Source: a virus
Taxonomy: Duplodnaviria; Heunggongvirae; Uroviricota; Caudoviricetes
Direction: 5' to 3' (one strand)
Virus record (IMG/VR): IMGVR_UViG_2799113165_000002
Span: 1-64,000 of that record
Length of the DNA: 64,000 nt
A program made the position numbers and the translations under genes. Positions 1 to 64,000 of this stretch are shown one piece after another. Below the pieces are notes generated by a model, which worked only from the letters and a program-made list of their open reading frames with translations, did no database searches and was not told the DNA's origin. Within the stretch, counting starts at the first letter, position 1, and the number at the start of each line of letters is the position of its first letter.

Positions 1-909
1 GGCGCCAAGGTCGATGATGTCCTGGAATGGGCCGCCGACGACCCCAACAACCCGCTGGCGCAGCAAGTCGCCAACGAGCAGGCCCACTACCTGGCTGCCC
101 CCGAACACCAGGAAGCGCTACGGGACCTGCCGGGACCGGGCCAGCATTTCACTGGGGATTCGTGGGCCGAGGCTAACCCTGAACTGGCCAAAACTACGGC
201 GCGGCTGGAAGGTTCACACGTCGCCGAGCTGTTCGGCGCCGACAATCCGGATGCCCCAGGGATCAAGGCATTCGACAATGCTGATCAAGCCAAGAACCTG
301 ATGGCCAACCTGGACCGCAACGAGGACGCCGCCAAGATCATCAATGGCGGTGCCTACCAGGAATACACGCACAATCTGTCCGAGGCCGCCCAAATGCCCA
401 CCGATACACCAGAACACCGAGCAATGCGAGATCATGAATTCAAAGTGGGCGGTCAGATCCAACAGGGTATGCTTGACGGCGCGATGGACGCCCTCAACAC
501 CAAGGAGGATGAGCCAGCTACCAAGAAGCTCGGTGACTGGATCACTGGCCAACTTGGTATCGACAAGGTGCTCAACCCGATTGAAGCCATCGACCAAGCA
601 CTCCAAGGCAATGGTAGTAACCCCGCGGATGTCGCCAACAAGATGGTCACCACTGGTCCGTACGGTTTCAGCGCCCTCGACAGCTATCGGGCCATTCTTG
701 ACGGGCTCATCCAATCGGACCCTAGCATTGCGAATGACAACGGCTTGGCTAGCTACATCACTGGCGGACAACTAGATCCGTTCAAAATTGGGGCGGACCC
801 TTCTGCTGAAACTGCTTTGAAGGCGGCCTTAGAACGACACAACTTCGATACAGATCACTGGATCACCCAGGAGTCGCTCGGCACCAATCAGGCGCATCGC
901 AAATGGTAA
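1..909 (+). CDS. C-terminal part of a larger protein of unknown function (5' end lies outside the window)
   Basis: Frame 1 is open from nt 1 with no stop and runs in frame into the annotated 301..909 ORF. No recognisable motifs. Confidence 0.45.
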   Translation, partial: GAKVDDVLEWAADDPNNPLAQQVANEQAHYLAAPEHQEALRDLPGPGQHFTGDSWAEANPELAKTTARLEGSHVAELFGADNPDAPGIKAFDNADQAKNLMANLDRNEDAAKIINGGAYQEYTHNLSEAAQMPTDTPEHRAMRDHEFKVGGQIQQGMLDGAMDALNTKEDEPATKKLGDWITGQLGIDKVLNPIEAIDQALQGNGSNPADVANKMVTTGPYGFSALDSYRAILDGLIQSDPSIANDNGLASYITGGQLDPFKIGADPSAETALKAALERHNFDTDHWITQESLGTNQAHRKW

Positions 910-1328
910 CAATACAGCAATTACCTTTCGCAACAACGATACTCGTGACACTACTCGCAGTAAGTGGGTGCAACACGCCATCGTCCGAGCCGACGGTACC
1001 CACCACTTCCACAGGCGCATATGGTCGACCCATACGTGCAGCGGGTGCCGAATGCCCGTCCAATGAATGGCGCGCGCAAGACGCCTCGGGTCTGGAGCTT
1101 GAGTGTCGACAACGAAGTCATGACAAGCCTGAGTTGGGCCGTTGGTGGGCCGTAAGAGTCACCGATAACGGTGTCGGATCATCATGCTCGCAAGAGGGTG
1201 TACCGGGACTCACCTACGTCCCAACACCAGAAGGGGCTCAGCGGAAACGAGAGTTGGCTCTACTGATGTGCGAGGGTGGAAAATGGCAGCGAACTCCAAA
1301 CGGCTGGCCAGAAGGGGGCGCTGCGTAA
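903..1328 (+). CDS. putative lipoprotein
   Basis: N-terminal signal peptide with lipobox LLAVSGC (MVTIQQLPFATTILVTLLAVSGC). 141 aa. Confidence 0.5.
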   Translation: MVTIQQLPFATTILVTLLAVSGCNTPSSEPTVPTTSTGAYGRPIRAAGAECPSNEWRAQDASGLELECRQRSHDKPELGRWWAVRVTDNGVGSSCSQEGVPGLTYVPTPEGAQRKRELALLMCEGGKWQRTPNGWPEGGAA

Positions 1329-1475
1329 CAGCTGCCCCCGCCCTCCGACAATGGACAACGTCTTCGGAACCTGACTGCTATTTGACGAGCCCCGAGTACC
1401 GACGAACAGCGTCGCGTATGCGCCAACCTTGCCGCCGAACCCCGGATGGCCCGAGGGTGGTTCGGCATAGAGCGT

Positions 1476-1925
1476 TCAGCAGCCCGTAGCGTCGGCTAGC
1501 TCGCGCTGTCTGTCGGTCCGTTGTGTTGGTGTCGTTGCGCAAGCCCGGTCTATTTCCCGGCCGCCGCGGTTGTTGTTGGACTGGGCTTGGTTGACCCGGT
1601 CTAGGCGGGTTGGGCACACGTAGCGCATCCCGCGCCGGACGATGGCCATGGTGCCGTCGGTGTCGGCGGCAATCATCGATTCGAATTCGTCGACGGTCTT
1701 GTCGCAGTCGGCCACGGTCAGCTCGTACAGGCGCGCCATGTCGGGTGACGCCTCCGGGCTGGAGGCCATGATTTCGGCCTCCCATCCACTCATGTCGACG
1801 GCCGCCTGGGGCAGTATCGCTGGCTTCTGCGGCACGGTGGCCGTCGCTTCCTGCACCGTCCCACTGCTGCACCCCGCTGTCACGGCCGCTGCAACCGCCA
1901 TGTACAGCCCCCACCTAATTCTCAT
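1476..1925 (-). CDS. putative lipoprotein
   Basis: Signal peptide plus lipobox (MAVAAAVTAGCSSG). 149 aa. Start may be an internal ATG. Confidence 0.45.
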   Translation of the reverse strand: MRIRWGLYMAVAAAVTAGCSSGTVQEATATVPQKPAILPQAAVDMSGWEAEIMASSPEASPDMARLYELTVADCDKTVDEFESMIAADTDGTMAIVRRGMRYVCPTRLDRVNQAQSNNNRGGREIDRACATTPTQRTDRQRELADATGC

Positions 1926-1987
1926 GGCCGAACTTTAAACCGGGGTAGCCGCGATAAGGGGGCGTTGACGATAAACCTCTCGACATA

Positions 1988-2007
1988 ACGTATAGCACGC
2001 TATACGT
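1988..2007. promoter_or_regulatory. 16-bp inverted-repeat site 1 (ACGTATAGCACGCTATACGT), putative operator
   Basis: Near-perfect palindrome with arms CGTATAGC/GCTATACG, about 40 bp upstream of the 2048 gene. Belongs to the GTATAG-N4-CTATAC family seen at five or more intergenic sites. Confidence 0.5.
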
Positions 2008-2047
2008 TCAAGCAGGAATGCCAGCGAACACTAGGGAAGGTCCGACC

Positions 2048-2365
2048 ATGTCAATTGCAAGCACTGCAATCACGCTGACCGTGGACGAGCTGGATGCGGT
2101 CAGCCGCTCCATGCTTGTTCACGAACCGCACTCGGACGTACGTCCGGCATTCGATTGGGTCGGTCGGGGTCACCTGCCGCCGTGCCTGGCCTACCGCGGC
2201 GACCGTGTCGTCGAGTTCGGATACGAGGTCGCGGTGGTGGTGGCGGCCCGGCAGGGAGGTGACGACGTTGACGCGATTCGTAGGGCCATCAAATCCCTCG
2301 GGCCTTGTCACCGGCAGGGCCGTATCCACTTCTGGCCCCGCGTGATTCCCGCGGTTGCCGACTGA
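2048..2365 (+). CDS. hypothetical protein
   Basis: ORF with RBS GGGAAGG 7 nt upstream of the ATG (MSIASTAITL...). 105 aa. Confidence 0.5.
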   Translation: MSIASTAITLTVDELDAVSRSMLVHEPHSDVRPAFDWVGRGHLPPCLAYRGDRVVEFGYEVAVVVAARQGGDDVDAIRRAIKSLGPCHRQGRIHFWPRVIPAVAD

Positions 2366-2380
2366 ATCCTCCTGGTTACT

Positions 2381-2425
2381 TCTCACCCCCGTCCCATGTG
2401 GGCGGGGGTGATTTCTTTTTCTTCA
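2381..2425 (+). terminator. rho-independent terminator-like hairpin
   Basis: CACCCCCG-loop-GCGGGGGTG stem followed by a TTTCTTTTTCTT tract, immediately after the stop of the 2048..2365 gene. Confidence 0.5.
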
Positions 2426-2444
2426 TGCTCACGCTTGCCTAAAA

Positions 2445-2462
2445 CGTATAGTGCGCTATACA
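2445..2462. promoter_or_regulatory. 16-bp inverted-repeat site 2 (GTATAGTGCGCTATAC), putative operator
   Basis: Reverse orientation of the site 3/4 core, about 45 bp upstream of the 2504 gene start. Confidence 0.5.
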
Positions 2463-2503
2463 TTCGAGCTATCGGTCAAGCAAACACCAACTAGGAGGAA
2501 ATC

Positions 2504-3688
2504 ATGACCGCACCAACACTGCCCGCAATACCCGCCCGCACCCTGCGCAACGCCAACATCGGAAACCTCATTGCGCTGCTGGAGCAGCAGCACCGGCAGA
2601 AGGTGGACGTCGTCATGCCCGTCTCCGACGTCCGGTTCACCAGCGGCAACCTGGTCATCTCGGACCAGGCGCCCGACATCAACGACGAAGGCGTCACCGA
2701 CTTCAACGGGACCTACCGGATGACCGACCGCTCCGACAGCCAGCTCGGCGACGTCCTCGACATCCCCACCCGCTACGTCCGCAAGCTGCGCGCACAGCAC
2801 CTGGAACTGATGGACACCAACGTCAACGAACTGGCCCGGGTACACGACCCCGCCAAGAAGGTCCTCGTGCGCATGCTGTCGGGCAGCGACCCCATGTACC
2901 CCGGCACCCACGGCATCGTCCGCGCTGTGCTGTCCGACCGGTACGGCATCCGCGACAACTTCGACACCGTGCTCGCACTGCTCGACGGGATGCGCGCGGC
3001 CGGTCTTGGCGCCCAGCACATCCGCGGCGCCGACCTGTCCGACGAGCGGCTGTACCTGCGAGTCACCGCGCCGGAGCTGGAGGTCGTCGCACCCAAGCTG
3101 CTGGAGGGCTACCGTTCACCGTGGGCAGGCACCGCACACGGCGGCGAAGCCGCCAACACCCTGCCCGTCGTCTACGCCGGAATGCTGGTCACCAACAGCG
3201 AAACCGGCGGCGGCGCACTCACCATCACCCCAGAGCTGCGCATCAAGATCTGCGACAACGGCCTCACCATCAACGCCGACGCCATGCGCAAGATCCACCT
3301 CGGCAAGAAGCTCGACGACGGCAAGGTCAACTGGTCGGCAGACACCATCGACGCCGCCAACGACCTGATCAAGAAGCAGGTCCGCGACGCCGTCGCGTCC
3401 TTTATGAACGTCGACTACGTGAAGACCGCCATCGAGAAGCTGGAGGAGACCAGCGGCACCCCGCTCACCGCCCCGGCCGACGTGATCGAGGTCGTCGCCA
3501 AGAAGCTGTCCTACAGCCAGGACGAACAGCGCGGCATCCTCGACCACTTCATCAAGGGCGGCCAGATGACCGCGGGCGGCGTCATGCAGGCCGTCACTTC
3601 ATACGCCCAGCTGATTGCCGACGTCGACCGGTCCAACGAGTTCGCGGCCACCGGTGTGGACGCCATGCTCGTGGCGGCCGGACGATGA
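2504..3688 (+). CDS. hypothetical protein, 394 aa
   Basis: Strong RBS AGGAGGAAATC-ATG and a long uninterrupted ORF. No motif I can name with confidence. Confidence 0.6.
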   Translation: MTAPTLPAIPARTLRNANIGNLIALLEQQHRQKVDVVMPVSDVRFTSGNLVISDQAPDINDEGVTDFNGTYRMTDRSDSQLGDVLDIPTRYVRKLRAQHLELMDTNVNELARVHDPAKKVLVRMLSGSDPMYPGTHGIVRAVLSDRYGIRDNFDTVLALLDGMRAAGLGAQHIRGADLSDERLYLRVTAPELEVVAPKLLEGYRSPWAGTAHGGEAANTLPVVYAGMLVTNSETGGGALTITPELRIKICDNGLTINADAMRKIHLGKKLDDGKVNWSADTIDAANDLIKKQVRDAVASFMNVDYVKTAIEKLEETSGTPLTAPADVIEVVAKKLSYSQDEQRGILDHFIKGGQMTAGGVMQAVTSYAQLIADVDRSNEFAATGVDAMLVAAGR

Positions 3689-4074
3689 GCGCCGAGGCGC
3701 GGTGCCCGCTGTGCGCGGACATCATGGCTGCGCCCGAGGTACGTAACTCGCTGTCTCGCTTCGTTGACTCCTACATCTGCAACCGATGCGGGATGGCCGA
3801 GGCCCTGCTTAACATCCCTCAAGAGGCGCGGCGTTGCCTGCACTTCGACGAGGTCACAGGCACCATGCTGGTCACCGAAGACGAGCCGGGGTACTACCCG
3901 TTCGCGGCGACCTTCCCGAAGGGGGTCAAGGCCCTCGCGTGGATCACGGTGTACGTGAAGGCCGTTAATGCGCGCCTTGGGCTCAGCGATACGGACGCCG
4001 AGGGCATCGTGATCAGCTCAATGTTCGGGGCACGACAGAAGTTCATCGACGCGCACTACGTGGGGCGAGGCTAG
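3685..4074 (+). CDS. hypothetical Cys-rich (CxxC...CxxC) protein
   Basis: ATGA overlap with the upstream gene (MSAEARCPLCADIM...CNRCG). 129 aa. Confidence 0.5.
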   Translation: MSAEARCPLCADIMAAPEVRNSLSRFVDSYICNRCGMAEALLNIPQEARRCLHFDEVTGTMLVTEDEPGYYPFAATFPKGVKALAWITVYVKAVNARLGLSDTDAEGIVISSMFGARQKFIDAHYVGRG

Positions 4075-4090
4075 TACCGAACACCCCAGA

Positions 4091-4137
4091 GAGAAGAAGG
4101 GGAGGACCGCCGATAGGTGGTCCTCCCCTTCTTCTAC
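4091..4137. terminator. bidirectional terminator hairpin between convergent genes
   Basis: Perfect inverted repeat AGAAGAAGGGGAGGACC-N8-GGTCCTCCCCTTCTTCT located between 3685..4074(+) and 4134..4724(-). Confidence 0.55.
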
Positions 4138-4724
4138 TTTCCGTCAAGCAAGCCCGGCAGGTCCGCCCGCAGGGTGGTGAACTCCCTGCGTAGAGCGCTG
4201 ATTTCGTCCCGAACAATGTCGGTCTGCTGATCCACCGCCCCAGTCAAGTCTTGTAGGTGAAGACCAATCGCAACTAATGCACGCGCCTGTGCCCACTGGA
4301 TCTTCAAGTCCGGGGTCAGTACATCTGGGTCCACGTCGGTGAGAACTGCGTGCGGCTTTTGAAGTGAGCTGAGGAGCGCATCTCGTGGAACGCGCCTGTC
4401 GTCCTCGGCCATGGTGGTGTTCCCTTCGCTCGGTGGTTCGACTAGCCGCAGTAGCGGCCGTTGGTGTTCCTGGGCGACTTCTTGCTGCAACGCCTCGCCC
4501 ACACACTTCGCAATGTGATCTGCGAGGCCCCGTATGGCGTCATCGGTAACGTAGTACTTCGCCGCCTGCCGCCCAATCCTCATCCGTTCGGCGATCAGGT
4601 CCAGATGGCTAGAAACATCCTCACGAGCAACCTCTTCGGACACTGCCAATCCGTGGAAGTCGGCGAGGTAACGGACCAGTAACGTCGCGCGGTCGTCGAG
4701 CCAGGGCGAACGGCGGGGCGGCAT
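4134..4724 (-). CDS. hypothetical protein
   Basis: 196-aa ORF convergent with the upstream + block. No motifs recognised. Confidence 0.5.
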   Translation of the reverse strand: MPPRRSPWLDDRATLLVRYLADFHGLAVSEEVAREDVSSHLDLIAERMRIGRQAAKYYVTDDAIRGLADHIAKCVGEALQQEVAQEHQRPLLRLVEPPSEGNTTMAEDDRRVPRDALLSSLQKPHAVLTDVDPDVLTPDLKIQWAQARALVAIGLHLQDLTGAVDQQTDIVRDEISALRREFTTLRADLPGLLDGK

Positions 4725-4773
4725 GCGGTTGGACCTTACCGGTGTTGACTCACGTTATTTTGGTAACGCCCAG

Positions 4774-5745
4774 TTACGCCGGATTGGTCAGCCCGGCGGA
4801 CGCAATAGCTGTCACCGAACCGCCCGCAGAATGTCCGGCCCACCGCCGCGATATCGCCCTTGCAGGTGGCCCGGCTGCGGCTGCCATCATCGCGGCGCGT
4901 TTCTCGTCGTCATCCACCGCCGTATAGATCTGGGTAGTGGCGACCGAGGAGTGCCCCAACAGCTCCTGCACGGCGCGGATGTCGCGCGTGCCGCGATAGG
5001 CCCTGGTGGCGAAACGGTGCCGGAGTTTGTGCATGGTCCACACTCCCGGCATCGCGGCGGCACAAAGAGTGCCGACCCAGCGCGGCGACAGATGCCCATC
5101 GTCGTCGCCCGGGAATAGGTACCCCTCCGTGCCTAGGCCCGGAGTGTGTCCGCCTGGCCCGGCCATGATCATCTCGGCCACGTAGTCCGAAATCGGAACT
5201 ATCCGCTGCTTGCCACCCTTGCCGTGCACCACCAACGAGTAACCGACCAGGTCCTCCACGAGGTCCTGGGTGTGCACCCGTGCCACCTCCCCGCGCCGTA
5301 GCCCAGCATCGTTGGCGAGATACAGCATCTCCATGGTGCGGTCGTCTGCCGCGAGAATCGATTCCTTCCAGACGCGGTCCGGCGCTGGTCTCGGTGTTGG
5401 TGGCTCGGGTGCGACGGCCTCCATTTGGGCCGCTGGGTTGGTCGGCAAGTGTCCCTTGGCGTACGCCCAGCTGAAAAACCCGTTAGTCGTGTTGCGATAA
5501 CTTCGACGAGTTTCCCTTTGCCAGTGTGCTTGCTCAGCAAACCAATCGACCAGAGTCTCCTCGGTCACTTCATGTGGTGCACCGCCTAGCCCCCGTGCTA
5601 GCCGATGCAGATGAGCCATACGCGTTTTGACCGTATCCAGAGACTTTCCATCAGCCTCCATGTAAGTCCGGTACTTCGCGATAATCCCTTGCCACGCTTC
5701 CGGTGCGGGTGTTGGTGCCGGGCCGGTCCCCCTCTTATTTGTCAT
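4774..5745 (-). CDS. int: tyrosine integrase (site-specific recombinase, phage integrase family)
   Basis: Catalytic-region motifs ARVHTQDL, HKLRHRFATRAY and LLGHSSVATTQIYT (R...HxxR...Y). An N-terminal SAM-like domain, and the gene sits beside a tRNA-like att core. Confidence 0.85.
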   Translation of the reverse strand: MTNKRGTGPAPTPAPEAWQGIIAKYRTYMEADGKSLDTVKTRMAHLHRLARGLGGAPHEVTEETLVDWFAEQAHWQRETRRSYRNTTNGFFSWAYAKGHLPTNPAAQMEAVAPEPPTPRPAPDRVWKESILAADDRTMEMLYLANDAGLRRGEVARVHTQDLVEDLVGYSLVVHGKGGKQRIVPISDYVAEMIMAGPGGHTPGLGTEGYLFPGDDDGHLSPRWVGTLCAAAMPGVWTMHKLRHRFATRAYRGTRDIRAVQELLGHSSVATTQIYTAVDDDEKRAAMMAAAAGPPARAISRRWAGHSAGGSVTAIASAGLTNPA

Positions 5746-5966
5746 TGAGTGCGTACCGTAAATCCCGCATAAAAATTCACAGATACTCCAAAGCTATTTG
5801 TTACCAAACTGAGAGATTCATTCACCTGGCAGACGAATCTGGCAAACATCCGTCGCCAGATTCCGTTGCTACGCAGCGGCGGTGTGGCGCCTGGTGGACC
5901 ACCGCCGTTCTCGCTGCTCAGAGAGGTCGGTAGGCTCAGTGTCTATGCAGGTCAGCGGGTTTCGAA

Positions 5967-6010
5967 CACCTAACAGAAGGTTAGGGGTTCGAATCCCTTC
6001 GGGCGCACCA
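5967..6010 (+). other. attP-like core: tRNA 3'-end fragment (T-arm AGGGG-TTCGAAT-CCCTT, acceptor 3' strand CGGGCGC, discriminator A, CCA)
   Basis: Canonical T-loop GGTTCGAATCC followed by an acceptor 3' strand and CCA. No complementary 5' acceptor strand (GCGCCCG) lies upstream, so this is a 3' fragment only. It overlaps the last ~13 codons of the repressor gene. A flanking 9-bp inverted repeat GAATCTGGC/GCCAGATTC at 5846-5876 is a candidate arm-type site. Confidence 0.55.
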
Positions 6011-6275
6011 CAGAAGGCCCGTCGCCCTCGGGCGGCTGCTCGCCTTCACCGTCGGCTAACCAACTCACTGGTACGCCACAGGCCAATGCCCAGGCATTAA
6101 GAACAATCTTCTTCGGGACGGTTCGGCCCTTTTCGCAATTGCCAATAACCGACCGGCCGACCCCCATCATTTCGGCTAATTGCCTTTGATCTAGTTGGGC
6201 TTCTTCCCGTGCGATCTGTAGGCGGTATCGCAGACGCATTGGGGGGATGTTCCCTGTTTCGTATGCAACGGTCAT
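5970..6275 (-). CDS. rep: HTH XRE-family immunity repressor (cI-like)
   Basis: Helix-turn-helix QLDQRQLAEMMGVGRSVIGNCEKGRTVPKKIVLNAW. Divergent from a Cro/Xis-like gene. C-terminal residues VRPKGFEPLTFC are encoded by the reverse complement of the tRNA-like core. Confidence 0.75.
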   Translation of the reverse strand: MTVAYETGNIPPMRLRYRLQIAREEAQLDQRQLAEMMGVGRSVIGNCEKGRTVPKKIVLNAWALACGVPVSWLADGEGEQPPEGDGPSVVRPKGFEPLTFC

Positions 6276-6437
6276 ATGCGCATGGTATGCGCGTACGCGC
6301 ACCCACGCAAGGTGGTGCAAATTGACCTAATCCGCAAACATCCCCTGATTGCTGCAAAGTCGACATAAGTTCACTAGCTGCGAAAACTTCCACAAGGGTG
6401 CTTGCGCGCACTATGCGAATATGCGCAAGATGGGCGT
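6266..6437. promoter_or_regulatory. divergent rep/cro promoter-operator region carrying TGCGCA-type palindromes
   Basis: ATGCGCAT (6273-6280) and the perfect 14-bp palindrome TGCGCGTACGCGCA (6286-6299) overlap the rep start. ATGCGAATATGCGCA lies at ~6413-6427. Confidence 0.4.
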
Positions 6438-6671
6438 ATGGCCGCACCCACCGCTGAGACACCTGAGCAGCCAGACGAGATCACCGTCACTAAGGCCGCG
6501 ACGACCTACAACGTCTCCAAACGGACTCTCCAGGCACTCGCCGTGTCCGGCCGCATCCCCGCCCGACTCGTCGGCAAGACCTACCTGCTCGACCACCAGG
6601 CCGTCCGCCTATATGCGCAGGCACGCCAGGCCACCCGCGACCTCAACGACTACGCCCAGGCCGCCTCATGA
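6438..6671 (+). CDS. HTH DNA-binding protein (excisionase/Cro-like)
   Basis: TVTKAATTYNVSKRTLQALAVSGRIPARLVGKTYLL resembles excisionase/MerR-type winged HTH. Transcribed divergently from rep. Confidence 0.55.
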   Translation: MAAPTAETPEQPDEITVTKAATTYNVSKRTLQALAVSGRIPARLVGKTYLLDHQAVRLYAQARQATRDLNDYAQAAS

Positions 6672-7567
6672 GCACCATCGCAGCCACCGCCATGTCCCCA
6701 TCGGCCGCTCGTGACCTCACCGAGCGCATCCGCACCACCATTGACCGCACCTGGGACCTCATCGCCAAGGCATACACAGACCGCGCCTGGGCAGTCCTCG
6801 GATACCCGACCTGGGACGTCTACTGCGAACGCGAGTTCGGGTCCACCTGGTTCAAGCTCCCCCGCGAGACCCGCGGCGAGGTAGTGCAGTCCCTGCGCGA
6901 CCTCGGACTGTCCACACGTGCCATCGGCTCCGCAATAGGGGTCGATGACCGCACAGTCCGCCGCGACCTGTCAGGCGCGGCATCTGCCGCACCTGCGGCT
7001 GTCATGGGCACCGACGGCAAGACCTACGCGTCTACCCAGCCCGCTCGCCCTCACCTGGCCGTCGTGCCAGACCTCCCCACAACCGAAGACCACCCGGAGA
7101 CCGCCCCCTTGCCCCACGGCGGGACGGCCTCCGGGCCACCACTGACCCCGTCGCTACTCATTTCCGGCGACGGGTACTCAGTCGTGCACAACGCACCCCA
7201 AGCCGACGGCGTCGAGCCACAGCTCACGTCCTTCGCCATCTGCCACTGCGGCGCCCGAGCCGACCTGTACGACAACGCCACCCAAGAGGACCGCGAGCGG
7301 TTCGACGAGTTCGGCGTCATACACGACCAATGCCCTGAGCAAGACGATCCGGAGCCCGAGACCGCGCCCGCCCCGGCGCGCCGGAAGCCGATTACAGACT
7401 CCTTCGACGACGCCACCACGGCAGTCACGAAGGCGGTGAAGCGGGTAGAGGCACTGGCGGCTGACGACCGCTTCGACAAGAACGCGGACCAACTCGCCCT
7501 ACGCAAGAGCGACCTGGTCCGCGCACGGGACGCGCTGCAACGCGTCATCGAGAAGTTCCCCTCGTAA
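6668..7567 (+). CDS. DNA-binding (HTH) protein of unknown function
   Basis: ATGA overlap with the upstream gene. HTH-like segment VVQSLRDLGLSTRAIGSAIGVDDRTVRRDL. 299 aa. Confidence 0.5.
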   Translation: MSTIAATAMSPSAARDLTERIRTTIDRTWDLIAKAYTDRAWAVLGYPTWDVYCEREFGSTWFKLPRETRGEVVQSLRDLGLSTRAIGSAIGVDDRTVRRDLSGAASAAPAAVMGTDGKTYASTQPARPHLAVVPDLPTTEDHPETAPLPHGGTASGPPLTPSLLISGDGYSVVHNAPQADGVEPQLTSFAICHCGARADLYDNATQEDRERFDEFGVIHDQCPEQDDPEPETAPAPARRKPITDSFDDATTAVTKAVKRVEALAADDRFDKNADQLALRKSDLVRARDALQRVIEKFPS

Positions 7568-7587
7568 CCACAACAAGGAGTTGCTTC

Positions 7588-8451
7588 ATGTCGAATGCTA
7601 TACCGCTGCACCGGCCCCCGGCCATCACGACGGACATCGAAACCATCGACGGCACGACCGCCGACGAATACCTCAAGTTCAACACCCACAACCGGCCCCT
7701 CAACGAGCGCAAGGTCATCCAGCTGGCCGCCGACATGGAGGCAGGCCGTTGGCAGATGAACGGCGAGGCAATCAAATTCGATACCGCAGGCGCCCTGCTG
7801 GACGGCCAACACCGCCTCCACGCGATCTCCCTGTGCGGTGTATCCATCGACTCGGTCGTAATCCGCAACCTGCCGCCGGAAACCCAGATCACCATGGACC
7901 AGGGCACCAAACGGTCACCCAGCGACCAACTCAACCTGTCCGGCATCACCGCCTCCAAGTCCGACGCTTCGGCCGTCAAGACGCTGATCATCTGGGAGCG
8001 CGGCTGGTTCTACACCGACCGCGCCACCGGCTCGGTCACCAGCTCTGAGATTGTCGAGTGGACCCTTGCCAACCCCGACACCTTTGAGTTGATCAGGCGC
8101 GGCACCCACTACACGCGCATCAAGGCGCGCCGCGGACTCATCATGGCCGTCTACGCAGGCATCGGACGCATCCACGGCGTGGAGGTCACCTCAGAATTCT
8201 TCCAACGCACCCTCGACGGCGTTGGCCTCGAAATCGGATCGCCAATCCTTGCACTGCGCAACAGGTTTGATCGCGTCCGCGGTGAAGGCATCAAGATGCC
8301 CGACGCCGAGGCCATCGGCTATTTCGTCGCCGCCTTCAACCACTGGCTATCCGACCACCACGTGGCCCGGTTGCAGCAGCCCAAGGGAGGCTGGAACAAG
8401 ACCAACTTCCCGCAGCTCGTCGGTGCACCGGCCCAGGAAGTACTCCGGTGA
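7588..8451 (+). CDS. ParB-like nuclease domain protein
   Basis: ParB/Srx N-domain motif LDGQHRLHAI. RBS AAGGAG 7 nt upstream of the ATG. Confidence 0.6.
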   Translation: MSNAIPLHRPPAITTDIETIDGTTADEYLKFNTHNRPLNERKVIQLAADMEAGRWQMNGEAIKFDTAGALLDGQHRLHAISLCGVSIDSVVIRNLPPETQITMDQGTKRSPSDQLNLSGITASKSDASAVKTLIIWERGWFYTDRATGSVTSSEIVEWTLANPDTFELIRRGTHYTRIKARRGLIMAVYAGIGRIHGVEVTSEFFQRTLDGVGLEIGSPILALRNRFDRVRGEGIKMPDAEAIGYFVAAFNHWLSDHHVARLQQPKGGWNKTNFPQLVGAPAQEVLR

Positions 8452-8543
8452 TCCGCGAGGTAGTCGTACCGCTTGTCTGGATGCTCCTGTTCGGCGCATT
8501 CATCGGCGCCGTCTTGATGGCCAGTGTCATGGCGGCCCGGTGA
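8448..8543 (+). CDS. small membrane peptide (31 aa)
   Basis: GTGA overlap with the upstream gene. Single TM helix VVVPLVWMLLFGAFIGAVLMASV. Confidence 0.3.
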   Translation: MIREVVVPLVWMLLFGAFIGAVLMASVMAAR

Positions 8544-8547
8544 TGAC

Positions 8548-8904
8548 ATGGCGCGCATCCACGAACGCCCCGAGCTGCCAATGCATCTCGTCGACATCAC
8601 CGGCGACCACACCGTCGCCGAGGCCGCGCGCCTGCTATCCCTTGACCCGTCCATCAGTATCGGCCGCGACCAGCTATTCGACGCCATGGAGGACGAGGAC
8701 TGGATCTTCCGCGGCCGTGACCACCGATGGATCGCCTACGCCGAAGCCGTAACGCTCGGCTACCTCGCACTCCATGACGGAGGCGAATACCAAACGCCCA
8801 CAGGGCAAACCAAAGAACGACCCAAACAGATTTACCTAACCCCTAACGGGGTCGCGGAAATGCACTACCGCCTCGGCGGCAGCCAACAGCTAGCACTCAC
8901 CTGA
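8548..8904 (+). CDS. KilAC/ANT-domain (antirepressor C-terminal-like) protein
   Basis: Pattern AARLLSLD...GRDQLF...WIFRGRD.RWIAYAEAVTLGYLAL...IYLTPNGVAEMHYRLG resembles the KilA-C domain. Confidence 0.45.
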   Translation: MARIHERPELPMHLVDITGDHTVAEAARLLSLDPSISIGRDQLFDAMEDEDWIFRGRDHRWIAYAEAVTLGYLALHDGGEYQTPTGQTKERPKQIYLTPNGVAEMHYRLGGSQQLALT

Positions 8905-8935
8905 TCAACCACCTACTCAGCACGAGGAGACAGCC

Positions 8936-9085
8936 ATGCCCATACGTGAAACCAAGTGGTGGCGCCGCGCCCTATTCGGTGTCCAACCAACACCACCTCC
9001 GGTGCCGCCGAGCCCTAACCCAATCTGGGACGAGCTGACCGCCAAGCACGGCAGCCCGGCCGAAATCTGGGGTGCAGCAGCATGA
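8936..9085 (+). CDS. small hypothetical protein (49 aa)
   Basis: RBS GAGGAG upstream, and ATGA overlap with the downstream gene. Confidence 0.35.
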   Translation: MPIRETKWWRRALFGVQPTPPPVPPSPNPIWDELTAKHGSPAEIWGAAA

Positions 9086-9696
9086 TTGAAAACACCTCGC
9101 AACGCCACCCCATCGAGCATCTGGTCGGCTGCCTGGACGGCAACACCTCCAACTACATCGAGGGCATGGAGCAGTCCGGGCAACAGCAGCTCCTCAAATC
9201 CGACCTCCTCCCTGCCGACGCAGGGCGGGTGTGGTCAGGTGAGGGCGACGGAATGCTCGGCATCAATGGCTGGGATGTTCTGGAACAGTGGGGATTCCAA
9301 CGCGGCGAAAGTGTCGAGGCTGACCCACTGTTCGTCTGCGCCACCCTCCCGGAGGGGTGGTCGCGCAAGGGCAGCGAACACGCCATGCACTCAACCATCG
9401 TCGACGACCGCGGCGTAGAACGCGTCAGCGTCTTCTACAAGGCCGCCTTCTACGACCGTCGGGCCAGTATGTCCGTGATCACCGACCCCGGGGGCAACCT
9501 CGGAAGCAACGCGATCTATGGCGACGCCGCCGTGGCCCTGCCGGATGAGTGGTCGGTGCTCACCACCGAAGAACGCGAGGGATTCCGAGGCGCGCTCGAC
9601 AGCTATCTACGGCGTGCCGACGAGTATCCAGACATCTACGGGGACCGGGTGCCCCGAGTACGCGACCTCGTGGCACTGGTGGAGGCCGCAGCATGA
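9082..9696 (+). CDS. hypothetical protein
   Basis: 204-aa ORF whose codon usage matches its neighbours. Confidence 0.5.
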   Translation: MIENTSQRHPIEHLVGCLDGNTSNYIEGMEQSGQQQLLKSDLLPADAGRVWSGEGDGMLGINGWDVLEQWGFQRGESVEADPLFVCATLPEGWSRKGSEHAMHSTIVDDRGVERVSVFYKAAFYDRRASMSVITDPGGNLGSNAIYGDAAVALPDEWSVLTTEEREGFRGALDSYLRRADEYPDIYGDRVPRVRDLVALVEAAA

Positions 9697-9992
9697 TGCG
9701 CCGACTACCTACCTTCGCTATGGCCGCCGTGCTGGCGCTCGCGACCGCAGCGCCAGCATCGGCCGACCGGGTCAACGACGTCGCCAACGACATCGGCGGC
9801 GCAGTCTGCGTCATCGTCGGCGCCGACCCAACCTTCCACGGCATCAACAGCATCGGACAGGCCCTCAACCAGCGCGGGTTCACCGACCAGGCCGCCGGAC
9901 GCGTCATCGCCCTCTCCGTATCTGCCTACTGCCCATGGCATCAGCCACTCATCGACCTGTACACCAAGGCCGCGCACTGGAGGTCAGCGTGA
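9693..9992 (+). CDS. secreted small protein (signal peptide)
   Basis: N-terminal signal peptide ending AAPASA in MMRRLPTFAMAAVLALATAAPASAD, with two Cys in the mature part. Confidence 0.5.
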   Translation: MMRRLPTFAMAAVLALATAAPASADRVNDVANDIGGAVCVIVGADPTFHGINSIGQALNQRGFTDQAAGRVIALSVSAYCPWHQPLIDLYTKAAHWRSA

Positions 9993-10561
9993 GCCGTGAC
10001 GTGTGGGTCGTCGACCTGGAAACAACCGGACTAGACCGGAATATCCACCTCCCAGTCGAAGTGGCGGCCGTGAACCTCAAGACCGGGCGCGAAATCCGCT
10101 TCGTGCCCTTCATCACCGGAGATGAGCTGGGCAAGGCAGACCGGGAAGCCATGCGGATCAACATGTACTACGAGCAGGGCCTGTACAAGGACCAGCTTGA
10201 CCGCGACACGTCAATCCGCTGCTACCAAGACGTTTTCGAGCTGCTACAAGGGCAGACCCTGGCAGGCGCAAATCCCCGGTTTGACGCCGACATGCTGCTG
10301 ATCGGCTACGAGTGGCTACTCCAGCTGGAACCGCGGCTACCCGGTGCCAGCACTCGCGTAGAGGCGCCATGGCATCACCGTCTAGCAGACGTATGCGCCT
10401 ACGCCGCAGGCACTCTCAACATCCCACCCGACGACATACCCGGCCTCGCTGGGGTGTGCCAACTACTTGGCGTCACCAATGAGGCCGAGCACACCGCGCT
10501 GGGAGACGCCCGCGCGACCGTCGAATGCTTCCGCCGCCTCTACCCCGGGAAGGACCAATGA
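9989..10561 (+). CDS. DnaQ-like 3'-5' exonuclease (DEDDh family)
   Basis: Exo I motif VVDLETTGLD and Exo III motif HTALGDARATVECFRRL. Confidence 0.75.
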   Translation: MSRDVWVVDLETTGLDRNIHLPVEVAAVNLKTGREIRFVPFITGDELGKADREAMRINMYYEQGLYKDQLDRDTSIRCYQDVFELLQGQTLAGANPRFDADMLLIGYEWLLQLEPRLPGASTRVEAPWHHRLADVCAYAAGTLNIPPDDIPGLAGVCQLLGVTNEAEHTALGDARATVECFRRLYPGKDQ

Positions 10562-10812
10562 ACGACCCCGTCGCACGCCACAACCAACTGGTGAGCAAGA
10601 ACATCGAGATCGCCACGAGCAAGTTGTCGCCCATGGAGCGGCTCCGGAAGCAAGCAGCCGCCAATTCCAACACTCTCGGGTACGCCGTCTTCCTGGGACT
10701 GCAACGACAGGCCAACACCTACGCCGGGACAGTGCCCGCTGACGAGGTCCAGCGTCGGCGCAGCCGGAACCGCGCGGCCCGCAAGGCGCGCCGTAGGAAC
10801 CGCGCGTCATGA
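10558..10812 (+). CDS. hypothetical protein
   Basis: ATGA-overlapped ORF. 84 aa. Confidence 0.45.
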   Translation: MNDPVARHNQLVSKNIEIATSKLSPMERLRKQAAANSNTLGYAVFLGLQRQANTYAGTVPADEVQRRRSRNRAARKARRRNRAS

Positions 10813-11594
10813 GGAAGGAATGCACCCGGCCCAACTGCACCGAGTTGGTACAGGCCCGCGGACTGTGCCCGACTCACTACGCCAAGTACCGGCGCCTCGC
10901 TGTCTCCGACGGCCGCTGGAGCCCGCTGCACGTACCAGCGGACGACACCCGCACCCGCGTCCTCGCCCTGATGGCGGCGGGGGTCGGCATATCCCGGATC
11001 GCGGAACTTGCCGGAGTGACCCACCGGGCCATCGACTTCCTTACCCGGGAAGACCAGCGCCTGGTGAAACGAACCACCCGCGCCGCAATCCTCGCTATAC
11101 CGGTGCCCGTGTGTCCGTTTGGGCCACAGATGGCCGCTGGCGCGCGGATAGATGCCACCGGTTCACGGCGCCGCGTTCTCGCCCTCTCCGCTGTCGGATG
11201 GTCGCAGCAGCACCTCTCGGTGCGCCTCGGGCTACACCCCGGCCGCCTGTCCAAGGTCGCAACCGGCGCCGTCAAGAAGGTCACGGTGTCCCGCGCCCGA
11301 GAGATCGACGCCCTGTACCGCGAGTTGCAGGAAGTGCCAGGTCCTTCCAACGTCGCACGGCGCATCGCCACGCAGAGGGGATGGCCGCCGCCGGTGGCAT
11401 GGGACGACACCGAAATCGACGACCCCGCCGCAACGGCCCACATCCGCGGAGGACAGGTCGTATGGATCGACCTCTACCGCGACTACCTCGACCTCGGATT
11501 GTCCAACGACCAGATCGCCGAACGCATGGGAGTCACAACGGAATCCGTCGAAGCACGGCTCAAGCGGCTACGCAAGAAGGGCATAGCGGCATGA
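10809..11594 (+). CDS. multi-HTH DNA-binding protein with N-terminal Cys4 zinc ribbon
   Basis: Zinc ribbon CTRPNCTEL...CPTHY. Three HTH-like repeats (RVLALMAAGVGISRIAELAGV, RVLALSAVGWSQQHLSVRLGL, LSNDQIAERMGVTTESVEARLKRLRKK). Confidence 0.55.
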   Translation: MRKECTRPNCTELVQARGLCPTHYAKYRRLAVSDGRWSPLHVPADDTRTRVLALMAAGVGISRIAELAGVTHRAIDFLTREDQRLVKRTTRAAILAIPVPVCPFGPQMAAGARIDATGSRRRVLALSAVGWSQQHLSVRLGLHPGRLSKVATGAVKKVTVSRAREIDALYRELQEVPGPSNVARRIATQRGWPPPVAWDDTEIDDPAATAHIRGGQVVWIDLYRDYLDLGLSNDQIAERMGVTTESVEARLKRLRKKGIAA

Positions 11595-11803
11595 CAGCAC
11601 GCAAGAAGGCCAAGCCGCTACCGGGTGCCATAACCACCCAGAAACGCAACGACGGCACCGGTTGGAGCTGGCGCTGGCTCTCCAACAAGGGCAACGTGCA
11701 CTTTCACCCGGGACCGTTCCCAACCACCACCGCTGCGCGCGCCGCAGCCCGTAAGTGGGTACGAGACAAAGTGCTTCGCGAGGCCCCCGGTGACGACGAA
11801 TGA
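11591..11803 (+). CDS. hypothetical protein
   Basis: ATGA-overlapped ORF. 70 aa. Confidence 0.4.
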   Translation: MTARKKAKPLPGAITTQKRNDGTGWSWRWLSNKGNVHFHPGPFPTTTAARAAARKWVRDKVLREAPGDDE

Positions 11804-11985
11804 GCGCGCGGCGACGCTGCCCAGTATGCGGTGCAACCGTGTTCCGCACACCCAACGGCAACGTCCTCACACACCACGACCCACACGGCATCGCGCGCTG
11901 CCCCATGTCGGGCGACAAGTTCGAGATTTGCGAGCCGTGGACCCCACGCGTCAAGCACCTTTGGGAACGGCGGGCCGCGGCGTGA
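11800..11985 (+). CDS. small zinc-ribbon protein
   Basis: CPVCG...CPMSG. 61 aa. Confidence 0.45.
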   Translation: MSARRRCPVCGATVFRTPNGNVLTHHDPHGIARCPMSGDKFEICEPWTPRVKHLWERRAAA

Positions 11986-12332
11986 CTACCGACGACATCT
12001 GGGCAGAGCCGTACATCACCGAGTGGAACGAAGACCTGACCCGTGAACACGTCCAGGGCCGGTCAATGGGCTGGTGCGAGTGGTGTGGCAAGCAGCACGG
12101 GACTGACATGCACCACCGCCGCAATCGTTCACAGGGCGGTGGCTGGCACCCCGCCAACATCGTGCACCTGTGCCGCGACTGCCACCACTGGGTCACCACC
12201 AACCCGGCGGACGCCGAAGCAGTCGGACTCACCCTCACCCACGGCCAGGACCTATACGACACCCCCATCGCGCTACCGCTGCACGACATCTACCTGCACG
12301 ACAACTACCTACCGAAGGGCCGCAACGCATGA
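11982..12332 (+). CDS. HNH endonuclease
   Basis: HNH motif CEWCGK...HHRRNRSQGG...NIVHLCRDCHHWV. Confidence 0.7.
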   Translation: MTTDDIWAEPYITEWNEDLTREHVQGRSMGWCEWCGKQHGTDMHHRRNRSQGGGWHPANIVHLCRDCHHWVTTNPADAEAVGLTLTHGQDLYDTPIALPLHDIYLHDNYLPKGRNA

Positions 12333-13228
12333 CCGCCGCCGACGTGAAGCTGATACCCGCCGTGGACGGCGTATACGCCGGTATCCCCGACGAGGCGTAC
12401 CACGCCGACCGGGCCAGCCTGTCGTCATCAGGTGCACGTTCCCTGCTGTCACCGTCCTGCCCGGCGATCTTTCACCACGAGCAACAGCAGCCGCCGAAGC
12501 CGAAGAAGCAGTACGACTTTGGGCACGCCGCACACAAGTACGTGCTGGGCGAAGGCAGCGAGATCGCAGTCTTGGACCCCGCGGTGCACGGATTGAACAA
12601 GGACGGCACACCGTCCAAGGCGCCGACACACACCGCCATGTGGCAGCAGGCCGTCGACGAGGCACGCCAGCGCGGCCAGGTACCAATGAGCGTTGACGAG
12701 GACACCAAGGCCCGGGCGATGGCGGCGAAGGTCCGTGAACACCCACTGGCCGCCGCACTGCTGGCAGATGGCACCCCGGAGTTGTCCGGGTACTGGCACG
12801 ACCCAGAAACCGGTGTCCGGCTCCGCTTCCGGCCCGACTGGCTGCCCAACCCCGGCCGCGGACGTCTCGTTGTCGTCGACTACAAAACGAGCACCAGTGC
12901 CAGCCCCGCTCACTTCGCCAAGGCCGCAGCCGAATACGGATACCACCAACAGGTTCCCTGGTACCTCGACGGACTTGCCGCCGCTGAAATCTCGGATGAT
13001 GCCGCGTTCGTATTCATCGTCCAGTCGAAGGACGCCCCATACCTGGTGTCCGTCATGGAACTTGACCCGCAGGCCGTCGACCTTGGCCGCCGCCGCAACC
13101 GCAGGGCCATCGACCTCTACGCCCGATGCGTCGCCAACGACCACTGGCCGGACTACGGCCAGGGCATCCACCCCGTATCCCTACCCAACTATGCCGTCTA
13201 CAGCCAAGAAGGAGACCTAGACCAGTGA
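12329..13228 (+). CDS. RecE-like PD-(D/E)XK exonuclease (Cas4/YqaJ-type)
   Basis: Nuclease-core motifs VVDYKTS and QVPWYLDGL. Lies immediately upstream of a RecT-like gene, the same pairing as Che9c gp60/gp61. Confidence 0.6.
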   Translation: MTAADVKLIPAVDGVYAGIPDEAYHADRASLSSSGARSLLSPSCPAIFHHEQQQPPKPKKQYDFGHAAHKYVLGEGSEIAVLDPAVHGLNKDGTPSKAPTHTAMWQQAVDEARQRGQVPMSVDEDTKARAMAAKVREHPLAAALLADGTPELSGYWHDPETGVRLRFRPDWLPNPGRGRLVVVDYKTSTSASPAHFAKAAAEYGYHQQVPWYLDGLAAAEISDDAAFVFIVQSKDAPYLVSVMELDPQAVDLGRRRNRRAIDLYARCVANDHWPDYGQGIHPVSLPNYAVYSQEGDLDQ

Positions 13229-14442
13229 CCGTCACCGCCTACCAGCCCGTATCCGCTCCCACCCGTACTTCAACCAGCCAGGCGACGTCTGTGGAGCAGT
13301 CCCGCGCTATCGCCGAGGTGCAATCGGCTGTCATTGTCGCGCAACAGATTCCGCGTGACCTCAACCGCGCCGAGGCAGAGATGCGGGACGCGTGCAGCCG
13401 TTTGGCCATGGCCGTCCAAGCGTTCTACCAGGTACCCAACCGTGGCACCGGCCCGTCTGTTCACCTGATGCGCGAGCTGGCCCGGGTATGGGGCAACGTC
13501 CAGTACGGCGTCAACGAGTTGCACCGCGACGACACCAGGGGAGAGTCAGAGATCCTGGCCTGGGCGTGGGACGTCCAAACCAATACCCGAGCCACCCGTA
13601 CCTTCATCGTCCCGCACGCCCGCATGGCCCGCGGTCGCCGCGAGGAGCTGACCGACCTCGGCGACATCACCAATAACAACAACAACGCTGGCGCCCGCGC
13701 CGTACGCGAGTGCATCAGCGCGATCCTGCCCAAGTGGTTCACCGAGGAAGCACAAAACCGGTGCCGCGCCACCCTCGAAAACGGCGAGGGCGTCCCACTC
13801 AGTGAGCGCATCGAGAAGATGGTCACCGAGTTCCGCAAGCAGCTGGGCATCACCGAGGCCCAGATGGAAGCCCGGATCGGAAAGAAGCGCGGGGCCTGGG
13901 ACGCAGGGGACGTCGCCCAGATGGGCATCACCTACACGTCCATCACCCGCGACGGTCTCGACAAAAACGAGGCATTCCCGGCCGCGGCATCGTCACTGGC
14001 CGACGAAATCACCGCAGCGGCAGCAGAGAAGAAGCAACCAGAAACGGACCCCGAGGCATCTACGGCCGGTGATCTGGCACCCGACGACCAGCGCGCTACC
14101 GAGCGCGAGGGTGCTACAGAGCCCGGGGCCGAGGAGGTCCCCGCGCCGGGCGGTGGTGACCCCACGCCGCCGCCCGGCAGCGGCACATCTGACGGGGACG
14201 ACCCGGCAGAGGTCAACAGCTGCGGCGATTTCCTGGCCACGAAGAAGGACGTCGGCACTATCCGCGGCCTTCTCGCCAACGCCAAGTACTCGTTCCGCAC
14301 CAAGGAATCCGCTGCCGACGCACTGGCCTACCTCAAGACGGTCATCGGCAGGGAAATCTCGGACATCAACGACCTGTCCGAGTCAGAAGCGGCAGACGTC
14401 ATCGCAGCGCTCACGAACACCAACACCAGCAAGGAGAACTAA
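13225..14442 (+). CDS. recT: RecT-family ssDNA annealing protein
   Basis: Position downstream of the exonuclease. The N-terminal two-thirds is RecT-like. Acidic, low-complexity C-terminal tail. Confidence 0.6.
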   Translation: MTVTAYQPVSAPTRTSTSQATSVEQSRAIAEVQSAVIVAQQIPRDLNRAEAEMRDACSRLAMAVQAFYQVPNRGTGPSVHLMRELARVWGNVQYGVNELHRDDTRGESEILAWAWDVQTNTRATRTFIVPHARMARGRREELTDLGDITNNNNNAGARAVRECISAILPKWFTEEAQNRCRATLENGEGVPLSERIEKMVTEFRKQLGITEAQMEARIGKKRGAWDAGDVAQMGITYTSITRDGLDKNEAFPAAASSLADEITAAAAEKKQPETDPEASTAGDLAPDDQRATEREGATEPGAEEVPAPGGGDPTPPPGSGTSDGDDPAEVNSCGDFLATKKDVGTIRGLLANAKYSFRTKESAADALAYLKTVIGREISDINDLSESEAADVIAALTNTNTSKEN

Positions 14443-14446
14443 CCAA

Positions 14447-15334
14447 ATGTCATGGGAATTCGTAACATTTCTGATCTTCGGCAGCATTGCAGTACTGCTA
14501 CTACTGGGCGGGCTTGTCGGCCGCCGATTCAACCGGCGTGCTGATGGCCCCGTCGTGACACTGTTCATGGGCGGTATCGCCTTGGCTATCGCCGTTCTTG
14601 TCCTCGTGATCGGCTCCTTCACGGTCGTTGGTACCCGCAAGGTCGGCATCGAGACGGTATTCGGCAAGCCGTCCGGCGACACCCTGTCCAACGGTCTGCA
14701 CTGGAAGAAGCCGTGGGCGACGGTCGACGAGATGGACGCAGCGGTCCAGATCGACAAGTACGAGGGTAACGGCCGCATCAAGGTCCGGCTGGGTAACTCG
14801 TCCACCGCCGACGCTGACGTATCCGTGCGCTGGCAGATCAAGCAGGACGCCGCCGACGAGCTGTACGTGCAATACCGGTCATTCGACAACGTCCGTACCA
14901 ACCTGATCACCCGCAACCTCCAGGTCTCACTAAACGACATGTTCTCCAAGCTCGACCCATTGGCGACCAAGTGGGCCAACGGGTTACCGCTGGAGACCTT
15001 CGCCAAGGACGCGTCCGAGAAGCTGCGCGCTCTGGTAGGAGACCAGGTCGACATCCTGGACGTCGCCGTCCCCACCATCGACTACGACGACGGCACCGAG
15101 GCCCGTATCAACGAGCTGAACGCCGAGCGCGCGAACACCGCGAAGGCCGAGCAGGCGAAGAAGACGGCCACCGAACAGGCCGAAGCCAACCGCATCCTCT
15201 CCTCGTCAGTGTCCAACGACCCCAACGTGATTGTGCAGAACTGCATCACCAAGGCACTGGACAAGAGCATGTCGCCGTGGGGCTGCTGGCCCGGCACCGG
15301 CGCACTCGCCACCATCCCCGCACCCATCAAGTAA
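14447..15334 (+). CDS. SPFH/band-7 (prohibitin/HflC-like) membrane protein
   Basis: N-terminal TM helix plus SPFH core (VTLFMGGIALAI..., DVSVRWQIKQD), followed by a coiled-coil C-terminus. RBS AAGGAG. Confidence 0.55.
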   Translation: MSWEFVTFLIFGSIAVLLLLGGLVGRRFNRRADGPVVTLFMGGIALAIAVLVLVIGSFTVVGTRKVGIETVFGKPSGDTLSNGLHWKKPWATVDEMDAAVQIDKYEGNGRIKVRLGNSSTADADVSVRWQIKQDAADELYVQYRSFDNVRTNLITRNLQVSLNDMFSKLDPLATKWANGLPLETFAKDASEKLRALVGDQVDILDVAVPTIDYDDGTEARINELNAERANTAKAEQAKKTATEQAEANRILSSSVSNDPNVIVQNCITKALDKSMSPWGCWPGTGALATIPAPIK

Positions 15335-15360
15335 CACCCCACGAAAGGAACACCGCCCAT

Positions 15361-15726
15361 ATGACCACTCCAGCCCCCGAGGAAGAGGACCGGGTACGCC
15401 CGTTCGCCGACTTCCTGCGGGAACTCCAGAAGGGCCGCGTGCACGACGAGCTGTCCGACGGCCTCAAGGAAGTTGTTGCCGCCGTCCGCGCGACCGGGAA
15501 GGCCGGGTCACTCACGTTGAAGCTCAGCGTTTCTGAGCAAGCCAACACCTCGATGTTGGTCATCAAAGACGACGTGACCGTCAAGGCGCCACAGGCCGAC
15601 CGCCAGGTATCCCTCTGGTTCGTCGACCGCGAGGGCAACGTCACCCGCACCGACCCGGCGCAACTCCAATTCGAGTCCATGAAAGCGGTCGCCGAGAGCA
15701 CCACGAACATCCGAAAGGAAGCCTGA
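15361..15726 (+). CDS. hypothetical protein
   Basis: RBS GAAAGGAA upstream of the ATG. Confidence 0.5.
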   Translation: MTTPAPEEEDRVRPFADFLRELQKGRVHDELSDGLKEVVAAVRATGKAGSLTLKLSVSEQANTSMLVIKDDVTVKAPQADRQVSLWFVDREGNVTRTDPAQLQFESMKAVAESTTNIRKEA

Positions 15727-15729
15727 CCC

Positions 15730-16554
15730 ATGACCGACGAAATCCGCACCGAGGCAGACGCTGTCGCCGAACTCACCAACGCGGCGGAGCGGCACCGCAC
15801 CGAGCAGGTAGTGCCCGACACCGCGCACATCCTGTCGTACGTCACAAACGAAGACGAACACCGCGAGTTCGACTCGTTGGAGCGGTTCCTGCCGAACCCA
15901 CGCCGCGACCGCGGCACCACCACCGTGCTGGACGTCGACAGCTTCAACAAGCTGAGCGACGGCGCTCTGCAACTCGACGCCGTCGCGTACGCCGACCGCA
16001 GCCCGAGCCGCATCACCGCGGTCCTGAACGACAAGGGCTGGCGTGACCACCGCATCGTGGTGGCGTTGCAGCTGTCTCGTGAGTGGAACCACTGGGCGGC
16101 GGCTGACGGCAAGCTGCTCAACCAGATTCAGTTCGCCGAGCACATCGAGGACGGCCTGGCGGCCATCACCTCGCCACCGGCAGCGGACCTGATGGAGGTT
16201 GTGCAGAACTTCCAGACGAAACGCAAGGTCGAGTTCCAGTCCGGCCACCGCACCCAGTCCGGCGAGGTGCAGTTCCAGTACAAGGAGGAGGCCACCGCGA
16301 CCGCTGGCGGCAAGGGCGGACACATCGAGGTGCCCGAGCACTTCACCCTCCGTATCCCCGTCTATGAGCGCGGCGACGTGTACGACCTCACCGCGCGTCT
16401 GCGGTTCCGCATCGGACAGGACGGCTTGCTCCTCGGCTACAAGCTGGACCGTGCCGGGGACGTCAAGGACGCAGCGTTCGACGCCGAGGTGGCGAAGCTG
16501 GCCGTCATCAAGTCCGTGTTCGGTCCCGCGCCCGACACGATCCGCGAGCTGTGA
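15730..16554 (+). CDS. hypothetical protein (274 aa)
   Basis: ORF only. No motif recognised. Confidence 0.5.
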   Translation: MTDEIRTEADAVAELTNAAERHRTEQVVPDTAHILSYVTNEDEHREFDSLERFLPNPRRDRGTTTVLDVDSFNKLSDGALQLDAVAYADRSPSRITAVLNDKGWRDHRIVVALQLSREWNHWAAADGKLLNQIQFAEHIEDGLAAITSPPAADLMEVVQNFQTKRKVEFQSGHRTQSGEVQFQYKEEATATAGGKGGHIEVPEHFTLRIPVYERGDVYDLTARLRFRIGQDGLLLGYKLDRAGDVKDAAFDAEVAKLAVIKSVFGPAPDTIREL

Positions 16555-16574
16555 GCAGGAGGAAGGAGTTCCCG

Positions 16575-16952
16575 TTGGTGGCGGTGTTAGCCGTCACCAA
16601 CGGACTCCCTGAAGGCGCCATCTGCACCGTGGTGCAGGTGCAGGACCTGTTGTCGCACATGACCGGCAACCGCATCTTCTTGCACCAGATACCGCGTGCG
16701 AAGGACGTGTGCGGCAAGTTCCTCCGCGACCAGCACACCTGGCTAGACAACACCTGTCCTTCATCGGAGCAGCTGGCCGACGTCGCCAAGTTGCGGCGCT
16801 GGGCGAATGCAGTCCAGAAGGTGCGCGGCGAAACGGTGAAGGTAAGCGTGTTGCCCGGGGACGCCTACACGTACATGGACCCGATCATCGAGAACGCGGT
16901 CAACATCAAGGCCGCGGAGCAGGCCGCCAAGGAGAAGGCGGCAGCACAGTGA
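16575..16952 (+). CDS. hypothetical protein
   Basis: RBS GGAGGAAGGAG 6 nt upstream of TTG/GTG. Start uncertain (16551 to 16578). Confidence 0.4.
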   Translation: MVAVLAVTNGLPEGAICTVVQVQDLLSHMTGNRIFLHQIPRAKDVCGKFLRDQHTWLDNTCPSSEQLADVAKLRRWANAVQKVRGETVKVSVLPGDAYTYMDPIIENAVNIKAAEQAAKEKAAAQ

Positions 16953-17227
16953 CCACTCACACCGCCACCGGCTACCTGATCTTGGAGGCGTCCCGCGGCT
17001 ACCGCACAGGCGACGACGGACTCAAGGTCGTCAACGGCCTGCGCATCGCCGGGTACCGGGCCAACCGTCCGGCGAAGCTGGCGCGCGACCAGATCACCGT
17101 CAAGGTTGGGGTCACCGTTGATGCTGCCGAGTTCTCGCCCATAACAGCAGAAATCGCGATCACCCTCGACCCTTCCCAGATCATCCACCCCGTCGTCGAC
17201 GCGCTTCACCCGGGCGAGCACGGATGA
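16949..17227 (+). CDS. hypothetical protein
   Basis: GTGA-overlapped ORF. Confidence 0.4.
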   Translation: MTTHTATGYLILEASRGYRTGDDGLKVVNGLRIAGYRANRPAKLARDQITVKVGVTVDAAEFSPITAEIAITLDPSQIIHPVVDALHPGEHG

Positions 17228-17691
17228 CACTCGTGCGGCTGGAACTGGTCGGGGAGAAGGACGACCGGCTGACTGTCACCGCGGACAAACTGACTGACCA
17301 CTTCGCGATGCATCCGGCCATCATGGTCGACACCGACACGGGCGAGAAATTCCTCAACCCCGCGGTGTGGTCTCTAACCCACATCGCGAGCGGCAAAGAG
17401 GTCGTGAAGCTCTACCAGGAAGACCCCATCGAGTGCCCGGGGGAGCCGCGCGCTGTCGACCCTGACGTGGCCGCCGAGTTCGCTAAATGGTTGGAGCAGC
17501 AGACCAATTGGGATGCGGAAGTGCCAAACGTCGGCACGGACGTTTACCGGCAACTGTTCCTCTACCAAGGCGACATCAACCACTGGGCTGAGCCACCAGC
17601 CTGCGACAAGTGCGGCAAGCCAAACGCGATAACCGGCACACACATGGGCGTCAAAGCGTCCCTATGCCACGCCTGCGAAAACAACACCTAG
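17224..17691 (+). CDS. hypothetical protein with C-terminal Cys cluster
   Basis: CDKCGK...CHAC. Confidence 0.5.
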   Translation: MTLVRLELVGEKDDRLTVTADKLTDHFAMHPAIMVDTDTGEKFLNPAVWSLTHIASGKEVVKLYQEDPIECPGEPRAVDPDVAAEFAKWLEQQTNWDAEVPNVGTDVYRQLFLYQGDINHWAEPPACDKCGKPNAITGTHMGVKASLCHACENNT

Positions 17692-17699
17692 GAGCCCTG

Positions 17700-17996
17700 A
17701 TGGCGACCCTCACACAGGCCGACATGTTCCCCACAGCCAAACGGAACACTCTCAACTACCCGGGCGACGTCGCCGACCACGTCATGAGCGTCAACCAGCG
17801 ATGGGGGCCGGACATGTTCGGCGCCTTCTATACGCCCGTCGCCGCTGTCTACCGCCCCGAGTCCGACCAGACCAAGGTCACCTTCCGGTCTATCCCACGC
17901 CCACAACCACAACGCGCCCACCGGCGCGACGAGATCCCAATGGCACATCCGGATGGCAACCGACGCCAGCGCCGACACAAGGGAAAGAAACATTGA
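17700..17996 (+). CDS. hypothetical protein
   Basis: ORF only. Confidence 0.4.
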   Translation: MATLTQADMFPTAKRNTLNYPGDVADHVMSVNQRWGPDMFGAFYTPVAAVYRPESDQTKVTFRSIPRPQPQRAHRRDEIPMAHPDGNRRQRRHKGKKH

Positions 17997-18358
17997 CCAC
18001 CAACGATATTGAGCGCGTCGCGAAGGCAGCCACCGACTTCACTAACCGGCTGCTCAATGGCGTAGCCACTCGCATCGAATCGTTCGTCCAGAGCGTTGAT
18101 ACCGAAGCACTGGCCGACGCGATAACCGGCATGCGGGCCACCGTGTCCCCGGGCGCTAATCCTGCGCCAGCCCAGGCCATGTACGTCGGGACGGCGGTGC
18201 GGTGCGTTACCTGCCAGGGCGTGTACCGCGTCAAGAGCGATGGACGTAACCCGCTGTGGGTATGCCAGCCGTGCGCGCGCCAATGGTGCCGCTGGGACGG
18301 TGTCACACCGCAGGTTTCAACACACCTACAGGTTGTTGGGGCGGGGGAGAAGCGATGA
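17993..18358 (+). CDS. hypothetical protein
   Basis: TTGA-overlapped ORF. Start uncertain. Confidence 0.35.
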   Translation: MTTNDIERVAKAATDFTNRLLNGVATRIESFVQSVDTEALADAITGMRATVSPGANPAPAQAMYVGTAVRCVTCQGVYRVKSDGRNPLWVCQPCARQWCRWDGVTPQVSTHLQVVGAGEKR

Positions 18359-19323
18359 CCGCCACCGGCCCCAACAACCACCACTGGCTCCGCAAGTGGT
18401 TGCGCCTGGAACCGCACCAACCAATCGGTGCAGATGGTGAACCGCCATATCTGTTGCGCTGGTATGTGATTCCACGCAACAGGTGGCTTAACATCTACCT
18501 CCACAAGTTCCTGCGCGACGACGATGACCGCGCCCTGCATGACCACCCCTGGTGGTTCTTCTCCCTGATGCTGTGGGGGCAGTACGTCGAGGTCACCGAG
18601 CGGGGCCGGTCCGTCCGGTCGGCCCCAGAGCCGTGGCGCCTGTTCTGGGGCGACCGGCCGCTGGCATTCCGGCGCGGCACATGGCGGCACCGCGTCGAGC
18701 TGGTACCGGCCGCGACGCACTCAAACCAGTTCCTCGCGCGCCGCGATCAGCGCAAGCTCCCGTGCTGGACACTCATCGTGACGGGGCGGCGGGTACGCCT
18801 TTGGGGGTTCTGGTGCAAGGACCGCGCGGATGAAACCAACGTCGACAACGCCATAGACCGCATGCGCGTGCGCCGCGGTGAGGTGTTCGAAGTAGACCGG
18901 TTTATCCCATGGGACGAGTTCGGGGCGGCTGGGTGCGGTGAGCCCACAACGGTGGACGAACAGCAGCGACCGAGCACGTCACCCACCCGCGTAATAGACG
19001 CAGCACACCTGGCGCGACAGCGTGCATTCAGCCTCGCAACCTTCGGTCCGGGTGCCCGAACCAACGGAGTCTTGGACCACATCGGCAAAGAGCTGGACGA
19101 GATACGAGATGCGCCGCAAGACATCTCTGAATGGGTCGACGTCATCATCCTCGCGTTCGACGGAGCATGGCGTGCCGGTTGGGAACCGCAACAGATCATC
19201 GACGCGATCCTTGCGAAGCAAGCCAAGAACGAGATGCGTGTGTGGCCTGACTGGCGGACCAGCGACCCGGACAAGGCCATCGAGCACATCCAATCAGATG
19301 TCCAGTCGGCGGCACAGGACTGA
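18355..19323 (+). CDS. two-domain protein: N-terminal unknown domain fused to a C-terminal MazG-like nucleotide pyrophosphohydrolase
   Basis: C-terminal EExxE...ExxD pattern in HIGKELDEIRD...EWVDVIILAFD, typical of phage MazG/dNTP pyrophosphohydrolase. N-terminal ~190 aa are Trp-rich and of unknown function. Confidence 0.55.
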   Translation: MTATGPNNHHWLRKWLRLEPHQPIGADGEPPYLLRWYVIPRNRWLNIYLHKFLRDDDDRALHDHPWWFFSLMLWGQYVEVTERGRSVRSAPEPWRLFWGDRPLAFRRGTWRHRVELVPAATHSNQFLARRDQRKLPCWTLIVTGRRVRLWGFWCKDRADETNVDNAIDRMRVRRGEVFEVDRFIPWDEFGAAGCGEPTTVDEQQRPSTSPTRVIDAAHLARQRAFSLATFGPGARTNGVLDHIGKELDEIRDAPQDISEWVDVIILAFDGAWRAGWEPQQIIDAILAKQAKNEMRVWPDWRTSDPDKAIEHIQSDVQSAAQD

Positions 19324-19796
19324 TGAAGATCATTGACACGCACCGCCAATGGGCCACCGTCTGCGTCGATTGCCCGGCCGACGGCAACAACCCTGACGAC
19401 GGCAAGACGTGGGAGTTCCCAGGCACAGACGACGGCAAGGAGCGTGCGGAAGCGTTTGCCGCACGCCATAAGTCGTTACAAGGCCACCGCACCCACGTCA
19501 ACGAGCAGTACACCGTGACGGCCGCCCGTTTCGACGACGGCCTCGGCTACCTCGCGGTAGGCGATGCCGGAGACACCGAGGCATCCATCGGCAAGAAGGT
19601 TCTGCTTCCAACGGTATTCACCGGCAGGCCCGCCGTGTACTTCTTGGCCGACTGCCAACAGTGCGACGGGAATGCGATCCCATTCGGCACCGAGGAAGAC
19701 CGCGACCTCTGGGCCGACGGCCACCACAAGGGCACCGGCCACGATGTCACGCCATCCGTCGAAGTACGACCGGACGAAGGGGACTGCGCACCGTGA
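19323..19796 (+). CDS. hypothetical protein
   Basis: ORF only. Confidence 0.45.
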   Translation: MKIIDTHRQWATVCVDCPADGNNPDDGKTWEFPGTDDGKERAEAFAARHKSLQGHRTHVNEQYTVTAARFDDGLGYLAVGDAGDTEASIGKKVLLPTVFTGRPAVYFLADCQQCDGNAIPFGTEEDRDLWADGHHKGTGHDVTPSVEVRPDEGDCAP

Positions 19797-19996
19797 GCAA
19801 GACAGTCGATATCCGTACTGGCACCTACACCACCAGCGGCGGCATCACCTTCAACGTCAGCGACACGGACCTCGGCGACTGCGGGGTTACCGACTGCAAC
19901 GAGCCCGCGATGGTCGATATGGACCTCGACGGCGCAGGCGGTAAACGATGCCCCACGCACTACCAACCATGGGCTGAAAACCCAACGGAGACATGA
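19793..19996 (+). CDS. hypothetical protein
   Basis: GTGA-overlapped ORF. Confidence 0.4.
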   Translation: MSKTVDIRTGTYTTSGGITFNVSDTDLGDCGVTDCNEPAMVDMDLDGAGGKRCPTHYQPWAENPTET

Positions 19997-20592
19997 CTAT
20001 GACACCAGAGAAGATGCTGGAAGTAGCGACACGCAATCACCGTATGACCATCCTGCGAGAAGAAGGCTTGTACCGACACATTAGGTTCGCCGAACCTGGT
20101 ACCGGCATATGGCGTTTCGACCTTGTGACATGGCCCGGTCACCTGGTGATCACCGGGGACCTGGAGGACTATCACTTCTCGCGACTGCCCGACATGTTCG
20201 AATTCTTTCGCCATCCCGTCGGATACATCAATCCGTCCTACTGGGCGGAGAAACTCTGTGGGCCAACCCGGTCCATGTCCTTCTCGGCGGAGTTGTTCAA
20301 ACAGCTGGTGTATCAGTACTTCCGCGAGTGGTGCCAACAGAACGGCGGACCACACCGGCCGTTGTGGTGCGCGATATGCGAAGAGGTGATGCGCGACGAG
20401 TACGGCTATGACGACGTGGTTGACGAGAGCATGGCGCACCACGCGTTAACACGTTTCCGGCACGGCGATTTCGAATTTGTCGACAGCTGGGAGTGGGAAC
20501 TAAAAGACTACGACTACCACTTCCTGATAGCGCTGCACGCCATTGTGTGGGGCATCAACATGTATGACGCCGCGAAGGCTGCGGTGGCGTAA
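19993..20592 (+). CDS. hypothetical protein
   Basis: 199-aa ORF. Confidence 0.5.
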   Translation: MTMTPEKMLEVATRNHRMTILREEGLYRHIRFAEPGTGIWRFDLVTWPGHLVITGDLEDYHFSRLPDMFEFFRHPVGYINPSYWAEKLCGPTRSMSFSAELFKQLVYQYFREWCQQNGGPHRPLWCAICEEVMRDEYGYDDVVDESMAHHALTRFRHGDFEFVDSWEWELKDYDYHFLIALHAIVWGINMYDAAKAAVA

Positions 20593-21641
20593 TGGGTGAT
20601 AAGACGGGCATCGAATGGACTGATGCCACCTGGAATCCAATATCAGGGTGCGACAAGGTATCTCCGGGATGCGATAACTGCTACGCGGAAGCGCTCTCTG
20701 AGCGATTCCGGGGCAAAGCCGGGCACTATTACGAGCGGGGTTTCGATGTTCAGCTGCGCCCCAACATGCTTGAGCTACCGCTGTCCAAGAAGTGGGCGGA
20801 CCCTCGTCGCATCTTCGTAAATTCAATGTCAGACCTATACCACGACGCAGTCCCACACACCTACCTCGCCCAGGTGTACGCCGTCATGGCCTTGGCGCCC
20901 CAACACATATTCCAGGTGCTCACCAAGCGCCACGGCCGAATGCACTCCGTGCTGACGTCCAATGACCTCAGCCGAAAAGGCGCCGGTCTGAGCCTGGAAG
21001 CCATGGTGCGCAACGTTGTCGACAATTGGCGGGGTGCCCAGGAGCGCATGGACTGGCCCAAGGGCGATGACCTCGTTTGGCCCCTCCCCAACGTGCACCA
21101 GATCGTCAGCGTTGAGGACCAGAAACGGGCCGAGCTGCGTATCCCGGTGCTGCTCGAAACCCCAGCTGCGGTGCGTGGCATCAGCGCCGAGCCGCTGCTC
21201 GGCTCGGTCGAACTGTTATCGACTGGACTACTCGCCCGGGACGAGTACGGCCGCGGTATCGACTGGGTGATCGTCGGCGGCGAGTCCGGCCACGGTGCAC
21301 GGCCGATGCACCCGCACTGGGCCAAGTCCCTACGCGCACAGTGCTTGCAGGCCGAAGTCCCCTTCCTGTTCAAACAGTGGGGCGACTGGACGCCCCTGGC
21401 CCCGTTGAAAGACGGCAAGTTCGACTTCTCCAAGGGCATCGTGATGACCGACGACGGAAACACCTACAACCGTGGTGATCTCACGTGGCCCGACGGCCCA
21501 CGCGTCGGTGAGGCGATACGAGCCGACTACCCGCATCACAACCCGACCTCTATGTACCGGGTCGGCAAGAAGAAGGCGGGGCGGGAGCTGTACCACGACG
21601 GCCGAACCTTCGACGGATACCCCGAGGCGGTGACGGCATGA
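20592..21641 (+). CDS. phage Gp37/Gp68-family protein (DUF5131)
   Basis: Hallmark N-terminus IEWTDATWNPISGCDKVSPGCDNCYA. Confidence 0.7.
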   Translation: MGDKTGIEWTDATWNPISGCDKVSPGCDNCYAEALSERFRGKAGHYYERGFDVQLRPNMLELPLSKKWADPRRIFVNSMSDLYHDAVPHTYLAQVYAVMALAPQHIFQVLTKRHGRMHSVLTSNDLSRKGAGLSLEAMVRNVVDNWRGAQERMDWPKGDDLVWPLPNVHQIVSVEDQKRAELRIPVLLETPAAVRGISAEPLLGSVELLSTGLLARDEYGRGIDWVIVGGESGHGARPMHPHWAKSLRAQCLQAEVPFLFKQWGDWTPLAPLKDGKFDFSKGIVMTDDGNTYNRGDLTWPDGPRVGEAIRADYPHHNPTSMYRVGKKKAGRELYHDGRTFDGYPEAVTA

Positions 21642-22267
21642 CGACAGTCTGGTTCACATCCGACCTCCACATCGGCCACATGCTGGTGGCGCTGGACCGT
21701 GCGCAGCGCGCCGGTGTCATGGTCGCGCGGCTGATACCGCAGGAGGTTGCCGTCGCATGGAACGACGGCCTCCTCGCCCACAACTGGGACGCCGTCGTGC
21801 AGCCGCACGACCAGGTATGGGTACTGGGCGACCTCAGCGCCGGATCGTCTGAGGCGCAGCGGAACGCGCTGGCATGGATGGCGGAGAGGCCTGGCGAGAA
21901 GCACCTGGTGGCCGGTAACCACGACCGGGTGCACCCCATGTATCGGGACGCCCACAAGTGGCAGCGGCAGTACCTGGCGGTGTTCCAGTCGGTGCAGCCG
22001 TTCGCGCGCCGCCGCGTCGGCGGCCACACCGCGCTGCTGTCGCACCTGCCGTACCGCGGCGACCACACCACGGAGCAGCGGTACAACCAGTACCGGCTCC
22101 GCGACGAAGGCGAGTGGCTTCTACACGGGCACACCCATTCCCGCGCCAGCTTCCTCCCACATGTGCACCAGCGGCAGCTCCACGTGGGCGTCGACGCATG
22201 GCACATGGCGCCCGTGAACATCGACGTGCTGGCTGACGGCATAGAGCAGCTGGGAGCCGAGTGGTGA
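21638..22267 (+). CDS. metallophosphoesterase (calcineurin-like)
   Basis: Motifs SDLHIGH, GNHD and GHTH. Confidence 0.7.
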   Translation: MTTVWFTSDLHIGHMLVALDRAQRAGVMVARLIPQEVAVAWNDGLLAHNWDAVVQPHDQVWVLGDLSAGSSEAQRNALAWMAERPGEKHLVAGNHDRVHPMYRDAHKWQRQYLAVFQSVQPFARRRVGGHTALLSHLPYRGDHTTEQRYNQYRLRDEGEWLLHGHTHSRASFLPHVHQRQLHVGVDAWHMAPVNIDVLADGIEQLGAEW

Positions 22268-22617
22268 GCGGCGGCAGCTTCAACTACCTGTACGCGGACG
22301 ACCTAGACGAAGTCATGTGCCACATGTCCACCCTCAACGACATGGCCGACGCCCTCGACTCGTCCTTTCCGGGGACTCGCGCCGCACGGGACACCCGTGC
22401 ACTCATCGCCCGCATCAACGAGGCGTTCACCGCGTGGGAGTCCGACCAGATGAAGGCACTACGGGACGTCTGGCACGACGTCGAGTGGTGGACATCCATG
22501 GACTACAGCCGAGATAAGGCGCAGGCGGCCGTCGACAACTACCGCAGCAACCACAACGGGCTGCTCAGCTGGGCGCCCCTGTCCGGCAACGCAACCCATG
22601 ACAAGGAGACAGCGTGA
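22264..22617 (+). CDS. hypothetical protein
   Basis: ORF only. Confidence 0.45.
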   Translation: MSGGSFNYLYADDLDEVMCHMSTLNDMADALDSSFPGTRAARDTRALIARINEAFTAWESDQMKALRDVWHDVEWWTSMDYSRDKAQAAVDNYRSNHNGLLSWAPLSGNATHDKETA

Positions 22618-23030
22618 ACCTCAACGCGACACTGGACACTGGCGCACCGGTCCAGACCCCGCCGGAAGTTCCACCTGAATATCTGGACGGCCGTGTGACC
22701 GTAAGTGACACCGAGCTGGCCGCCATGATCGTTTGGCTACAGAAGGAGATACCCGACTTCCCAAAGAAGCTGGAGTACAACACCGCCAAACACTTAGTGG
22801 TCGGGTTGCTCCGCGCCCTGAACGTCAAGCGCCTGGGCTACGCCGAGGGCAGCGTAGCCGTACACACAGACGGTCGCCTGGCCCGTCGCTACTACTCGGC
22901 CGCCGAGAAGCGGTTGACCTGGTTAGTGATTCAACCTCCCAGTGACGCGCAACTGGAGGTAGACAGCGGCACGGAGCTGCCAGGTTTCAGCTGGACCGTC
23001 CACCCTGTGGAATGGGCCGTGACCCAGTGA
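22614..23030 (+). CDS. hypothetical protein
   Basis: ORF only. Confidence 0.45.
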   Translation: MNLNATLDTGAPVQTPPEVPPEYLDGRVTVSDTELAAMIVWLQKEIPDFPKKLEYNTAKHLVVGLLRALNVKRLGYAEGSVAVHTDGRLARRYYSAAEKRLTWLVIQPPSDAQLEVDSGTELPGFSWTVHPVEWAVTQ

Positions 23031-23761
23031 CCGCGTCCTACACATTCAACACCCGCCCTGTGCAACCGGGTCCGGTCGTCGACTTCTTCGACTACGCCGA
23101 CCTCAAGTGCATACCGGCAACCCCTAACCTGGAACGTGCCAGCCTCCAGAACGCCGTCCTGTTCGGCGGCCCCGCTGTCCGGCGGTGCTTGGAGCAGGCG
23201 CCCATTGTCGGTGATCACACACACGTGCACGTCGACACGAAGGTGTCGCTGCTTCTGCCCGGGTTCATCCCTGCGATACCCGGCTGGCACACCGACGGCG
23301 TACCGCGGCGTAACGCAGACAAGCCGGGCGAGGAGACCAGTCTTATGTCGGCCAGTGCGTCCAACACCGGCGCTCCGTCGCTGGCGGCACAAACGCTCCT
23401 GGAGGCGCGGGGCTACCGGCCCCGATTCCACACCGTCCACGTCGGCAACGACTGCCCCACGCGGTTCATGCGGCACCCGTACGTGGTCGGCCTGGAGCAC
23501 AGCGGGGACTCCGGCCTGTACCGCGAGTTGACACAGAAGGTGAACGCGGCAGCACCGCGCATGGGCAACGATGACTTCCTGGACGCTCCACTGGCGCAAT
23601 GGATGTCGTGGGACTGGTGGAACATCCACACCGCCACCCCGGCCGAGACCCGCGGCTGGCGCCTCCTGATACGCGTCACCGAGTCCGACCAGCCGCCCCT
23701 AGACACTGGCTTCATCCGATCCCAGACCCAGGTGTACGTGCCCACGGAGTTCGGCTGGTGA
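23027..23761 (+). CDS. hypothetical protein
   Basis: 244-aa ORF. Possible His-x-Asp metal site (GWHTDG), unverified. Confidence 0.45.
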   Translation: MTASYTFNTRPVQPGPVVDFFDYADLKCIPATPNLERASLQNAVLFGGPAVRRCLEQAPIVGDHTHVHVDTKVSLLLPGFIPAIPGWHTDGVPRRNADKPGEETSLMSASASNTGAPSLAAQTLLEARGYRPRFHTVHVGNDCPTRFMRHPYVVGLEHSGDSGLYRELTQKVNAAAPRMGNDDFLDAPLAQWMSWDWWNIHTATPAETRGWRLLIRVTESDQPPLDTGFIRSQTQVYVPTEFGW

Positions 23762-23763
23762 GC

Positions 23764-24141
23764 ATGCCCCAACGTATTCAGTTGCGGCGTAGTGCGGGCT
23801 GGCGGAAACCGGAAGGCGCGATCAGCGTTACCCGGCCCGGGCGATGGGGCAACCCGTTCAAGGTCGTGTGCGCCGGTACGGAGCCCGGCCTTTTCAGCCG
23901 CCGTCGCGAACGTGTCTGGACCGTCGCGGGGCCAGGAACATTCTTCCAGGGCACCGGGACACACGACTGGGCAGCCGCCTACGCAGTGCGCCTGTACCGC
24001 CGCTGGCTCCTCGGCTCCATGAAACGCGTGGAGGACCTGGTGCCACTTCTCCGAGGCCACGACCTTTGCTGCTGGTGCCCACTTGACGCCCCCTGCCACG
24101 CCGACGTCCTACTCGAGCTAGCCAACCAGAAGGAGACATAG
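23764..24141 (+). CDS. DUF4326-like protein
   Basis: RPGRWGNPF motif characteristic of DUF4326. Confidence 0.5.
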   Translation: MPQRIQLRRSAGWRKPEGAISVTRPGRWGNPFKVVCAGTEPGLFSRRRERVWTVAGPGTFFQGTGTHDWAAAYAVRLYRRWLLGSMKRVEDLVPLLRGHDLCCWCPLDAPCHADVLLELANQKET

Positions 24142-24143
24142 CT

Positions 24144-25094
24144 GTGCCGCGCGACCATGGTCGGATTCTGACAATCATCTGGCGGGACAAAGACTTTCAG
24201 CAGCGCTCGGTGGAGGCACAGCGCATGTACATGCTCCTGCTGTCGCAGCCGAACGTGAACAACGCCGGAGTCTTGCCGCTGCAACTGAGCAAGTGGGCGA
24301 AGGGCTGCGACCAGACCAGCGTCGCCGATGTACGCCGCGCTACAAGCGAACTCGCCGAGCACCTGTATGTGGCGTACGACGAGGACACCGAGGAGTTGCT
24401 GGTCCGCTCGTACATACGCAACGATGGCGTGCTCAAGCACAAATACCTGTTCGCGAATGCTCTGAAATGCGCCCAGGCCGTCGAATCCCCGAGCCTGCGT
24501 GCCGTGCTGGCGGCCGAGTTGCGGCGCACCCGTCGTGCCGATGCGGTGACGGTCGCCAACCAGATTGACCCTTCTGGCCCGGGTCCAGACGGCACCCCGA
24601 CAGACCCGAGGCCGGACGGTGACCCGACGCCCCCAGACAGTGACCTCGATGGCATCGAGATGCCATCCGAAACCGACCCCGATGGCATCGAAAACCCATC
24701 GCAATCCGATGTGCCATTGGAATGCCATTCCGATGGCATCGCGATCACTAGGGGGAAGGGGAAGGGGAAGGGGAAGGGGAAGGGGTCACCTTGGGTAGGT
24801 GGTTACGTTGGGGAGGCGCCCACCCGCTGCCCCAAGCACATCAACGACCCACATCCCCCAAACTGCCGTGACTGCATGACAGCCCGGCTGGCAGCGGAGG
24901 CAGCCGCCGAGGAGGCAGCCGAACGTCAGAAGTCGGACCGGGCAGCAGCCCTGGCCCGGCGGGAGGCGTGCACCCGCTGCCAGGGCGGCGGCTGGATCGA
25001 GGCCGACGACGGTTCCGGCGTCCTGCCCTGCACGTGCCGTAAACCCCTACAGCTCGTCCCACACCCCGCAGACGCGCGGAGGGCAGCCGGATGA
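24144..25094 (+). CDS. hypothetical protein with internal DNA and peptide repeats (possible replication/origin-associated protein)
   Basis: N-terminal winged-helix-like region. Central DGIE peptide repeats encoded by GATGGCATCG iterons. (GK)5 is encoded by (GGGGAA)6. C-terminal Cys cluster. Confidence 0.5.
   Translation: MPRDHGRILTIIWRDKDFQQRSVEAQRMYMLLLSQPNVNNAGVLPLQLSKWAKGCDQTSVADVRRATSELAEHLYVAYDEDTEELLVRSYIRNDGVLKHKYLFANALKCAQAVESPSLRAVLAAELRRTRRADAVTVANQIDPSGPGPDGTPTDPRPDGDPTPPDSDLDGIEMPSETDPDGIENPSQSDVPLECHSDGIAITRGKGKGKGKGKGSPWVGGYVGEAPTRCPKHINDPHPPNCRDCMTARLAAEAAAEEAAERQKSDRAAALARREACTRCQGGGWIEADDGSGVLPCTCRKPLQLVPHPADARRAAG
24640..24790. repeat. iteron-like repeats GATGGCATCG (x3 plus inverted copies), then tandem hexamer (GGGGAA)x6
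   Basis: Read directly: ctcGATGGCATCGAGATGCCATCc..., cccGATGGCATCGaaaac, tccGATGGCATCGcg; ggggaa repeated six times at ~24752-24787. Confidence 0.55.
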
Positions 25095-25297
25095 CCGCCA
25101 GCGAGACGTCACGGGCATTTCAGGCCAAGTACCCAGACCAATGCGAGGACTGCGACGAGCCCGTCAACGTCGGCGACTGGGTCCGGTACGTCGACGACGC
25201 CCTCATCCACACGGACTGCCCCAACGCCGCGCCGCCAGTGGCCATCACGGACGTTTGTGGCAAGTGCTGGACCGTGCACGCTGGGGGCTGCCTGTGA
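25091..25297 (+). CDS. small Cys-rich zinc-binding protein
   Basis: CEDCDE...CPN...CGKC. Confidence 0.45.
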   Translation: MTASETSRAFQAKYPDQCEDCDEPVNVGDWVRYVDDALIHTDCPNAAPPVAITDVCGKCWTVHAGGCL

Positions 25298-25689
25298 TGA
25301 CCGGAGACCGCCTCACCGAACAGCAGATCGCAGCCCTAGTAGACACCCAGCTGGTCGGACTGAACGACCAGTTTGTCGGCCGACGCCCGACCTGCCAGCA
25401 CCCACAACACACGTGCAGGCGGGCGGTCACCGCGGTCGTCTCGGTACACGTCCTGGACAACTGCGACGGCGAGGAGGCAGACGAATTCGGCAACGAGGTG
25501 TTCCTGTTGTGCACGAATTGCGCACGGGCGCTGTGGATAGCGGCCCAGTGGGAGGTACGCGACCGCACGGTCGCCGCTACCCGTGCTGGCGTCATACCCA
25601 TGTGCTCTACCTGCCAGGCGCCAGTGGCCAAGCCATCGCACATCGTCCGCGATTTACGCAAATACGAGGAGGTTTTCGATGCACCGTGA
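25297..25689 (+). CDS. hypothetical Cys-rich protein
   Basis: ORF only. Confidence 0.45.
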   Translation: MTGDRLTEQQIAALVDTQLVGLNDQFVGRRPTCQHPQHTCRRAVTAVVSVHVLDNCDGEEADEFGNEVFLLCTNCARALWIAAQWEVRDRTVAATRAGVIPMCSTCQAPVAKPSHIVRDLRKYEEVFDAP

Positions 25690-25996
25690 GTGGACCCCGG
25701 AGCAGCTAAAGCGTTGGCGCATACGCAAAGCGCAGGACGGCGAACAGACACCCTGGCAGCGCCGGGACTGGTCCGCACTGCCCGACGACGTCCTGACCGC
25801 GTCGCCGCAATGGTGCATATGGCGGCCCTGGGAGCAACACCCCATTGCCTGTGTCGACACCCAGCAAGACGCCATCCGGCACGTCATCCTCCAATTGCAG
25901 AGCGCGTACCTACGCGCGGCCGAACGGGAGGAACTGGAGCGACAGGGCATGGAGCTAGCGCGCATCAACAACCGATCGCGGGGGCTGGCGTCGTGA
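25679..25996 (+). CDS. hypothetical protein
   Basis: ORF only. Confidence 0.4.
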   Translation: MHREWTPEQLKRWRIRKAQDGEQTPWQRRDWSALPDDVLTASPQWCIWRPWEQHPIACVDTQQDAIRHVILQLQSAYLRAAEREELERQGMELARINNRSRGLAS

Positions 25997-26601
25997 GTGT
26001 GCTTCTTGAGGCCCTGGCGCTATTCCTCGCGGCTAGTGGCGGATTCACCGCGTACCTGTTCACACTTGGACCGCGCCGACGCGGCAACCAGATCCAGATC
26101 TCCGGCGACAATTCCGTCGCGATCCAGACTGGCGGGACCATCACGGTGCAGGCCAGCCACGGCAGCATCGCCGCCCACACCATCGTCGGCGACGTGACTA
26201 TCGGCGGCGGGCGTCGGGTCAGCGTCGAGCCGAACCCGTTAAGGCGCGCCCTGCTTGCCAGGTCTGGTGCCGGGCAGCCGCTGTTCATGGTCGGCGAGGT
26301 CGACTCTCCCGACGAGTTGCTCAGCATGGTCAACGCGGCCGACCACATCGGCAAGTGGTGGTGGGACCGCACGAGCAAGGTCGCATACCTCTGGCTCGGC
26401 CAGGGCTACAAAGTCCTAGGCGCACCCGAGACAGCCAAACCGACACGACCCGACACCTACCGCGTATCTGAGTTCGCTGCCCAGTGCGCCTGCCCCCGTT
26501 GCGGATTCGTCAACACCCACTACATCCAGCCATGCACACAGGACCCCGGCTCCGTTACCCGGGAGTGCACGGAGTGTGGACAGACTTGGAGGCAGCAGTG
26601 A
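25993..26601 (+). CDS. membrane-anchored protein
   Basis: N-terminal TM helix VLLEALALFLAASGGFTAYLF, plus a C-terminal Cys4 motif. Confidence 0.45.
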   Translation: MSVLLEALALFLAASGGFTAYLFTLGPRRRGNQIQISGDNSVAIQTGGTITVQASHGSIAAHTIVGDVTIGGGRRVSVEPNPLRRALLARSGAGQPLFMVGEVDSPDELLSMVNAADHIGKWWWDRTSKVAYLWLGQGYKVLGAPETAKPTRPDTYRVSEFAAQCACPRCGFVNTHYIQPCTQDPGSVTRECTECGQTWRQQ

Positions 26602-27050
26602 CCTATCAGAGCGTACGTCTGGACGATCCGACCACCCCAGTTGCGTTGCACCGCAACGGTAAGAAGTGGCCAATACCCTTCCGTCTGAACCTCGCACACG
26701 ACGACTTTGTCCGCGCCAGGCTGACCGACACCCTGCACCCCGGCGACATCCTGGACCTGCCCTTCAACGTCACCGGCACCATAGTGGAGATCGCCGTATG
26801 GCCGCCGAAAGCCCGCGACAACGACGGCCACTGGTTCGCACGCAAGACCCACCCATACCGAATCGCCCTGCAATTCCACGCCTTCGATACCTGCCCCCAA
26901 TGCGACACCCAGGCAGCACACCAGGTCGAGATACCCGAATACGAGACGTGGTGGGACAGTCCGCTAACCGCCGAGTTCCCGCACCGCAGGTACGTCCTCC
27001 GCACCTGCATCACATGCCGCAACTCATGGGAACAGGACGAGGCGCAATGA
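26598..27050 (+). CDS. hypothetical protein
   Basis: ORF only. Confidence 0.45.
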   Translation: MTYQSVRLDDPTTPVALHRNGKKWPIPFRLNLAHDDFVRARLTDTLHPGDILDLPFNVTGTIVEIAVWPPKARDNDGHWFARKTHPYRIALQFHAFDTCPQCDTQAAHQVEIPEYETWWDSPLTAEFPHRRYVLRTCITCRNSWEQDEAQ

Positions 27051-27352
27051 GCAGCGCAGGCGCTCCCGTCCTATGCGGCTGCGGCCACTACACCCCGGAC
27101 GTGGCCATGGTGATGCAGGGCTATGCCTGGACGTGCCCCGGATGCACGCGCCGCTGGGTCAAACATCAGGACCGCATCTGGTTTCTAGAGCCGGGCCAGG
27201 ATCTGCCCGTAACGGCCTGTCTCAGATGCGGTCAGCCGATAGACGACGACCAACGATGCATACCCGTCCTAACCGGGCCACCCGTGCCAAACGTCCTTGT
27301 ACCCAACCACGACTACATCCACCTCGACTGCCTGCTAGGAGTAACACTGTGA
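27047..27352 (+). CDS. zinc-ribbon protein
   Basis: CGCGH...CPGC...CLRCG. Confidence 0.45.
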   Translation: MSSAGAPVLCGCGHYTPDVAMVMQGYAWTCPGCTRRWVKHQDRIWFLEPGQDLPVTACLRCGQPIDDDQRCIPVLTGPPVPNVLVPNHDYIHLDCLLGVTL

Positions 27353-35188: not shown

Positions 35189-35575
35189 ATGACGACACCC
35201 GCCCCGCGCATGTTCGGCCTCGGCGCCATCTTGACCGTGACGACCGACCTGATGCTGGTAGCCGACATCGGCGACATCTACGCACTCCTCAACTACATGA
35301 CCGGCGACAACCTGTTTACCCATCAATTGCCTCGTGCCGCAGGCGAATGCAAGCCAGCACTGCTGGCACAACATCCCCAACTGGCCGACGTCGACGTACC
35401 CGAAATGCCTGATGCAGAGGCCTACATGACCTACCTGGCCAACCTGGAAAAGGTGCACGGCGCCGAACTGGCCGTCACACCGCTGGCCGCGGGCGCGCAC
35501 AAGCACATCAACCCGTTGACCGAGCTAGCCGACATGATGCCCGGCAGGCCCATCATCACCGTTGTCGCACCATGA
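35189..35575 (+). CDS. hypothetical protein
   Basis: ORF only. Confidence 0.5.
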   Translation: MTTPAPRMFGLGAILTVTTDLMLVADIGDIYALLNYMTGDNLFTHQLPRAAGECKPALLAQHPQLADVDVPEMPDAEAYMTYLANLEKVHGAELAVTPLAAGAHKHINPLTELADMMPGRPIITVVAP

Positions 35576-35811
35576 AGCAGCCAGAACCAGGCGACTACGA
35601 AGTGGGAGAGCTTACCCAGGCCGCTATCGGCATGGGCATTAGCTTCGTCACTCTCGGCTCCCAAGACCGAGACATCACCGTGACCGGAGAATTACGGCAG
35701 ATCTACTTCTGCGCCGACATGGCCACCCTGCACGTGCTGCATAGCGAAACCCCTTTCGTCATGGACGAATACATGTTCACTGGCGACGAGACAGTGACGT
35801 TGACGGCATGA
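35572..35811 (+). CDS. hypothetical protein
   Basis: ORF only. Confidence 0.45.
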   Translation: MKQPEPGDYEVGELTQAAIGMGISFVTLGSQDRDITVTGELRQIYFCADMATLHVLHSETPFVMDEYMFTGDETVTLTA

Positions 35812-36260
35812 CCACCTCAACCCGTGACGCACTGCCGGACTGGATGACCGTCGGCGCCGAAGTGATGCAGATACAGGACCGGCGCTTCTACCCCAGCATC
35901 GTCACCCATGGCACTGTGGCCCGCATCCTCGGCCGGGACATCGTGGTGGTCGACACTGACTGCAAGGAGCTGCTGCGTTTCCGCCGCACCGACTACTCCC
36001 CGAATGACGATTACTTCCGGCGTCGTGCCAGCTCTTACGAATACGCCGATTCTGTCTACCTGTATCGCGCCGACGACCCCATGGCGGTGGCCATAGAGCG
36101 CCGGGCCCTCATCGCGGAAGGCATCAGCAACATCGCCCGGTGCGCCCGCACGCTCTCTATGGCCAGTCAGCCGTGGAAGGACTCGCATACCGCCGACGCC
36201 CTCGAAGACATGGCGGCGACCGCCACGCAGTTGGCCGCACTGATCAGGGAGGGCCGATGA
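35808..36260 (+). CDS. hypothetical protein
   Basis: ORF only. Confidence 0.5.
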   Translation: MTTSTRDALPDWMTVGAEVMQIQDRRFYPSIVTHGTVARILGRDIVVVDTDCKELLRFRRTDYSPNDDYFRRRASSYEYADSVYLYRADDPMAVAIERRALIAEGISNIARCARTLSMASQPWKDSHTADALEDMAATATQLAALIREGR

Positions 36261-36562
36261 TCCGGGAGCTAGGTATCCGTCGCTGGTTGGCTTGGCGCCT
36301 GGTCCAGCTGGCCCACCGCATTGCCGATACGACGGTCGCGGAGCGCATCGTGATCGTGGCGCCCGACGGCGGTCCGGTCATTGAATGGGAGATCGAGGGA
36401 GACGCCTACGGCAACGGGGTGTCCAGCCAGACCGGCCTCACCCACTTCGCGCCCGGCTATACCGCGCTGCACATTTTCGACGGCGAGCCCACCTACCCGT
36501 ACGACCTACACGCGATGGCCGCGTGGGCGCGGCTGCGCGCCTGGGAGGCAGCGCACCGGTGA
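36257..36562 (+). CDS. hypothetical protein
   Basis: ORF only. Confidence 0.45.
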   Translation: MIRELGIRRWLAWRLVQLAHRIADTTVAERIVIVAPDGGPVIEWEIEGDAYGNGVSSQTGLTHFAPGYTALHIFDGEPTYPYDLHAMAAWARLRAWEAAHR

Positions 36563-37236
36563 GGAACCCGGAGGCCGATGTCGTCGACGCGATAGCAGCG
36601 CTGGTCGACGACCAGCTTGAGCAGGAACGGTCGGGCTACGACCACAACATCAACCAGGACACCTGCCCGAAGTGTGGCGGCCCCTGGCACGGCCTCGTGC
36701 GCGGCACCTGCCCTGGCGCGACCGGCGTCCGGGGGAGCGAATCAGAACCTGCGACGGTCTCGCCCCTCGCCCAGATCACCCTGCCCGTCGAGCCGTGGCA
36801 GTGGCAGCAGCAGCGTTACTCGCAGCCCACCGTCACCGACGACAACGAACCGCTCCACTCGGAGTTTCGCCTGGTCATACCTCAAGAAACACACCCCCGC
36901 TTTGAATTTCATGAACCCGGCGACGACCCGCCAGCGTTGGATTTTCGATACCGGGTCATCGACCTACGCTGCATGTCGGCGTACTACCCCATGACAGACT
37001 TTGTGGCGCTAGGAATACGGGTGGAAGACCAAACCCTGACCCACACTTACCCGGCCGAGCTGATACACCGCGTCGTGCCCGGCTACCGCTTGGCCCACAC
37101 CGTGCTACCGCCACACCTGCCCGACAGCTACGTGGAGCTGTACACACACCCCAACTACGGCGCGGTAGCCATGTTCCGTATCAAGGGCGGCGCGCTCCAG
37201 TTCCGCCTCCGCTTTGCAGGGTTGGGTCGCCCATGA
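36559..37236 (+). CDS. hypothetical protein with N-terminal zinc ribbon
   Basis: CPKCGG...CPG. Confidence 0.5.
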   Translation: MRNPEADVVDAIAALVDDQLEQERSGYDHNINQDTCPKCGGPWHGLVRGTCPGATGVRGSESEPATVSPLAQITLPVEPWQWQQQRYSQPTVTDDNEPLHSEFRLVIPQETHPRFEFHEPGDDPPALDFRYRVIDLRCMSAYYPMTDFVALGIRVEDQTLTHTYPAELIHRVVPGYRLAHTVLPPHLPDSYVELYTHPNYGAVAMFRIKGGALQFRLRFAGLGRP

Positions 37237-37667
37237 CCGACAACCTGCCCGTTCAACAGCCACAGCCGGTCATCGCGCGTCGACTGCCCGGCCCGGCCGA
37301 CTGCTGGTGGCGCCTCGGTCCCAATATCCGTACCAGCAGGACTGCGGAGGACCGCGGCTTGGTCAACGTGGTGCAACACGTCGACTTCGACAGCAGGGGC
37401 TTCTACCTCACCATCGAGCTACGCGACGGCTGCACACAAGACGTCTGGCCGTCCGACTACAACCTGGTGCTGACCGACCCAGACAACACCGACTTCTACC
37501 CACCGACACGTGTTGTGCCACAACGTTTGAAGGCACTAGACCTTCTGACGGCGCGACCGCCCCTGCTTCGTATCCCGTTGGAATGGCAGCAGATAACCCG
37601 CCGGGGCGACCACGACCACCCCGGCGAAGACATGCGCAACTGGAGGTACGACAACCCATGGTCGTAG
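37233..37667 (+). CDS. hypothetical protein
   Basis: ORF only. Confidence 0.5.
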   Translation: MTDNLPVQQPQPVIARRLPGPADCWWRLGPNIRTSRTAEDRGLVNVVQHVDFDSRGFYLTIELRDGCTQDVWPSDYNLVLTDPDNTDFYPPTRVVPQRLKALDLLTARPPLLRIPLEWQQITRRGDHDHPGEDMRNWRYDNPWS

Positions 37668-37820
37668 ACGCCGACTGGAAACCACCCCGCACCAAGAACG
37701 GGCTACCGACTAACCCTGTCCGGCATACCCACACCGCTCGCGGCCGATGACGCCCCAACCCTTGCCGCCGCTCTGCTGGCAGCACACGCGGCGTCTTGTC
37801 GTCCGGCCTAGAGGTACTGC

Positions 37821-38390
37821 CTATCCCACGCCGTCCGGGTGGCTGGCATCGCTCATGACCTCTTCCGCGGCCGTTTCCCGGGCGACCACCTTCCAGTACG
37901 TCAGGGCCGCTGAGGGGTCGGGAAGGTTAACCGGAAACAGCTTGGTGTCGCGGCGCGGCAACTCGGACGGCACGGGGAGTTCGCGCACGGCTGTCAGCTG
38001 GGACCACTGGTACCCAATGCGGTTCCACCATGGGTACCTCGCTGGCCGGTCATTTACCGAGTTGGACACTTCAGAAGGTGTTGGTAGTCCCTGCCGGTTC
38101 AGAATGTCCTTCACCCCGGGGCCTCTAGCCAACGAGTACGTCGCCTCGTATCTTTCAGCGGCCTTGCGAAGCGCAGTCAGGGCATCGTCTTGCCGGTCCC
38201 AGCTGACCTCGGCATACCAGACCTTCGCGTAGATGGCGTAGTACTGCGGCAGTACGTAGAAAGAGCGCTCCCGCAGTATTTCCCGCGGGGCGCGCTCCAT
38301 CGCTTCGTCGAGGACCTTGAGCAGGTTCTTGGTGATGACGAAGTCCTCGTAGGCGTCCATCGTGGACAGGTACACCTCTGACAGGTTCAT
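37821..38390 (-). CDS. reverse-oriented moron gene of unknown function (candidate accessory/defence gene)
   Basis: The only leftward gene inside a rightward block. It has its own upstream intergenic region and is followed by a strong terminator. 190 aa, beginning MNLSEVYLSTMDAYEDF. Confidence 0.5.
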   Translation of the reverse strand: MNLSEVYLSTMDAYEDFVITKNLLKVLDEAMERAPREILRERSFYVLPQYYAIYAKVWYAEVSWDRQDDALTALRKAAERYEATYSLARGPGVKDILNRQGLPTPSEVSNSVNDRPARYPWWNRIGYQWSQLTAVRELPVPSELPRRDTKLFPVNLPDPSAALTYWKVVARETAAEEVMSDASHPDGVG

Positions 38391-38474
38391 GATGCCGACC
38401 CTAAACCGCAGAACACCAACCGTGCTGGCTACTCGGCAACCTCCCTGTCCCGCGGCTCGTGGCACGATTGCTGC

Positions 38475-38804
38475 ATGGCACTCACATTGGACGCGGACCA
38501 CCTACGTACGTCTGTCACCGAGCTGCGTCGGCTTGAGGACAACGTGCGCCTGAACCCTGATGCCGTCTTTTGGTCGGAGATAAAGCGGATCGCCGAATCG
38601 GTGGGTGTCGACAAGAATGACCCAGTCACTCGACCGCTGGCCGAACTGATTGCCGAAAAGGAACAAAGACAGAAGGTAACCGGCGATATCGTCCGCCTGT
38701 TCGTGGACGTGGTGTGGCGTGCCGCTCGACTGGTCGAGGGATTGCAGGACGAGATCTACCACATGACGCGGCCGGTCCTGCACGACCAGCCCTACACAGG
38801 GTAG
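38475..38804 (+). CDS. hypothetical protein
   Basis: Divergent from the moron gene, and followed by a terminator. Confidence 0.5.
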   Translation: MALTLDADHLRTSVTELRRLEDNVRLNPDAVFWSEIKRIAESVGVDKNDPVTRPLAELIAEKEQRQKVTGDIVRLFVDVVWRAARLVEGLQDEIYHMTRPVLHDQPYTG

Positions 38805-38890
38805 ACCCCGACACACCCGTCTGACCTGCATACGGGCCTGCGCCCGTATCACGTGTTATACATATGTCGTTGGCACCGCTGTGCCCTAAA

Positions 38891-38930
38891 CGCCCCCGGA
38901 CCTCACCCCGGGGGCGTTTCGTTTATCCGC
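38891..38930 (+). terminator. rho-independent terminator
   Basis: GCCCCCGG-ACCTCAC-CCGGGGGC stem followed by GTTTCGTTTATCC. Confidence 0.6.
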
Positions 38931-39263
38931 TTCCCGCCCCCGCGCCGCGTCAACCCGGTACCGCTGATACTGCCGGTAAGCGCGCGACCCCAGGTTCGCC
39001 GCGTGCTCGGCGCCAGGGTCACCAGGTACGCCACCACATCGCCGCCCGGCCTGTCGGGCGGGTGGTACGCCGATGCCCAGGACGCCCCAACTCCTTGGGG
39101 GTGAGGGCGCGCTGCGCCGCGCTGGCGGGAAGCCCCAAGGCTGGTGCACCGGGCCGCCATTTGCCCTCGCGTGGAACAAGCTGGGCAGCTATCGCGTCAC
39201 GGCCGAACGGGTAACTAGGCCCGGTGTACCCCAAACATGTTGTTAGGCAGGGAGATACACGCA

Positions 39264-39569
39264 ATGGACGATTCTTCGATCCTGCCCGGTCAACGTCCTT
39301 CGACCACATTCGTCGACCGCCTGCTGGACAAGCTGATTGACCGGGTACTAGACCGCGTATTCGCGCGAATCGGCGAACTCGACGACAAGCTGCCCGTGAT
39401 CGCCGACGCCGTTACCCGCGCAATCCTGGACCGCACTGGCCTCAACAAGTTCGACGAACTCGCAAAAACCATTGTGACAGAGCTACTTTCACGCCTACGC
39501 GGTCTCCCGTCCATCCCCTTCAAGAACCTCTTCCCCAACCTAGGAGACCCTGATGGCCGCACGCCTTGA
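39264..39569 (+). CDS. hypothetical protein
   Basis: RBS GGGAGATACACGCA-ATG. Confidence 0.5.
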   Translation: MDDSSILPGQRPSTTFVDRLLDKLIDRVLDRVFARIGELDDKLPVIADAVTRAILDRTGLNKFDELAKTIVTELLSRLRGLPSIPFKNLFPNLGDPDGRTP

Positions 39570-39903
39570 GATCCGCTTCAACGACCGCGTCATCTACTTG
39601 CAGGACGTCGACGAATACACCATCGACACCACCGCGGAAGGCACGGTAACGCTGGCCGCCATCGAGTCCGGGCATCGCGCCGACCCCGCAATCCCGACCG
39701 GCACCGTCATGGACGGCGTCATCAGCCTCGACAACCTGCCGCCAGAGTCCGTCGTCATCGCGCCGGACGCCCACCTCAGCGATGTCACCAACCAGGACCC
39801 CGAGGTGCTGGAGACCGTGCACACCGGCGAGGCGTACACGACGACCGGCGGCGAGGACCACACCCCGGCGGCGGACACCGGTAAGGGCGCCAAGGGCAAG
39901 TGA
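39553..39903 (+). CDS. hypothetical protein
   Basis: ORF only. Confidence 0.45.
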   Translation: MAARLEIRFNDRVIYLQDVDEYTIDTTAEGTVTLAAIESGHRADPAIPTGTVMDGVISLDNLPPESVVIAPDAHLSDVTNQDPEVLETVHTGEAYTTTGGEDHTPAADTGKGAKGK

Positions 39904-40382
39904 GCGCTCTGCCAGAGTCGTTCACGGTCAGCTACGACACCTGGGCCGGTGTCACCGACCGCCAGACCGACCCGGACAACGAGCCGGACATCCGACCCGT
40001 CACCGGCACCATCCTGTTCCGGTACCGGGTGCCGTCCGGCTGGGCGTTCCGCGCCGCCGAGTACGACCCACGCCCCACCGACTTCGCGCTCGACACCTTC
40101 ACCGCCCGTCTCGACGAGGGCCGGTTGAAGCAGCTGGATGGCACGGTCAACGTCAAGCTCATCGCCAACACCCCCCTCCTGGCGTGGGACCAGCCGCTGT
40201 ACATCGACATCAGCTTCTCCAACATCGTGTTCAACCGCGGTGACCGGGCATGGCGGAACTTCGCCATCGTCGCCCCCACCACCGGTGGTGGGACGGTCAA
40301 CCTGACCACGGTGCAGCGGTACCCGTTCCTCACGCCGCAGCAGTACGAGGGCTGGTTCCAGAACCACCCGGCGCCCGTCTGA
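39900..40382 (+). CDS. hypothetical protein
   Basis: ORF only. Confidence 0.5.
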   Translation: MSALPESFTVSYDTWAGVTDRQTDPDNEPDIRPVTGTILFRYRVPSGWAFRAAEYDPRPTDFALDTFTARLDEGRLKQLDGTVNVKLIANTPLLAWDQPLYIDISFSNIVFNRGDRAWRNFAIVAPTTGGGTVNLTTVQRYPFLTPQQYEGWFQNHPAPV

Positions 40383-40753
40383 TGCGCGCCGGTGTCGTAG
40401 TCGCCCGTAGCCGTGAGGACGGGGAGCGGGTGGCCGACCTCCTGGACCTGACGGGCTGGCAGATCATCACACCGGGGCAGTCCCGTAAGGGCCGCCGATG
40501 CAAGCCCGTGGTGATCACCACCGACCCCGACCTCCTCACCCCCGACGTCGTGGCCACCGTCGCAGGCATGGCGTACCCGGCATCCCAGCCGCTGACCTTC
40601 TACACCCTGCTCCTCACACTGCCCACCCCGACCGCACCAACGCCGCGCGCCCCCGAGGTGTGCGGGCACTGCGGCCAGCAGCTCGGCGGCGCATGCCCCG
40701 GCTGCCACCGACGTCAGCACGACCACACCAAGAAGAAGTGCTACCTGTGCTGA
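40382..40753 (+). CDS. hypothetical protein with C-terminal zinc ribbon
   Basis: CGHCGQ...CPGCH. Confidence 0.45.
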   Translation: MRAGVVVARSREDGERVADLLDLTGWQIITPGQSRKGRRCKPVVITTDPDLLTPDVVATVAGMAYPASQPLTFYTLLLTLPTPTAPTPRAPEVCGHCGQQLGGACPGCHRRQHDHTKKKCYLC

Positions 40754-41130
40754 CCCCACCCCCACTCCACGACCCGCTGCTGCGAGCAGTGATCGACGAG
40801 GCAGGTCTGACCATGACCTGCAACCTATGGCGCCAAGGAGAACCAGCCATGTTCCACAGCACCCCCACCAGCCACGCAGACATCGACCACCGGTTCAACT
40901 ACCACCGACCCGATGTCGACCAGGTCACCCGCCACGAGAGCATCCGCGGGAAGTGCCGGGACTTGGCGCACGACCTCGACTCGATCCTCCCGCCGGGCCG
41001 CGAGAAGGCCCTCGCGTTGACCAAGCTGGAGGAAGCGCTGATGTGGGGCAACGCAGCCATCGCCCGCGAGGTCCTGCGGGAGCCGATCGCCAACGCCCAC
41101 CAGTCCGTCATCCAGGACCACCACGCATGA
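40750..41130 (+). CDS. hypothetical protein
   Basis: ORF only. Confidence 0.45.
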   Translation: MTPPPLHDPLLRAVIDEAGLTMTCNLWRQGEPAMFHSTPTSHADIDHRFNYHRPDVDQVTRHESIRGKCRDLAHDLDSILPPGREKALALTKLEEALMWGNAAIAREVLREPIANAHQSVIQDHHA

Positions 41131-41570
41131 CCACCGCAGAGAAGGTCCACCAGGACGCCGTCGCTGGGCCGAAGGTCACCGTGGTCACAGTTAGCGGCGA
41201 CCGCCAGCACGGCAAGACCCATATCCTGCTCGACCTCGTCGCCGGTGAGATTCGGCGCGGCCGTTTCGTGCTGTACGAGACGTCGGACTGGCCCGTGGCA
41301 CAGGAACACCACCGCAACCTGGTCGACATCCATCTCATGCCGGGCATCGACGTGCTGGAGCGGGTCCGCCGCAGTGCTAACGACCTGTCCGTCCGACACC
41401 GCTCCGGCGGCCGGGTCCAGTTCCTGTCCATCGGACGGACCCGTAGCGGCGCGCACTACCGGGCCGACACGTACGTCTTCGACGACGTCCCGGTACCGCG
41501 GGAGCTGCTGTACGGCCCGCCCGCCCGCATCTACCACGCGCCGCGCGCCGATGATCGGCTGTTCTGGTGA
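41127..41570 (+). CDS. P-loop NTPase-like protein
   Basis: Walker A-like SGDRQHGKT. Confidence 0.4.
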   Translation: MTTAEKVHQDAVAGPKVTVVTVSGDRQHGKTHILLDLVAGEIRRGRFVLYETSDWPVAQEHHRNLVDIHLMPGIDVLERVRRSANDLSVRHRSGGRVQFLSIGRTRSGAHYRADTYVFDDVPVPRELLYGPPARIYHAPRADDRLFW

Positions 41571-41998
41571 GCAACCAGCGCACGATCCGCGCCGTTATCC
41601 CGGTCCTGCCCGACATGGACATGGACCAGGTGCTCTGGCACACCCGCGAGTCGATTGAGACCACCGCGGCGGCCGACGGCCTCACCGTCGTCGCTGTCAC
41701 ATCGGCCGTAATCCCTGTCGACGCCCTACCGAAGGACCCGAACACCGGTGTACCGCTCGCAGCCGCCAACCTTGAACGGCCACTCGCCGAGTACACGTTC
41801 TGCGAGTTCGTAGCGACCGTAGAGCGACCCGAGGCCGACACCAGTAACCCCCCATGCGGCTACTGCGGACACCCCTCCCACGCCGACGGCAAGTGCGAGC
41901 ACCCGGCACCCGACTGGCTCGGCGGCCCAGACGCCCTGTGCACTGGCTGCCCCGGTGACGCCGACATCCGCGGCCACAAGCCCGTGGGTCTCCACTGA
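41567..41998 (+). CDS. hypothetical protein
   Basis: ORF only. Confidence 0.45.
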   Translation: MSNQRTIRAVIPVLPDMDMDQVLWHTRESIETTAAADGLTVVAVTSAVIPVDALPKDPNTGVPLAAANLERPLAEYTFCEFVATVERPEADTSNPPCGYCGHPSHADGKCEHPAPDWLGGPDALCTGCPGDADIRGHKPVGLH

Positions 41999-42252
41999 TG
42001 ACCGGCCAGCGTGTAGGCGTCGTCATCGACGGCGTCGTGTACATCGACCACGTGAGCGGCAAGAAGTATTCAGGGGTCCATGCCTTCGGCGGACTTACAC
42101 CTGACTTAGAACCACCCGCCTGCCCGGCACCCGGCCAGGACCCAGTCGCCCGCGCCCACAGGCGCATCACCGAGCTGTACGACACCGTGCGGTACCTGAC
42201 CGCACCCCGCTGGAAGCGGCCACTGCTCCGCATACTCCGGTGGTTCCGCTAA
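41998..42252 (+). CDS. hypothetical protein
   Basis: ORF only. Confidence 0.45.
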   Translation: MTGQRVGVVIDGVVYIDHVSGKKYSGVHAFGGLTPDLEPPACPAPGQDPVARAHRRITELYDTVRYLTAPRWKRPLLRILRWFR

Positions 42253-42476
42253 TGGCCGACAACGTCACCCGCCTCGACGACCACCGCACACCGCTGACCA
42301 CCAACCACCGCTGCATCAAATGCGGTAGCGAGTGGTTCCGGCTGGACGGAACCCTCGCCGGACCCGATGCGCCCGCCCACGGCGCCGTGGTCCTGGCCGC
42401 CGACGACCGCATCCGCATAACCGGCTACTGCGGCACACCCCGCTGCCTGGAGTGCGGCCACCTGGTGGCGGTCTAG
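42252..42476 (+). CDS. zinc-ribbon protein
   Basis: CIKCGS...CLECGH. Confidence 0.45.
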   Translation: MADNVTRLDDHRTPLTTNHRCIKCGSEWFRLDGTLAGPDAPAHGAVVLAADDRIRITGYCGTPRCLECGHLVAV

Positions 42477-43228
42477 TGCTGTACGTGGTGACCGGCCCAC
42501 CCGCAGCAGGCAAGTCCACCTGGGTACAGGCCAACGCCCAGCCCGGCGACATCACCATCGACTACGACGCCATCGCCAACGTCCTCACCCCGCCCGACGG
42601 TGACCCCCACAGCTACCCCGAGCATGTGAAGGCCGTAACGAAGGCAGCCCGGCAGGCAGCCATAGACACCGCGGTCCTACTGATCGCCACCACCGACGTG
42701 TACGTCATCCACTCCACCCCCAGCGAGGCCCTGCTCACCAAGTACCGAGCACTGGGCGCTGAGGTCGTAACCATCAACCCCGGCAAGGACGTGGTGCTCG
42801 CCCGCGCCCAGCAGCAGCGGCCCCACAACATCCAGCAGGCAGCCCGCCACTGGTACGAGACCCACGACGAAGCGCCCACCACACCCGTGGACCCCGCCAA
42901 CGTCCAGGGCCTGGACGCAGATGGACGCCCACGTTCCCGCGCCTACCGCAAGCTCGTCGCCGACTTCCGCACCGCCTGCGCCCACCACACCAACGACGAC
43001 GGCACCACCGGCGCACCCTGCTGGATCTGCCACCGACCCATCGACTACACCATCACCGACCCGTACCACCCCGACGTCTTCAACGCCGACCACGCCGCAC
43101 CAGTCAAGGAACGCCCCGAGCTGGCCATGGACATCAACAACCTCCGGCCCTCCCACCGCGACTGCAACCTCAAACGCGGCACCGACGACGCCCACATCGA
43201 CATCGGTTTGCCCTCAGAGCAGTGGTGA
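42476..43228 (+). CDS. P-loop kinase-like domain fused to an HNH endonuclease
   Basis: N-terminal Walker A GPPAAGKST (AAA_33/zeta-toxin-like kinase fold). C-terminal HNH motif CWICHRPID...ADHAAPV...NLRPSHRDCNLKRG. Lies just upstream of the terminase genes. Confidence 0.6.
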   Translation: MLYVVTGPPAAGKSTWVQANAQPGDITIDYDAIANVLTPPDGDPHSYPEHVKAVTKAARQAAIDTAVLLIATTDVYVIHSTPSEALLTKYRALGAEVVTINPGKDVVLARAQQQRPHNIQQAARHWYETHDEAPTTPVDPANVQGLDADGRPRSRAYRKLVADFRTACAHHTNDDGTTGAPCWICHRPIDYTITDPYHPDVFNADHAAPVKERPELAMDINNLRPSHRDCNLKRGTDDAHIDIGLPSEQW

Positions 43229-43407
43229 CGCTGAAACGCCCTGTGCGCCCCTGCGCCACAGAGGACCGATGACACCCGACACCCCACAAACGGCCGTCTC
43301 AGGGCCAACCAGAGGGGTAAGGGGGCTCCGAAACTTCAAACGCCCAGGCGAGGCCCATGCCGCCCGGCTTGTGTCCTCCCCCCCCGACGAAAGTTGACGG
43401 AATCCAC

Positions 43408-44919
43408 ATGACCACGACCCCCGAGGACCTGGTCGTCCGAGTGTTTGCTGTAACCGACCTGAGGACTTTCGCCGGCAACCCTCGGCGCGGACAGGTCGAT
43501 GCCATCGTCCAGTCGCTCTCCCGTCATGGCCAGTACCGGCCGATTGTCGTCAACGCGGGCACTAAGACAGGTCGCCCGATGGAGGTGCTGGCGGGCAACC
43601 ACACCCTCCTGGCGGCCCGCAAGCTGGGCTGGGACACCATCAGTGCCACGTTGCTGGACGTGTCCGAGCAGCAGGCCAAGGCCATCGTCGCGGCCGACAA
43701 CCGTTTGTCCGACCTGGGTGACTACGACACCGCGGAACTGCTGGCGCTCCTGGAGGGCTTGGACGAGCTGGACGGCACCGGTTACACGGCGGCCGACCTG
43801 GAGGAGCTGGCGTCCGAGCTGACCGTGCCGGACGGAGACGGTGCGGTGTCCGATGCCAAGAGCACGCTGGCCTCCCGGTTCGGGGTTCCACCGTTCACGG
43901 TGCTCGATGCCAAGCAGGGCGCCTGGAAGCAACGGGTTAAGGCGTGGAAGGCGCTCGGAATCGCCTCGGCGTCCGGCCGCTCGGTCGATACAGAAGGTGG
44001 GTCGGATGCCCGTGCCGCAACGGGCATCATGGCGTTCAAGGCGCCTCAGTCGATCTACGCCAACTGGTACGAGATCAAGAACGCCGCTGAGAAGAAGATC
44101 GGCCGGACGTTGACCACCGCCGAGATCATGGAGCGCTACGGCGACGAGCTGAAGTTCTACGCCGAGGGCGGCGCCATCTCAGTATTCGACCCGGTGCTCG
44201 CCGAGCTGCTGGTGTCGTGGTTCTCACCGGTGGAGGCCGACGTCATCGACCCATGGTCCGGCGGCTCGGTCCGGGGTGTCGTATCGGCCGCCCTCGGCCG
44301 CAGGTACACCGGCATCGACCTGTCCGGTGACCAGCTGGCGGTGAACGGGGAACAGTGGGCGGTGGTGGAGCCGCGACTCCCGCAGATGGCCACGACCGTC
44401 ACGGCACCGCAGTGGATTCAGGGCGACTCTCGCGACGTTCTCAAGACCCTGGATGACGAGTCGTTCGACATGATGATCGGCTGCCCGCCCTACTACGACC
44501 TGGAGCAGTACTCCAAGGACCCGGCCGACCTGTCGGCCATGTCCACGGACGAGTTCGACGCCGCCTTCATCGAGACCATCGCCGAGGTGGCCCGGGTGCT
44601 GCGGCCCGACTCGTTCGCGGCACTCGTGGTCGGGTCAGCCCGCGACAAGCGCGGGGACCTACGCGATATGCGATCCCTGGTTTCCCGCGCGGCCGACGCC
44701 ACCGGAATGAAGCTCGCCAACGACGCCGTACTCCTGACCGCCATCGGGTCCAACGCCGCCCGCGCGGCACGCCCCTTCTCCAAAGGTCGCGCACTGGGCC
44801 GGGTGCACCAGGACATCTTGGTGTTGGTGAAGGGCGACCGGATACGGGCTGCACGCCGTTGCGGGGAGGAAGTCACCTTGATCGCGGAACCCGAGCTGGA
44901 CGAGGACGGTGAGGATTGA
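43408..44919 (+). CDS. ParB-like nuclease N-domain fused to a DNA methyltransferase (N6A/N4C type)
   Basis: ParB N-domain IVVNAGTKTGRPMEVLAGNHTLLAARKLGW. MTase motif I-like DPWSGGS and motif IV-like CPPYYD. Confidence 0.6.
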   Translation: MTTTPEDLVVRVFAVTDLRTFAGNPRRGQVDAIVQSLSRHGQYRPIVVNAGTKTGRPMEVLAGNHTLLAARKLGWDTISATLLDVSEQQAKAIVAADNRLSDLGDYDTAELLALLEGLDELDGTGYTAADLEELASELTVPDGDGAVSDAKSTLASRFGVPPFTVLDAKQGAWKQRVKAWKALGIASASGRSVDTEGGSDARAATGIMAFKAPQSIYANWYEIKNAAEKKIGRTLTTAEIMERYGDELKFYAEGGAISVFDPVLAELLVSWFSPVEADVIDPWSGGSVRGVVSAALGRRYTGIDLSGDQLAVNGEQWAVVEPRLPQMATTVTAPQWIQGDSRDVLKTLDDESFDMMIGCPPYYDLEQYSKDPADLSAMSTDEFDAAFIETIAEVARVLRPDSFAALVVGSARDKRGDLRDMRSLVSRAADATGMKLANDAVLLTAIGSNAARAARPFSKGRALGRVHQDILVLVKGDRIRAARRCGEEVTLIAEPELDEDGED

Positions 44920-45368
44920 TGCGCGCTGCCGAGCGCCTGGAGCGGGATATGAAGGCGGTGCGGCTGTTCATCGCCGGGAAGTCATTCCGCGCCATCCAGG
45001 AGGCGTGCGGCTACAACACCCTGGCCGCCTGCCACAAGGCGGTACGCCGTGAGATGGCGAAGTCAGAGCGGCGCGACCTGCTCCGCGACAAGGCTTTCGA
45101 CGTCTACCTGGAGCGGCTGGAGGCACTGTGGGCCGCCCACTACCCGCGGGCGGTCGCCGGAGACACCCGATCTGCTGAACACTGCCGCCGCGTCGCTCAA
45201 CAGGAGGCCCGGCTATTCGGGCTTGAGCCAGCGGCCGGGAGCCGGGTTGGCGGAGACCCGCCGGACCCCGACGGCACCGAAGACGACGAGAGCACCGAGG
45301 GCAGTGGCGACGCCACCGGTGACAACGTGAGTGACCTCGACGAGTGGCGTTCTCGACAGAACGCTTAG
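44916..45368 (+). CDS. putative terminase small subunit (HTH)
   Basis: Position immediately upstream of TerL. HTH AGKSFRAIQEACGY. Acidic tail. Confidence 0.45.
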   Translation: MMRAAERLERDMKAVRLFIAGKSFRAIQEACGYNTLAACHKAVRREMAKSERRDLLRDKAFDVYLERLEALWAAHYPRAVAGDTRSAEHCRRVAQQEARLFGLEPAAGSRVGGDPPDPDGTEDDESTEGSGDATGDNVSDLDEWRSRQNA

Positions 45369-46941
45369 GGGACACACGGTCCCCAGGCTGTTCACGCCAC
45401 CCCTAGCTGATCACTGCGACCCCGACCTACCCGAGACCTGCGAATGCGGGTGTGGCCTAAACCCCGCTACCTCGTGGGGCTTTGGCTGCATCGACTTTCT
45501 CGAAAACGTCGTCAACTGGGAACTTCTGCCGTACCAGAAGTGGCTCTACATCCACGCCCTGGAGAAGGGCGCCAACGGAACCGGATTCAGGTTCCGCACC
45601 GTCTGCATTTTGATCGCCCGCCAGAACGGCAAAACCCAGTGGCTGCGCGGCCTCGGCCTCTGGCGCCTGTACCTCAACAAGACCGGCCGCCCGATGGTCG
45701 GGAAGCCACCGGCGGCGAAAACGGTCCTGATCGCCGCGCAGGGCCTGGAGTACGCCGAGGCGACGCTGGGCGAAGTCGTCATCAACGTCGACGAATGCCC
45801 AGCCCTCAAGCGGGAATTCGTCAAGCACGTACAGACGAACGGCAAGCACCGCATGCTGCTGACTGGCCGCCGGTCATGGCGCGCGGTCGCCGCAAACCGC
45901 AAGGGCGGCCGTTCCTTCTCCGTCGATCTGGCGCAGCTGGACGAGCTGCGCGAGCACCACGACTGGCTGGCCTGGGATGCCATCGTCCCGACCACTACTG
46001 CCCGGCCGAACAGCCAAGTTGTCTGCGCATCCAACGCCGGGGACAAGCGCTCCATGGTGCTTCGTTCTGTCCGGCAGGGCTGCCTAGAAGACATCTACCG
46101 GCGGGACACCGACGGCACCAGCACCGGCCTATTCGAGTGGTCGGCACCGGACGACGCCGAGCCGAGCAACCGGTCGGTGTGGCCCATGGCCAACCCCGCC
46201 CTCGGCTGGCTGCCGGGCCACGACGAGGAATCACTGGCCGCCAAATACGAGGCGAAGCGCGGCGACATCGCCGGATTCAAGACCGAGCACCTATGCCAAT
46301 GGGTCGACACCTTGTTGCCCGGAATCATCGAGCCCGAGCACTGGGCGGAAACGATGGACCCGGACTCACGCAGGGCTGAGGGGGCGCCTGTGTGGGCTGC
46401 CGTAGACGTCAACTTCCAACGCTCCCGCGCATATATCGCCATCGCGGCGCGCCGCGCGGACGGCCTTCTACACGTCGAAGTCGTGAAGGCCGGACGCGGA
46501 ACCGACTGGATCATCCCGTGGTTCACCGACTCCACACGCGCCGGAAAGTTCGTCGCAGTGGCTGTACAGGTCCGCGGTGCGCCAGCCTCCGGGCTGATCG
46601 AGGGCATGGAAAAGGCCCAAATCCCGGTACTGGAGTGGGGCGGCCCGGACCTCGCGAAGGCGTGCGGCGACTTCTACGACGGCCTCGTGCAACGCGGCAT
46701 CAAGCACCGGCCCCAGGCAGCACTAGACACCGCCGCCGCATCCGCCGCAGCGAAATCACTAGGCGACGCATGGGTATTCGACCGCAAGGGAAGCCCGGTC
46801 GACGCCTCTCCGCTGGTTGCCTGCGCCGCGGCGGCGTGGGCCGAATCCAAGGGGATACCGGAGCCAGAACCGGTACCCGTAATCCATGAATGGCCCGACG
46901 ACGAGGAGATCGCGCGATGGGAACGAGGGGAGTTTGAGTGA
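45331..46941 (+). CDS. terL: terminase large subunit
   Basis: Walker A ARQNGKTQW. C-terminal nuclease domain. Located upstream of portal. Start uncertain because of the 38-nt overlap with TerS. Confidence 0.8.
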   Translation: MTSTSGVLDRTLRGHTVPRLFTPPLADHCDPDLPETCECGCGLNPATSWGFGCIDFLENVVNWELLPYQKWLYIHALEKGANGTGFRFRTVCILIARQNGKTQWLRGLGLWRLYLNKTGRPMVGKPPAAKTVLIAAQGLEYAEATLGEVVINVDECPALKREFVKHVQTNGKHRMLLTGRRSWRAVAANRKGGRSFSVDLAQLDELREHHDWLAWDAIVPTTTARPNSQVVCASNAGDKRSMVLRSVRQGCLEDIYRRDTDGTSTGLFEWSAPDDAEPSNRSVWPMANPALGWLPGHDEESLAAKYEAKRGDIAGFKTEHLCQWVDTLLPGIIEPEHWAETMDPDSRRAEGAPVWAAVDVNFQRSRAYIAIAARRADGLLHVEVVKAGRGTDWIIPWFTDSTRAGKFVAVAVQVRGAPASGLIEGMEKAQIPVLEWGGPDLAKACGDFYDGLVQRGIKHRPQAALDTAAASAAAKSLGDAWVFDRKGSPVDASPLVACAAAAWAESKGIPEPEPVPVIHEWPDDEEIARWERGEFE

Positions 46942-47111
46942 TCAGGTTTGCCGTAGCAACGCTCGTTGAGCTGCTAGGAATCTTCGCGATTGTCGCTGGC
47001 GTGTGGGTAATTTACCCCCCAGCAGGGTTAATTGTCACCGGAATAGGTTGTGTAGCAATAGGTTTAGCGATAGACCCGCCTCCTAGTCGTGAGCGGCGGA
47101 CTGAGCAGTGA
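46938..47111 (+). CDS. small two-TM membrane protein (57 aa)
   Basis: GTGA overlaps on both sides. VIRFAVATLVELLGIFAIVAGVWVIYPPAGLIVTGIGCVAIGLAI. Confidence 0.4.
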   Translation: MIRFAVATLVELLGIFAIVAGVWVIYPPAGLIVTGIGCVAIGLAIDPPPSRERRTEQ

Positions 47112-48415
47112 GCTTCCTGTCCCGCATCTTCACCGGCGCACCCGCGGTGGAGGAGCGGGCCATCACCAGCTCGTCGTTTGTGCCCACCCCGGCCGAGGAC
47201 GCCGCTATGAACGGCATGTACGGGTACGGGTCCATGACGCCGACGGGCACCCGCGAGATGCAGGTCGCCGCCTTCTCCGCCTGCGTAACGCTTCTCGCCG
47301 ACACCATCGCCGCGCTGCCGCTTGTCGCGTACCGGCGTCAGGGCAAGACCAAGGTGGCCCTCGATCCCCAGCCCGTCATCGTCCAACAGCCTTACGTAGA
47401 AAACACGATCTTCGACTGGGTCTGGATGCTGGTTGAAGCGCTGGCTGTAACTGGAAACGGATACGGCTACATAACATCCCGCGGCCCCGACGATCGGCCA
47501 CGCGGCATCATGCCCGTCCATCCCGACTGCATCACAGTGGAGATGCCCGACAAGGACCGGTGGCCCAACCCCAACTATTACGTTGAGGGCAGCAAGGTCG
47601 ACCGCTCCGACATCCTCCATATCAAGCGATACCCCATCGCCGGAGCGGCACTCGGACTGTCCCCCGTGCAACGCGCAGCAGCAGCCGTCGGCATCGCCCT
47701 TGCCGCAGAACGATACGGACTCAACTACTTCCGCGACTCAGCCAACCCCAGCTCCGTCCTTGAAACAGACCTCGTCCTAGACGCCACCGCAACCAAGAAT
47801 CTGCAACAGCAATGGATCGCCAGCCATGGCGGCCGTCGCCGCCCCGCGATCCTTTCCGGCGGGGTGAAGTGGCGTCCAATCGCCATATCGCCCAACGAGT
47901 CCCAGTTCCTGGAGACCCGTAAGTACCAGCGCGGCGAGATCGCCATGCTGTTCCGTATCCCGCCCCACATGATCGGCGACACCGAGAAGACGACCTCATG
48001 GGGTACCGGCATCGAGCAGCAGTCCACCGGCTTCGTCCGGTACACCCTGCGCCCCTGGCTCACCTGCATTGAGCAGCAACTGTCCGCACTGCTTCCGCGC
48101 GGCGTTTTCGTGAAGTTCGACGTCAACGACCTGCTCCGCGGTGACATCAAGTCCCTATGGACGTCCTACAAGGCCGGTCGCGACGCCGGTGTCTACAGCG
48201 TCAACGACATCCGCGAACGCGAGGACATGGAACCGGTTGAGGGCGGCGATATCCGGCTGCAACCCACCAACATGGCGCCCCTGGGCTGGACGCCCCCGGA
48301 CCCACCCGGGACGGCCGAGGCAGAGCCAGAACCTGAGGACGACGAGACCCCCGAAGAAGAACCGGCCGACGAACCTGACGAGGACGAAGAAGGCACGGGA
48401 CAGGAGGACCAATGA
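47108..48415 (+). CDS. portal protein
   Basis: Portal-typical core (RIPPHMIGDTEKTTSWGTGIEQQ). Acidic C-terminus. Position between TerL and the protease. Confidence 0.8.
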   Translation: MSFLSRIFTGAPAVEERAITSSSFVPTPAEDAAMNGMYGYGSMTPTGTREMQVAAFSACVTLLADTIAALPLVAYRRQGKTKVALDPQPVIVQQPYVENTIFDWVWMLVEALAVTGNGYGYITSRGPDDRPRGIMPVHPDCITVEMPDKDRWPNPNYYVEGSKVDRSDILHIKRYPIAGAALGLSPVQRAAAAVGIALAAERYGLNYFRDSANPSSVLETDLVLDATATKNLQQQWIASHGGRRRPAILSGGVKWRPIAISPNESQFLETRKYQRGEIAMLFRIPPHMIGDTEKTTSWGTGIEQQSTGFVRYTLRPWLTCIEQQLSALLPRGVFVKFDVNDLLRGDIKSLWTSYKAGRDAGVYSVNDIREREDMEPVEGGDIRLQPTNMAPLGWTPPDPPGTAEAEPEPEDDETPEEEPADEPDEDEEGTGQEDQ

Positions 48416-49296
48416 CCACCAACACCATTCGCGCCGACCGCGACAACCGCAAGGACGTCTGGGAGCACCGCCGGACATCCTCGTTCGAAGTCCGCGAGGA
48501 CAGCGACACCATCACCCTCACCGGGTACGCGTCGACGTTCGAGCCATACGAGATGTACGGCGGTCCCGACGCTGGCGGCTGGATCGAGCAGCTGGACAAG
48601 GCTGCGTTCACCAACACCCTCCGTGAGAAGCCGGACCTACACCTGCTGATCAACCACGAGGGCATGCCGCTTGCGCGCACCAAGTCCGACACCCTCCAGC
48701 TGGGTGTCGACCGGCACGGGCTCAAGGTCACAGCCCAGCTCGACCGGTCCGACCCCGACGTACAACGGCTGGAGCCGAAGATGCGCCGCAAGGACATGGA
48801 CGAGATGTCCTTTGCGTTCCGCGTGAAGGGTCAGAAGTGGGAGTGCACCGAGGAATTCCCGGAGGACAACTACGCCCTCCGCACCATCACTGAGGTCTCG
48901 CTGCACAAGGGAGATGTGTCCGTGGTCAACTTCGGCGCCAACCCCACCACCAGCGCCGAACTCAAGTCAGTCGACCAGGCCCTCGCGTTCCTAGCTGACT
49001 GCGACCCCGGAGCGCTCGCTGAAATCCGTTCCGACGGTGACCTTCTCCGCCGAGCACGCGCCGTCCTGAACTCCCTCGGCAGCATCGACAAGGTTGCCGC
49101 GCTACAGGCGGCCCAGGGCAATGCCCGCGCCGCCGCAGACGCTGCGTCTGCCGCAGCCCAGGTTCTGCAATCTCGATCCGAGAACGATGCCCCCAAGGGT
49201 ATGTCGCTACGAGAAGCCATGGCCCGTCAGGGCTTTGCGTCTGAGGACGGCTCCGTGCTGTCCCTCAACGACGCGCTCGCAGTCATCGACCGGTAA
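48412..49296 (+). CDS. capsid maturation (prohead) protease, HK97 family
   Basis: S78-like segment HLLINHEGMPLARTKSDTLQLGVD. Position between portal and major capsid. Confidence 0.75.
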   Translation: MTTNTIRADRDNRKDVWEHRRTSSFEVREDSDTITLTGYASTFEPYEMYGGPDAGGWIEQLDKAAFTNTLREKPDLHLLINHEGMPLARTKSDTLQLGVDRHGLKVTAQLDRSDPDVQRLEPKMRRKDMDEMSFAFRVKGQKWECTEEFPEDNYALRTITEVSLHKGDVSVVNFGANPTTSAELKSVDQALAFLADCDPGALAEIRSDGDLLRRARAVLNSLGSIDKVAALQAAQGNARAAADAASAAAQVLQSRSENDAPKGMSLREAMARQGFASEDGSVLSLNDALAVIDR

Positions 49297-49337
49297 CACC
49301 CGGCGCCAGTAGGCGCCCCACAAATTCCATCCGACGC

Positions 49338-49375
49338 ACCAACCACAAGGCCCCCGCCACCCCGGGGGCCTTTTT
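49338..49375 (+). terminator. terminator/attenuator hairpin
   Basis: GGCCCCCG-CCAC-CCGGGGGCC followed by TTTTTCG. Confidence 0.55.
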
Positions 49376-49485
49376 CGTGCGCCGGGTCGAACGGCCTGCC
49401 CCCGCTCGGGGCCGCCGGTGCCCCGCTCGGGCCGCCCACCAAATCAAAACGCCCACAAGGGCATACACGAAAGGAACGAACCTCA

Positions 49486-50880
49486 ATGACTGAGTCTGTT
49501 GAGGAAGCGCGCATCAAGCGGCTGTCTTCGCTGCGTGCCACGGCCGAGTCCGAGCTGGAGACCCTCGTGGCACAGCGGACGGCCATCACCGAAATCGTCA
49601 AGGAAGAGGCCCGTGAGGACCTCACCCCCGAGGAAGACGTCGATTTCCGCGCGAAGTCGGCCGCGATCAAGGCCAAGCAGGGTGAGATCGCGGGCTACAA
49701 CGAGCGCATCCAGGAGCTGTCCGACGAGATCGAGCGGTCCGGGAAGCTGAACGACGAGGCCGCCAAGGTCCGTCGCGCACAGGCCCGCGTCGAGTCGGTC
49801 AAGGAAGCAGCCGCCTACGCCAAGGGCAACGGCCGGTCCTACCTCCAGGACCTCATGCGGGTCCAGCGGAACATGGACCCGAACGGCCAGAGCCTGGAAC
49901 GGCTCCAGCGTCACGCCCAGGACGTCGCCAGCGACTCCGAGTACCGCGACCTGGACCGTACCGACGGCAACGGTGGCTACTTCGTGCCCCCGGCCTGGCT
50001 GGTCAACCAGTACGTGCCCCTGGCGCGCGCTGGCCGCGCCTACGCCAACCTGGTCACCTCCCAGCCGCTGCCGTCTGGCACCGACAGCATCAACATCCCC
50101 AAGGTCACCGCGGGGACCGCGACTGCTGTACAGACGGCCGATAACGCGGCCGTCGCCGAGCAGGACCTCGACGACAACTTCATCGAGGCCAAGGTGCGGA
50201 CCGTCGCCGGTCAGCAGGACGTCGCAATCCAGCTCCTGGATCAGTCACCCGTCAACTTCGACGAGGTCGTCTTCCAAGATCTGATCGCAGACTTCGGCAC
50301 CAAGCTGGACCTCCAGGTCCTTGCAGGTTCCGGGGCCAGCGGCCAGGTGCTGGGTGTCCACGGCACCCCGGGCATCGGCACCATCGCCATCACCGCGCTG
50401 ACGGTGGCCTCGTTCTACGCGGCCATCGCCGACGCGATCCAGCGGGTACACACCAGCCGGTTCCTGCCCCCGACGCACATCGTGATGCACCCCCGCCGTT
50501 GGGGCTGGCTCACCGCGTCGCTGGACGGCGATCAGCGTCCGCTCGTGCTGCCTGCGGCCAACGCACCGCAGAACGCCCTCGCCACTCTGGACGCCGTCGC
50601 GTCCCAGCAGGTGGTCGGCCAGCTCCAGGGCCTGCCGGTGGTGACCGACCCCAACATCGGCACCGCGTACGGCACCGGCACCAACGAGGACGTTGTGTAC
50701 GTGCAGCGCTCCGCGGACCTGCTGCTGTTCGAGTCGGGTATCCGTACCCGCACCCTGCCGGAGCCGGGCGCGAAGAACCTGACGGTGTGCCTCCAGGTGT
50801 ACGGCTACCTGGCCTTCACCGCCGGGCGCTACCCGCAGTCCGTGGTCGAGATCGGCGGACTGACCCCGCCCGCTTTCTGA
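49486..50880 (+). CDS. major capsid protein (HK97 fold) with N-terminal scaffold-like delta domain
   Basis: Coiled-coil N-terminus of ~110 aa followed by a capsid core. RBS GAAAGGAACG. Confidence 0.8.
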   Translation: MTESVEEARIKRLSSLRATAESELETLVAQRTAITEIVKEEAREDLTPEEDVDFRAKSAAIKAKQGEIAGYNERIQELSDEIERSGKLNDEAAKVRRAQARVESVKEAAAYAKGNGRSYLQDLMRVQRNMDPNGQSLERLQRHAQDVASDSEYRDLDRTDGNGGYFVPPAWLVNQYVPLARAGRAYANLVTSQPLPSGTDSINIPKVTAGTATAVQTADNAAVAEQDLDDNFIEAKVRTVAGQQDVAIQLLDQSPVNFDEVVFQDLIADFGTKLDLQVLAGSGASGQVLGVHGTPGIGTIAITALTVASFYAAIADAIQRVHTSRFLPPTHIVMHPRRWGWLTASLDGDQRPLVLPAANAPQNALATLDAVASQQVVGQLQGLPVVTDPNIGTAYGTGTNEDVVYVQRSADLLLFESGIRTRTLPEPGAKNLTVCLQVYGYLAFTAGRYPQSVVEIGGLTPPAF

Positions 50881-50970
50881 CCCACCGCTAGGCCACCCAC
50901 CGTCCCGTACCCCGGGGCGGTGGGTGCGCCCAGCACCCCGGCACGACAACAACAGAGGAGCTGAAATCCC

Positions 50971-51312
50971 ATGGCAGTACAGAAGCGCGACGCCGTCGCG
51001 GACACCGTCGCGGCACTGGAGACCAAGCGCGAGCTGCTGGCGTCCCTCGGCGAAGACACCTCCGCCATCGACGCGAAGCTCGCCGAGTGGCGCGCAGACA
51101 TTGACCCGGTCGAGCCCGCCCCGCCGGTCGAGAACAAGGTCGCCCCCGCGGCGCCGGAGAAGGCAACCCCGCCCGCATCCGACAACGCAGCCGCCAAGCC
51201 CGGTAAGGCCGCGCCCGCCAAGGCAACCGCCACCAAGACGGAACCTGCACCGGCACAGGTGAAGACCGAGGAGACCAAGGCCGCTGATGGCGGACCTGGT
51301 AACGACAACTGA
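50971..51312 (+). CDS. Ala/Pro/Lys-rich head-associated protein
   Basis: RBS AGAGGAG. Low-complexity APAK repeats. Confidence 0.45.
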   Translation: MAVQKRDAVADTVAALETKRELLASLGEDTSAIDAKLAEWRADIDPVEPAPPVENKVAPAAPEKATPPASDNAAAKPGKAAPAKATATKTEPAPAQVKTEETKAADGGPGNDN

Positions 51313-51841
51313 CCTCGGCAAGTTCGAGGCTGGTGACCGGCAGTGGTTCCTCGACACCGCTGAATCGGCGGTGCGGGACTACTGCGACTGGCACATCGCA
51401 CCGTCTCGCCGTGAGGTGGATCGGCGATGCGAAATTGGGGAGCGCGGCATCATCATGCTGCACTCCCTGCATGTCACCGACGTTGAGTCCGTGAAGGTCG
51501 ACGGCCAGGTACTCGAACCAGATGAATACGACTGGGACGAGGCGGGATTCATTACACGGACCCGCACCACCTGGCCGCGCGGCCGGTACTGGCCAGTCTT
51601 CGGGCTGCCCTCGCCGCGCTACGCCTACGTCACCTTCACTCACGGCTACCCAGAGGTACCGCTGGCGGTGAAAGCGGTAATACTGGAGTTGGCGTCCAGC
51701 GGCATCGAGCTGCCGTCATCGGTAGCCACCGAGGCCACCGGTGGCCCGTTCCGCATCAAGTTCAAGGGCACCTCGGGTCTGTCGCTCAACGACGACCACA
51801 AGTCCCGGCTGGCCGACTACCGCATCCAGGCCATCGCGTGA
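51287..51841 (+). CDS. head-tail connector (gp6-like adaptor)
   Basis: N-terminus ADLVTTTDL, plus its position. Confidence 0.55.
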   Translation: MADLVTTTDLGKFEAGDRQWFLDTAESAVRDYCDWHIAPSRREVDRRCEIGERGIIMLHSLHVTDVESVKVDGQVLEPDEYDWDEAGFITRTRTTWPRGRYWPVFGLPSPRYAYVTFTHGYPEVPLAVKAVILELASSGIELPSSVATEATGGPFRIKFKGTSGLSLNDDHKSRLADYRIQAIA

Positions 51842-52215
51842 GTGTCTTCCCCGAGCCCTACGACATCGCGCACTACCCGTACAGCGCGACAGCGGGAAAG
51901 AACGCCCACGGCAACACCATTGGCGGCGTCGCAGAGGCGCCGACGCCACGGCGGGCGATGGCCTTCTACCCCCGCGGTGAACGCGCAGCCGACAGGGTCG
52001 AGCCGGTAGCACCGGAGTACGTGGCCCGGCACATCGCCGAGCTGACAATGCTGGTGAAAGACCCAACGGTCTACAAAACCCAGGACCAGGTCGACATCCA
52101 CGGCGCCCGCTTCGATGTCGTCGGCATGGGAGCTGACGGTGACTGGCGCAACGGGCCGTGGCGGAAGTACTCGCAGATGTTCGGCGGGGAAATCTCGCTC
52201 AAGCGAGTCGGCTAG
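51838..52215 (+). CDS. head-tail joining protein
   Basis: Position only. Confidence 0.45.
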   Translation: MSVFPEPYDIAHYPYSATAGKNAHGNTIGGVAEAPTPRRAMAFYPRGERAADRVEPVAPEYVARHIAELTMLVKDPTVYKTQDQVDIHGARFDVVGMGADGDWRNGPWRKYSQMFGGEISLKRVG

Positions 52216-52463
52216 TGGCCGTACGCATCAAGTACAACATGGCAGGGTTCCGCAAGATCCGCCACGCCTACGGCGAGTACGTCGAGCAGATCGCCCGGCA
52301 GGCCGCCGAAGGACTACCAGACGGCTACACCATTGTCGTGCAACGCGATCCTAATACGCAGCGTCCGCGTATCTTCATCGTCGCCGCTTCGTACGCAGCA
52401 CGCCGAGACGACGCAGCCAACTCGCGGCTCCTCAAGCTGATCGCTGGGTTACGGGGTCGCTGA
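52215..52463 (+). CDS. tail component protein
   Basis: Position only. GTG start overlapping the upstream stop. Confidence 0.4.
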   Translation: MAVRIKYNMAGFRKIRHAYGEYVEQIARQAAEGLPDGYTIVVQRDPNTQRPRIFIVAASYAARRDDAANSRLLKLIAGLRGR

Positions 52464-52900
52464 TGCCCGCCCTGTATCCGGCCATGCTGCCAGCGGACAT
52501 GGTGGCGCTGGCAGTCGCGTACCTGACACCCCAACCCGCCCTGACGGTTCCAGTCGGCTCCAAACTGCCGCCCACCCGAACAGATGCCACCTTGCCTGAC
52601 GGGTTCCTGCGAGTCGAGTTCGGCGGCGGCTCCCGCGCCAACCTCCTCGAATGGGACCTCGACCTCATCCTGTTCGGCTATCACCCCGATGAGGTTGAAG
52701 CGTCCAACATCTCACGGACCGCGACAGCGCTCATGGACGCCGCGACCGGTCTCACCATCGACACCTGGTACGTCGTCTGGGCACGCGCCACAAGCCTGAC
52801 GCACGAGTCGAAGGACCCGAACGTGGCGACACCTCGATACCGGTCGATGGTCACCTGGCGCGTCCAGGGCCAACCCATCGGCTCACCCATCACCCCATAA
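52463..52900 (+). CDS. tail terminator-like protein
   Basis: Position upstream of the major tail protein. Confidence 0.45.
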   Translation: MPALYPAMLPADMVALAVAYLTPQPALTVPVGSKLPPTRTDATLPDGFLRVEFGGGSRANLLEWDLDLILFGYHPDEVEASNISRTATALMDAATGLTIDTWYVVWARATSLTHESKDPNVATPRYRSMVTWRVQGQPIGSPITP

Positions 52901-52976
52901 CTCACCGCCCCCGCGCGGGAGATCAGGCCGTCCCGTCCGGGGCGGCCTTTCGCATATCACGAGAGGAAAGCCCCGC

Positions 52977-53558
52977 ATGGCTCTCAACAATGTGCTGGAG
53001 CTGGCCGCCCCGTCCCCGCGGGTCACCGGCGGCGTCCTGCGTGCACCGGTCGGCACGACCTTGCCGACCACCGCTGTCGGCGCCCCCGCAGTGGCCTTCA
53101 ACAACCTTGGCCACGTCGGCAAGGACGGCCTGGAACGTACCGAAGATCGGTCGAACCAGGAGGAGTACAACTGGGGCGGCGACCTGGTCGCAGTGCTCCA
53201 GGAAAAGTACGGCCTGGAAATCAAGTTCAAGCTGCTCCAGGTCAACAACGTCGACGTGCAGAAGGCCGTGCACGGTGCATCCAACGTCACCGTCACCCCG
53301 GCCAGCACCACGTCCGGCACGGAGATCAAGGCCGAACTGAACGCCAAGCTCCTGGACACGGGCGCTTGGGTTTTCGACGGCTTCTACAACCTGATCTCCA
53401 TGCGCCTGGTCATCCCGATCGGTCGTATCACCGCCGTCGCGCCCATCAAGTGGACGCACTCCGAACTGGCGGCCTACGAGTGCACGCTCAAGCCGTTCCC
53501 CGACGCCGACGGTAACCACGGTTACCAGTACTGGAACGACGGCGTGGTGACGATTTGA
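52977..53558 (+). CDS. major tail protein
   Basis: Position upstream of chaperones and tape measure. Flanked by GC hairpins. 193 aa. Confidence 0.65.
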   Translation: MALNNVLELAAPSPRVTGGVLRAPVGTTLPTTAVGAPAVAFNNLGHVGKDGLERTEDRSNQEEYNWGGDLVAVLQEKYGLEIKFKLLQVNNVDVQKAVHGASNVTVTPASTTSGTEIKAELNAKLLDTGAWVFDGFYNLISMRLVIPIGRITAVAPIKWTHSELAAYECTLKPFPDADGNHGYQYWNDGVVTI

Positions 53559-53953
53559 GCACCACCACCGCGCGCAAGGCATCGCCCCGCAAAGCGGGCG
53601 CGAAGAAGGCAGCCGCACCAGCGGCAGCCGACGCACCGGTGGACGAGACGAAGGAGGCCCCCGCTTCGGCGGGGGCACCTTCTCCGTACCCCGACGGCAC
53701 GGCCCTGTTCGAATTCACGACCAGCGACGGGTACGTCGTCCAGTTCCCGAAGTACTCGGAGATCACGCCACCTACCCGCCAATTCTGGTGGGCGCTATAC
53801 CAACTCGACGAGACCTTCCAAGCGTTCGAGTGGATGGACTGGGCAGGGGTTCCCAAGGAAATCCAACTCCGCGTCGTCGGCCTCGGCGATGACGAATACA
53901 AGGCCGTGTTCGACGCCTGGTTCGCCGACTCGAAACTGACCGCGGGGGAATAG
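53555..53953 (+). CDS. tail assembly chaperone (G-like)
   Basis: TTG start overlapping the major tail stop. Lies upstream of a -1 frame extension ORF. Confidence 0.6.
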   Translation: MSTTTARKASPRKAGAKKAAAPAAADAPVDETKEAPASAGAPSPYPDGTALFEFTTSDGYVVQFPKYSEITPPTRQFWWALYQLDETFQAFEWMDWAGVPKEIQLRVVGLGDDEYKAVFDAWFADSKLTAGE

Positions 53954-54387
53954 GTGCGCTCACCCGGGCCATCGGCCAGCACTGGCACGCGGTCGAGCGC
54001 GACCTCATATCGCTAGACAAGGACTCCGATTTCGACGACCGGCTGCTGCCAGTCGCCAAACTCGGGTCCATCGTGCTGGCTGCACCCCCTGGCACGGCCG
54101 TCTACCACGCCATCCACGGCGGGTGGACCCGGGAGTCTCACCTGCTGGCCGCCCAGATGGAGCAGCACGCAGGTCTGGTCACTATGCCCCAGCGGATCGC
54201 TCGTGAGGGCGTCGACCCCAACGCCCCTGTGCCGCAACCTGAGCGGCCGGTGGGACCACCACCGCCAGGGCTACTCACCTGCGACGAGATGTCACTTGAG
54301 GACTTCGAGCGACTACGCGCAGCCAACTACGCGCTGGGCGAGTCGCCCGGCCGCGTCATCGGAATGAAGAAAGGAGTAACCGGTTGA
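53893..54387 (+). CDS. tail assembly chaperone -1 frameshift extension (GT-like)
   Basis: Frame -1 relative to 53555..53953 is open from 53893 to 54387 and ends in ATGA overlap with the tape measure start. Slippery site not identified. Confidence 0.5.
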   Translation, partial: RIQGRVRRLVRRLETDRGGIGALTRAIGQHWHAVERDLISLDKDSDFDDRLLPVAKLGSIVLAAPPGTAVYHAIHGGWTRESHLLAAQMEQHAGLVTMPQRIAREGVDPNAPVPQPERPVGPPPPGLLTCDEMSLEDFERLRAANYALGESPGRVIGMKKGVTG

Positions 54388-57300
54388 GTCCAGCAGTCGC
54401 CGCCGTTGAACTGGCACAAGTATGGGTGCCACTCATGCCCGAGGCGTCCGGCCTCGCCGCGGGCGTCGAACGCATCGGCCGCGACGCTGAACGCCGCTTC
54501 GGGCGTGCCACCCGGACCATGGGCGCCGACATGGCCCGCAACCTGGCCGCCAGCGGTAAGTCGGCCGTCGACGCACTTCGTCAGGTCGAACGCGCCGAGA
54601 AGGCACTGGCGACTGCGAAGAAGGCAGACGCGGACGCTACCGGCCGCCTCACCGTCGCCCAGACACGACTCAACGAACTCAACGAGAAGGGCAGGGCCAC
54701 AGCCACTCAGCGGGCCACGGCTGAGGAGGGAGTGGCGCGGGCGCGGCGCGCGCAGGAGCTGTCGACACAGAACCTGACCCGCGCCACCCGGGACCTGGAG
54801 CGTGCGCAGAAGGCGCAGTCGCAGGCGTCCGGCCAGGTCAAGATGCCGTTCGGCGCCGGACTGATCATGCGGGCCGAGGCGTACGGGTCGGACTCCGGCG
54901 CCCGCTTCGCGCAGGGCTTCCAGCGCGCCCTCAACACCGGCGCAGCACTGGCCGCAGGCGGCGGCTTCATTGCCGCCGTCAAAAGCGTTGTCGACACCGG
55001 CCTTTCGTTCGACTCTGCCCTCAACACCATGCAAGGCGTCACCCGCGCCCTACCTGAACAGATAGCCGCCGTATCTCGGCGCGCCCGCGAGCTGGGCGCC
55101 GACACCCAGCTCGCCGGAGTATCGGCCTCCGACGCAGCCCAGGCGATGACCGAACTCGCCAAGGGCGGATTCGACGTCGACCAGTCCATGTCAGCGGCCC
55201 GGGGCACGCTGCAATTGGCAACCGCCGCACAGGTATCCGCAGCAGAGGCAGCCAAGATTCAGGCCAACGCCCTGCACGCCTTCGGAATGGACGCCAACCA
55301 GGCAGCCAATATGGCCGACATGTTGGCGAACGTCGCCAACGCATCCACCGGCGACATCGGCGACTTCGCCCTCGGCCTCCAACAGGCCGGTGCCGTCGCC
55401 CACGGCTTCGGGTTGACCGCCCAGGACACCATCACCGCACTCGGACTCCTGGCCAACGCCGGTATCCGCGGCTCCGATGCAGGCACCCTCATCAAGACCT
55501 CACTCCAGGCCATCACTGACCAGGGCAACCCCGCACAGGGCGCCATCGAAAGCCTGGGACTGACCCTGTACGACACCACCGGCAAGTTCGTCGGCTACCG
55601 CTCCATGCTGGAACAGGTTGCCGCAGCGTCAAAGCGGATGACCGAAGAGGAGTTCCAGGCCGACACCAACATCCTGTTCGGCTCCGACGCCATGCGCGCC
55701 GCCATGGTCGCAGCCGGTGGCGGAGTCCAGATGTTCGACGAGATGTTCCGGGCTGTCGGCCGAGCCGGTGGCGCCAGCGAGATGGCAGCCGCCCAGATGC
55801 AGGGACTACCCGGCGTCGTCGAGGGACTCAAGAACACAGCAGAGAGTGCGAAGCTGGCCCTTTACGACCTGGTTTCGCCGTCGTTGCAGTCGGCAGGTCG
55901 GGGGATGACCGGCTGGCTCGACAAGGCAGCCGACGCTATGCGTGACCTCCGCACCGGCGGTGGCGGCAGCGGTACTGCGGTCGACCAGATCCGGCAGGGC
56001 TGGCGCGACATCTCCAGCGCCGCCAAGGACCTGGCCCCCTCACTCGCTGCGGCGTCCAAGGCCATCGCAATGGGCGCCGGAGCAACTGCTGTAGCAGGTT
56101 GGCGTGCACTAGGTTTCGCCATGCAGGCGTTGGAGCCGCCGCTGAAACTGGTGGCCGACATCCTCGGCAACAACCAGTGGCTCACCACCGGTCTCGTCGC
56201 AGTCCTCACGGCGCTGTACCTCAAGTCCAAGCTGACCGGTCCCGCTCTACAGGTTGCGGCCAAGGCCACCCAGGCGTGGGGCACCGCCTTCGCCGGGTGG
56301 CGCACCCCCGCTGCGCAGGCGCAGCAGGCCATGGAGAACACGACACGCGCTGCTGGCGAATCAACACGCGCGCAACGGGGCTGGGCCACGCAGATGCGGG
56401 ACAGCTACAACCAGGCGGCCGACCGGTCCCTGTTCTTCTCCCGCACAGCCGGAACCGCCGGGGCGGCCATGACCGGCATGAAGCTCGCTGGGTCCGGGGT
56501 GCTGTCCATGCTCGGTGGTCCGTGGGGCGTCGCCGCAGCAGGTGTCGGCATTGCTATGGGCATGATCGCCGACGCCCACCAGAAGGCCGCGCAGAAGGCG
56601 CAAGAGCAGAAGCAGGCCGAGGAGGAATTGCGGGCCACCCTGGACCAGGACACCGGTCGCGTCACCGACGAAACCCGCAGGAAGGCCGCCGAGCGGTTCG
56701 GTAAGGAAGACCCTTACAAGACGACCGACATCGGGCGCGCCAAGGGCCTAGGCATCGACCCAAACATGTTGGTAGACGCTGCAACTGGAACGGGCAACGC
56801 GCAGGCGTACGACATCATCAAGAAGCTGGCACTAGACAAGGGCGTCCGGGAGGGCCTGGACAAGGTCTCCATCGCCGGGTCAGGCGGCACCAAGCTGGAC
56901 TGGAAGGTCATCCAGCAGCAGTACCAGGCCATGGGGGTGTCATCCGACGAGCTGTACAACGCGCTCCTCAAGGAGGGCAACGGCTGGGACACCGTCAACG
57001 AGAAGATAGCAAAGTACCGCACAGCCAACCCCGGTGACCAAAACCTCGTTGGACTGCAACAGATCATCGACGCAATGCCCGACGCGAATGAGTCGCTTAT
57101 CACGCTGACTCAGAACGTCAACGAGCAGCGGCGTGAGACGGACAAGGGTGCACAGTCGTTGCGGGACATGGCACAAGCCCAGTACGGCTTGTGGAAGCCG
57201 ACCGAGGAAGGCGCCGCCCGGTTCAAGGACCTGGGCGCGGCCATCGTGTCGGTACCCAACAACAAGTCCATTGATCTCAAGGTCGACCCGGCGAAGTACG

Positions 57301-59093
57301 ACGAGACGAAGAAGAAGCTCGAAGAACTTGGGTACACCGTCACGCAGCTGCCCGGCGGAATCGTAAAGGTCACCGCGGCAACCGATGAGGCGCAGAAGCG
57401 TTTCAACGACCTGGTGTACAAGGTCAACAACACGACCGCCACCCTTCCTATAGATCTCAAACTGGCCAACTCGCTCGGTGCGATCTTGCCGCCCGGATTG
57501 CAAGGCGTATTCAGTGCAGCCACCCTCGCCGGGCAGGTACCAGGCCGCGCCTCCGGTGGACATGTCGACGGCCGCGGCGTCATCAGTGGCCCCGGGACGG
57601 GCACCAGTGACTCCATCCTCGCCCGTGTAATAGGCGGTGGCGCAGGTGGATTTATCAAGGTATCCAACCGAGAGTCGATCAACACTGCGCAGTCCACACG
57701 CGACAACATGCCGCTCATCAACGCCATGAACCGCGGCTGGGTACCGTCCGCCAACTTCCTGCGAATCCTCACCGGTATACCCGGATACGCGGGCGGAGGT
57801 CCCATCTCGATAGAGGACGCAGCCAACGACATGGCGGGTGCGCCCTACGTCCGCGGCGGCCACGGCCCATCCGGTACCGACTGTTCCGGGGCCGCATCCG
57901 TCCTTGTCAACGCCGCCGTCGGGCAGCCCCTGTACGGCGAGCGGATGGCCACCGGTAACGCAGCCGATTGGCTCGCCGCCCGAGGCGCCATCATGGGCCG
58001 CGGACCAGCAGGCACCCTGCGCGTCGGATGGAAGAACGGCGGCCCCGGCGGCGGCCACATGGCCGTCACGCTGCCCGATGGCCGCAACGCTGAATCCGGC
58101 GGCAGCGTAGGCAAGTTCACCGTTGGCGCGGGCGCCGCAGGCGCCGACGACCCCCAATTCACCAACCAGGCGTACATCCCCATGAACGCCATGTACCCCG
58201 ACGGCTGGCCCAGCGGCGCAGCGGGCGGCGGCTACAGCATGTACGGCTCCGGCAGCGGTGGGGGCGGGGTAGGCGGCTACGGCGGTGGAGGAAGCGGCGG
58301 GGGAGGTGCATCCCCGGCCCAGCGACGTCAACTGCGTGACGCAGAGCAGAAGGTCCAGGACAAGCAGTTCGACATCGAGCAGGCACAACGGAAGCTCGAC
58401 GAACTCCAGGGCAAGAAGAACGTCAAGCCGTCCGAGCAGGCAGCCGCCGAGGAACGGCTATCCCGGGCGCAGCGCGAGCACAAGGACGCGCTGGACGACC
58501 TGTCCACCAAGCAGGAACAGGTCAACGACGCCGACGCCCGGGGCCGCGGTGGACGCAACGGCCAGCAACCGGGCAGCGGCCCCGACGGCAAGAGCTTCGC
58601 CAAGGACATGATGTCCGGCGCCATGGAGATGCTCGGCCTCGACGGCTCCGTCTTCTCCAACCCCATGGAGTGGGGAATCTTCAAGCTGTTCACCGGAGGC
58701 GCCAACGCCATCGGCGGAATGCTCAAGAACGCATTCGGCGGCCCGCAGCAACAGCAGCAGAACCCCTTGGGTACCCAGGCCATGCGCAACAACCGCCATG
58801 GCCCGGGCGGCGCCCCCGGACCCGGCAACGGGGGCCTTGGAGAGTTCGACTTCGGCGACGGCGGCATGGGCGTAGTCGGTGACGCACTCCAGGCGGCGCT
58901 CCCTCAGGTCGGCGACTTCCTGCCCAACAGCCAGAACCCCGGCGGGAACAACTACACGACCAACCAGAACAGCAACAACAGCAGCGCCACCGGCGCCGCG
59001 TTCTACGGCCCTGTCACCATCAACGACCCAGGAGGCCTGGTGAAGCCGCCCGACCGGATGAACACCCGGATGACGGGACTGCCTAAGCCGTGA
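54384..59093 (+). CDS. tape measure protein (1569 aa) with NlpC/P60-like peptidase segment and Gly-rich region
   Basis: Size, position and coiled-coil repeats. Segment YVRGGHGPSGTDCSGAASVLVN resembles an NlpC/P60 catalytic Cys region. GGYG/GSGGGG repeats. Confidence 0.85.
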   Translation: MSPAVAAVELAQVWVPLMPEASGLAAGVERIGRDAERRFGRATRTMGADMARNLAASGKSAVDALRQVERAEKALATAKKADADATGRLTVAQTRLNELNEKGRATATQRATAEEGVARARRAQELSTQNLTRATRDLERAQKAQSQASGQVKMPFGAGLIMRAEAYGSDSGARFAQGFQRALNTGAALAAGGGFIAAVKSVVDTGLSFDSALNTMQGVTRALPEQIAAVSRRARELGADTQLAGVSASDAAQAMTELAKGGFDVDQSMSAARGTLQLATAAQVSAAEAAKIQANALHAFGMDANQAANMADMLANVANASTGDIGDFALGLQQAGAVAHGFGLTAQDTITALGLLANAGIRGSDAGTLIKTSLQAITDQGNPAQGAIESLGLTLYDTTGKFVGYRSMLEQVAAASKRMTEEEFQADTNILFGSDAMRAAMVAAGGGVQMFDEMFRAVGRAGGASEMAAAQMQGLPGVVEGLKNTAESAKLALYDLVSPSLQSAGRGMTGWLDKAADAMRDLRTGGGGSGTAVDQIRQGWRDISSAAKDLAPSLAAASKAIAMGAGATAVAGWRALGFAMQALEPPLKLVADILGNNQWLTTGLVAVLTALYLKSKLTGPALQVAAKATQAWGTAFAGWRTPAAQAQQAMENTTRAAGESTRAQRGWATQMRDSYNQAADRSLFFSRTAGTAGAAMTGMKLAGSGVLSMLGGPWGVAAAGVGIAMGMIADAHQKAAQKAQEQKQAEEELRATLDQDTGRVTDETRRKAAERFGKEDPYKTTDIGRAKGLGIDPNMLVDAATGTGNAQAYDIIKKLALDKGVREGLDKVSIAGSGGTKLDWKVIQQQYQAMGVSSDELYNALLKEGNGWDTVNEKIAKYRTANPGDQNLVGLQQIIDAMPDANESLITLTQNVNEQRRETDKGAQSLRDMAQAQYGLWKPTEEGAARFKDLGAAIVSVPNNKSIDLKVDPAKYDETKKKLEELGYTVTQLPGGIVKVTAATDEAQKRFNDLVYKVNNTTATLPIDLKLANSLGAILPPGLQGVFSAATLAGQVPGRASGGHVDGRGVISGPGTGTSDSILARVIGGGAGGFIKVSNRESINTAQSTRDNMPLINAMNRGWVPSANFLRILTGIPGYAGGGPISIEDAANDMAGAPYVRGGHGPSGTDCSGAASVLVNAAVGQPLYGERMATGNAADWLAARGAIMGRGPAGTLRVGWKNGGPGGGHMAVTLPDGRNAESGGSVGKFTVGAGAAGADDPQFTNQAYIPMNAMYPDGWPSGAAGGGYSMYGSGSGGGGVGGYGGGGSGGGGASPAQRRQLRDAEQKVQDKQFDIEQAQRKLDELQGKKNVKPSEQAAAEERLSRAQREHKDALDDLSTKQEQVNDADARGRGGRNGQQPGSGPDGKSFAKDMMSGAMEMLGLDGSVFSNPMEWGIFKLFTGGANAIGGMLKNAFGGPQQQQQNPLGTQAMRNNRHGPGGAPGPGNGGLGEFDFGDGGMGVVGDALQAALPQVGDFLPNSQNPGGNNYTTNQNSNNSSATGAAFYGPVTINDPGGLVKPPDRMNTRMTGLPKP

Positions 59094-60103
59094 GGTTCAT
59101 CCGGCAGTCCGAGATCCCCGCCTACGACCAATGGGACAAGCTGCCGAAAGCCCTCCAGGGGCTCGACACCCGGATAGTCCACATCTCGCCCGATGGCGAC
59201 TTCACCGACATGTACGGCGGTATCAACGCCGGACGTCAGGGCGTGCAGCTGTCCGAAGACATTGAGGGCGAGCACCACTGGCCGTTTGAGCTACTGCTAA
59301 CCGAGGGCGCCTATGAGCTTGGGGCAACCGTCGAACGCGCCAACATCCTCAAACGAGAAATCAACTTCACGGTCTCCATCTGCGGTAAAGGAGTGCCGTT
59401 CAACAACTTCCAGTACCGCATGGCTGAGGACCGCTGGTTCCGCGGCCAGGACGAGAACCGTGACGGATGGCTCGGCATCTACACCCGCTTCTCCGGCTGG
59501 CGGTGGATCAGGGTCCGGCCCGCCCAGACCGTAGGCGGCAGCCAGAAGCGCGACCCCGTCGCCTTCGGAAACAACTTCGCCAAGTGGCCGATGAAGTGGC
59601 TGGCGCAGAAGCCCTACTACAGCAAGCCATCCATCTGGGCGACGTGGCAGAACAACCCCGCCACCGCAGCACAATTCGGTGGAGACGGCGAAGGCATCAT
59701 CGTGCTGCCCAACCGCGGCGACCTGGAGTCCTACACCCAATTCATAGTCCCGCCCGGACGGTGCTGGGTTGAGGACGGCGACAGCGGACGCATGGTCGAG
59801 CTACCCCTCATAGCCCCCTCCGACGGATACGTCCTCGTCGACACCGACCCCAAGGAGCGGACACTCACCGCATCCAACGACCCGGTCGACAACATCTTCT
59901 ACCAGATCGCCAGGCGCTCAAAGATACTGGACTTCCTACTGCACGACCTGGCAGCCACCGGTGAGCCGGTGTGGAAGCGATTCGACAAGCGGTTCCAAGC
60001 ATCAGTCCCATCCAGGCACGTCGCGCAGATCCGGGTTAAGCACAGCAACCCCAACGCCAAGATCACCGCGATACTGCCGCAACGCTATAAGAGGTCTCGG
60101 TAG
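59090..60103 (+). CDS. minor tail protein (distal tail protein-like)
   Basis: Position directly after the tape measure. Confidence 0.6.
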   Translation: MRFIRQSEIPAYDQWDKLPKALQGLDTRIVHISPDGDFTDMYGGINAGRQGVQLSEDIEGEHHWPFELLLTEGAYELGATVERANILKREINFTVSICGKGVPFNNFQYRMAEDRWFRGQDENRDGWLGIYTRFSGWRWIRVRPAQTVGGSQKRDPVAFGNNFAKWPMKWLAQKPYYSKPSIWATWQNNPATAAQFGGDGEGIIVLPNRGDLESYTQFIVPPGRCWVEDGDSGRMVELPLIAPSDGYVLVDTDPKERTLTASNDPVDNIFYQIARRSKILDFLLHDLAATGEPVWKRFDKRFQASVPSRHVAQIRVKHSNPNAKITAILPQRYKRSR

Positions 60104-61939
60104 GTGACTAGCGCACTCCTAGATGGCGTACAGCACGGATTAACCACAGCGCCACTGGAGTTCACGCGCTGGCTCAACGACGCCCTCGTAGACACGATGA
60201 ACCGGCCGACCAAGCCGGACCCTGCCACAGACCCCATGTCGGCCTACAAGTACCTGCGCGGCCGACGCGACGCCATTGAAGGTGCGGCACGCCAACGGCC
60301 CATGCTGCGCCTCTTCGACAAGAACATGGACCCCATCGCCCAAATCGCGGGCGAGCGGCTGGCGTCGGTCGAGGAGATGAATTCGGACTCCGGCCAGGCG
60401 AATGTCGTACTGCGGTACGACAACTGGCTCACTGACTTCATCCTCCAGCAGACGAAGATCCACGAGGACCTACACCTGGTCGTTGACCCCATCCCTACAC
60501 AGCCAACCTGGCGGACCCGGTGGGGAGGGAAGGTCACCGGCATCAACGCCAAGCGTGACTCGTCCGGCGTCCACACGCTGGAGCTGGAGGCGATCAGTAA
60601 CCGGCAGCACGCAAAGAATCTGCTCTTCGCTGCTAACCCCGTGTTTCCTCCCGAGGTCCAGCTGCCGAAAATGTGGGTGCTACCAGGCAATACGCGCACC
60701 ATCTTGTCCGCGTCCATGTTCATCAACCTGGCGCGCCTGTTCTTCCCGCTCCTGTCCATCCCAACCAACGTCTTCAACCCGTTTGGCTGGCTCAACGGAG
60801 GCATCAGCGGCCTCGACCCGCTGTCCTGGCCGCTGCAAGTCGCGTTCGTCAACCCCATCCTCGACCAGTCCCGTCTCTCCGTCATCGGTGCCGCATGGAC
60901 CGACTGGCACTCGGCGATGAACGACATGTTGAAGGACGCTGGCTGCGACTTCCGCGCCTACACCTGGCTCAAGGAAGACAAGGACTCCCCGCACACCGAA
61001 CTCGTAGACCTGGTGCGCGGCACCGTTGCTGAGGACGCCGTCAACGACGCCACTCGGCCGCACCGCAACTGCATCGTCTTCGCCATCGAGGACAAGTCTG
61101 GCGTGACCGGCCCAACCGGAACGGCCGCCGACGGCGTCATCAACCTGATCGGCGCCACGTTGGACGACATGATCACCGAAACCCTCATCAACCTCGATGA
61201 GGATGGTGACGGCGAGACCGATCCGGTGTTCCGAAAGCTGCTCGGCGTCGCACCCGAGAAGCCGAAAACCATTTGGTACGACGGCCAATTCAGCGGAATC
61301 ATCGAGTCGGAGCGCCGACAACACAAGGGGCCAGTCAAGACGGTGATGACGGGCTCCCGCAGCCCGCAGATTGTCAACCAGGCTCAGACATTTGCTATCA
61401 GATACGCGCTGTCGCAACTGGCGCAGGTAATCAACTATGCAATAGGCGCCTACCAGCAGCCGGGCACCGAAGGTCTGGACAACCTCTACCAAGGCCAGCT
61501 GGATAATACTTTGCTGGCGTGGATGCGCTTCACCGATCCGCGCCGCGCGCTCTGGACCGGCGACATGGCCTGGCAAGAGCATTTCGAGAAGGGCGGCGGC
61601 ACCGCCTACACCCTGTCCGGCGTCGTCACCATGCGCGTCGGCCACTACAAAACCCGTGCCTGGCAGGGCTTCACGGTAAAGGTCGTCAACGGCCGACCAC
61701 ATGCCATAGACATCGACATCGGCCTGGGCGACCGGGCCGGGTTCGAGCAGGGCGGCATCATCTTCGTCGACCAGATCACCGCCATAAAGCGAACGTGGTC
61801 CCGAAGTGAGCCAGTCACAGTGCAACTGGCCATCGGCGACGACAGCGACAAAGAAGACCCCGCGGCGCGGGGTCTTCGTGCATTGCAGGCCGTGTGGACG
61901 ACCCTGTCCCAATTCCTCGGCGAAGGAACCATCTTCTGA
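60104..61939 (+). CDS. minor tail protein (611 aa)
   Basis: Position and size. Confidence 0.6.
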   Translation: MTSALLDGVQHGLTTAPLEFTRWLNDALVDTMNRPTKPDPATDPMSAYKYLRGRRDAIEGAARQRPMLRLFDKNMDPIAQIAGERLASVEEMNSDSGQANVVLRYDNWLTDFILQQTKIHEDLHLVVDPIPTQPTWRTRWGGKVTGINAKRDSSGVHTLELEAISNRQHAKNLLFAANPVFPPEVQLPKMWVLPGNTRTILSASMFINLARLFFPLLSIPTNVFNPFGWLNGGISGLDPLSWPLQVAFVNPILDQSRLSVIGAAWTDWHSAMNDMLKDAGCDFRAYTWLKEDKDSPHTELVDLVRGTVAEDAVNDATRPHRNCIVFAIEDKSGVTGPTGTAADGVINLIGATLDDMITETLINLDEDGDGETDPVFRKLLGVAPEKPKTIWYDGQFSGIIESERRQHKGPVKTVMTGSRSPQIVNQAQTFAIRYALSQLAQVINYAIGAYQQPGTEGLDNLYQGQLDNTLLAWMRFTDPRRALWTGDMAWQEHFEKGGGTAYTLSGVVTMRVGHYKTRAWQGFTVKVVNGRPHAIDIDIGLGDRAGFEQGGIIFVDQITAIKRTWSRSEPVTVQLAIGDDSDKEDPAARGLRALQAVWTTLSQFLGEGTIF

Positions 61940-62550
61940 TGGCCGCCGACAGGCCAGGCAAGGCGCACCGCGTACCGGCAGACCAGGTGCCCTCACCGGC
62001 GGCCGACACTACTGCGCTGTCCCCGCGCGACGTTGCCGTCTGTGCGGCAGCTGACGACGCCGAAAATGGCGACCTCACACCAGATATGCAGGTCGGTCTC
62101 GACGCCGGACTGGACATCGAGCAGGCCGCGAAGGTCGCAGAAATGCGCGAGATACAGCGCGCATACCTGGAGCTGCTGGAGGTCATGGAGTACCCGGTCG
62201 ACCAGAACGGGCGCGTCCACGACCTCAACCACATGTCCGCCACCATCCTCGCCATCGCCTGGACCGCAGTGCTGTACGGCTTCCGCCGCACCGCCACCGC
62301 ACACATCAAGAAGCGGCGCATGCACGGCCCAGGCATCTACGAGAACGCGTGCACATGGGTGGACGTCAACGCCCCCGATGACGCCGAACGAGACCTACAG
62401 CCAGGCGATTACAGCGACGACCGACTCCGCCCACCCGACGTCCGCGGCCTAGCCGCACGCCGCGACGGCGAGGGGCCAGTCGTGACCGCCGAGTGGCACA
62501 CGAAACCAGAGGTCCGCTACACCGACGCACCCCGTCCCAAGGAGGACTAG
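61939..62550 (+). CDS. minor tail/hypothetical protein
   Basis: Position only. Confidence 0.45.
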   Translation: MAADRPGKAHRVPADQVPSPAADTTALSPRDVAVCAAADDAENGDLTPDMQVGLDAGLDIEQAAKVAEMREIQRAYLELLEVMEYPVDQNGRVHDLNHMSATILAIAWTAVLYGFRRTATAHIKKRRMHGPGIYENACTWVDVNAPDDAERDLQPGDYSDDRLRPPDVRGLAARRDGEGPVVTAEWHTKPEVRYTDAPRPKED

Positions 62551-63954
62551 ATGACCGCACCGGTACCACCCATCGGCCTGATGGTGTACCTCAAGTCCCT
62601 GCTGACGAACACCCACATCTACGCCGTGGTGTCCGACGGCGCAACACCGGACCAGTACGCGGTCACCATGGAAATCCAAGGCGATCAGGCAACTTTGGTG
62701 GTTCCGGCTCTCATGGGGCCACAGGGTCCGGCCGGTACCAACGCCTTCGCCCTGCGCCTCCAGAAGTCGATGATCGATGACCCCGAGGACCTGCCGACCA
62801 ACCTCCAGGACATCGAGGAGGACATCGGCAAGTACTGGATCATGAACCACTACGCCACCGTCAACGAGGTCCAGACGGTGACACTCAACGGCAATCCCAC
62901 CTCCTTCACCATCGCGTACGACGGCCAGCCGACCTCATCCATTGCCGGTAACGCCACCGCTCAGGCGTTCGAGGACGCGCTGGTTGCCCTGCCCAACGTC
63001 TCGACCGGCGACGTCGAGGTCGTCGGCAACCCCGGCGGCCCCTACACGGTGACCTTCGCCGGTTCCAAGGCCGGTATTGGGCAGCCGCAGATGACCGGCA
63101 CGCCCACCGGCGGCACCAGCTCCTCCGTGGTCGTGACAACCGAGCAGGAGGGCGTCACCAACCTCATCGGGTCTCGCGCCTACATCTGGTTCGGTACGGA
63201 GTACCGCATCCTGATGATGGGATCGGAAGGCCCCCCGGGGCGGGTGCCCCAGATCAGCTGGAGCGTTGAGCTTCTCCCGCCGGAGGGCGCCCAAGACTCC
63301 TACGTCCACCAGACAGGGTCGCCGTACGCGCCGTCGTGCCGCCTGTACTTGAAGGTCCCGCGGGGCCCGCAAGGCGTTGCCGCCAGCCTCGGGCAGGCCC
63401 CGGACGTCGACATGTCCACCCCGCCACAACACCTCCAGGTTCTGGGCTTCGACGAAAACATCGGGGCATCCGGTAAGTGGCGGCCCATGTCCATTGGGTC
63501 GATCCTGCCTAGGCCGTTCACGGTGCCCGAGGCAGCGTTCACCAACTTCCAGGGCTTCTCCACCCGGGCACCCATCGGGTCCTTTGCCATTCCCGCGCAA
63601 CCGTTTCCGTGGAAGCCGATTGTGTTCGGGAAGATCAAGGCGACCGGCGTGGAGCTGGATCAGGACCCGCTCATCATCGGCTGCGAGGTCCGGCTGGGAC
63701 ACCCCACCTCCGGCCAACTCATTGCCCGCGGTTTCGGCAACACCTCCCAGTGGGCGCACATGTCGCCGCACGCGTCGACGCCGTCCGACCCCACCATGGC
63801 CTTCACGCCGGACAACACCTACGCCCTGGTGCCTGCCAACCACACCGGCAACCAGGGCACCGTCTACGTCAACCTGTACAACGACGGCCTCGCCGGTGCC
63901 TACCTGTTCGACAAGGCCAACGCCCAGCTGTACGTCGAGGTCATGCCGGTCTAA
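62551..63954 (+). CDS. minor tail protein (467 aa), Gly-rich
   Basis: Position. PQGPAGTNAF and Gly-rich segments. Confidence 0.55.
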   Translation: MTAPVPPIGLMVYLKSLLTNTHIYAVVSDGATPDQYAVTMEIQGDQATLVVPALMGPQGPAGTNAFALRLQKSMIDDPEDLPTNLQDIEEDIGKYWIMNHYATVNEVQTVTLNGNPTSFTIAYDGQPTSSIAGNATAQAFEDALVALPNVSTGDVEVVGNPGGPYTVTFAGSKAGIGQPQMTGTPTGGTSSSVVVTTEQEGVTNLIGSRAYIWFGTEYRILMMGSEGPPGRVPQISWSVELLPPEGAQDSYVHQTGSPYAPSCRLYLKVPRGPQGVAASLGQAPDVDMSTPPQHLQVLGFDENIGASGKWRPMSIGSILPRPFTVPEAAFTNFQGFSTRAPIGSFAIPAQPFPWKPIVFGKIKATGVELDQDPLIIGCEVRLGHPTSGQLIARGFGNTSQWAHMSPHASTPSDPTMAFTPDNTYALVPANHTGNQGTVYVNLYNDGLAGAYLFDKANAQLYVEVMPV

Positions 63955-64000
63955 TGCCTCGGTCAGTCGATCTGGTCCCACAGAACTTCAAGACGGAATA

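Follow-up and report, generated by a model that had tools for sequence, protein, structure and literature searches.

The rep–int locus of this phage raises the question of whether integration still alters the immunity repressor (Rep) in the manner of the gp33–attP–gp32 system of mycobacteriophage BPs (Cluster G), which reportedly confers integration-dependent immunity. The BPs system is summarised in PMC9262239. The window, a 64,000-nt stretch of a Caudoviricetes virus record (IMGVR_UViG_2799113165_000002, positions 1–64,000), contained a cassette of rep, attP and int that belongs to a temperate Mycobacterium abscessus phage of Cluster MabK. This cassette is homologous to the BPs gp33–attP–gp32 module and present in the attP arrangement. 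Integration-dependent immunity at attB-1 has already been published for Cluster MabK (PMC8092301); the immunity system as such is therefore known, and the original prediction rediscovered it. That prediction had also supposed that integration removes a destabilising tag from Rep. The explanation that we consider likely for this copy is a MabK cassette in which a 1-nt deletion has disconnected the tag, so that viral Rep would be nearly equivalent to prophage Rep.

The closest relative of the window phage was prophiT37-1 (OQ417969), which was described in PLoS One in 2023 and placed in MabK with attB-1 (PMC9934374). The two were 99.5% identical over int and the P arm and only ~91.6% identical on the rep side, and they showed no differences over 5306–6010. 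With prophiT37-1 and prophiGD43A-5 (MW584167) the window shared the cluster, a colinear genome with the same gene order, attB-1 and the rep/core/int layout, with 90–99% identity over the 50 kb compared. The attP common core lay within the repressor ORF, as in other members of the family (BPs, Brujita and Charlie type), and the stop codon followed just one codon past the core. The cassette was composed of the following parts.

4774–5745, minus strand: tyrosine integrase (Int), 323 residues, PF00589 match with E = 3e-23
5970–6275, minus strand: immunity repressor, viral form, 101 residues, XRE-type HTH, ending ...VRPKGFEPLTFC-stop
5974–6010, plus strand: attP common core, matching the 3′-terminal 37 nt of the host tRNA-Arg(ACG) gene (Mab_t5006, attB-1), extending from the anticodon-stem 3′ strand to CCA

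The rep and int genes were adjacent on the leftward strand with int downstream, and the distance from the int start was 225 bp to the rep stop and 228 bp to the core, the gap including a stretch of 41% GC. In systems of the family, a pair arranged like this is cotranscribed. The rep ORF was open to a TTG at 6320 (5970–6320, minus strand) and matched HTH_3 with E = 2e-10; the ATG at 6275 (MTVAYETGNIPP) lined up with the Bipper gp51 and BPs gp33 starts. Rep was a homologue of BPs gp33, with 51% identity (E = 1e-25). Int was 60% identical to BPs gp32 over 292 residues from its residue 1 (E = 2e-118) and, unlike gp32, was without the ~45 first residues. The likely catalytic residues of Int were located in GLRRGE (148–153), HGKGGK (174–179), HKLRHR (239–244), LLGH (262–265) and TQIY (271–274). 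The layout and the two identities bore out the predicted leftward order of rep, core and int of the BPs type.

As in BPs, int followed rep downstream on the leftward strand and a cro-like gene diverged from them, and the attP core fell within the 3′ end of rep and represented a tRNA-Arg gene's 3′ end. Likewise as in BPs, Rep translated the core in the frame VRP[KE]GFEP[LP]TF, and the first host base turned the Cys codon TGT into the prophage TGA stop. The two attP cores were identical at 33 of 35 positions. Unlike in BPs, where rep and int overlap, the two genes were set apart in the window, and the host was M. abscessus instead of M. smegmatis. Bipper (Cluster Y) gp50/gp51 and Gordonia phage UmaThurman gp35/gp36 were also alike, with an identical 35–38-bp tRNA-Arg core stretch in the annotated repressor, upstream of a tyrosine integrase, and with Rep reading ...VRPKGFEPLTF followed by C or W. 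Bipper and UmaThurman are sequenced virion genomes, and their attP form is physical.

The core, CAGAAGGTTAGGGGTTCGAATCCCTTCGGGCGCACCA, matched the 3′ end of tRNA-Arg(ACG) at all 37 positions, as read at the attL junctions of 10 M. abscessus lysogens, and GGGGTTCGAATCCC, the acceptor 3′ strand and CCA occupied 5984–6010. The tRNA 3′ end predicted upstream of int was confirmed and proved longer than supposed. A 41-nt pattern spanning the site occurred once in the window, against an expectation of zero from shuffled sequences. The attB-1 site is the tRNA-Arg gene Mab_t5006 (Table S1, PMC8092301). Identity of the core with the unoccupied attB was probably 35 bp (5974–6008), because the native downstream sequence reads GCGCAC/TCATCC. 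At the attL of lysogens, ARAGORN found an intact tRNA-Arg(ACG), the host tRNA being rebuilt by the phage core as in the rest of the family. An Rfam scan of the window at the gathering threshold returned nothing, with the core unscored as a tRNA fragment, and an ARAGORN tRNA-Thr was unconfirmed.

To the left of the core, the window was identical to the attR phage arm (L021, L022; 100% over 6 kb), and to the right it was identical to the attL phage arm (L003, L007; 100% over 10.3 kb). Since both flanks equal the phage arms that lysogens carry at attR and attL, the site is attP, and integration at the tRNA gene was confirmed. The proposed comparison of the core with the host placed attB at the 3′ end of tRNA-Arg(ACG) and gave a prophage Rep of 100 residues ending in ...LTF.

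The original prediction had further called the state of this copy unintegrated or viral. The sequence is indeed attP, and its junction may derive from a physical molecule. It is possible, although we hold it the less probable reading, that the junction is internal to a tandem prophage or results from computational circularisation of a core-bounded contig instead of representing viral or unintegrated DNA; this bears solely on the claimed state. Some prophage-sized contigs (L022, L023, L032; 74–76 kb) begin in the core and resemble direct terminal repeats, the window covers attP together with the terminase region as a circularised record would, and M. abscessus is documented to carry prophages in tandem at tRNA sites. 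An attP-form contig was absent from all collections searched: the P-arm plus core pattern was absent from IMG/VR and from GTDB representative genomes, the attP-spanning pattern from JGI metagenomes, and the exact 101-aa and 89-aa viral Rep from the protein records searched. However, site-specific recombination is conservative and a true excised circle would have exactly the same sequence, and prophiT37-1 attP was readily amplified from cultures (PMC9934374).

The C-terminus of Rep was encoded by the reverse complement of the core, as predicted. The terminal Cys codon had its first two bases inside the core; just outside lay the third (5973), followed by the TAG stop (5970–5972). In the lysogens, the core TG was followed by the host base A, and the resulting TGA replaced TGT-TAG; Rep ended in ...LTF-stop at 10 of 10 attL loci, as in the family, with each of the 10 termini reading ...EPLTF. 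Viral Rep had 101 residues (...LTFC) and prophage Rep had 100 (...LTF), and integration removed Cys101 alone. This difference of one Cys leaves the supposed removal of a destabilising tag unsupported for this copy. The ssrA-like extension of 20–35 residues that is removed by integration was absent from Rep of the window and present in the sister alleles (135 aa), prophiGD43A-5, Bipper and BPs. Had identity with the host continued beyond the rep stop, the protein would have been unchanged by integration, which the prediction had named as the outcome contrary to it; this was missed by one base only.

The viral Rep of BPs exceeds its prophage form by 33 residues (136 versus 103 aa), whereas a 1-nt deletion (BPs TGT TTA GGA, window TGT TAG G) leaves that of the window one residue longer (101 versus 100 aa). 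Unlike in the window, Rep of Bipper and UmaThurman had in-frame tails of 30–32 residues; the Bipper tail ended in -DAA, and UmaThurman Int ended in -AAA. The published phiGD43A-5 Rep has a 35-residue viral tail with a -DAA end and a prophage form that ends in ...LTF (Dedrick et al. 2021 mBio, PMC8092301). The short allele, found in both prophiT37-1 and the window, does not conform to this description. Two further features were located at the edge of the core.

5869–5973, minus strand: Rep C-terminal extension, left as a stranded remnant, LGVRNPLTCIDTEPTDLSEQRERRWSTRRHTAAA-stop, 34 codons plus stop, with an ssrA-like -AAA end (...HTAAA)
5973–5974: 1-nt deletion site at the P arm/core boundary, CCTAA/CAGAAGG in the window and CCTAAC/CAGAAGG in the sister prophages

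The remnant, which had been overlooked in the original prediction, was in the −1 frame relative to rep, had no start codon of its own, and shared homology with the tail that prophiGD43A-5 reads in frame (...WSVVRNPLTCIDTEPTDL...EADAA-stop; Fig S1, PMC8092301). It was out of frame because one base was missing at the core boundary, where TGG TTA GGT (W L G) on the rep strand had become TGT TAG. The L-G codons (TTAGG) beside the core were also found in BPs and many homologues. An intact tail ORF of 34 codons with an -AAA end fits a very recent deletion, and would also fit its continued use by another route.

The short allele was carried by the window, prophiT37-1, GCA_001215965.1 and GCA_900132975.1. 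The long allele, CCTAAC/CAGAAGG, was carried by six assemblies (5 of 7 attR junctions, and a sixth assembly added later), in a sample of ~10 assemblies in which similar places were collapsed in the look-up. On the int side, the deletion was the sole difference over 6 kb between short- and long-allele prophages. The junction k-mers of the two alleles were GAACACCTAACAGAAGGTTAGG and GAACACCTAACCAGAAGGTTAGG, and attP with the long allele would read CCTAACCAGAAGG. The attP rebuilt from the long-allele assembly GCA_001215565.1 encoded a 135-aa Rep ending in ...WLGVRNPLTCIDTEPTDLSEQRERRWSTRRHTAAA-stop. In-frame tails were read by the sister prophages, prophiGD43A-5, Bipper gp51, UmaThurman gp36, BPs gp33 and ~20 database homologues; among the in-frame-tail homologues compared (prophiGD43A-5, Bipper, UmaThurman, BPs and ~20 from the database), none had a ...TFC ending. 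Judged from these sequences, the short form is a derived loss, since isogenic sister prophages retain the 35-aa tail. The isolates form natural isogenic pairs with tagged and untagged viral Rep and no other difference in the int-side 6 kb. A separate recurrence of the deletion in the prophiT37-1 and window lineages was not demonstrable, and the common short allele is explained by shared descent or recombination, given their identity over 5306–6010.

In GenBank, the prophiT37-1 repressor is a misc_feature (1..392 plus 76069..76210) that is in frame solely by reading the 37-bp core twice, and it appears to have been rebuilt by this double reading. With a single core, the prophiT37-1 repressor ended in ...LTFC-stop.

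If the base had been lost through an error in sequencing or assembly, or in the closing of a circle, the real phage would have an intact, tagged Rep of 135 residues. The allele difference is a single base beside a 37-bp repeat that breaks assemblies, the L022 and L023 contigs end in the core, and the ...LTFC protein was encoded by no public contig. The short allele was nevertheless present in at least three independent assemblies beyond the window (OQ417969, GCA_001215965.1 and GCA_900132975.1), and it stood at attR within long contigs, where closure is not involved. In addition, the change of CC to C is unlike a homopolymer-type error, and contig closure at the core cannot remove a base that lies outside the core. 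An artefact is very unlikely on this evidence.

Ribosomal frameshifting to the −1 frame, or slippage during transcription, could also join the tail to some Rep molecules, and tagged and untagged protein would then occur together. The tail ORF was intact in the −1 frame and overlapped the rep frame by 76 nt. However, this overlap contained neither an X XXY YYZ slippery heptamer nor a homopolymer longer than CCCC, and programmed −1 frameshifting into the tail was rejected on this ground. An intact tail is expected from recency alone, because the in-frame ancestor is one base away and otherwise identical over 6 kb. A mixture produced by either route is extremely improbable.

A canonical switch would require the viral Rep to be unstable or inactive even though the removed C-terminus is just the Cys or the ...LTFC end. 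The architecture, the homology with BPs and the published MabK description agree with such a switch, viral and prophage Rep do differ by their one residue, and excision, with probable release of attP DNA, continues in prophiT37-1 despite its short allele. Against this, one residue compares poorly with the 20–35 described for the family, the known -AAA tag falls outside the reading frame, no homologue compared had the ...TFC end, and retention of the 35-aa tail in the isogenic sister prophages marks the short form as a derived loss. We regard the canonical switch as unlikely in this copy, and we prefer disconnection of the tag by the 1-nt deletion.

The sequences on either side of rep and within the gap were assigned as follows.

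5746–5868: spacer from the tail stop to the int start, AT-rich at ~5750–5850 (GC 0.41), with a 9-bp inverted repeat
5957–5997: imperfect inverted repeat, GGGTTTCGAACACCTAAC / GTTAGGGGTTCGAATCCC, 18 nt, 89% complementary, around AGAAG
6276–6437: divergent regulatory region separating rep from the rightward early gene, with repeated ATATGCGCA / TATGCGC motifs over both start codons
6438–6671, plus strand: HTH_17 protein of 77 residues in the cro position, 'excise' in GenBank (OQ417969, MW584167)

An AT-richer segment had been proposed at 5760–5960; it held for ~5750–5850 and failed for 5850–5950, where the GC content was 0.65 versus 0.41. The 9-bp inverted repeat, proposed at 5846–5876 as an arm-type Int site, was really located at 5835–5843 and 5855–5863 and could form an RNA hairpin (−16.3 kcal/mol). 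A repeat of this kind was found in 1.6% of shuffles, and 0.14 per 228 bp would be expected from the density over the whole window. The arm-type role was rejected: the repeat was near chance and poorly conserved in prophiGD43A-5, and the BPs-type family is described as having no arm-type sites (PMC9262239). Consensus scans of the rep–int gap for promoter-like or terminator-like sites found none. The imperfect repeat at 5957–5997 provides candidate inverted core-type half-sites, which Int may bind about the crossover region. The 1-nt deletion takes the innermost base of the left candidate half-site. The resulting shift in spacing at this putative half-site could make recombination, and not Rep, the main target of the deletion.

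In the divergent region, direct repeat copies were found at 6274–6305 and 6419–6450, and the ATATGCGCA / TATGCGC motifs, which also occur in prophiGD43A-5, are candidate operators. The HTH_17 domain was matched by PF12728 (E = 8e-7) on a longer ORF (6402–6671) that contains the 77-aa gene. This gene adjoined attL in 10 of 10 lysogens. BPs-type systems are characterised by the lack of a recombination directionality factor and of arm-type sites; the gene has an excisionase-type domain and yet occupies the cro position, and the sole candidate arm-type repeat was near chance level. An ANT-domain antirepressor gene was located 2.5 kb to the right (8548–8904); many lambdoid and P22-like phages also have an antirepressor gene. 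The C-terminus of Int was ...GLTNPA, without -AA, and an internal AAMMAAAA was found where UmaThurman Int ends; some members with integration-dependent immunity are without -AA tags (PMC8092301).

In the proposed working of this copy, Int would recombine the 35–37-bp core (5974–6010) with the host tRNA-Arg(ACG) gene's 3′ end at attB-1. Integration would rebuild the tRNA at attL, and the host base behind TG would give a prophage Rep of 100 residues ending in ...LTF-TGA, which presumably represses the divergent early promoter. With the ancestral allele, the unintegrated genome would encode a 135-aa Rep whose 35-residue tail, ending in -AAA, targets it for proteolysis, so that immunity would need integration. 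In this copy, viral Rep would stop one codon past the core (101 aa, ...LTFC) and be practically the same as prophage Rep. From the two protein ends we infer that unintegrated or excised DNA would yield a Rep that is untagged and already stable and active; the integration-dependent step would thereby be lost or strongly weakened. The C-terminal ...TFC could itself affect the stability of Rep.

If the 101-aa Rep is stable, immunity could be set from unintegrated DNA, as with lambda CI. Unlike in lambda, attP still lies in rep, the switch components are not homologous beyond the HTH fold, and no CII/CIII-type establishment circuit was identified in the window phage. Lytic growth would then need another route, for example the ANT-domain antirepressor. 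In cultures and filtered supernatants of prophiT37-1, which also carries the short allele, attP DNA was abundant (PMC9934374); the allele is not obviously crippling, as excision and probably release still occur there. That the indel at the edge of the attP core is a selected and possibly recurrent change that makes the repressor constitutively stable, and not a neutral lesion, seems improbable to us. If true, excision would no longer trigger induction, and the change may be a step of prophage domestication in clinical M. abscessus.

The repressor has been proposed as a selectable immunity marker (PMC8092301), and those cloning it should know which form each strain encodes. The new result, modest but concrete, is a natural allele with a disconnected tag in several clinical M. 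abscessus genomes, including that of the published prophiT37-1. This allele offers a ready-made test of the need for the tag in the lysis–lysogeny decision and in spontaneous induction in M. abscessus.

The rep-attP-int cassette was composed of two leftward genes with the attP core between them, and the features of the region were as follows.

Features of the cassette and its right-hand neighbours
4774–5745, minus strand: Int, 323-aa ORF (Phage_integrase PF00589, E=3e-23)
5974–6010, between the two leftward genes: core, CAGAAGGTTAGGGGTTCGAATCCCTTCGGGCGCACCA
5970–6320, minus strand: Rep, 116-aa ORF, matching HTH_3, HTH_19, HTH_31 and phage CI repressor HTH
6275, minus strand: ATG used as the Rep start, aligned with the Bipper gp51 and BPs gp33 starts (viral Rep, 101 aa)
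6438–6671, plus strand: divergent gene inside ORF 6402–6671, which matches the excisionase-type HTH_17 domain
8548–8904, plus strand: ANT-domain antirepressor gene (PF03374), 2.5 kb right of attP and also present in all lysogens

The final rep codons, GTG CGC CCG AAG GGA TTC GAA CCC CTA ACC TTC TGT TAG, encoded VRPKGFEPLTFC and a stop, and the 3′-terminal codons were the reverse complement of the core. ARAGORN called no tRNA at the core because only the 3′ part of a tRNA was present, and the Rfam scan at the gathering threshold found none there. Elsewhere in the window, ARAGORN called a 79-nt tRNA-Thr(TGT) at 32012–32090 (+), where Rfam at the gathering threshold found no tRNA and the prophiT37-1 table gives 0 tRNAs; this call may be spurious or mark a degenerate phage tRNA. 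The 323-aa Int ORF aligned with BPs gp32 from its first residue, whereas Int is 224 aa in the GenBank prophiT37-1 annotation and 295 aa in public gene calls, and on this alignment the deposited start sites are probably too far downstream. Int ran ~40 residues past the ...AAMMAAA motif, where UmaThurman Int ends. A 32-nt direct repeat (72% identical) at 6274–6305 and 6419–6450 contained ATATGCGCA / TATGCGC motifs, which covered the start codons of rep and the divergent HTH_17 gene and were also visible in prophiGD43A-5; these motif repeats are candidate Rep operators.

The region was assigned by megablast to Mycobacterium phage prophiT37-1 (OQ417969, host M. abscessus T37), and the remainder of the window was colinear with prophiT37-1 and prophiGD43A-5, both placed in Cluster MabK (PMC9934374). 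The prophiT37-1 record ended exactly at window 6010 and resumed at 5974; therefore, the window represents the right end of this prophage joined to its left end via one core copy. Both att junctions were recovered in lysogens by neighbouring-gene look-up in public assemblies. At attL, the host tRNA-Ser and tRNA-Arg(ACG) genes were directly followed by rep, and the last 37 nt of tRNA-Arg were identical to window 5974–6010 in ten loci. At attR, int, the P arm on the int side of the core, and the core were followed by host DNA (GCGCAC/TCATCC...) or by a second integrase-bearing element. Over 6 kb, the left flank of the window had 100% identity with the phage arm at attR of GCA_001215965.1 and GCA_900132975.1; over 10.3 kb, the right flank had 100% identity with the phage arm at attL of GCA_001215565.1 and GCA_900132825.1. 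Since both flanks equalled lysogen phage arms, the original prediction of an unintegrated attP, with a tRNA 3′-end core inside the 3′ end of rep, was confirmed. The integration site is attB-1, as published (Mab_t5006; Table S1, PMC8092301).

The second element followed the attR core in several lysogen loci (L018, L020, L021, L026, L028, and L029), starting about 0.1–1.6 kb past the core; it encodes a 387-aa integrase of its own, and in L028 it also has capsid and tail genes. In these lysogens the tRNA-Arg site is occupied in tandem, in agreement with the duplication of attB-1 in ATCC 19977 through a 16.5-kb insertion (Table S1 footnote, PMC8092301). At position 10 of OQ417969.1 (window 5983), the prophiT37-1 attL core had G, whereas A was found at attR, in the window, and in ten further lysogens. 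This G replaces an A-U with a G-U pair in the tRNA T-stem and changes the prophage Rep end to ...EPPTF, which points to polymorphism on the host side, with the crossover lying right of that base.

Besides attP, the window contained the terminase and structural genes (from about 45 kb), and is therefore a circular permutation of a roughly 75-kb genome rather than a cos-to-cos virion record. Possible sources of the attP junction are virion DNA, a circle formed by excision, prophages in tandem, and a contig closed into a circle. Prophage-sized contigs starting in the core exist in public assemblies; neither an attP-form contig nor a ...LTFC protein was on record in the collections searched.

The archetype of integration-dependent immunity is BPs; in this phage, the first bacterial base makes the Cys codon TGA (PMC9262239). 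Its gp33 and gp32 were 51% (E=1e-25) and 60% (E=2e-118) identical to the window Rep and Int, respectively, its attP core was identical at 33 of 35 positions, and gp33 reads this core in the same frame. As in BPs, the Cys codon TGT of the window rep becomes TGA on integration at tRNA-Arg. MabK is one of the clusters listed as having their attP site within rep (Dedrick et al. 2021, PMC8092301), and Fig S1 of that study gives the phiGD43A-5 Rep ends as ...LTFWSVVRNPLTCIDTEPTDLVAHRSRRRAAELEADAA (viral) and ...LTF (prophage). The predicted kind of system is therefore real and already described for MabK.

The two Rep forms of the window, however, did not follow the phiGD43A-5 pattern, in which the viral Rep has an in-frame tail. 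Because the codon after Cys is TAG, the viral Rep (101 aa), encoded by attP, and the prophage Rep (100 aa), encoded at attL, differed by one residue only, and the proposal that integration removes a destabilising Rep tag did not hold for this copy. The tail was present at 5869–5973, encoding LGVRNPLTCIDTEPTDLSEQRERRWSTRRHTAAA and a stop, but in the −1 frame; its first 15 residues (VRNPLTCIDTEPTDL) matched the phiGD43A-5 tail, and its end was an ssrA-like -AAA. Comparison of the attR junctions attributed the frame to the absence of a C at the boundary of P arm and core. The long allele (...GAACACCTAAC/CAGAAGG) occurred in six assemblies, and the short allele (...GAACACCTAA/CAGAAGG) in the window, prophiT37-1, GCA_001215965.1, and GCA_900132975.1. 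Over 6 kb, the two groups differed at this one-base indel alone. The attP rebuilt from GCA_001215565.1 alone, with the extra C, encoded a Rep of 135 aa (...LTFWLGVRNPL...HTAAA). BPs has TGT TTA GGA at the same position, so the long allele represents the ancestral state and the allele in the window is a deletion.

A sequencing error is an unlikely source of the missing C, since the short allele was found at attR within long contigs of independent projects. Parallel mutation in prophiT37-1 and the window need not be invoked, as both were identical across 5306–6010. Frameshifting into the tail was rejected because there was no slippery site. Among the Rep homologues in 34 database clusters, none ended in ...TFC; the ends were ...TF (prophage forms) or tails of 15–60 residues, often finishing in -AA, -SA, -VA, or -AS.

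The immunity repressor misc_feature of OQ417969.1 joins 1..392 and 76069..76210, equivalent to window 5869–6365, and its translation was an open frame ending ...HTAAA. The frame stays open because both 37-bp core copies, one per record end, are read, adding 37 nt and shifting the frame by one. Any attP must have one core only, and the prophiT37-1 repressor read with a single core ended ...LTFC. The feature is probably an annotation artefact. The prophiGD43A-5 repressor feature leaves out the second core and is consistent. The 8-bp direct repeat ACAGAAGG flanks the core at 5973–5980 and 6010–6017, with a spacing of exactly 37 nt, and makes the double-core reading look seamless; it was not present in prophiGD43A-5 and is probably fortuitous.

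The recombination partners, a conservative exchange rebuilding the tRNA at attL, the host-base TGA, and both Rep termini were established for the cassette. By analogy with the family (PMC9262239, PMC8092301), prophage Rep would repress the divergent early promoter, and the 35-aa tail of the long allele would send viral Rep to proteolysis, so that immunity would need integration. When made from short-allele DNA that is unintegrated or excised, Rep would lack the tag and should act like the prophage form, and the integration-dependent step would thus be lost or blunted. The ANT-domain antirepressor of MabK phages may offer an induction route independent of the Rep tag.

An imperfect 18-nt inverted repeat (5957–5974 / 5980–5997, 89% complementary) lay on both sides of AGAAG at the left core boundary. 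It probably forms two putative Int core-type half-sites, which fits the L-G codons (TTAGG) that BPs and many homologues conserve beside the core. The short-allele deletion takes the innermost base of the left putative half-site, so that recombination may be affected as well. ProphiT37-1 has the short allele, yet its attP product was plentiful in cultures and in filtered supernatants (PMC9934374); therefore, this allele does not abolish excision. Upstream of int, the 9-bp inverted repeat GAATCTGGC/GCCAGATTC was real but located at 5835–5843 / 5855–5863 rather than at the coordinates first assigned. It could fold as a −16 kcal/mol hairpin and was poorly conserved in prophiGD43A-5; such repeats were found in 1.6% of shuffled sequences, and their density over the window as a whole was 0.14 per 228 bp. 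The low-GC stretch, first placed at 5760–5960, lay directly upstream of int and extended over about 5750–5850 only.

The system is thus already known, of the BPs type and of Cluster MabK, and the window holds a natural variant of it with a frameshifted tail. The interest of this variant, a modest one, lies in the genetic test that it offers ready-made and in the correction of an existing annotation.

Follow-up and report, generated by a model that had tools for sequence, protein, structure and literature searches.

Our analysis points to a replication origin lodged inside the gene for its own putative initiator in a Cluster MabK Mycobacterium abscessus prophage, the source of the whole 64-kb stretch of DNA analysed here (the window). 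We consider it probable that the segment 24648-24815, in the linker-coding middle of this gene, is the lytic (theta-type) origin of the prophage. By sequence comparison, the order of its elements is conserved across about 30 diverged lineages, in which palindromic sites phased at about 11 bp, each lineage with its own site sequence, are followed by a hexamer-periodic homopurine tract and then by an A/T-enriched block. This layout, which recurs in a large gene family of actinobacterial phages, very probably marks candidate, previously unmapped replication origins; in the searchable literature we found no published origin for the family and no description of these arrays. The earlier note on this DNA had proposed a candidate origin within a replication-protein gene, which is supported by the initiator-family annotation, the winged helix and the phased, position-conserved repeats, whereas the phase variation that it also suggested is not.

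Table 1. Coordinates of the putative initiator gene, its domains and the elements of the candidate origin.
Feature	Positions	Strand	Description
Putative initiator gene	24144-25094	+	316 aa, GTG start; ORF list
N-terminal winged-helix domain (aa 1-145)	24144-24578	+	presumed module for iteron binding and oligomerisation
Disordered interdomain linker (aa ~150-225)	24591-24818	+	from pLDDT; holds array, tract and A/T-enriched block
Iteron array (putative)	24648-24740	strandless	seven 9-bp palindromic sites GATG-S-CATC, four exact and three degenerate
Homopurine (GGGGAA)5.7 tract	24750-24785	+	TRF; candidate origin-opening or accessory element
A/T-enriched block TCACCTTGGGTAGGTGGTTACGTTGGGGAG	24786-24815	strandless	encodes SPWVGGYVGE; candidate DNA-unwinding segment and conserved short peptide motif
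C-terminal domain (aa 226-316)	24819-25091	+	AF2 pLDDT 79-93; presumed host-replication-protein recruitment module

The putative initiator and its family

The gene is preceded by a ribosome-binding site (GGAGA) 8 nt upstream of its start. In a profile search its product matches PHROG 3171, 'replication initiation protein', over aa 1-292 (E 4.2e-71) and, as a second match, phrog_8064 (E 1.8e-36), a full-length assignment to the actinobacteriophage 'replication initiation protein' family (PHROG 3171 / 8064). This phage-family annotation supports the product as a putative replication initiator, the initiator names of the family in PHROG and GenBank being annotation transfers. The nearest genes are gene 34 of prophiT37-1 and gene 36 of prophiGD43A-5 (93% nucleotide identity); tblastn finds the product in 344 phage records, and 2,781 representative clusters are matched by its N-domain at 50% identity. 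Hosts of the family include Mycobacterium/Mycobacteroides, Gordonia, Rhodococcus, Nocardia, Arthrobacter, Streptomyces and Corynebacterium. Among MabK lysogens, M. abscessus GD43A and T37 are reported to shed phage spontaneously (PMC9934374). Pfam returns nothing at E<=1 for the product or any of 66 homologues, and thus no sequence link to RepA_N (PF06970), Phage_rep_O, Phage_rep_org_N or DnaD; an NCBIfam search stays at noise level, and a PDB sequence search with the family profile has no matches. A weak Anti-TRAP match merely reflects a CxxCxGxG-like motif in the product.

The N-terminal winged helix, which the earlier note had suspected, is modelled confidently by AF2. Its fold is like that of the solved N-domain of RepA (RepA_N, structure 4pta) and is nearest to replication initiators rather than repressors; in BFVD it resembles predicted replisome organizers (E 2.7e-5). 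From about aa 150 the pLDDT drops, to below 50 at aa 169-207 and 213-224. In the model of the C-terminal domain a long helix (aa 242-275) lies between two Zn-type motifs, with Zn-ribbon-like strands. The C-terminus had been described as having a Cys4 cluster; it holds two motifs instead, one of CHCC type (aa 229-244, C229-x2-H232-x8-C241-x2-C244) and one of CCCC type (aa 276-298, C276-x2-C279-x16-C296-x-C298). The family consensus keeps CxxH...CxxC and CxxC...CxH.

The genes downstream are small hypothetical ORFs. The 76.5-kb record of a MabK relative, read over its first 40 kb (78 of 118 features), has no gene annotated there as a polymerase, helicase or primase, and many of its genes are only 'hypothetical'. 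Scans of 23600-25600 gave no sigma-70 promoters and one terminator-like site, a number at chance level. In a plasmid collection only 3 of 72,556 records carry homologues, all of them large and the one inspected a phage-like element; this search therefore offers no independent sign of autonomous replication from family homologues.

Repeats, hexamer tract and A/T-enriched block

The exact sites of the array, GATGSCATC, lie at 24648-24656, 24659-24667, 24681-24689 and 24732-24740, and the degenerate ones at 24692-24700 (AAACCCATC), 24710-24718 (TGTGCCATT) and 24721-24729 (AATGCCATT). The window has six exact copies against 0.54 expected, a count reached by none of 100 shuffles, and four of the six fall within 93 bp. 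Clustered direct and inverted copies of a decamer had been reported here and are confirmed: GATGGCATCG occurs at 24648-24657, 24681-24690 and 24732-24741, and in GATGGCATC-GA-GATGCCATC (24648-24667) two 9-nt arms form a perfect inverted repeat around a 2-nt spacer. The seven sites are centred at 24652, 24663, 24685, 24696, 24714, 24725 and 24736, and successive ones are 11, 22, 11, 18, 11 and 11 bp apart, a layout of three pairs or triplets with 11-bp spacing within each group.

From 5' to 3' the seven copies stand in frames 0, 2, 0, 2, 2, 1 and 0 and encode DGI, MPS, DGI, NPS, VPL, CHS and DGI. Because the copies use all three frames and both orientations, the array is a DNA-level feature and not primarily a peptide repeat; of the 'DGIE peptide repeat' first read from it, the DGI of three copies stands, while the tripeptides of the other four do not fit. 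Flips of the centre base between G and C (in L009, L011, L012 and L090) keep the palindrome and change the residue (Gly to Ala, Pro to Ala). Loss of the repeats in close relatives had been named in advance as evidence against an origin; the array is retained in all ten close relatives examined and in a 74%-identical homologue. These observations support the view that the repeats behave as DNA-level, helically phased putative binding sites whose position is conserved across the family.

Downstream of the array, a 36-nt all-purine run encodes R(GK)5G and contains a hexamer array at 24752-24785 (TRF; period 6, 100% matches), so that the tandem GGGGAA hexamers encoding (GK)5 which had been noted after the decamers are confirmed, at 5.7 copies. 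The coding (non-template) strand of the tract carries a canonical G-quadruplex motif, and such a motif occurs at the tract position in 7 of the 30 lineages (<=75% amino acid identity) of our family comparison, against about 0.02 expected for each. All substitutions in the tract among relatives are between A and G, and the GGGGAA repeat is read in differing frames, as GK in the window, (GE)5 in L019 and RE/RV in L003. Slippage of the hexamers had been thought to phase-vary the protein, and the tract does vary in copy number among relatives, with lengths of 34, 28 and about 22-24 nt. There is, however, almost no likelihood that it is such a contingency locus: phase-variable loci have a unit not divisible by three or lie in a promoter, whereas the 6-nt unit here lies inside the ORF and equals two codons, so that slippage cannot switch the frame; every observed allele is in frame and full length, and GGGGAG interruptions in the tract of most relatives reduce slippage.

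The A/T-enriched block that follows has a GC3 of 0.40, against 0.78-0.80 in the two domains, and one variable site in 30 among close relatives; related blocks (...CTCAAGTTGGGGAG) come after the array in many lineages. Third-codon positions vary among close relatives at none of 22 sites in tract and block, and at 4 of 55 sites in array, tract and block together, whereas the N- and C-terminal domains vary at 61 of 235 (Fisher P 0.0012). Part of the conservation of the block may be at the protein level, because it also encodes the conserved peptide VGGYVGE. By nearest-neighbour duplex stability the putative unwinding segment is among the least stable 4-7% of windows and is not the minimum, with a local GC of 0.57-0.69; because its instability reaches only this range, we cannot call it a strong unwinding element in this window. 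GC and AT skew are monotonic across the window, track gene orientation and have no inflection at 24.7 kb, and are uninformative.

It is very unlikely that the repeats are a mere DNA shadow of a low-complexity disordered linker (DGIE-, NPS- and GK-type repeats) with no function at the DNA level. They do coincide with the region that encodes the disordered linker, linkers often contain oligopeptide repeats rich in Pro, Gly or acidic residues, and direct-repeat spacings, which peak at 11 and 12 nt across lineages, are frequently of 12 nt (four codons). The frame analysis nevertheless largely refutes this reading already, as the seven copies yield tripeptides that do not match, and against it stand also the 11-nt spacings found in 17 of 30 lineages and in only 2.3% of 299 control segments, the centre-base flips that alter the residue, the reading of GGGGAA as GK, GE or RE by lineage, and the depletion of variation at third-codon sites. 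In the best explanation of these data the linker peptide is for the most part carried along with the DNA element.

Conservation of the layout across diverged lineages

The locus-wide peak of repeated 8-mers falls at gene nt 330-700 in 24 of the 30 lineages, with lineage-specific motifs; the binomial P for this position (about 5e-23) treats lineages as independent and, because they share ancestry, overstates that independence, as do such P-values in general here. Repeat copies across lineages occupy all three frames and both orientations. The array offsets 0, 11, 33, 44, 62 and 73 are common to the window, L084, L064, L067 and L017, and roughly to L003, and the register that the window shares with other lineages extends to offset 84; this geometry is shared despite unrelated motifs (GATGSCATC, ATCCCATCC, GAACCCTTC and GGCACCGTG). 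Across the family a hexamer-periodic tract comes after the array, the 30-nt GC minimum lies directly after the array in most lineages, and the GC3 minimum is within codons 150-235 in 29 of 30.

Against an origin it can be argued that the array is a cluster of regulatory operators, used for autorepression, as a transcriptional roadblock or by some other DNA-binding protein of phage or host, and that replication starts elsewhere, which we regard as rather unlikely. The closest phage records label the product only 'helix-turn-helix DNA binding protein', operators, too, typically consist of phased palindromes, and the weak unwinding segment of the window and the lack of a skew signal would suit this explanation. 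Operators nevertheless leave unexplained why a hexamer-periodic tract is conserved, and synonymous sites are enriched in A/T, just downstream in 29 of 30 lineages; the fold of the N-domain is nearest to initiators, not repressors, and the layout equals that of proven origins within genes. Nor do the two exclude each other, as initiators commonly autoregulate through their origin sites.

Domain swaps within the family bear on a further explanation, in which the clustered repeats serve as a joint for recombination or mosaicism, shuffling N- and C-terminal modules between phages, and not as a protein-binding origin. Such swaps exist: L017 and L018 are 87% identical in the N-domain, 89% in array and tract and 51% in the C-domain, a further swap separates L059 and L061 from L062, and array length shifts by duplication (63 nt in L061 relative to L059). 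We give this explanation little credence. The L017/L018 breakpoint lies inside the C-domain, downstream of array, tract and block, and not in the repeats, and a joint leaves unexplained the lineage-specific palindromes, the conserved 11-bp geometry and the A/T-enriched segment. When the C-domain is swapped between L017 and L018, N-domain, array and tract travel together.

Known origins within initiator genes and a model for initiation

An origin within the initiator gene has precedents in several systems. The origin of phage lambda lies inside the O gene, between the parts encoding the N-terminal DNA-binding and C-terminal regions; in ori-lambda dyad-symmetric repeats precede a segment that opens easily and whose strands are asymmetric in purines and pyrimidines, and the phage needs host replication proteins. 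The locus described here is alike in having dyad-symmetric putative iterons inside the gene and then a candidate melting segment, of only moderate melting propensity. It differs in having seven 9-bp sites in pairs, a G-rich hexamer tract and only mild A/T enrichment, where lambda has four iterons of 19 bp and a region truly rich in A+T; O and the product studied here have no sequence relationship (no Phage_rep_O match), and lambda has the P loader, whereas no lambda-P-like gene was recognised among the neighbouring small hypothetical ORFs, which are known by annotation. The location of ori within lambda O is also cited in PMC7157519.

Replisome organizers of Firmicutes phages (SPP1 G38P type) share the N-domain at the fold level, as the BFVD match indicates. 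SPP1 G38P binds repeats within its own gene (oriL). The product studied here has no Pfam match to this type (Phage_rep_org_N) and a different C-terminal domain, and the partner helicase or loader of G38P has no annotated counterpart in the part of the MabK relative's record that was covered, its first 40 kb. Features of Rep_3 / RepA iteron-plasmid initiators (pPS10, F, R6K), a tandem WH1-WH2 and a Rep_3 profile match, were not found.

The rep gene of pSK41 carries four Rep boxes in its middle part, and Rep can do without its linker peptide (PMC5703833). The likeness is that of repeats central in the gene, over the linker-coding part, an array position which is family-wide here with a candidate origin role. 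pSK41-type RepA_N initiators, from Firmicutes plasmids, have no detectable sequence similarity to our product, which belongs to an integrating prophage of a high-GC actinobacterial host. Their C-domain is a DnaD-like, DnaG-binding five-helix bundle, a fold that the C-terminal model, with its long helix and two Zn motifs, does not have; their sites are A+T-rich Rep boxes, whereas here GC-rich 9-bp palindromes precede a hexamer-periodic tract. The RepA of Cluster A mycobacteriophages, for which an origin in or just upstream of repA has been suggested (Wetzel et al. 2020; PMC7157519), is likewise a mycobacteriophage-encoded initiator, our family being one by annotation. It is set apart by its published description, with an HTH at residues 95-132, non-integrating parABS phages and no repeated motifs found by its authors (PMC7157519), from the integrating phages and conspicuous arrays seen here. 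A lead from the Tweety gp54 'tetrapeptide repeat' concerned an unrelated gene, absent from Llij.

These comparisons suggest a model for the candidate origin. N-domain dimers would bind the palindromic iterons along a single face of the helix and, by oligomerising, build a wrapped nucleoprotein complex like those of lambda O at ori-lambda and of pSK41 Rep at the Rep boxes; strain from this complex would open the neighbouring hexamer tract and A/T-enriched block, and the C-terminal Zn domain may recruit host helicase or primase. More speculatively, transcription through the G-rich non-template tract may aid opening via an R-loop or G-quadruplex.

If confirmed, the assignment would provide base-pair-level predictions of lytic origins for a very large, Pfam-less initiator family of actinobacterial phages and prophages. 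If true, it would also supply compact cassettes of initiator and origin, among them many iteron specificities that are orthogonal by nature, from which plasmid and phasmid vectors could be built for M. abscessus and further actinobacteria, and account for a gene middle that is hypervariable as protein but constrained as DNA. The principle of an origin inside the initiator's linker (lambda, RepA_N plasmids, SPP1) would reach a third bacterial phylum in a GC-rich form, which raises the question of how origins open without an A+T-rich element. One conjecture, which we offer as a long shot, is that in this high-GC phage clade a (GGGGWA)n homopurine hexamer tract, kept as DNA whatever its frame and on the non-template strand of the initiator transcript, replaces or supplements the A+T-rich unwinding element as a transcription-coupled opener (R-loop and/or G-quadruplex) beside the iteron-bound initiator. 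If this were true, it would be a new way to fire the origin of a bacterial virus, coupling initiator expression to origin opening in cis.

The candidate initiator gene and its palindrome array

The gene that carries the repeats is the only long ORF at its locus consistent with its neighbours, and it shares 93% DNA identity with gene 34 of prophiT37-1 and gene 36 of prophiGD43A-5, two Cluster MabK prophages of M. abscessus from whose descriptions the topic of replication is absent (PMC9934374, PMC8092301). Its product belongs to the actinophage family PHROG 3171, named 'replication initiation protein' (E 4e-71), and also matches two sister PHROGs; sequence searches of Pfam, NCBIfam and PDB gave no match for the protein or 66 homologues. 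Relatives detected by tblastn in 344 phage records (Gordonia, Mycobacterium, Arthrobacter, Rhodococcus) usually align only over the first ~126 aa and are variously named replication initiation protein, RepA-like replication initiator, HTH protein or hypothetical. With the N-domain as query, a full HMMER scan (E<=1e-3) matched 2,781 representative clusters (50% identity). Among the 150 listed, almost every match begins at the N-terminus, and these proteins span roughly 130-490 aa, mostly 250-430.

In an AlphaFold2 model built on an alignment of 66 sequences, aa 1-145 form an N-domain predicted with high confidence (pLDDT about 96), with a winged-helix topology followed by three helices, in agreement with the winged-helix-like region proposed in the earlier note. 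Residues ~150 to 225 are disordered, with pLDDT <50 at aa 169-207 and 213-224, and the C-domain contains a long helix (aa 242-275). The C-terminal Cys4 cluster previously described resolves into two separate Zn-type motifs, the first CHCC and the second CCCC. The palindrome array, the tract and the A/T-enriched block (gene nt 505-672, aa 169-224) map exactly onto the disordered linker.

Features of the candidate initiator gene and site motifs of compared lineages
Feature	Position	Strand	Details
Initiator ORF	24144-25094	+	GTG start, GGAGA 8 nt upstream, 316 aa
Palindrome array	24648-24740		seven 9-bp sites
Degenerate palindrome copies	24692-24700, 24710-24718, 24721-24729		
Homopurine tract	24750-24785		36-nt all-purine run
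A/T-enriched block	24786-24815		
Zn-type motif 1, C-domain			C229-x2-H232-x8-C241-x2-C244
Zn-type motif 2, C-domain			C276-x2-C279-x16-C296-x-C298
Site motif, window			GATGSCATC
Site motif, L003			GGCACCGTG/ACGG..CCGT
Site motif, L078			GACCCCGTC
Site motif, L084			ATCCCATCC
Site motif, L070			GATGCCCCCAAGG
Site motif, L071			CGATAGCCCATCGG

The direct and inverted decamers noted earlier are present, with GATGGCATCG at 24648, 24681 and 24732, and 24648-24667 reading GATGGCATC-GA-GATGCCATC, in which two perfectly inverted 9-nt arms flank a 2-nt spacer. The basic unit is a 9-bp palindrome, GATG-S-CATC. The 64-kb window has six exact copies where 0.54 would be expected (0/100 shuffles reach six); four of these copies lie within 93 bp and, with the three degenerate copies, form an array of seven sites with centre-to-centre spacings of 11, 22, 11, 18, 11 and 11 bp. 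The supposed DGIE peptide repeat holds for DGI at three sites but not for the array, since the sites use frames 0, 2, 0, 2, 2, 1 and 0 and encode, in order, DGI, MPS, DGI, NPS, VPL, CHS and DGI. Two isolated exact palindromes (GATGCCATC; 43498-43506 and 45976-45984) could be chance occurrences or secondary binding sites. Other tandem repeats in the window (12279-12310, 15-nt x2.1; 42279-42313, 17-nt x2.1) are unrelated.

A run of small Cys-rich ORFs directly follows the gene (25091-25297 on to ~27050), the first overlapping the initiator stop codon (ATGA) and one encoding a 68-aa product with CxxC...C...CxxC; their products could be partners of the initiator. In L090, a 74%-identical homologue from M. 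abscessus, the initiator is directly followed by a DUF4326 gene (L090:3933-4364), while a similar-looking ORF sits directly upstream in the window (23599-24141), which suggests local shuffling of gene order. A 33%-identical homologue (L091:5986-6879) is found on NZ_CP079864.1, the 49-kb circular 'plasmid' pSMC-2_1 of Mycobacterium sp. SMC-2; its neighbours (a phage N-6-adenine methyltransferase, an HNH endonuclease and numerous small hypothetical genes) resemble the content of a phage genome, and pSMC-2_1 may represent either a prophage maintained outside the chromosome or a phage whose genome was assembled as a circle.

Conservation of the array in close and distant relatives

The seven-site array is retained in all 11 MabK-type genes compared (8 distinct sequences), where substitutions include G<->C flips at the palindrome centre. 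Site 3 (24681-24689) reads GATGGCATC in the window and GATGCCATC in the homologues L009, L011 and L012, exchanging Gly for Ala, and in L090 ATG-CCA (Met-Pro) is replaced by ATG-GCA (Met-Ala) and GTG-CCA by GTG-GCA; in each case the half-sites are kept and the protein is altered. Third-codon positions vary at 4/55 in array, tract and block against 61/235 in the two folded domains (Fisher P 0.0012), and at 0/22 in tract and block alone (P 0.0019). The tract and A/T-block segment is likewise the least variable part of the gene in the L003 group (22 sequences). Relative to L059, L061 has a duplicated 63-nt array block (gene nt ~430-560, encoding ETVPEPLNGSETKTNPTQTVS); tandem duplication thus alters the size of the array even among close relatives. 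A C-domain exchange distinguishes L017 from L018 (N-domain 87% aa, array and tract 89% nt, C-domain 51% aa identity), so that N-domain, array and tract remain linked when C-domains swap; that the repeat cluster is a recombination joint is a weak alternative.

Six distant homologues each have their own short-repeat cluster at the same gene position, with a different motif and spacings that include 11, 22, 33 and 18. Together with 80 further IMG/VR loci these gave 30 lineages at <=75% aa identity, and in 24 of them the densest repeated 8-mers of the locus (direct or inverted, per 140-nt window, locus-wide maximum) fall at gene nt 330-700, with a median score of 0-1 outside the gene (binomial P about 5e-23, lineages treated as independent). 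Exact direct 7-mer repeats show spacing peaks at 11 nt (17/30 lineages) and 12 nt (22/30), then at 22-24 and 33-36, with nothing at 15 or 27 nt across the 30 lineages; among 299 control segments from the same loci, 2.3% have 11-nt repeats and about 7-13% have repeats at multiples of three. The 11-nt spacing is about one helical turn. A peptide-level repeat of the linker is a weak explanation of the clusters, as peptide repeats cannot yield an 11-nt period.

The site motifs differ by lineage and are mostly near-palindromic, GAACCCTTC/GAAGGGTTC being the commonest. When the arrays are set in a single register, site offsets of 0, 11, 33, 44, 62 and 73 are common to the window, L084, L064, L067 and L017, and roughly to L003, with a degenerate slot at offset 22. 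That these offsets persist while the motifs are unrelated in sequence argues for a conserved nucleoprotein architecture of paired sites.

The hexamer tract and the low-GC segment

The tandem hexamers reported earlier are confirmed as (GGGGAA)x5.7 at 24752-24785 (Tandem Repeats Finder, 100% matches), within the all-purine run. The tract measures 34 nt in the window and L011, about 22-24 nt in L090, and 28 nt in the remaining MabK genes, where one or two of the units read GGGGAG, and substitutions are exclusively A<->G. As every allele is in frame, the on/off switching by slippage suggested in the earlier note is ruled out, and a phase-variation locus is a weak reading of the tract. The repeat is read as (GK)5 in the window, (GE)5 in L019, GVGVGEGE in L017 and RERVRVGV in L003; the (GGGGAA)5 DNA of L019 (L019:3021-3052, gene nt 521-552) is identical to the window repeat yet encodes a peptide of opposite charge, and we argue from such comparisons that the DNA rather than the peptide is the conserved entity. 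Roughly 18/30 lineages have a marked 6-nt-periodic tract (13 or more of 18 lag-6 matches) directly after the array, purine-rich in some and pyrimidine-rich or mixed in others, and 7/30 carry a canonical G-quadruplex motif on the coding strand at this position, against about 0.02 expected per lineage. Folded as RNA (ViennaRNA, G-quadruplex option, RNA parameters), 24746-24820 gives a four-layer G-quadruplex at -52.9 kcal/mol for the 75-nt stretch, and the mRNA may thus be structured within the coding region.

In 29/30 lineages the minimum of third-codon GC (12-codon window) falls in codons 150-235, at values of 0.0-0.5 (<=0.33 in 25 of the lineages), compared with about 0.75 for the whole gene, and in most a 30-nt GC minimum, among the lowest 0.02-0.5% of locus windows, lies just downstream of the array. 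Such a pattern is to be expected of an unwinding element that has to fit into protein-coding DNA of a GC-rich genome. The effect is weak in the window itself, where the block has a GC3 of 0.40 and an overall GC of 0.57, and also encodes the conserved peptide SPWVGGYVGE; the candidate unwinding region lies only within the least-stable 4-7% of windows. The least stable 100-bp stretches of the whole window, ~5732-5830 and ~31349-31450, are clearly less stable than the candidate origin and are probably prophage intergenic or regulatory regions.

A proposed origin and its relation to known systems

The gene thus presents, in order, a winged-helix N-domain, phased palindromes in the DNA of a disordered linker, a tract that opens easily or has an unusual structure, and a separate C-domain. 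The lambda ori is located within gene O, as is also noted in PMC7157519. In the plasmid pSK41 the N-terminal 120 residues of Rep (319 aa) bind four Rep boxes central in rep, the linker 121-199 is encoded by the origin and dispensable as protein, and the C-domain contacts the host primase (PMC5703833). Because this anatomy is shared with both of these experimentally established systems, we consider it fairly probable that 24648-24815 is the lytic origin of the phage and the gene product its initiator. By analogy, the N-domain would bind the palindromes, oligomerisation would wrap the DNA and open the adjacent tract, and the Zn domain would recruit a host helicase or primase. The first 40 kb of the 76.5-kb record of a MabK relative (78/118 features, many genes being annotated only as hypothetical) include no annotated polymerase, helicase or primase, and on this evidence the phage probably relies on host replication proteins. 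The main rival, that the array consists of purely regulatory operators, is compatible with an origin at the same place; we regard it as rather unlikely, as it leaves the conserved downstream tract unexplained.

Membership in the RepA_N, Phage_rep_O, Phage_rep_org_N, DnaD or Rep_3 families is not demonstrable for the protein, which matches none of their profiles and has a C-domain unlike the DnaD-like one of RepA_N. It resembles these systems in layout and in the fold class of its N-domain. The principle of an origin inside the initiator gene is already well known, and we found no description of origins or iterons for the PHROG 3171 family in the open-access literature. What seems new is the GC-rich implementation, an array geometry that stays constant as site specificity changes, a G-rich hexamer tract that is kept whatever the reading frame and replaces the classical A+T-rich element, and the breadth of the family. 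The origin prediction is immediately testable and is of practical use for building vectors in M. abscessus and other actinobacteria.
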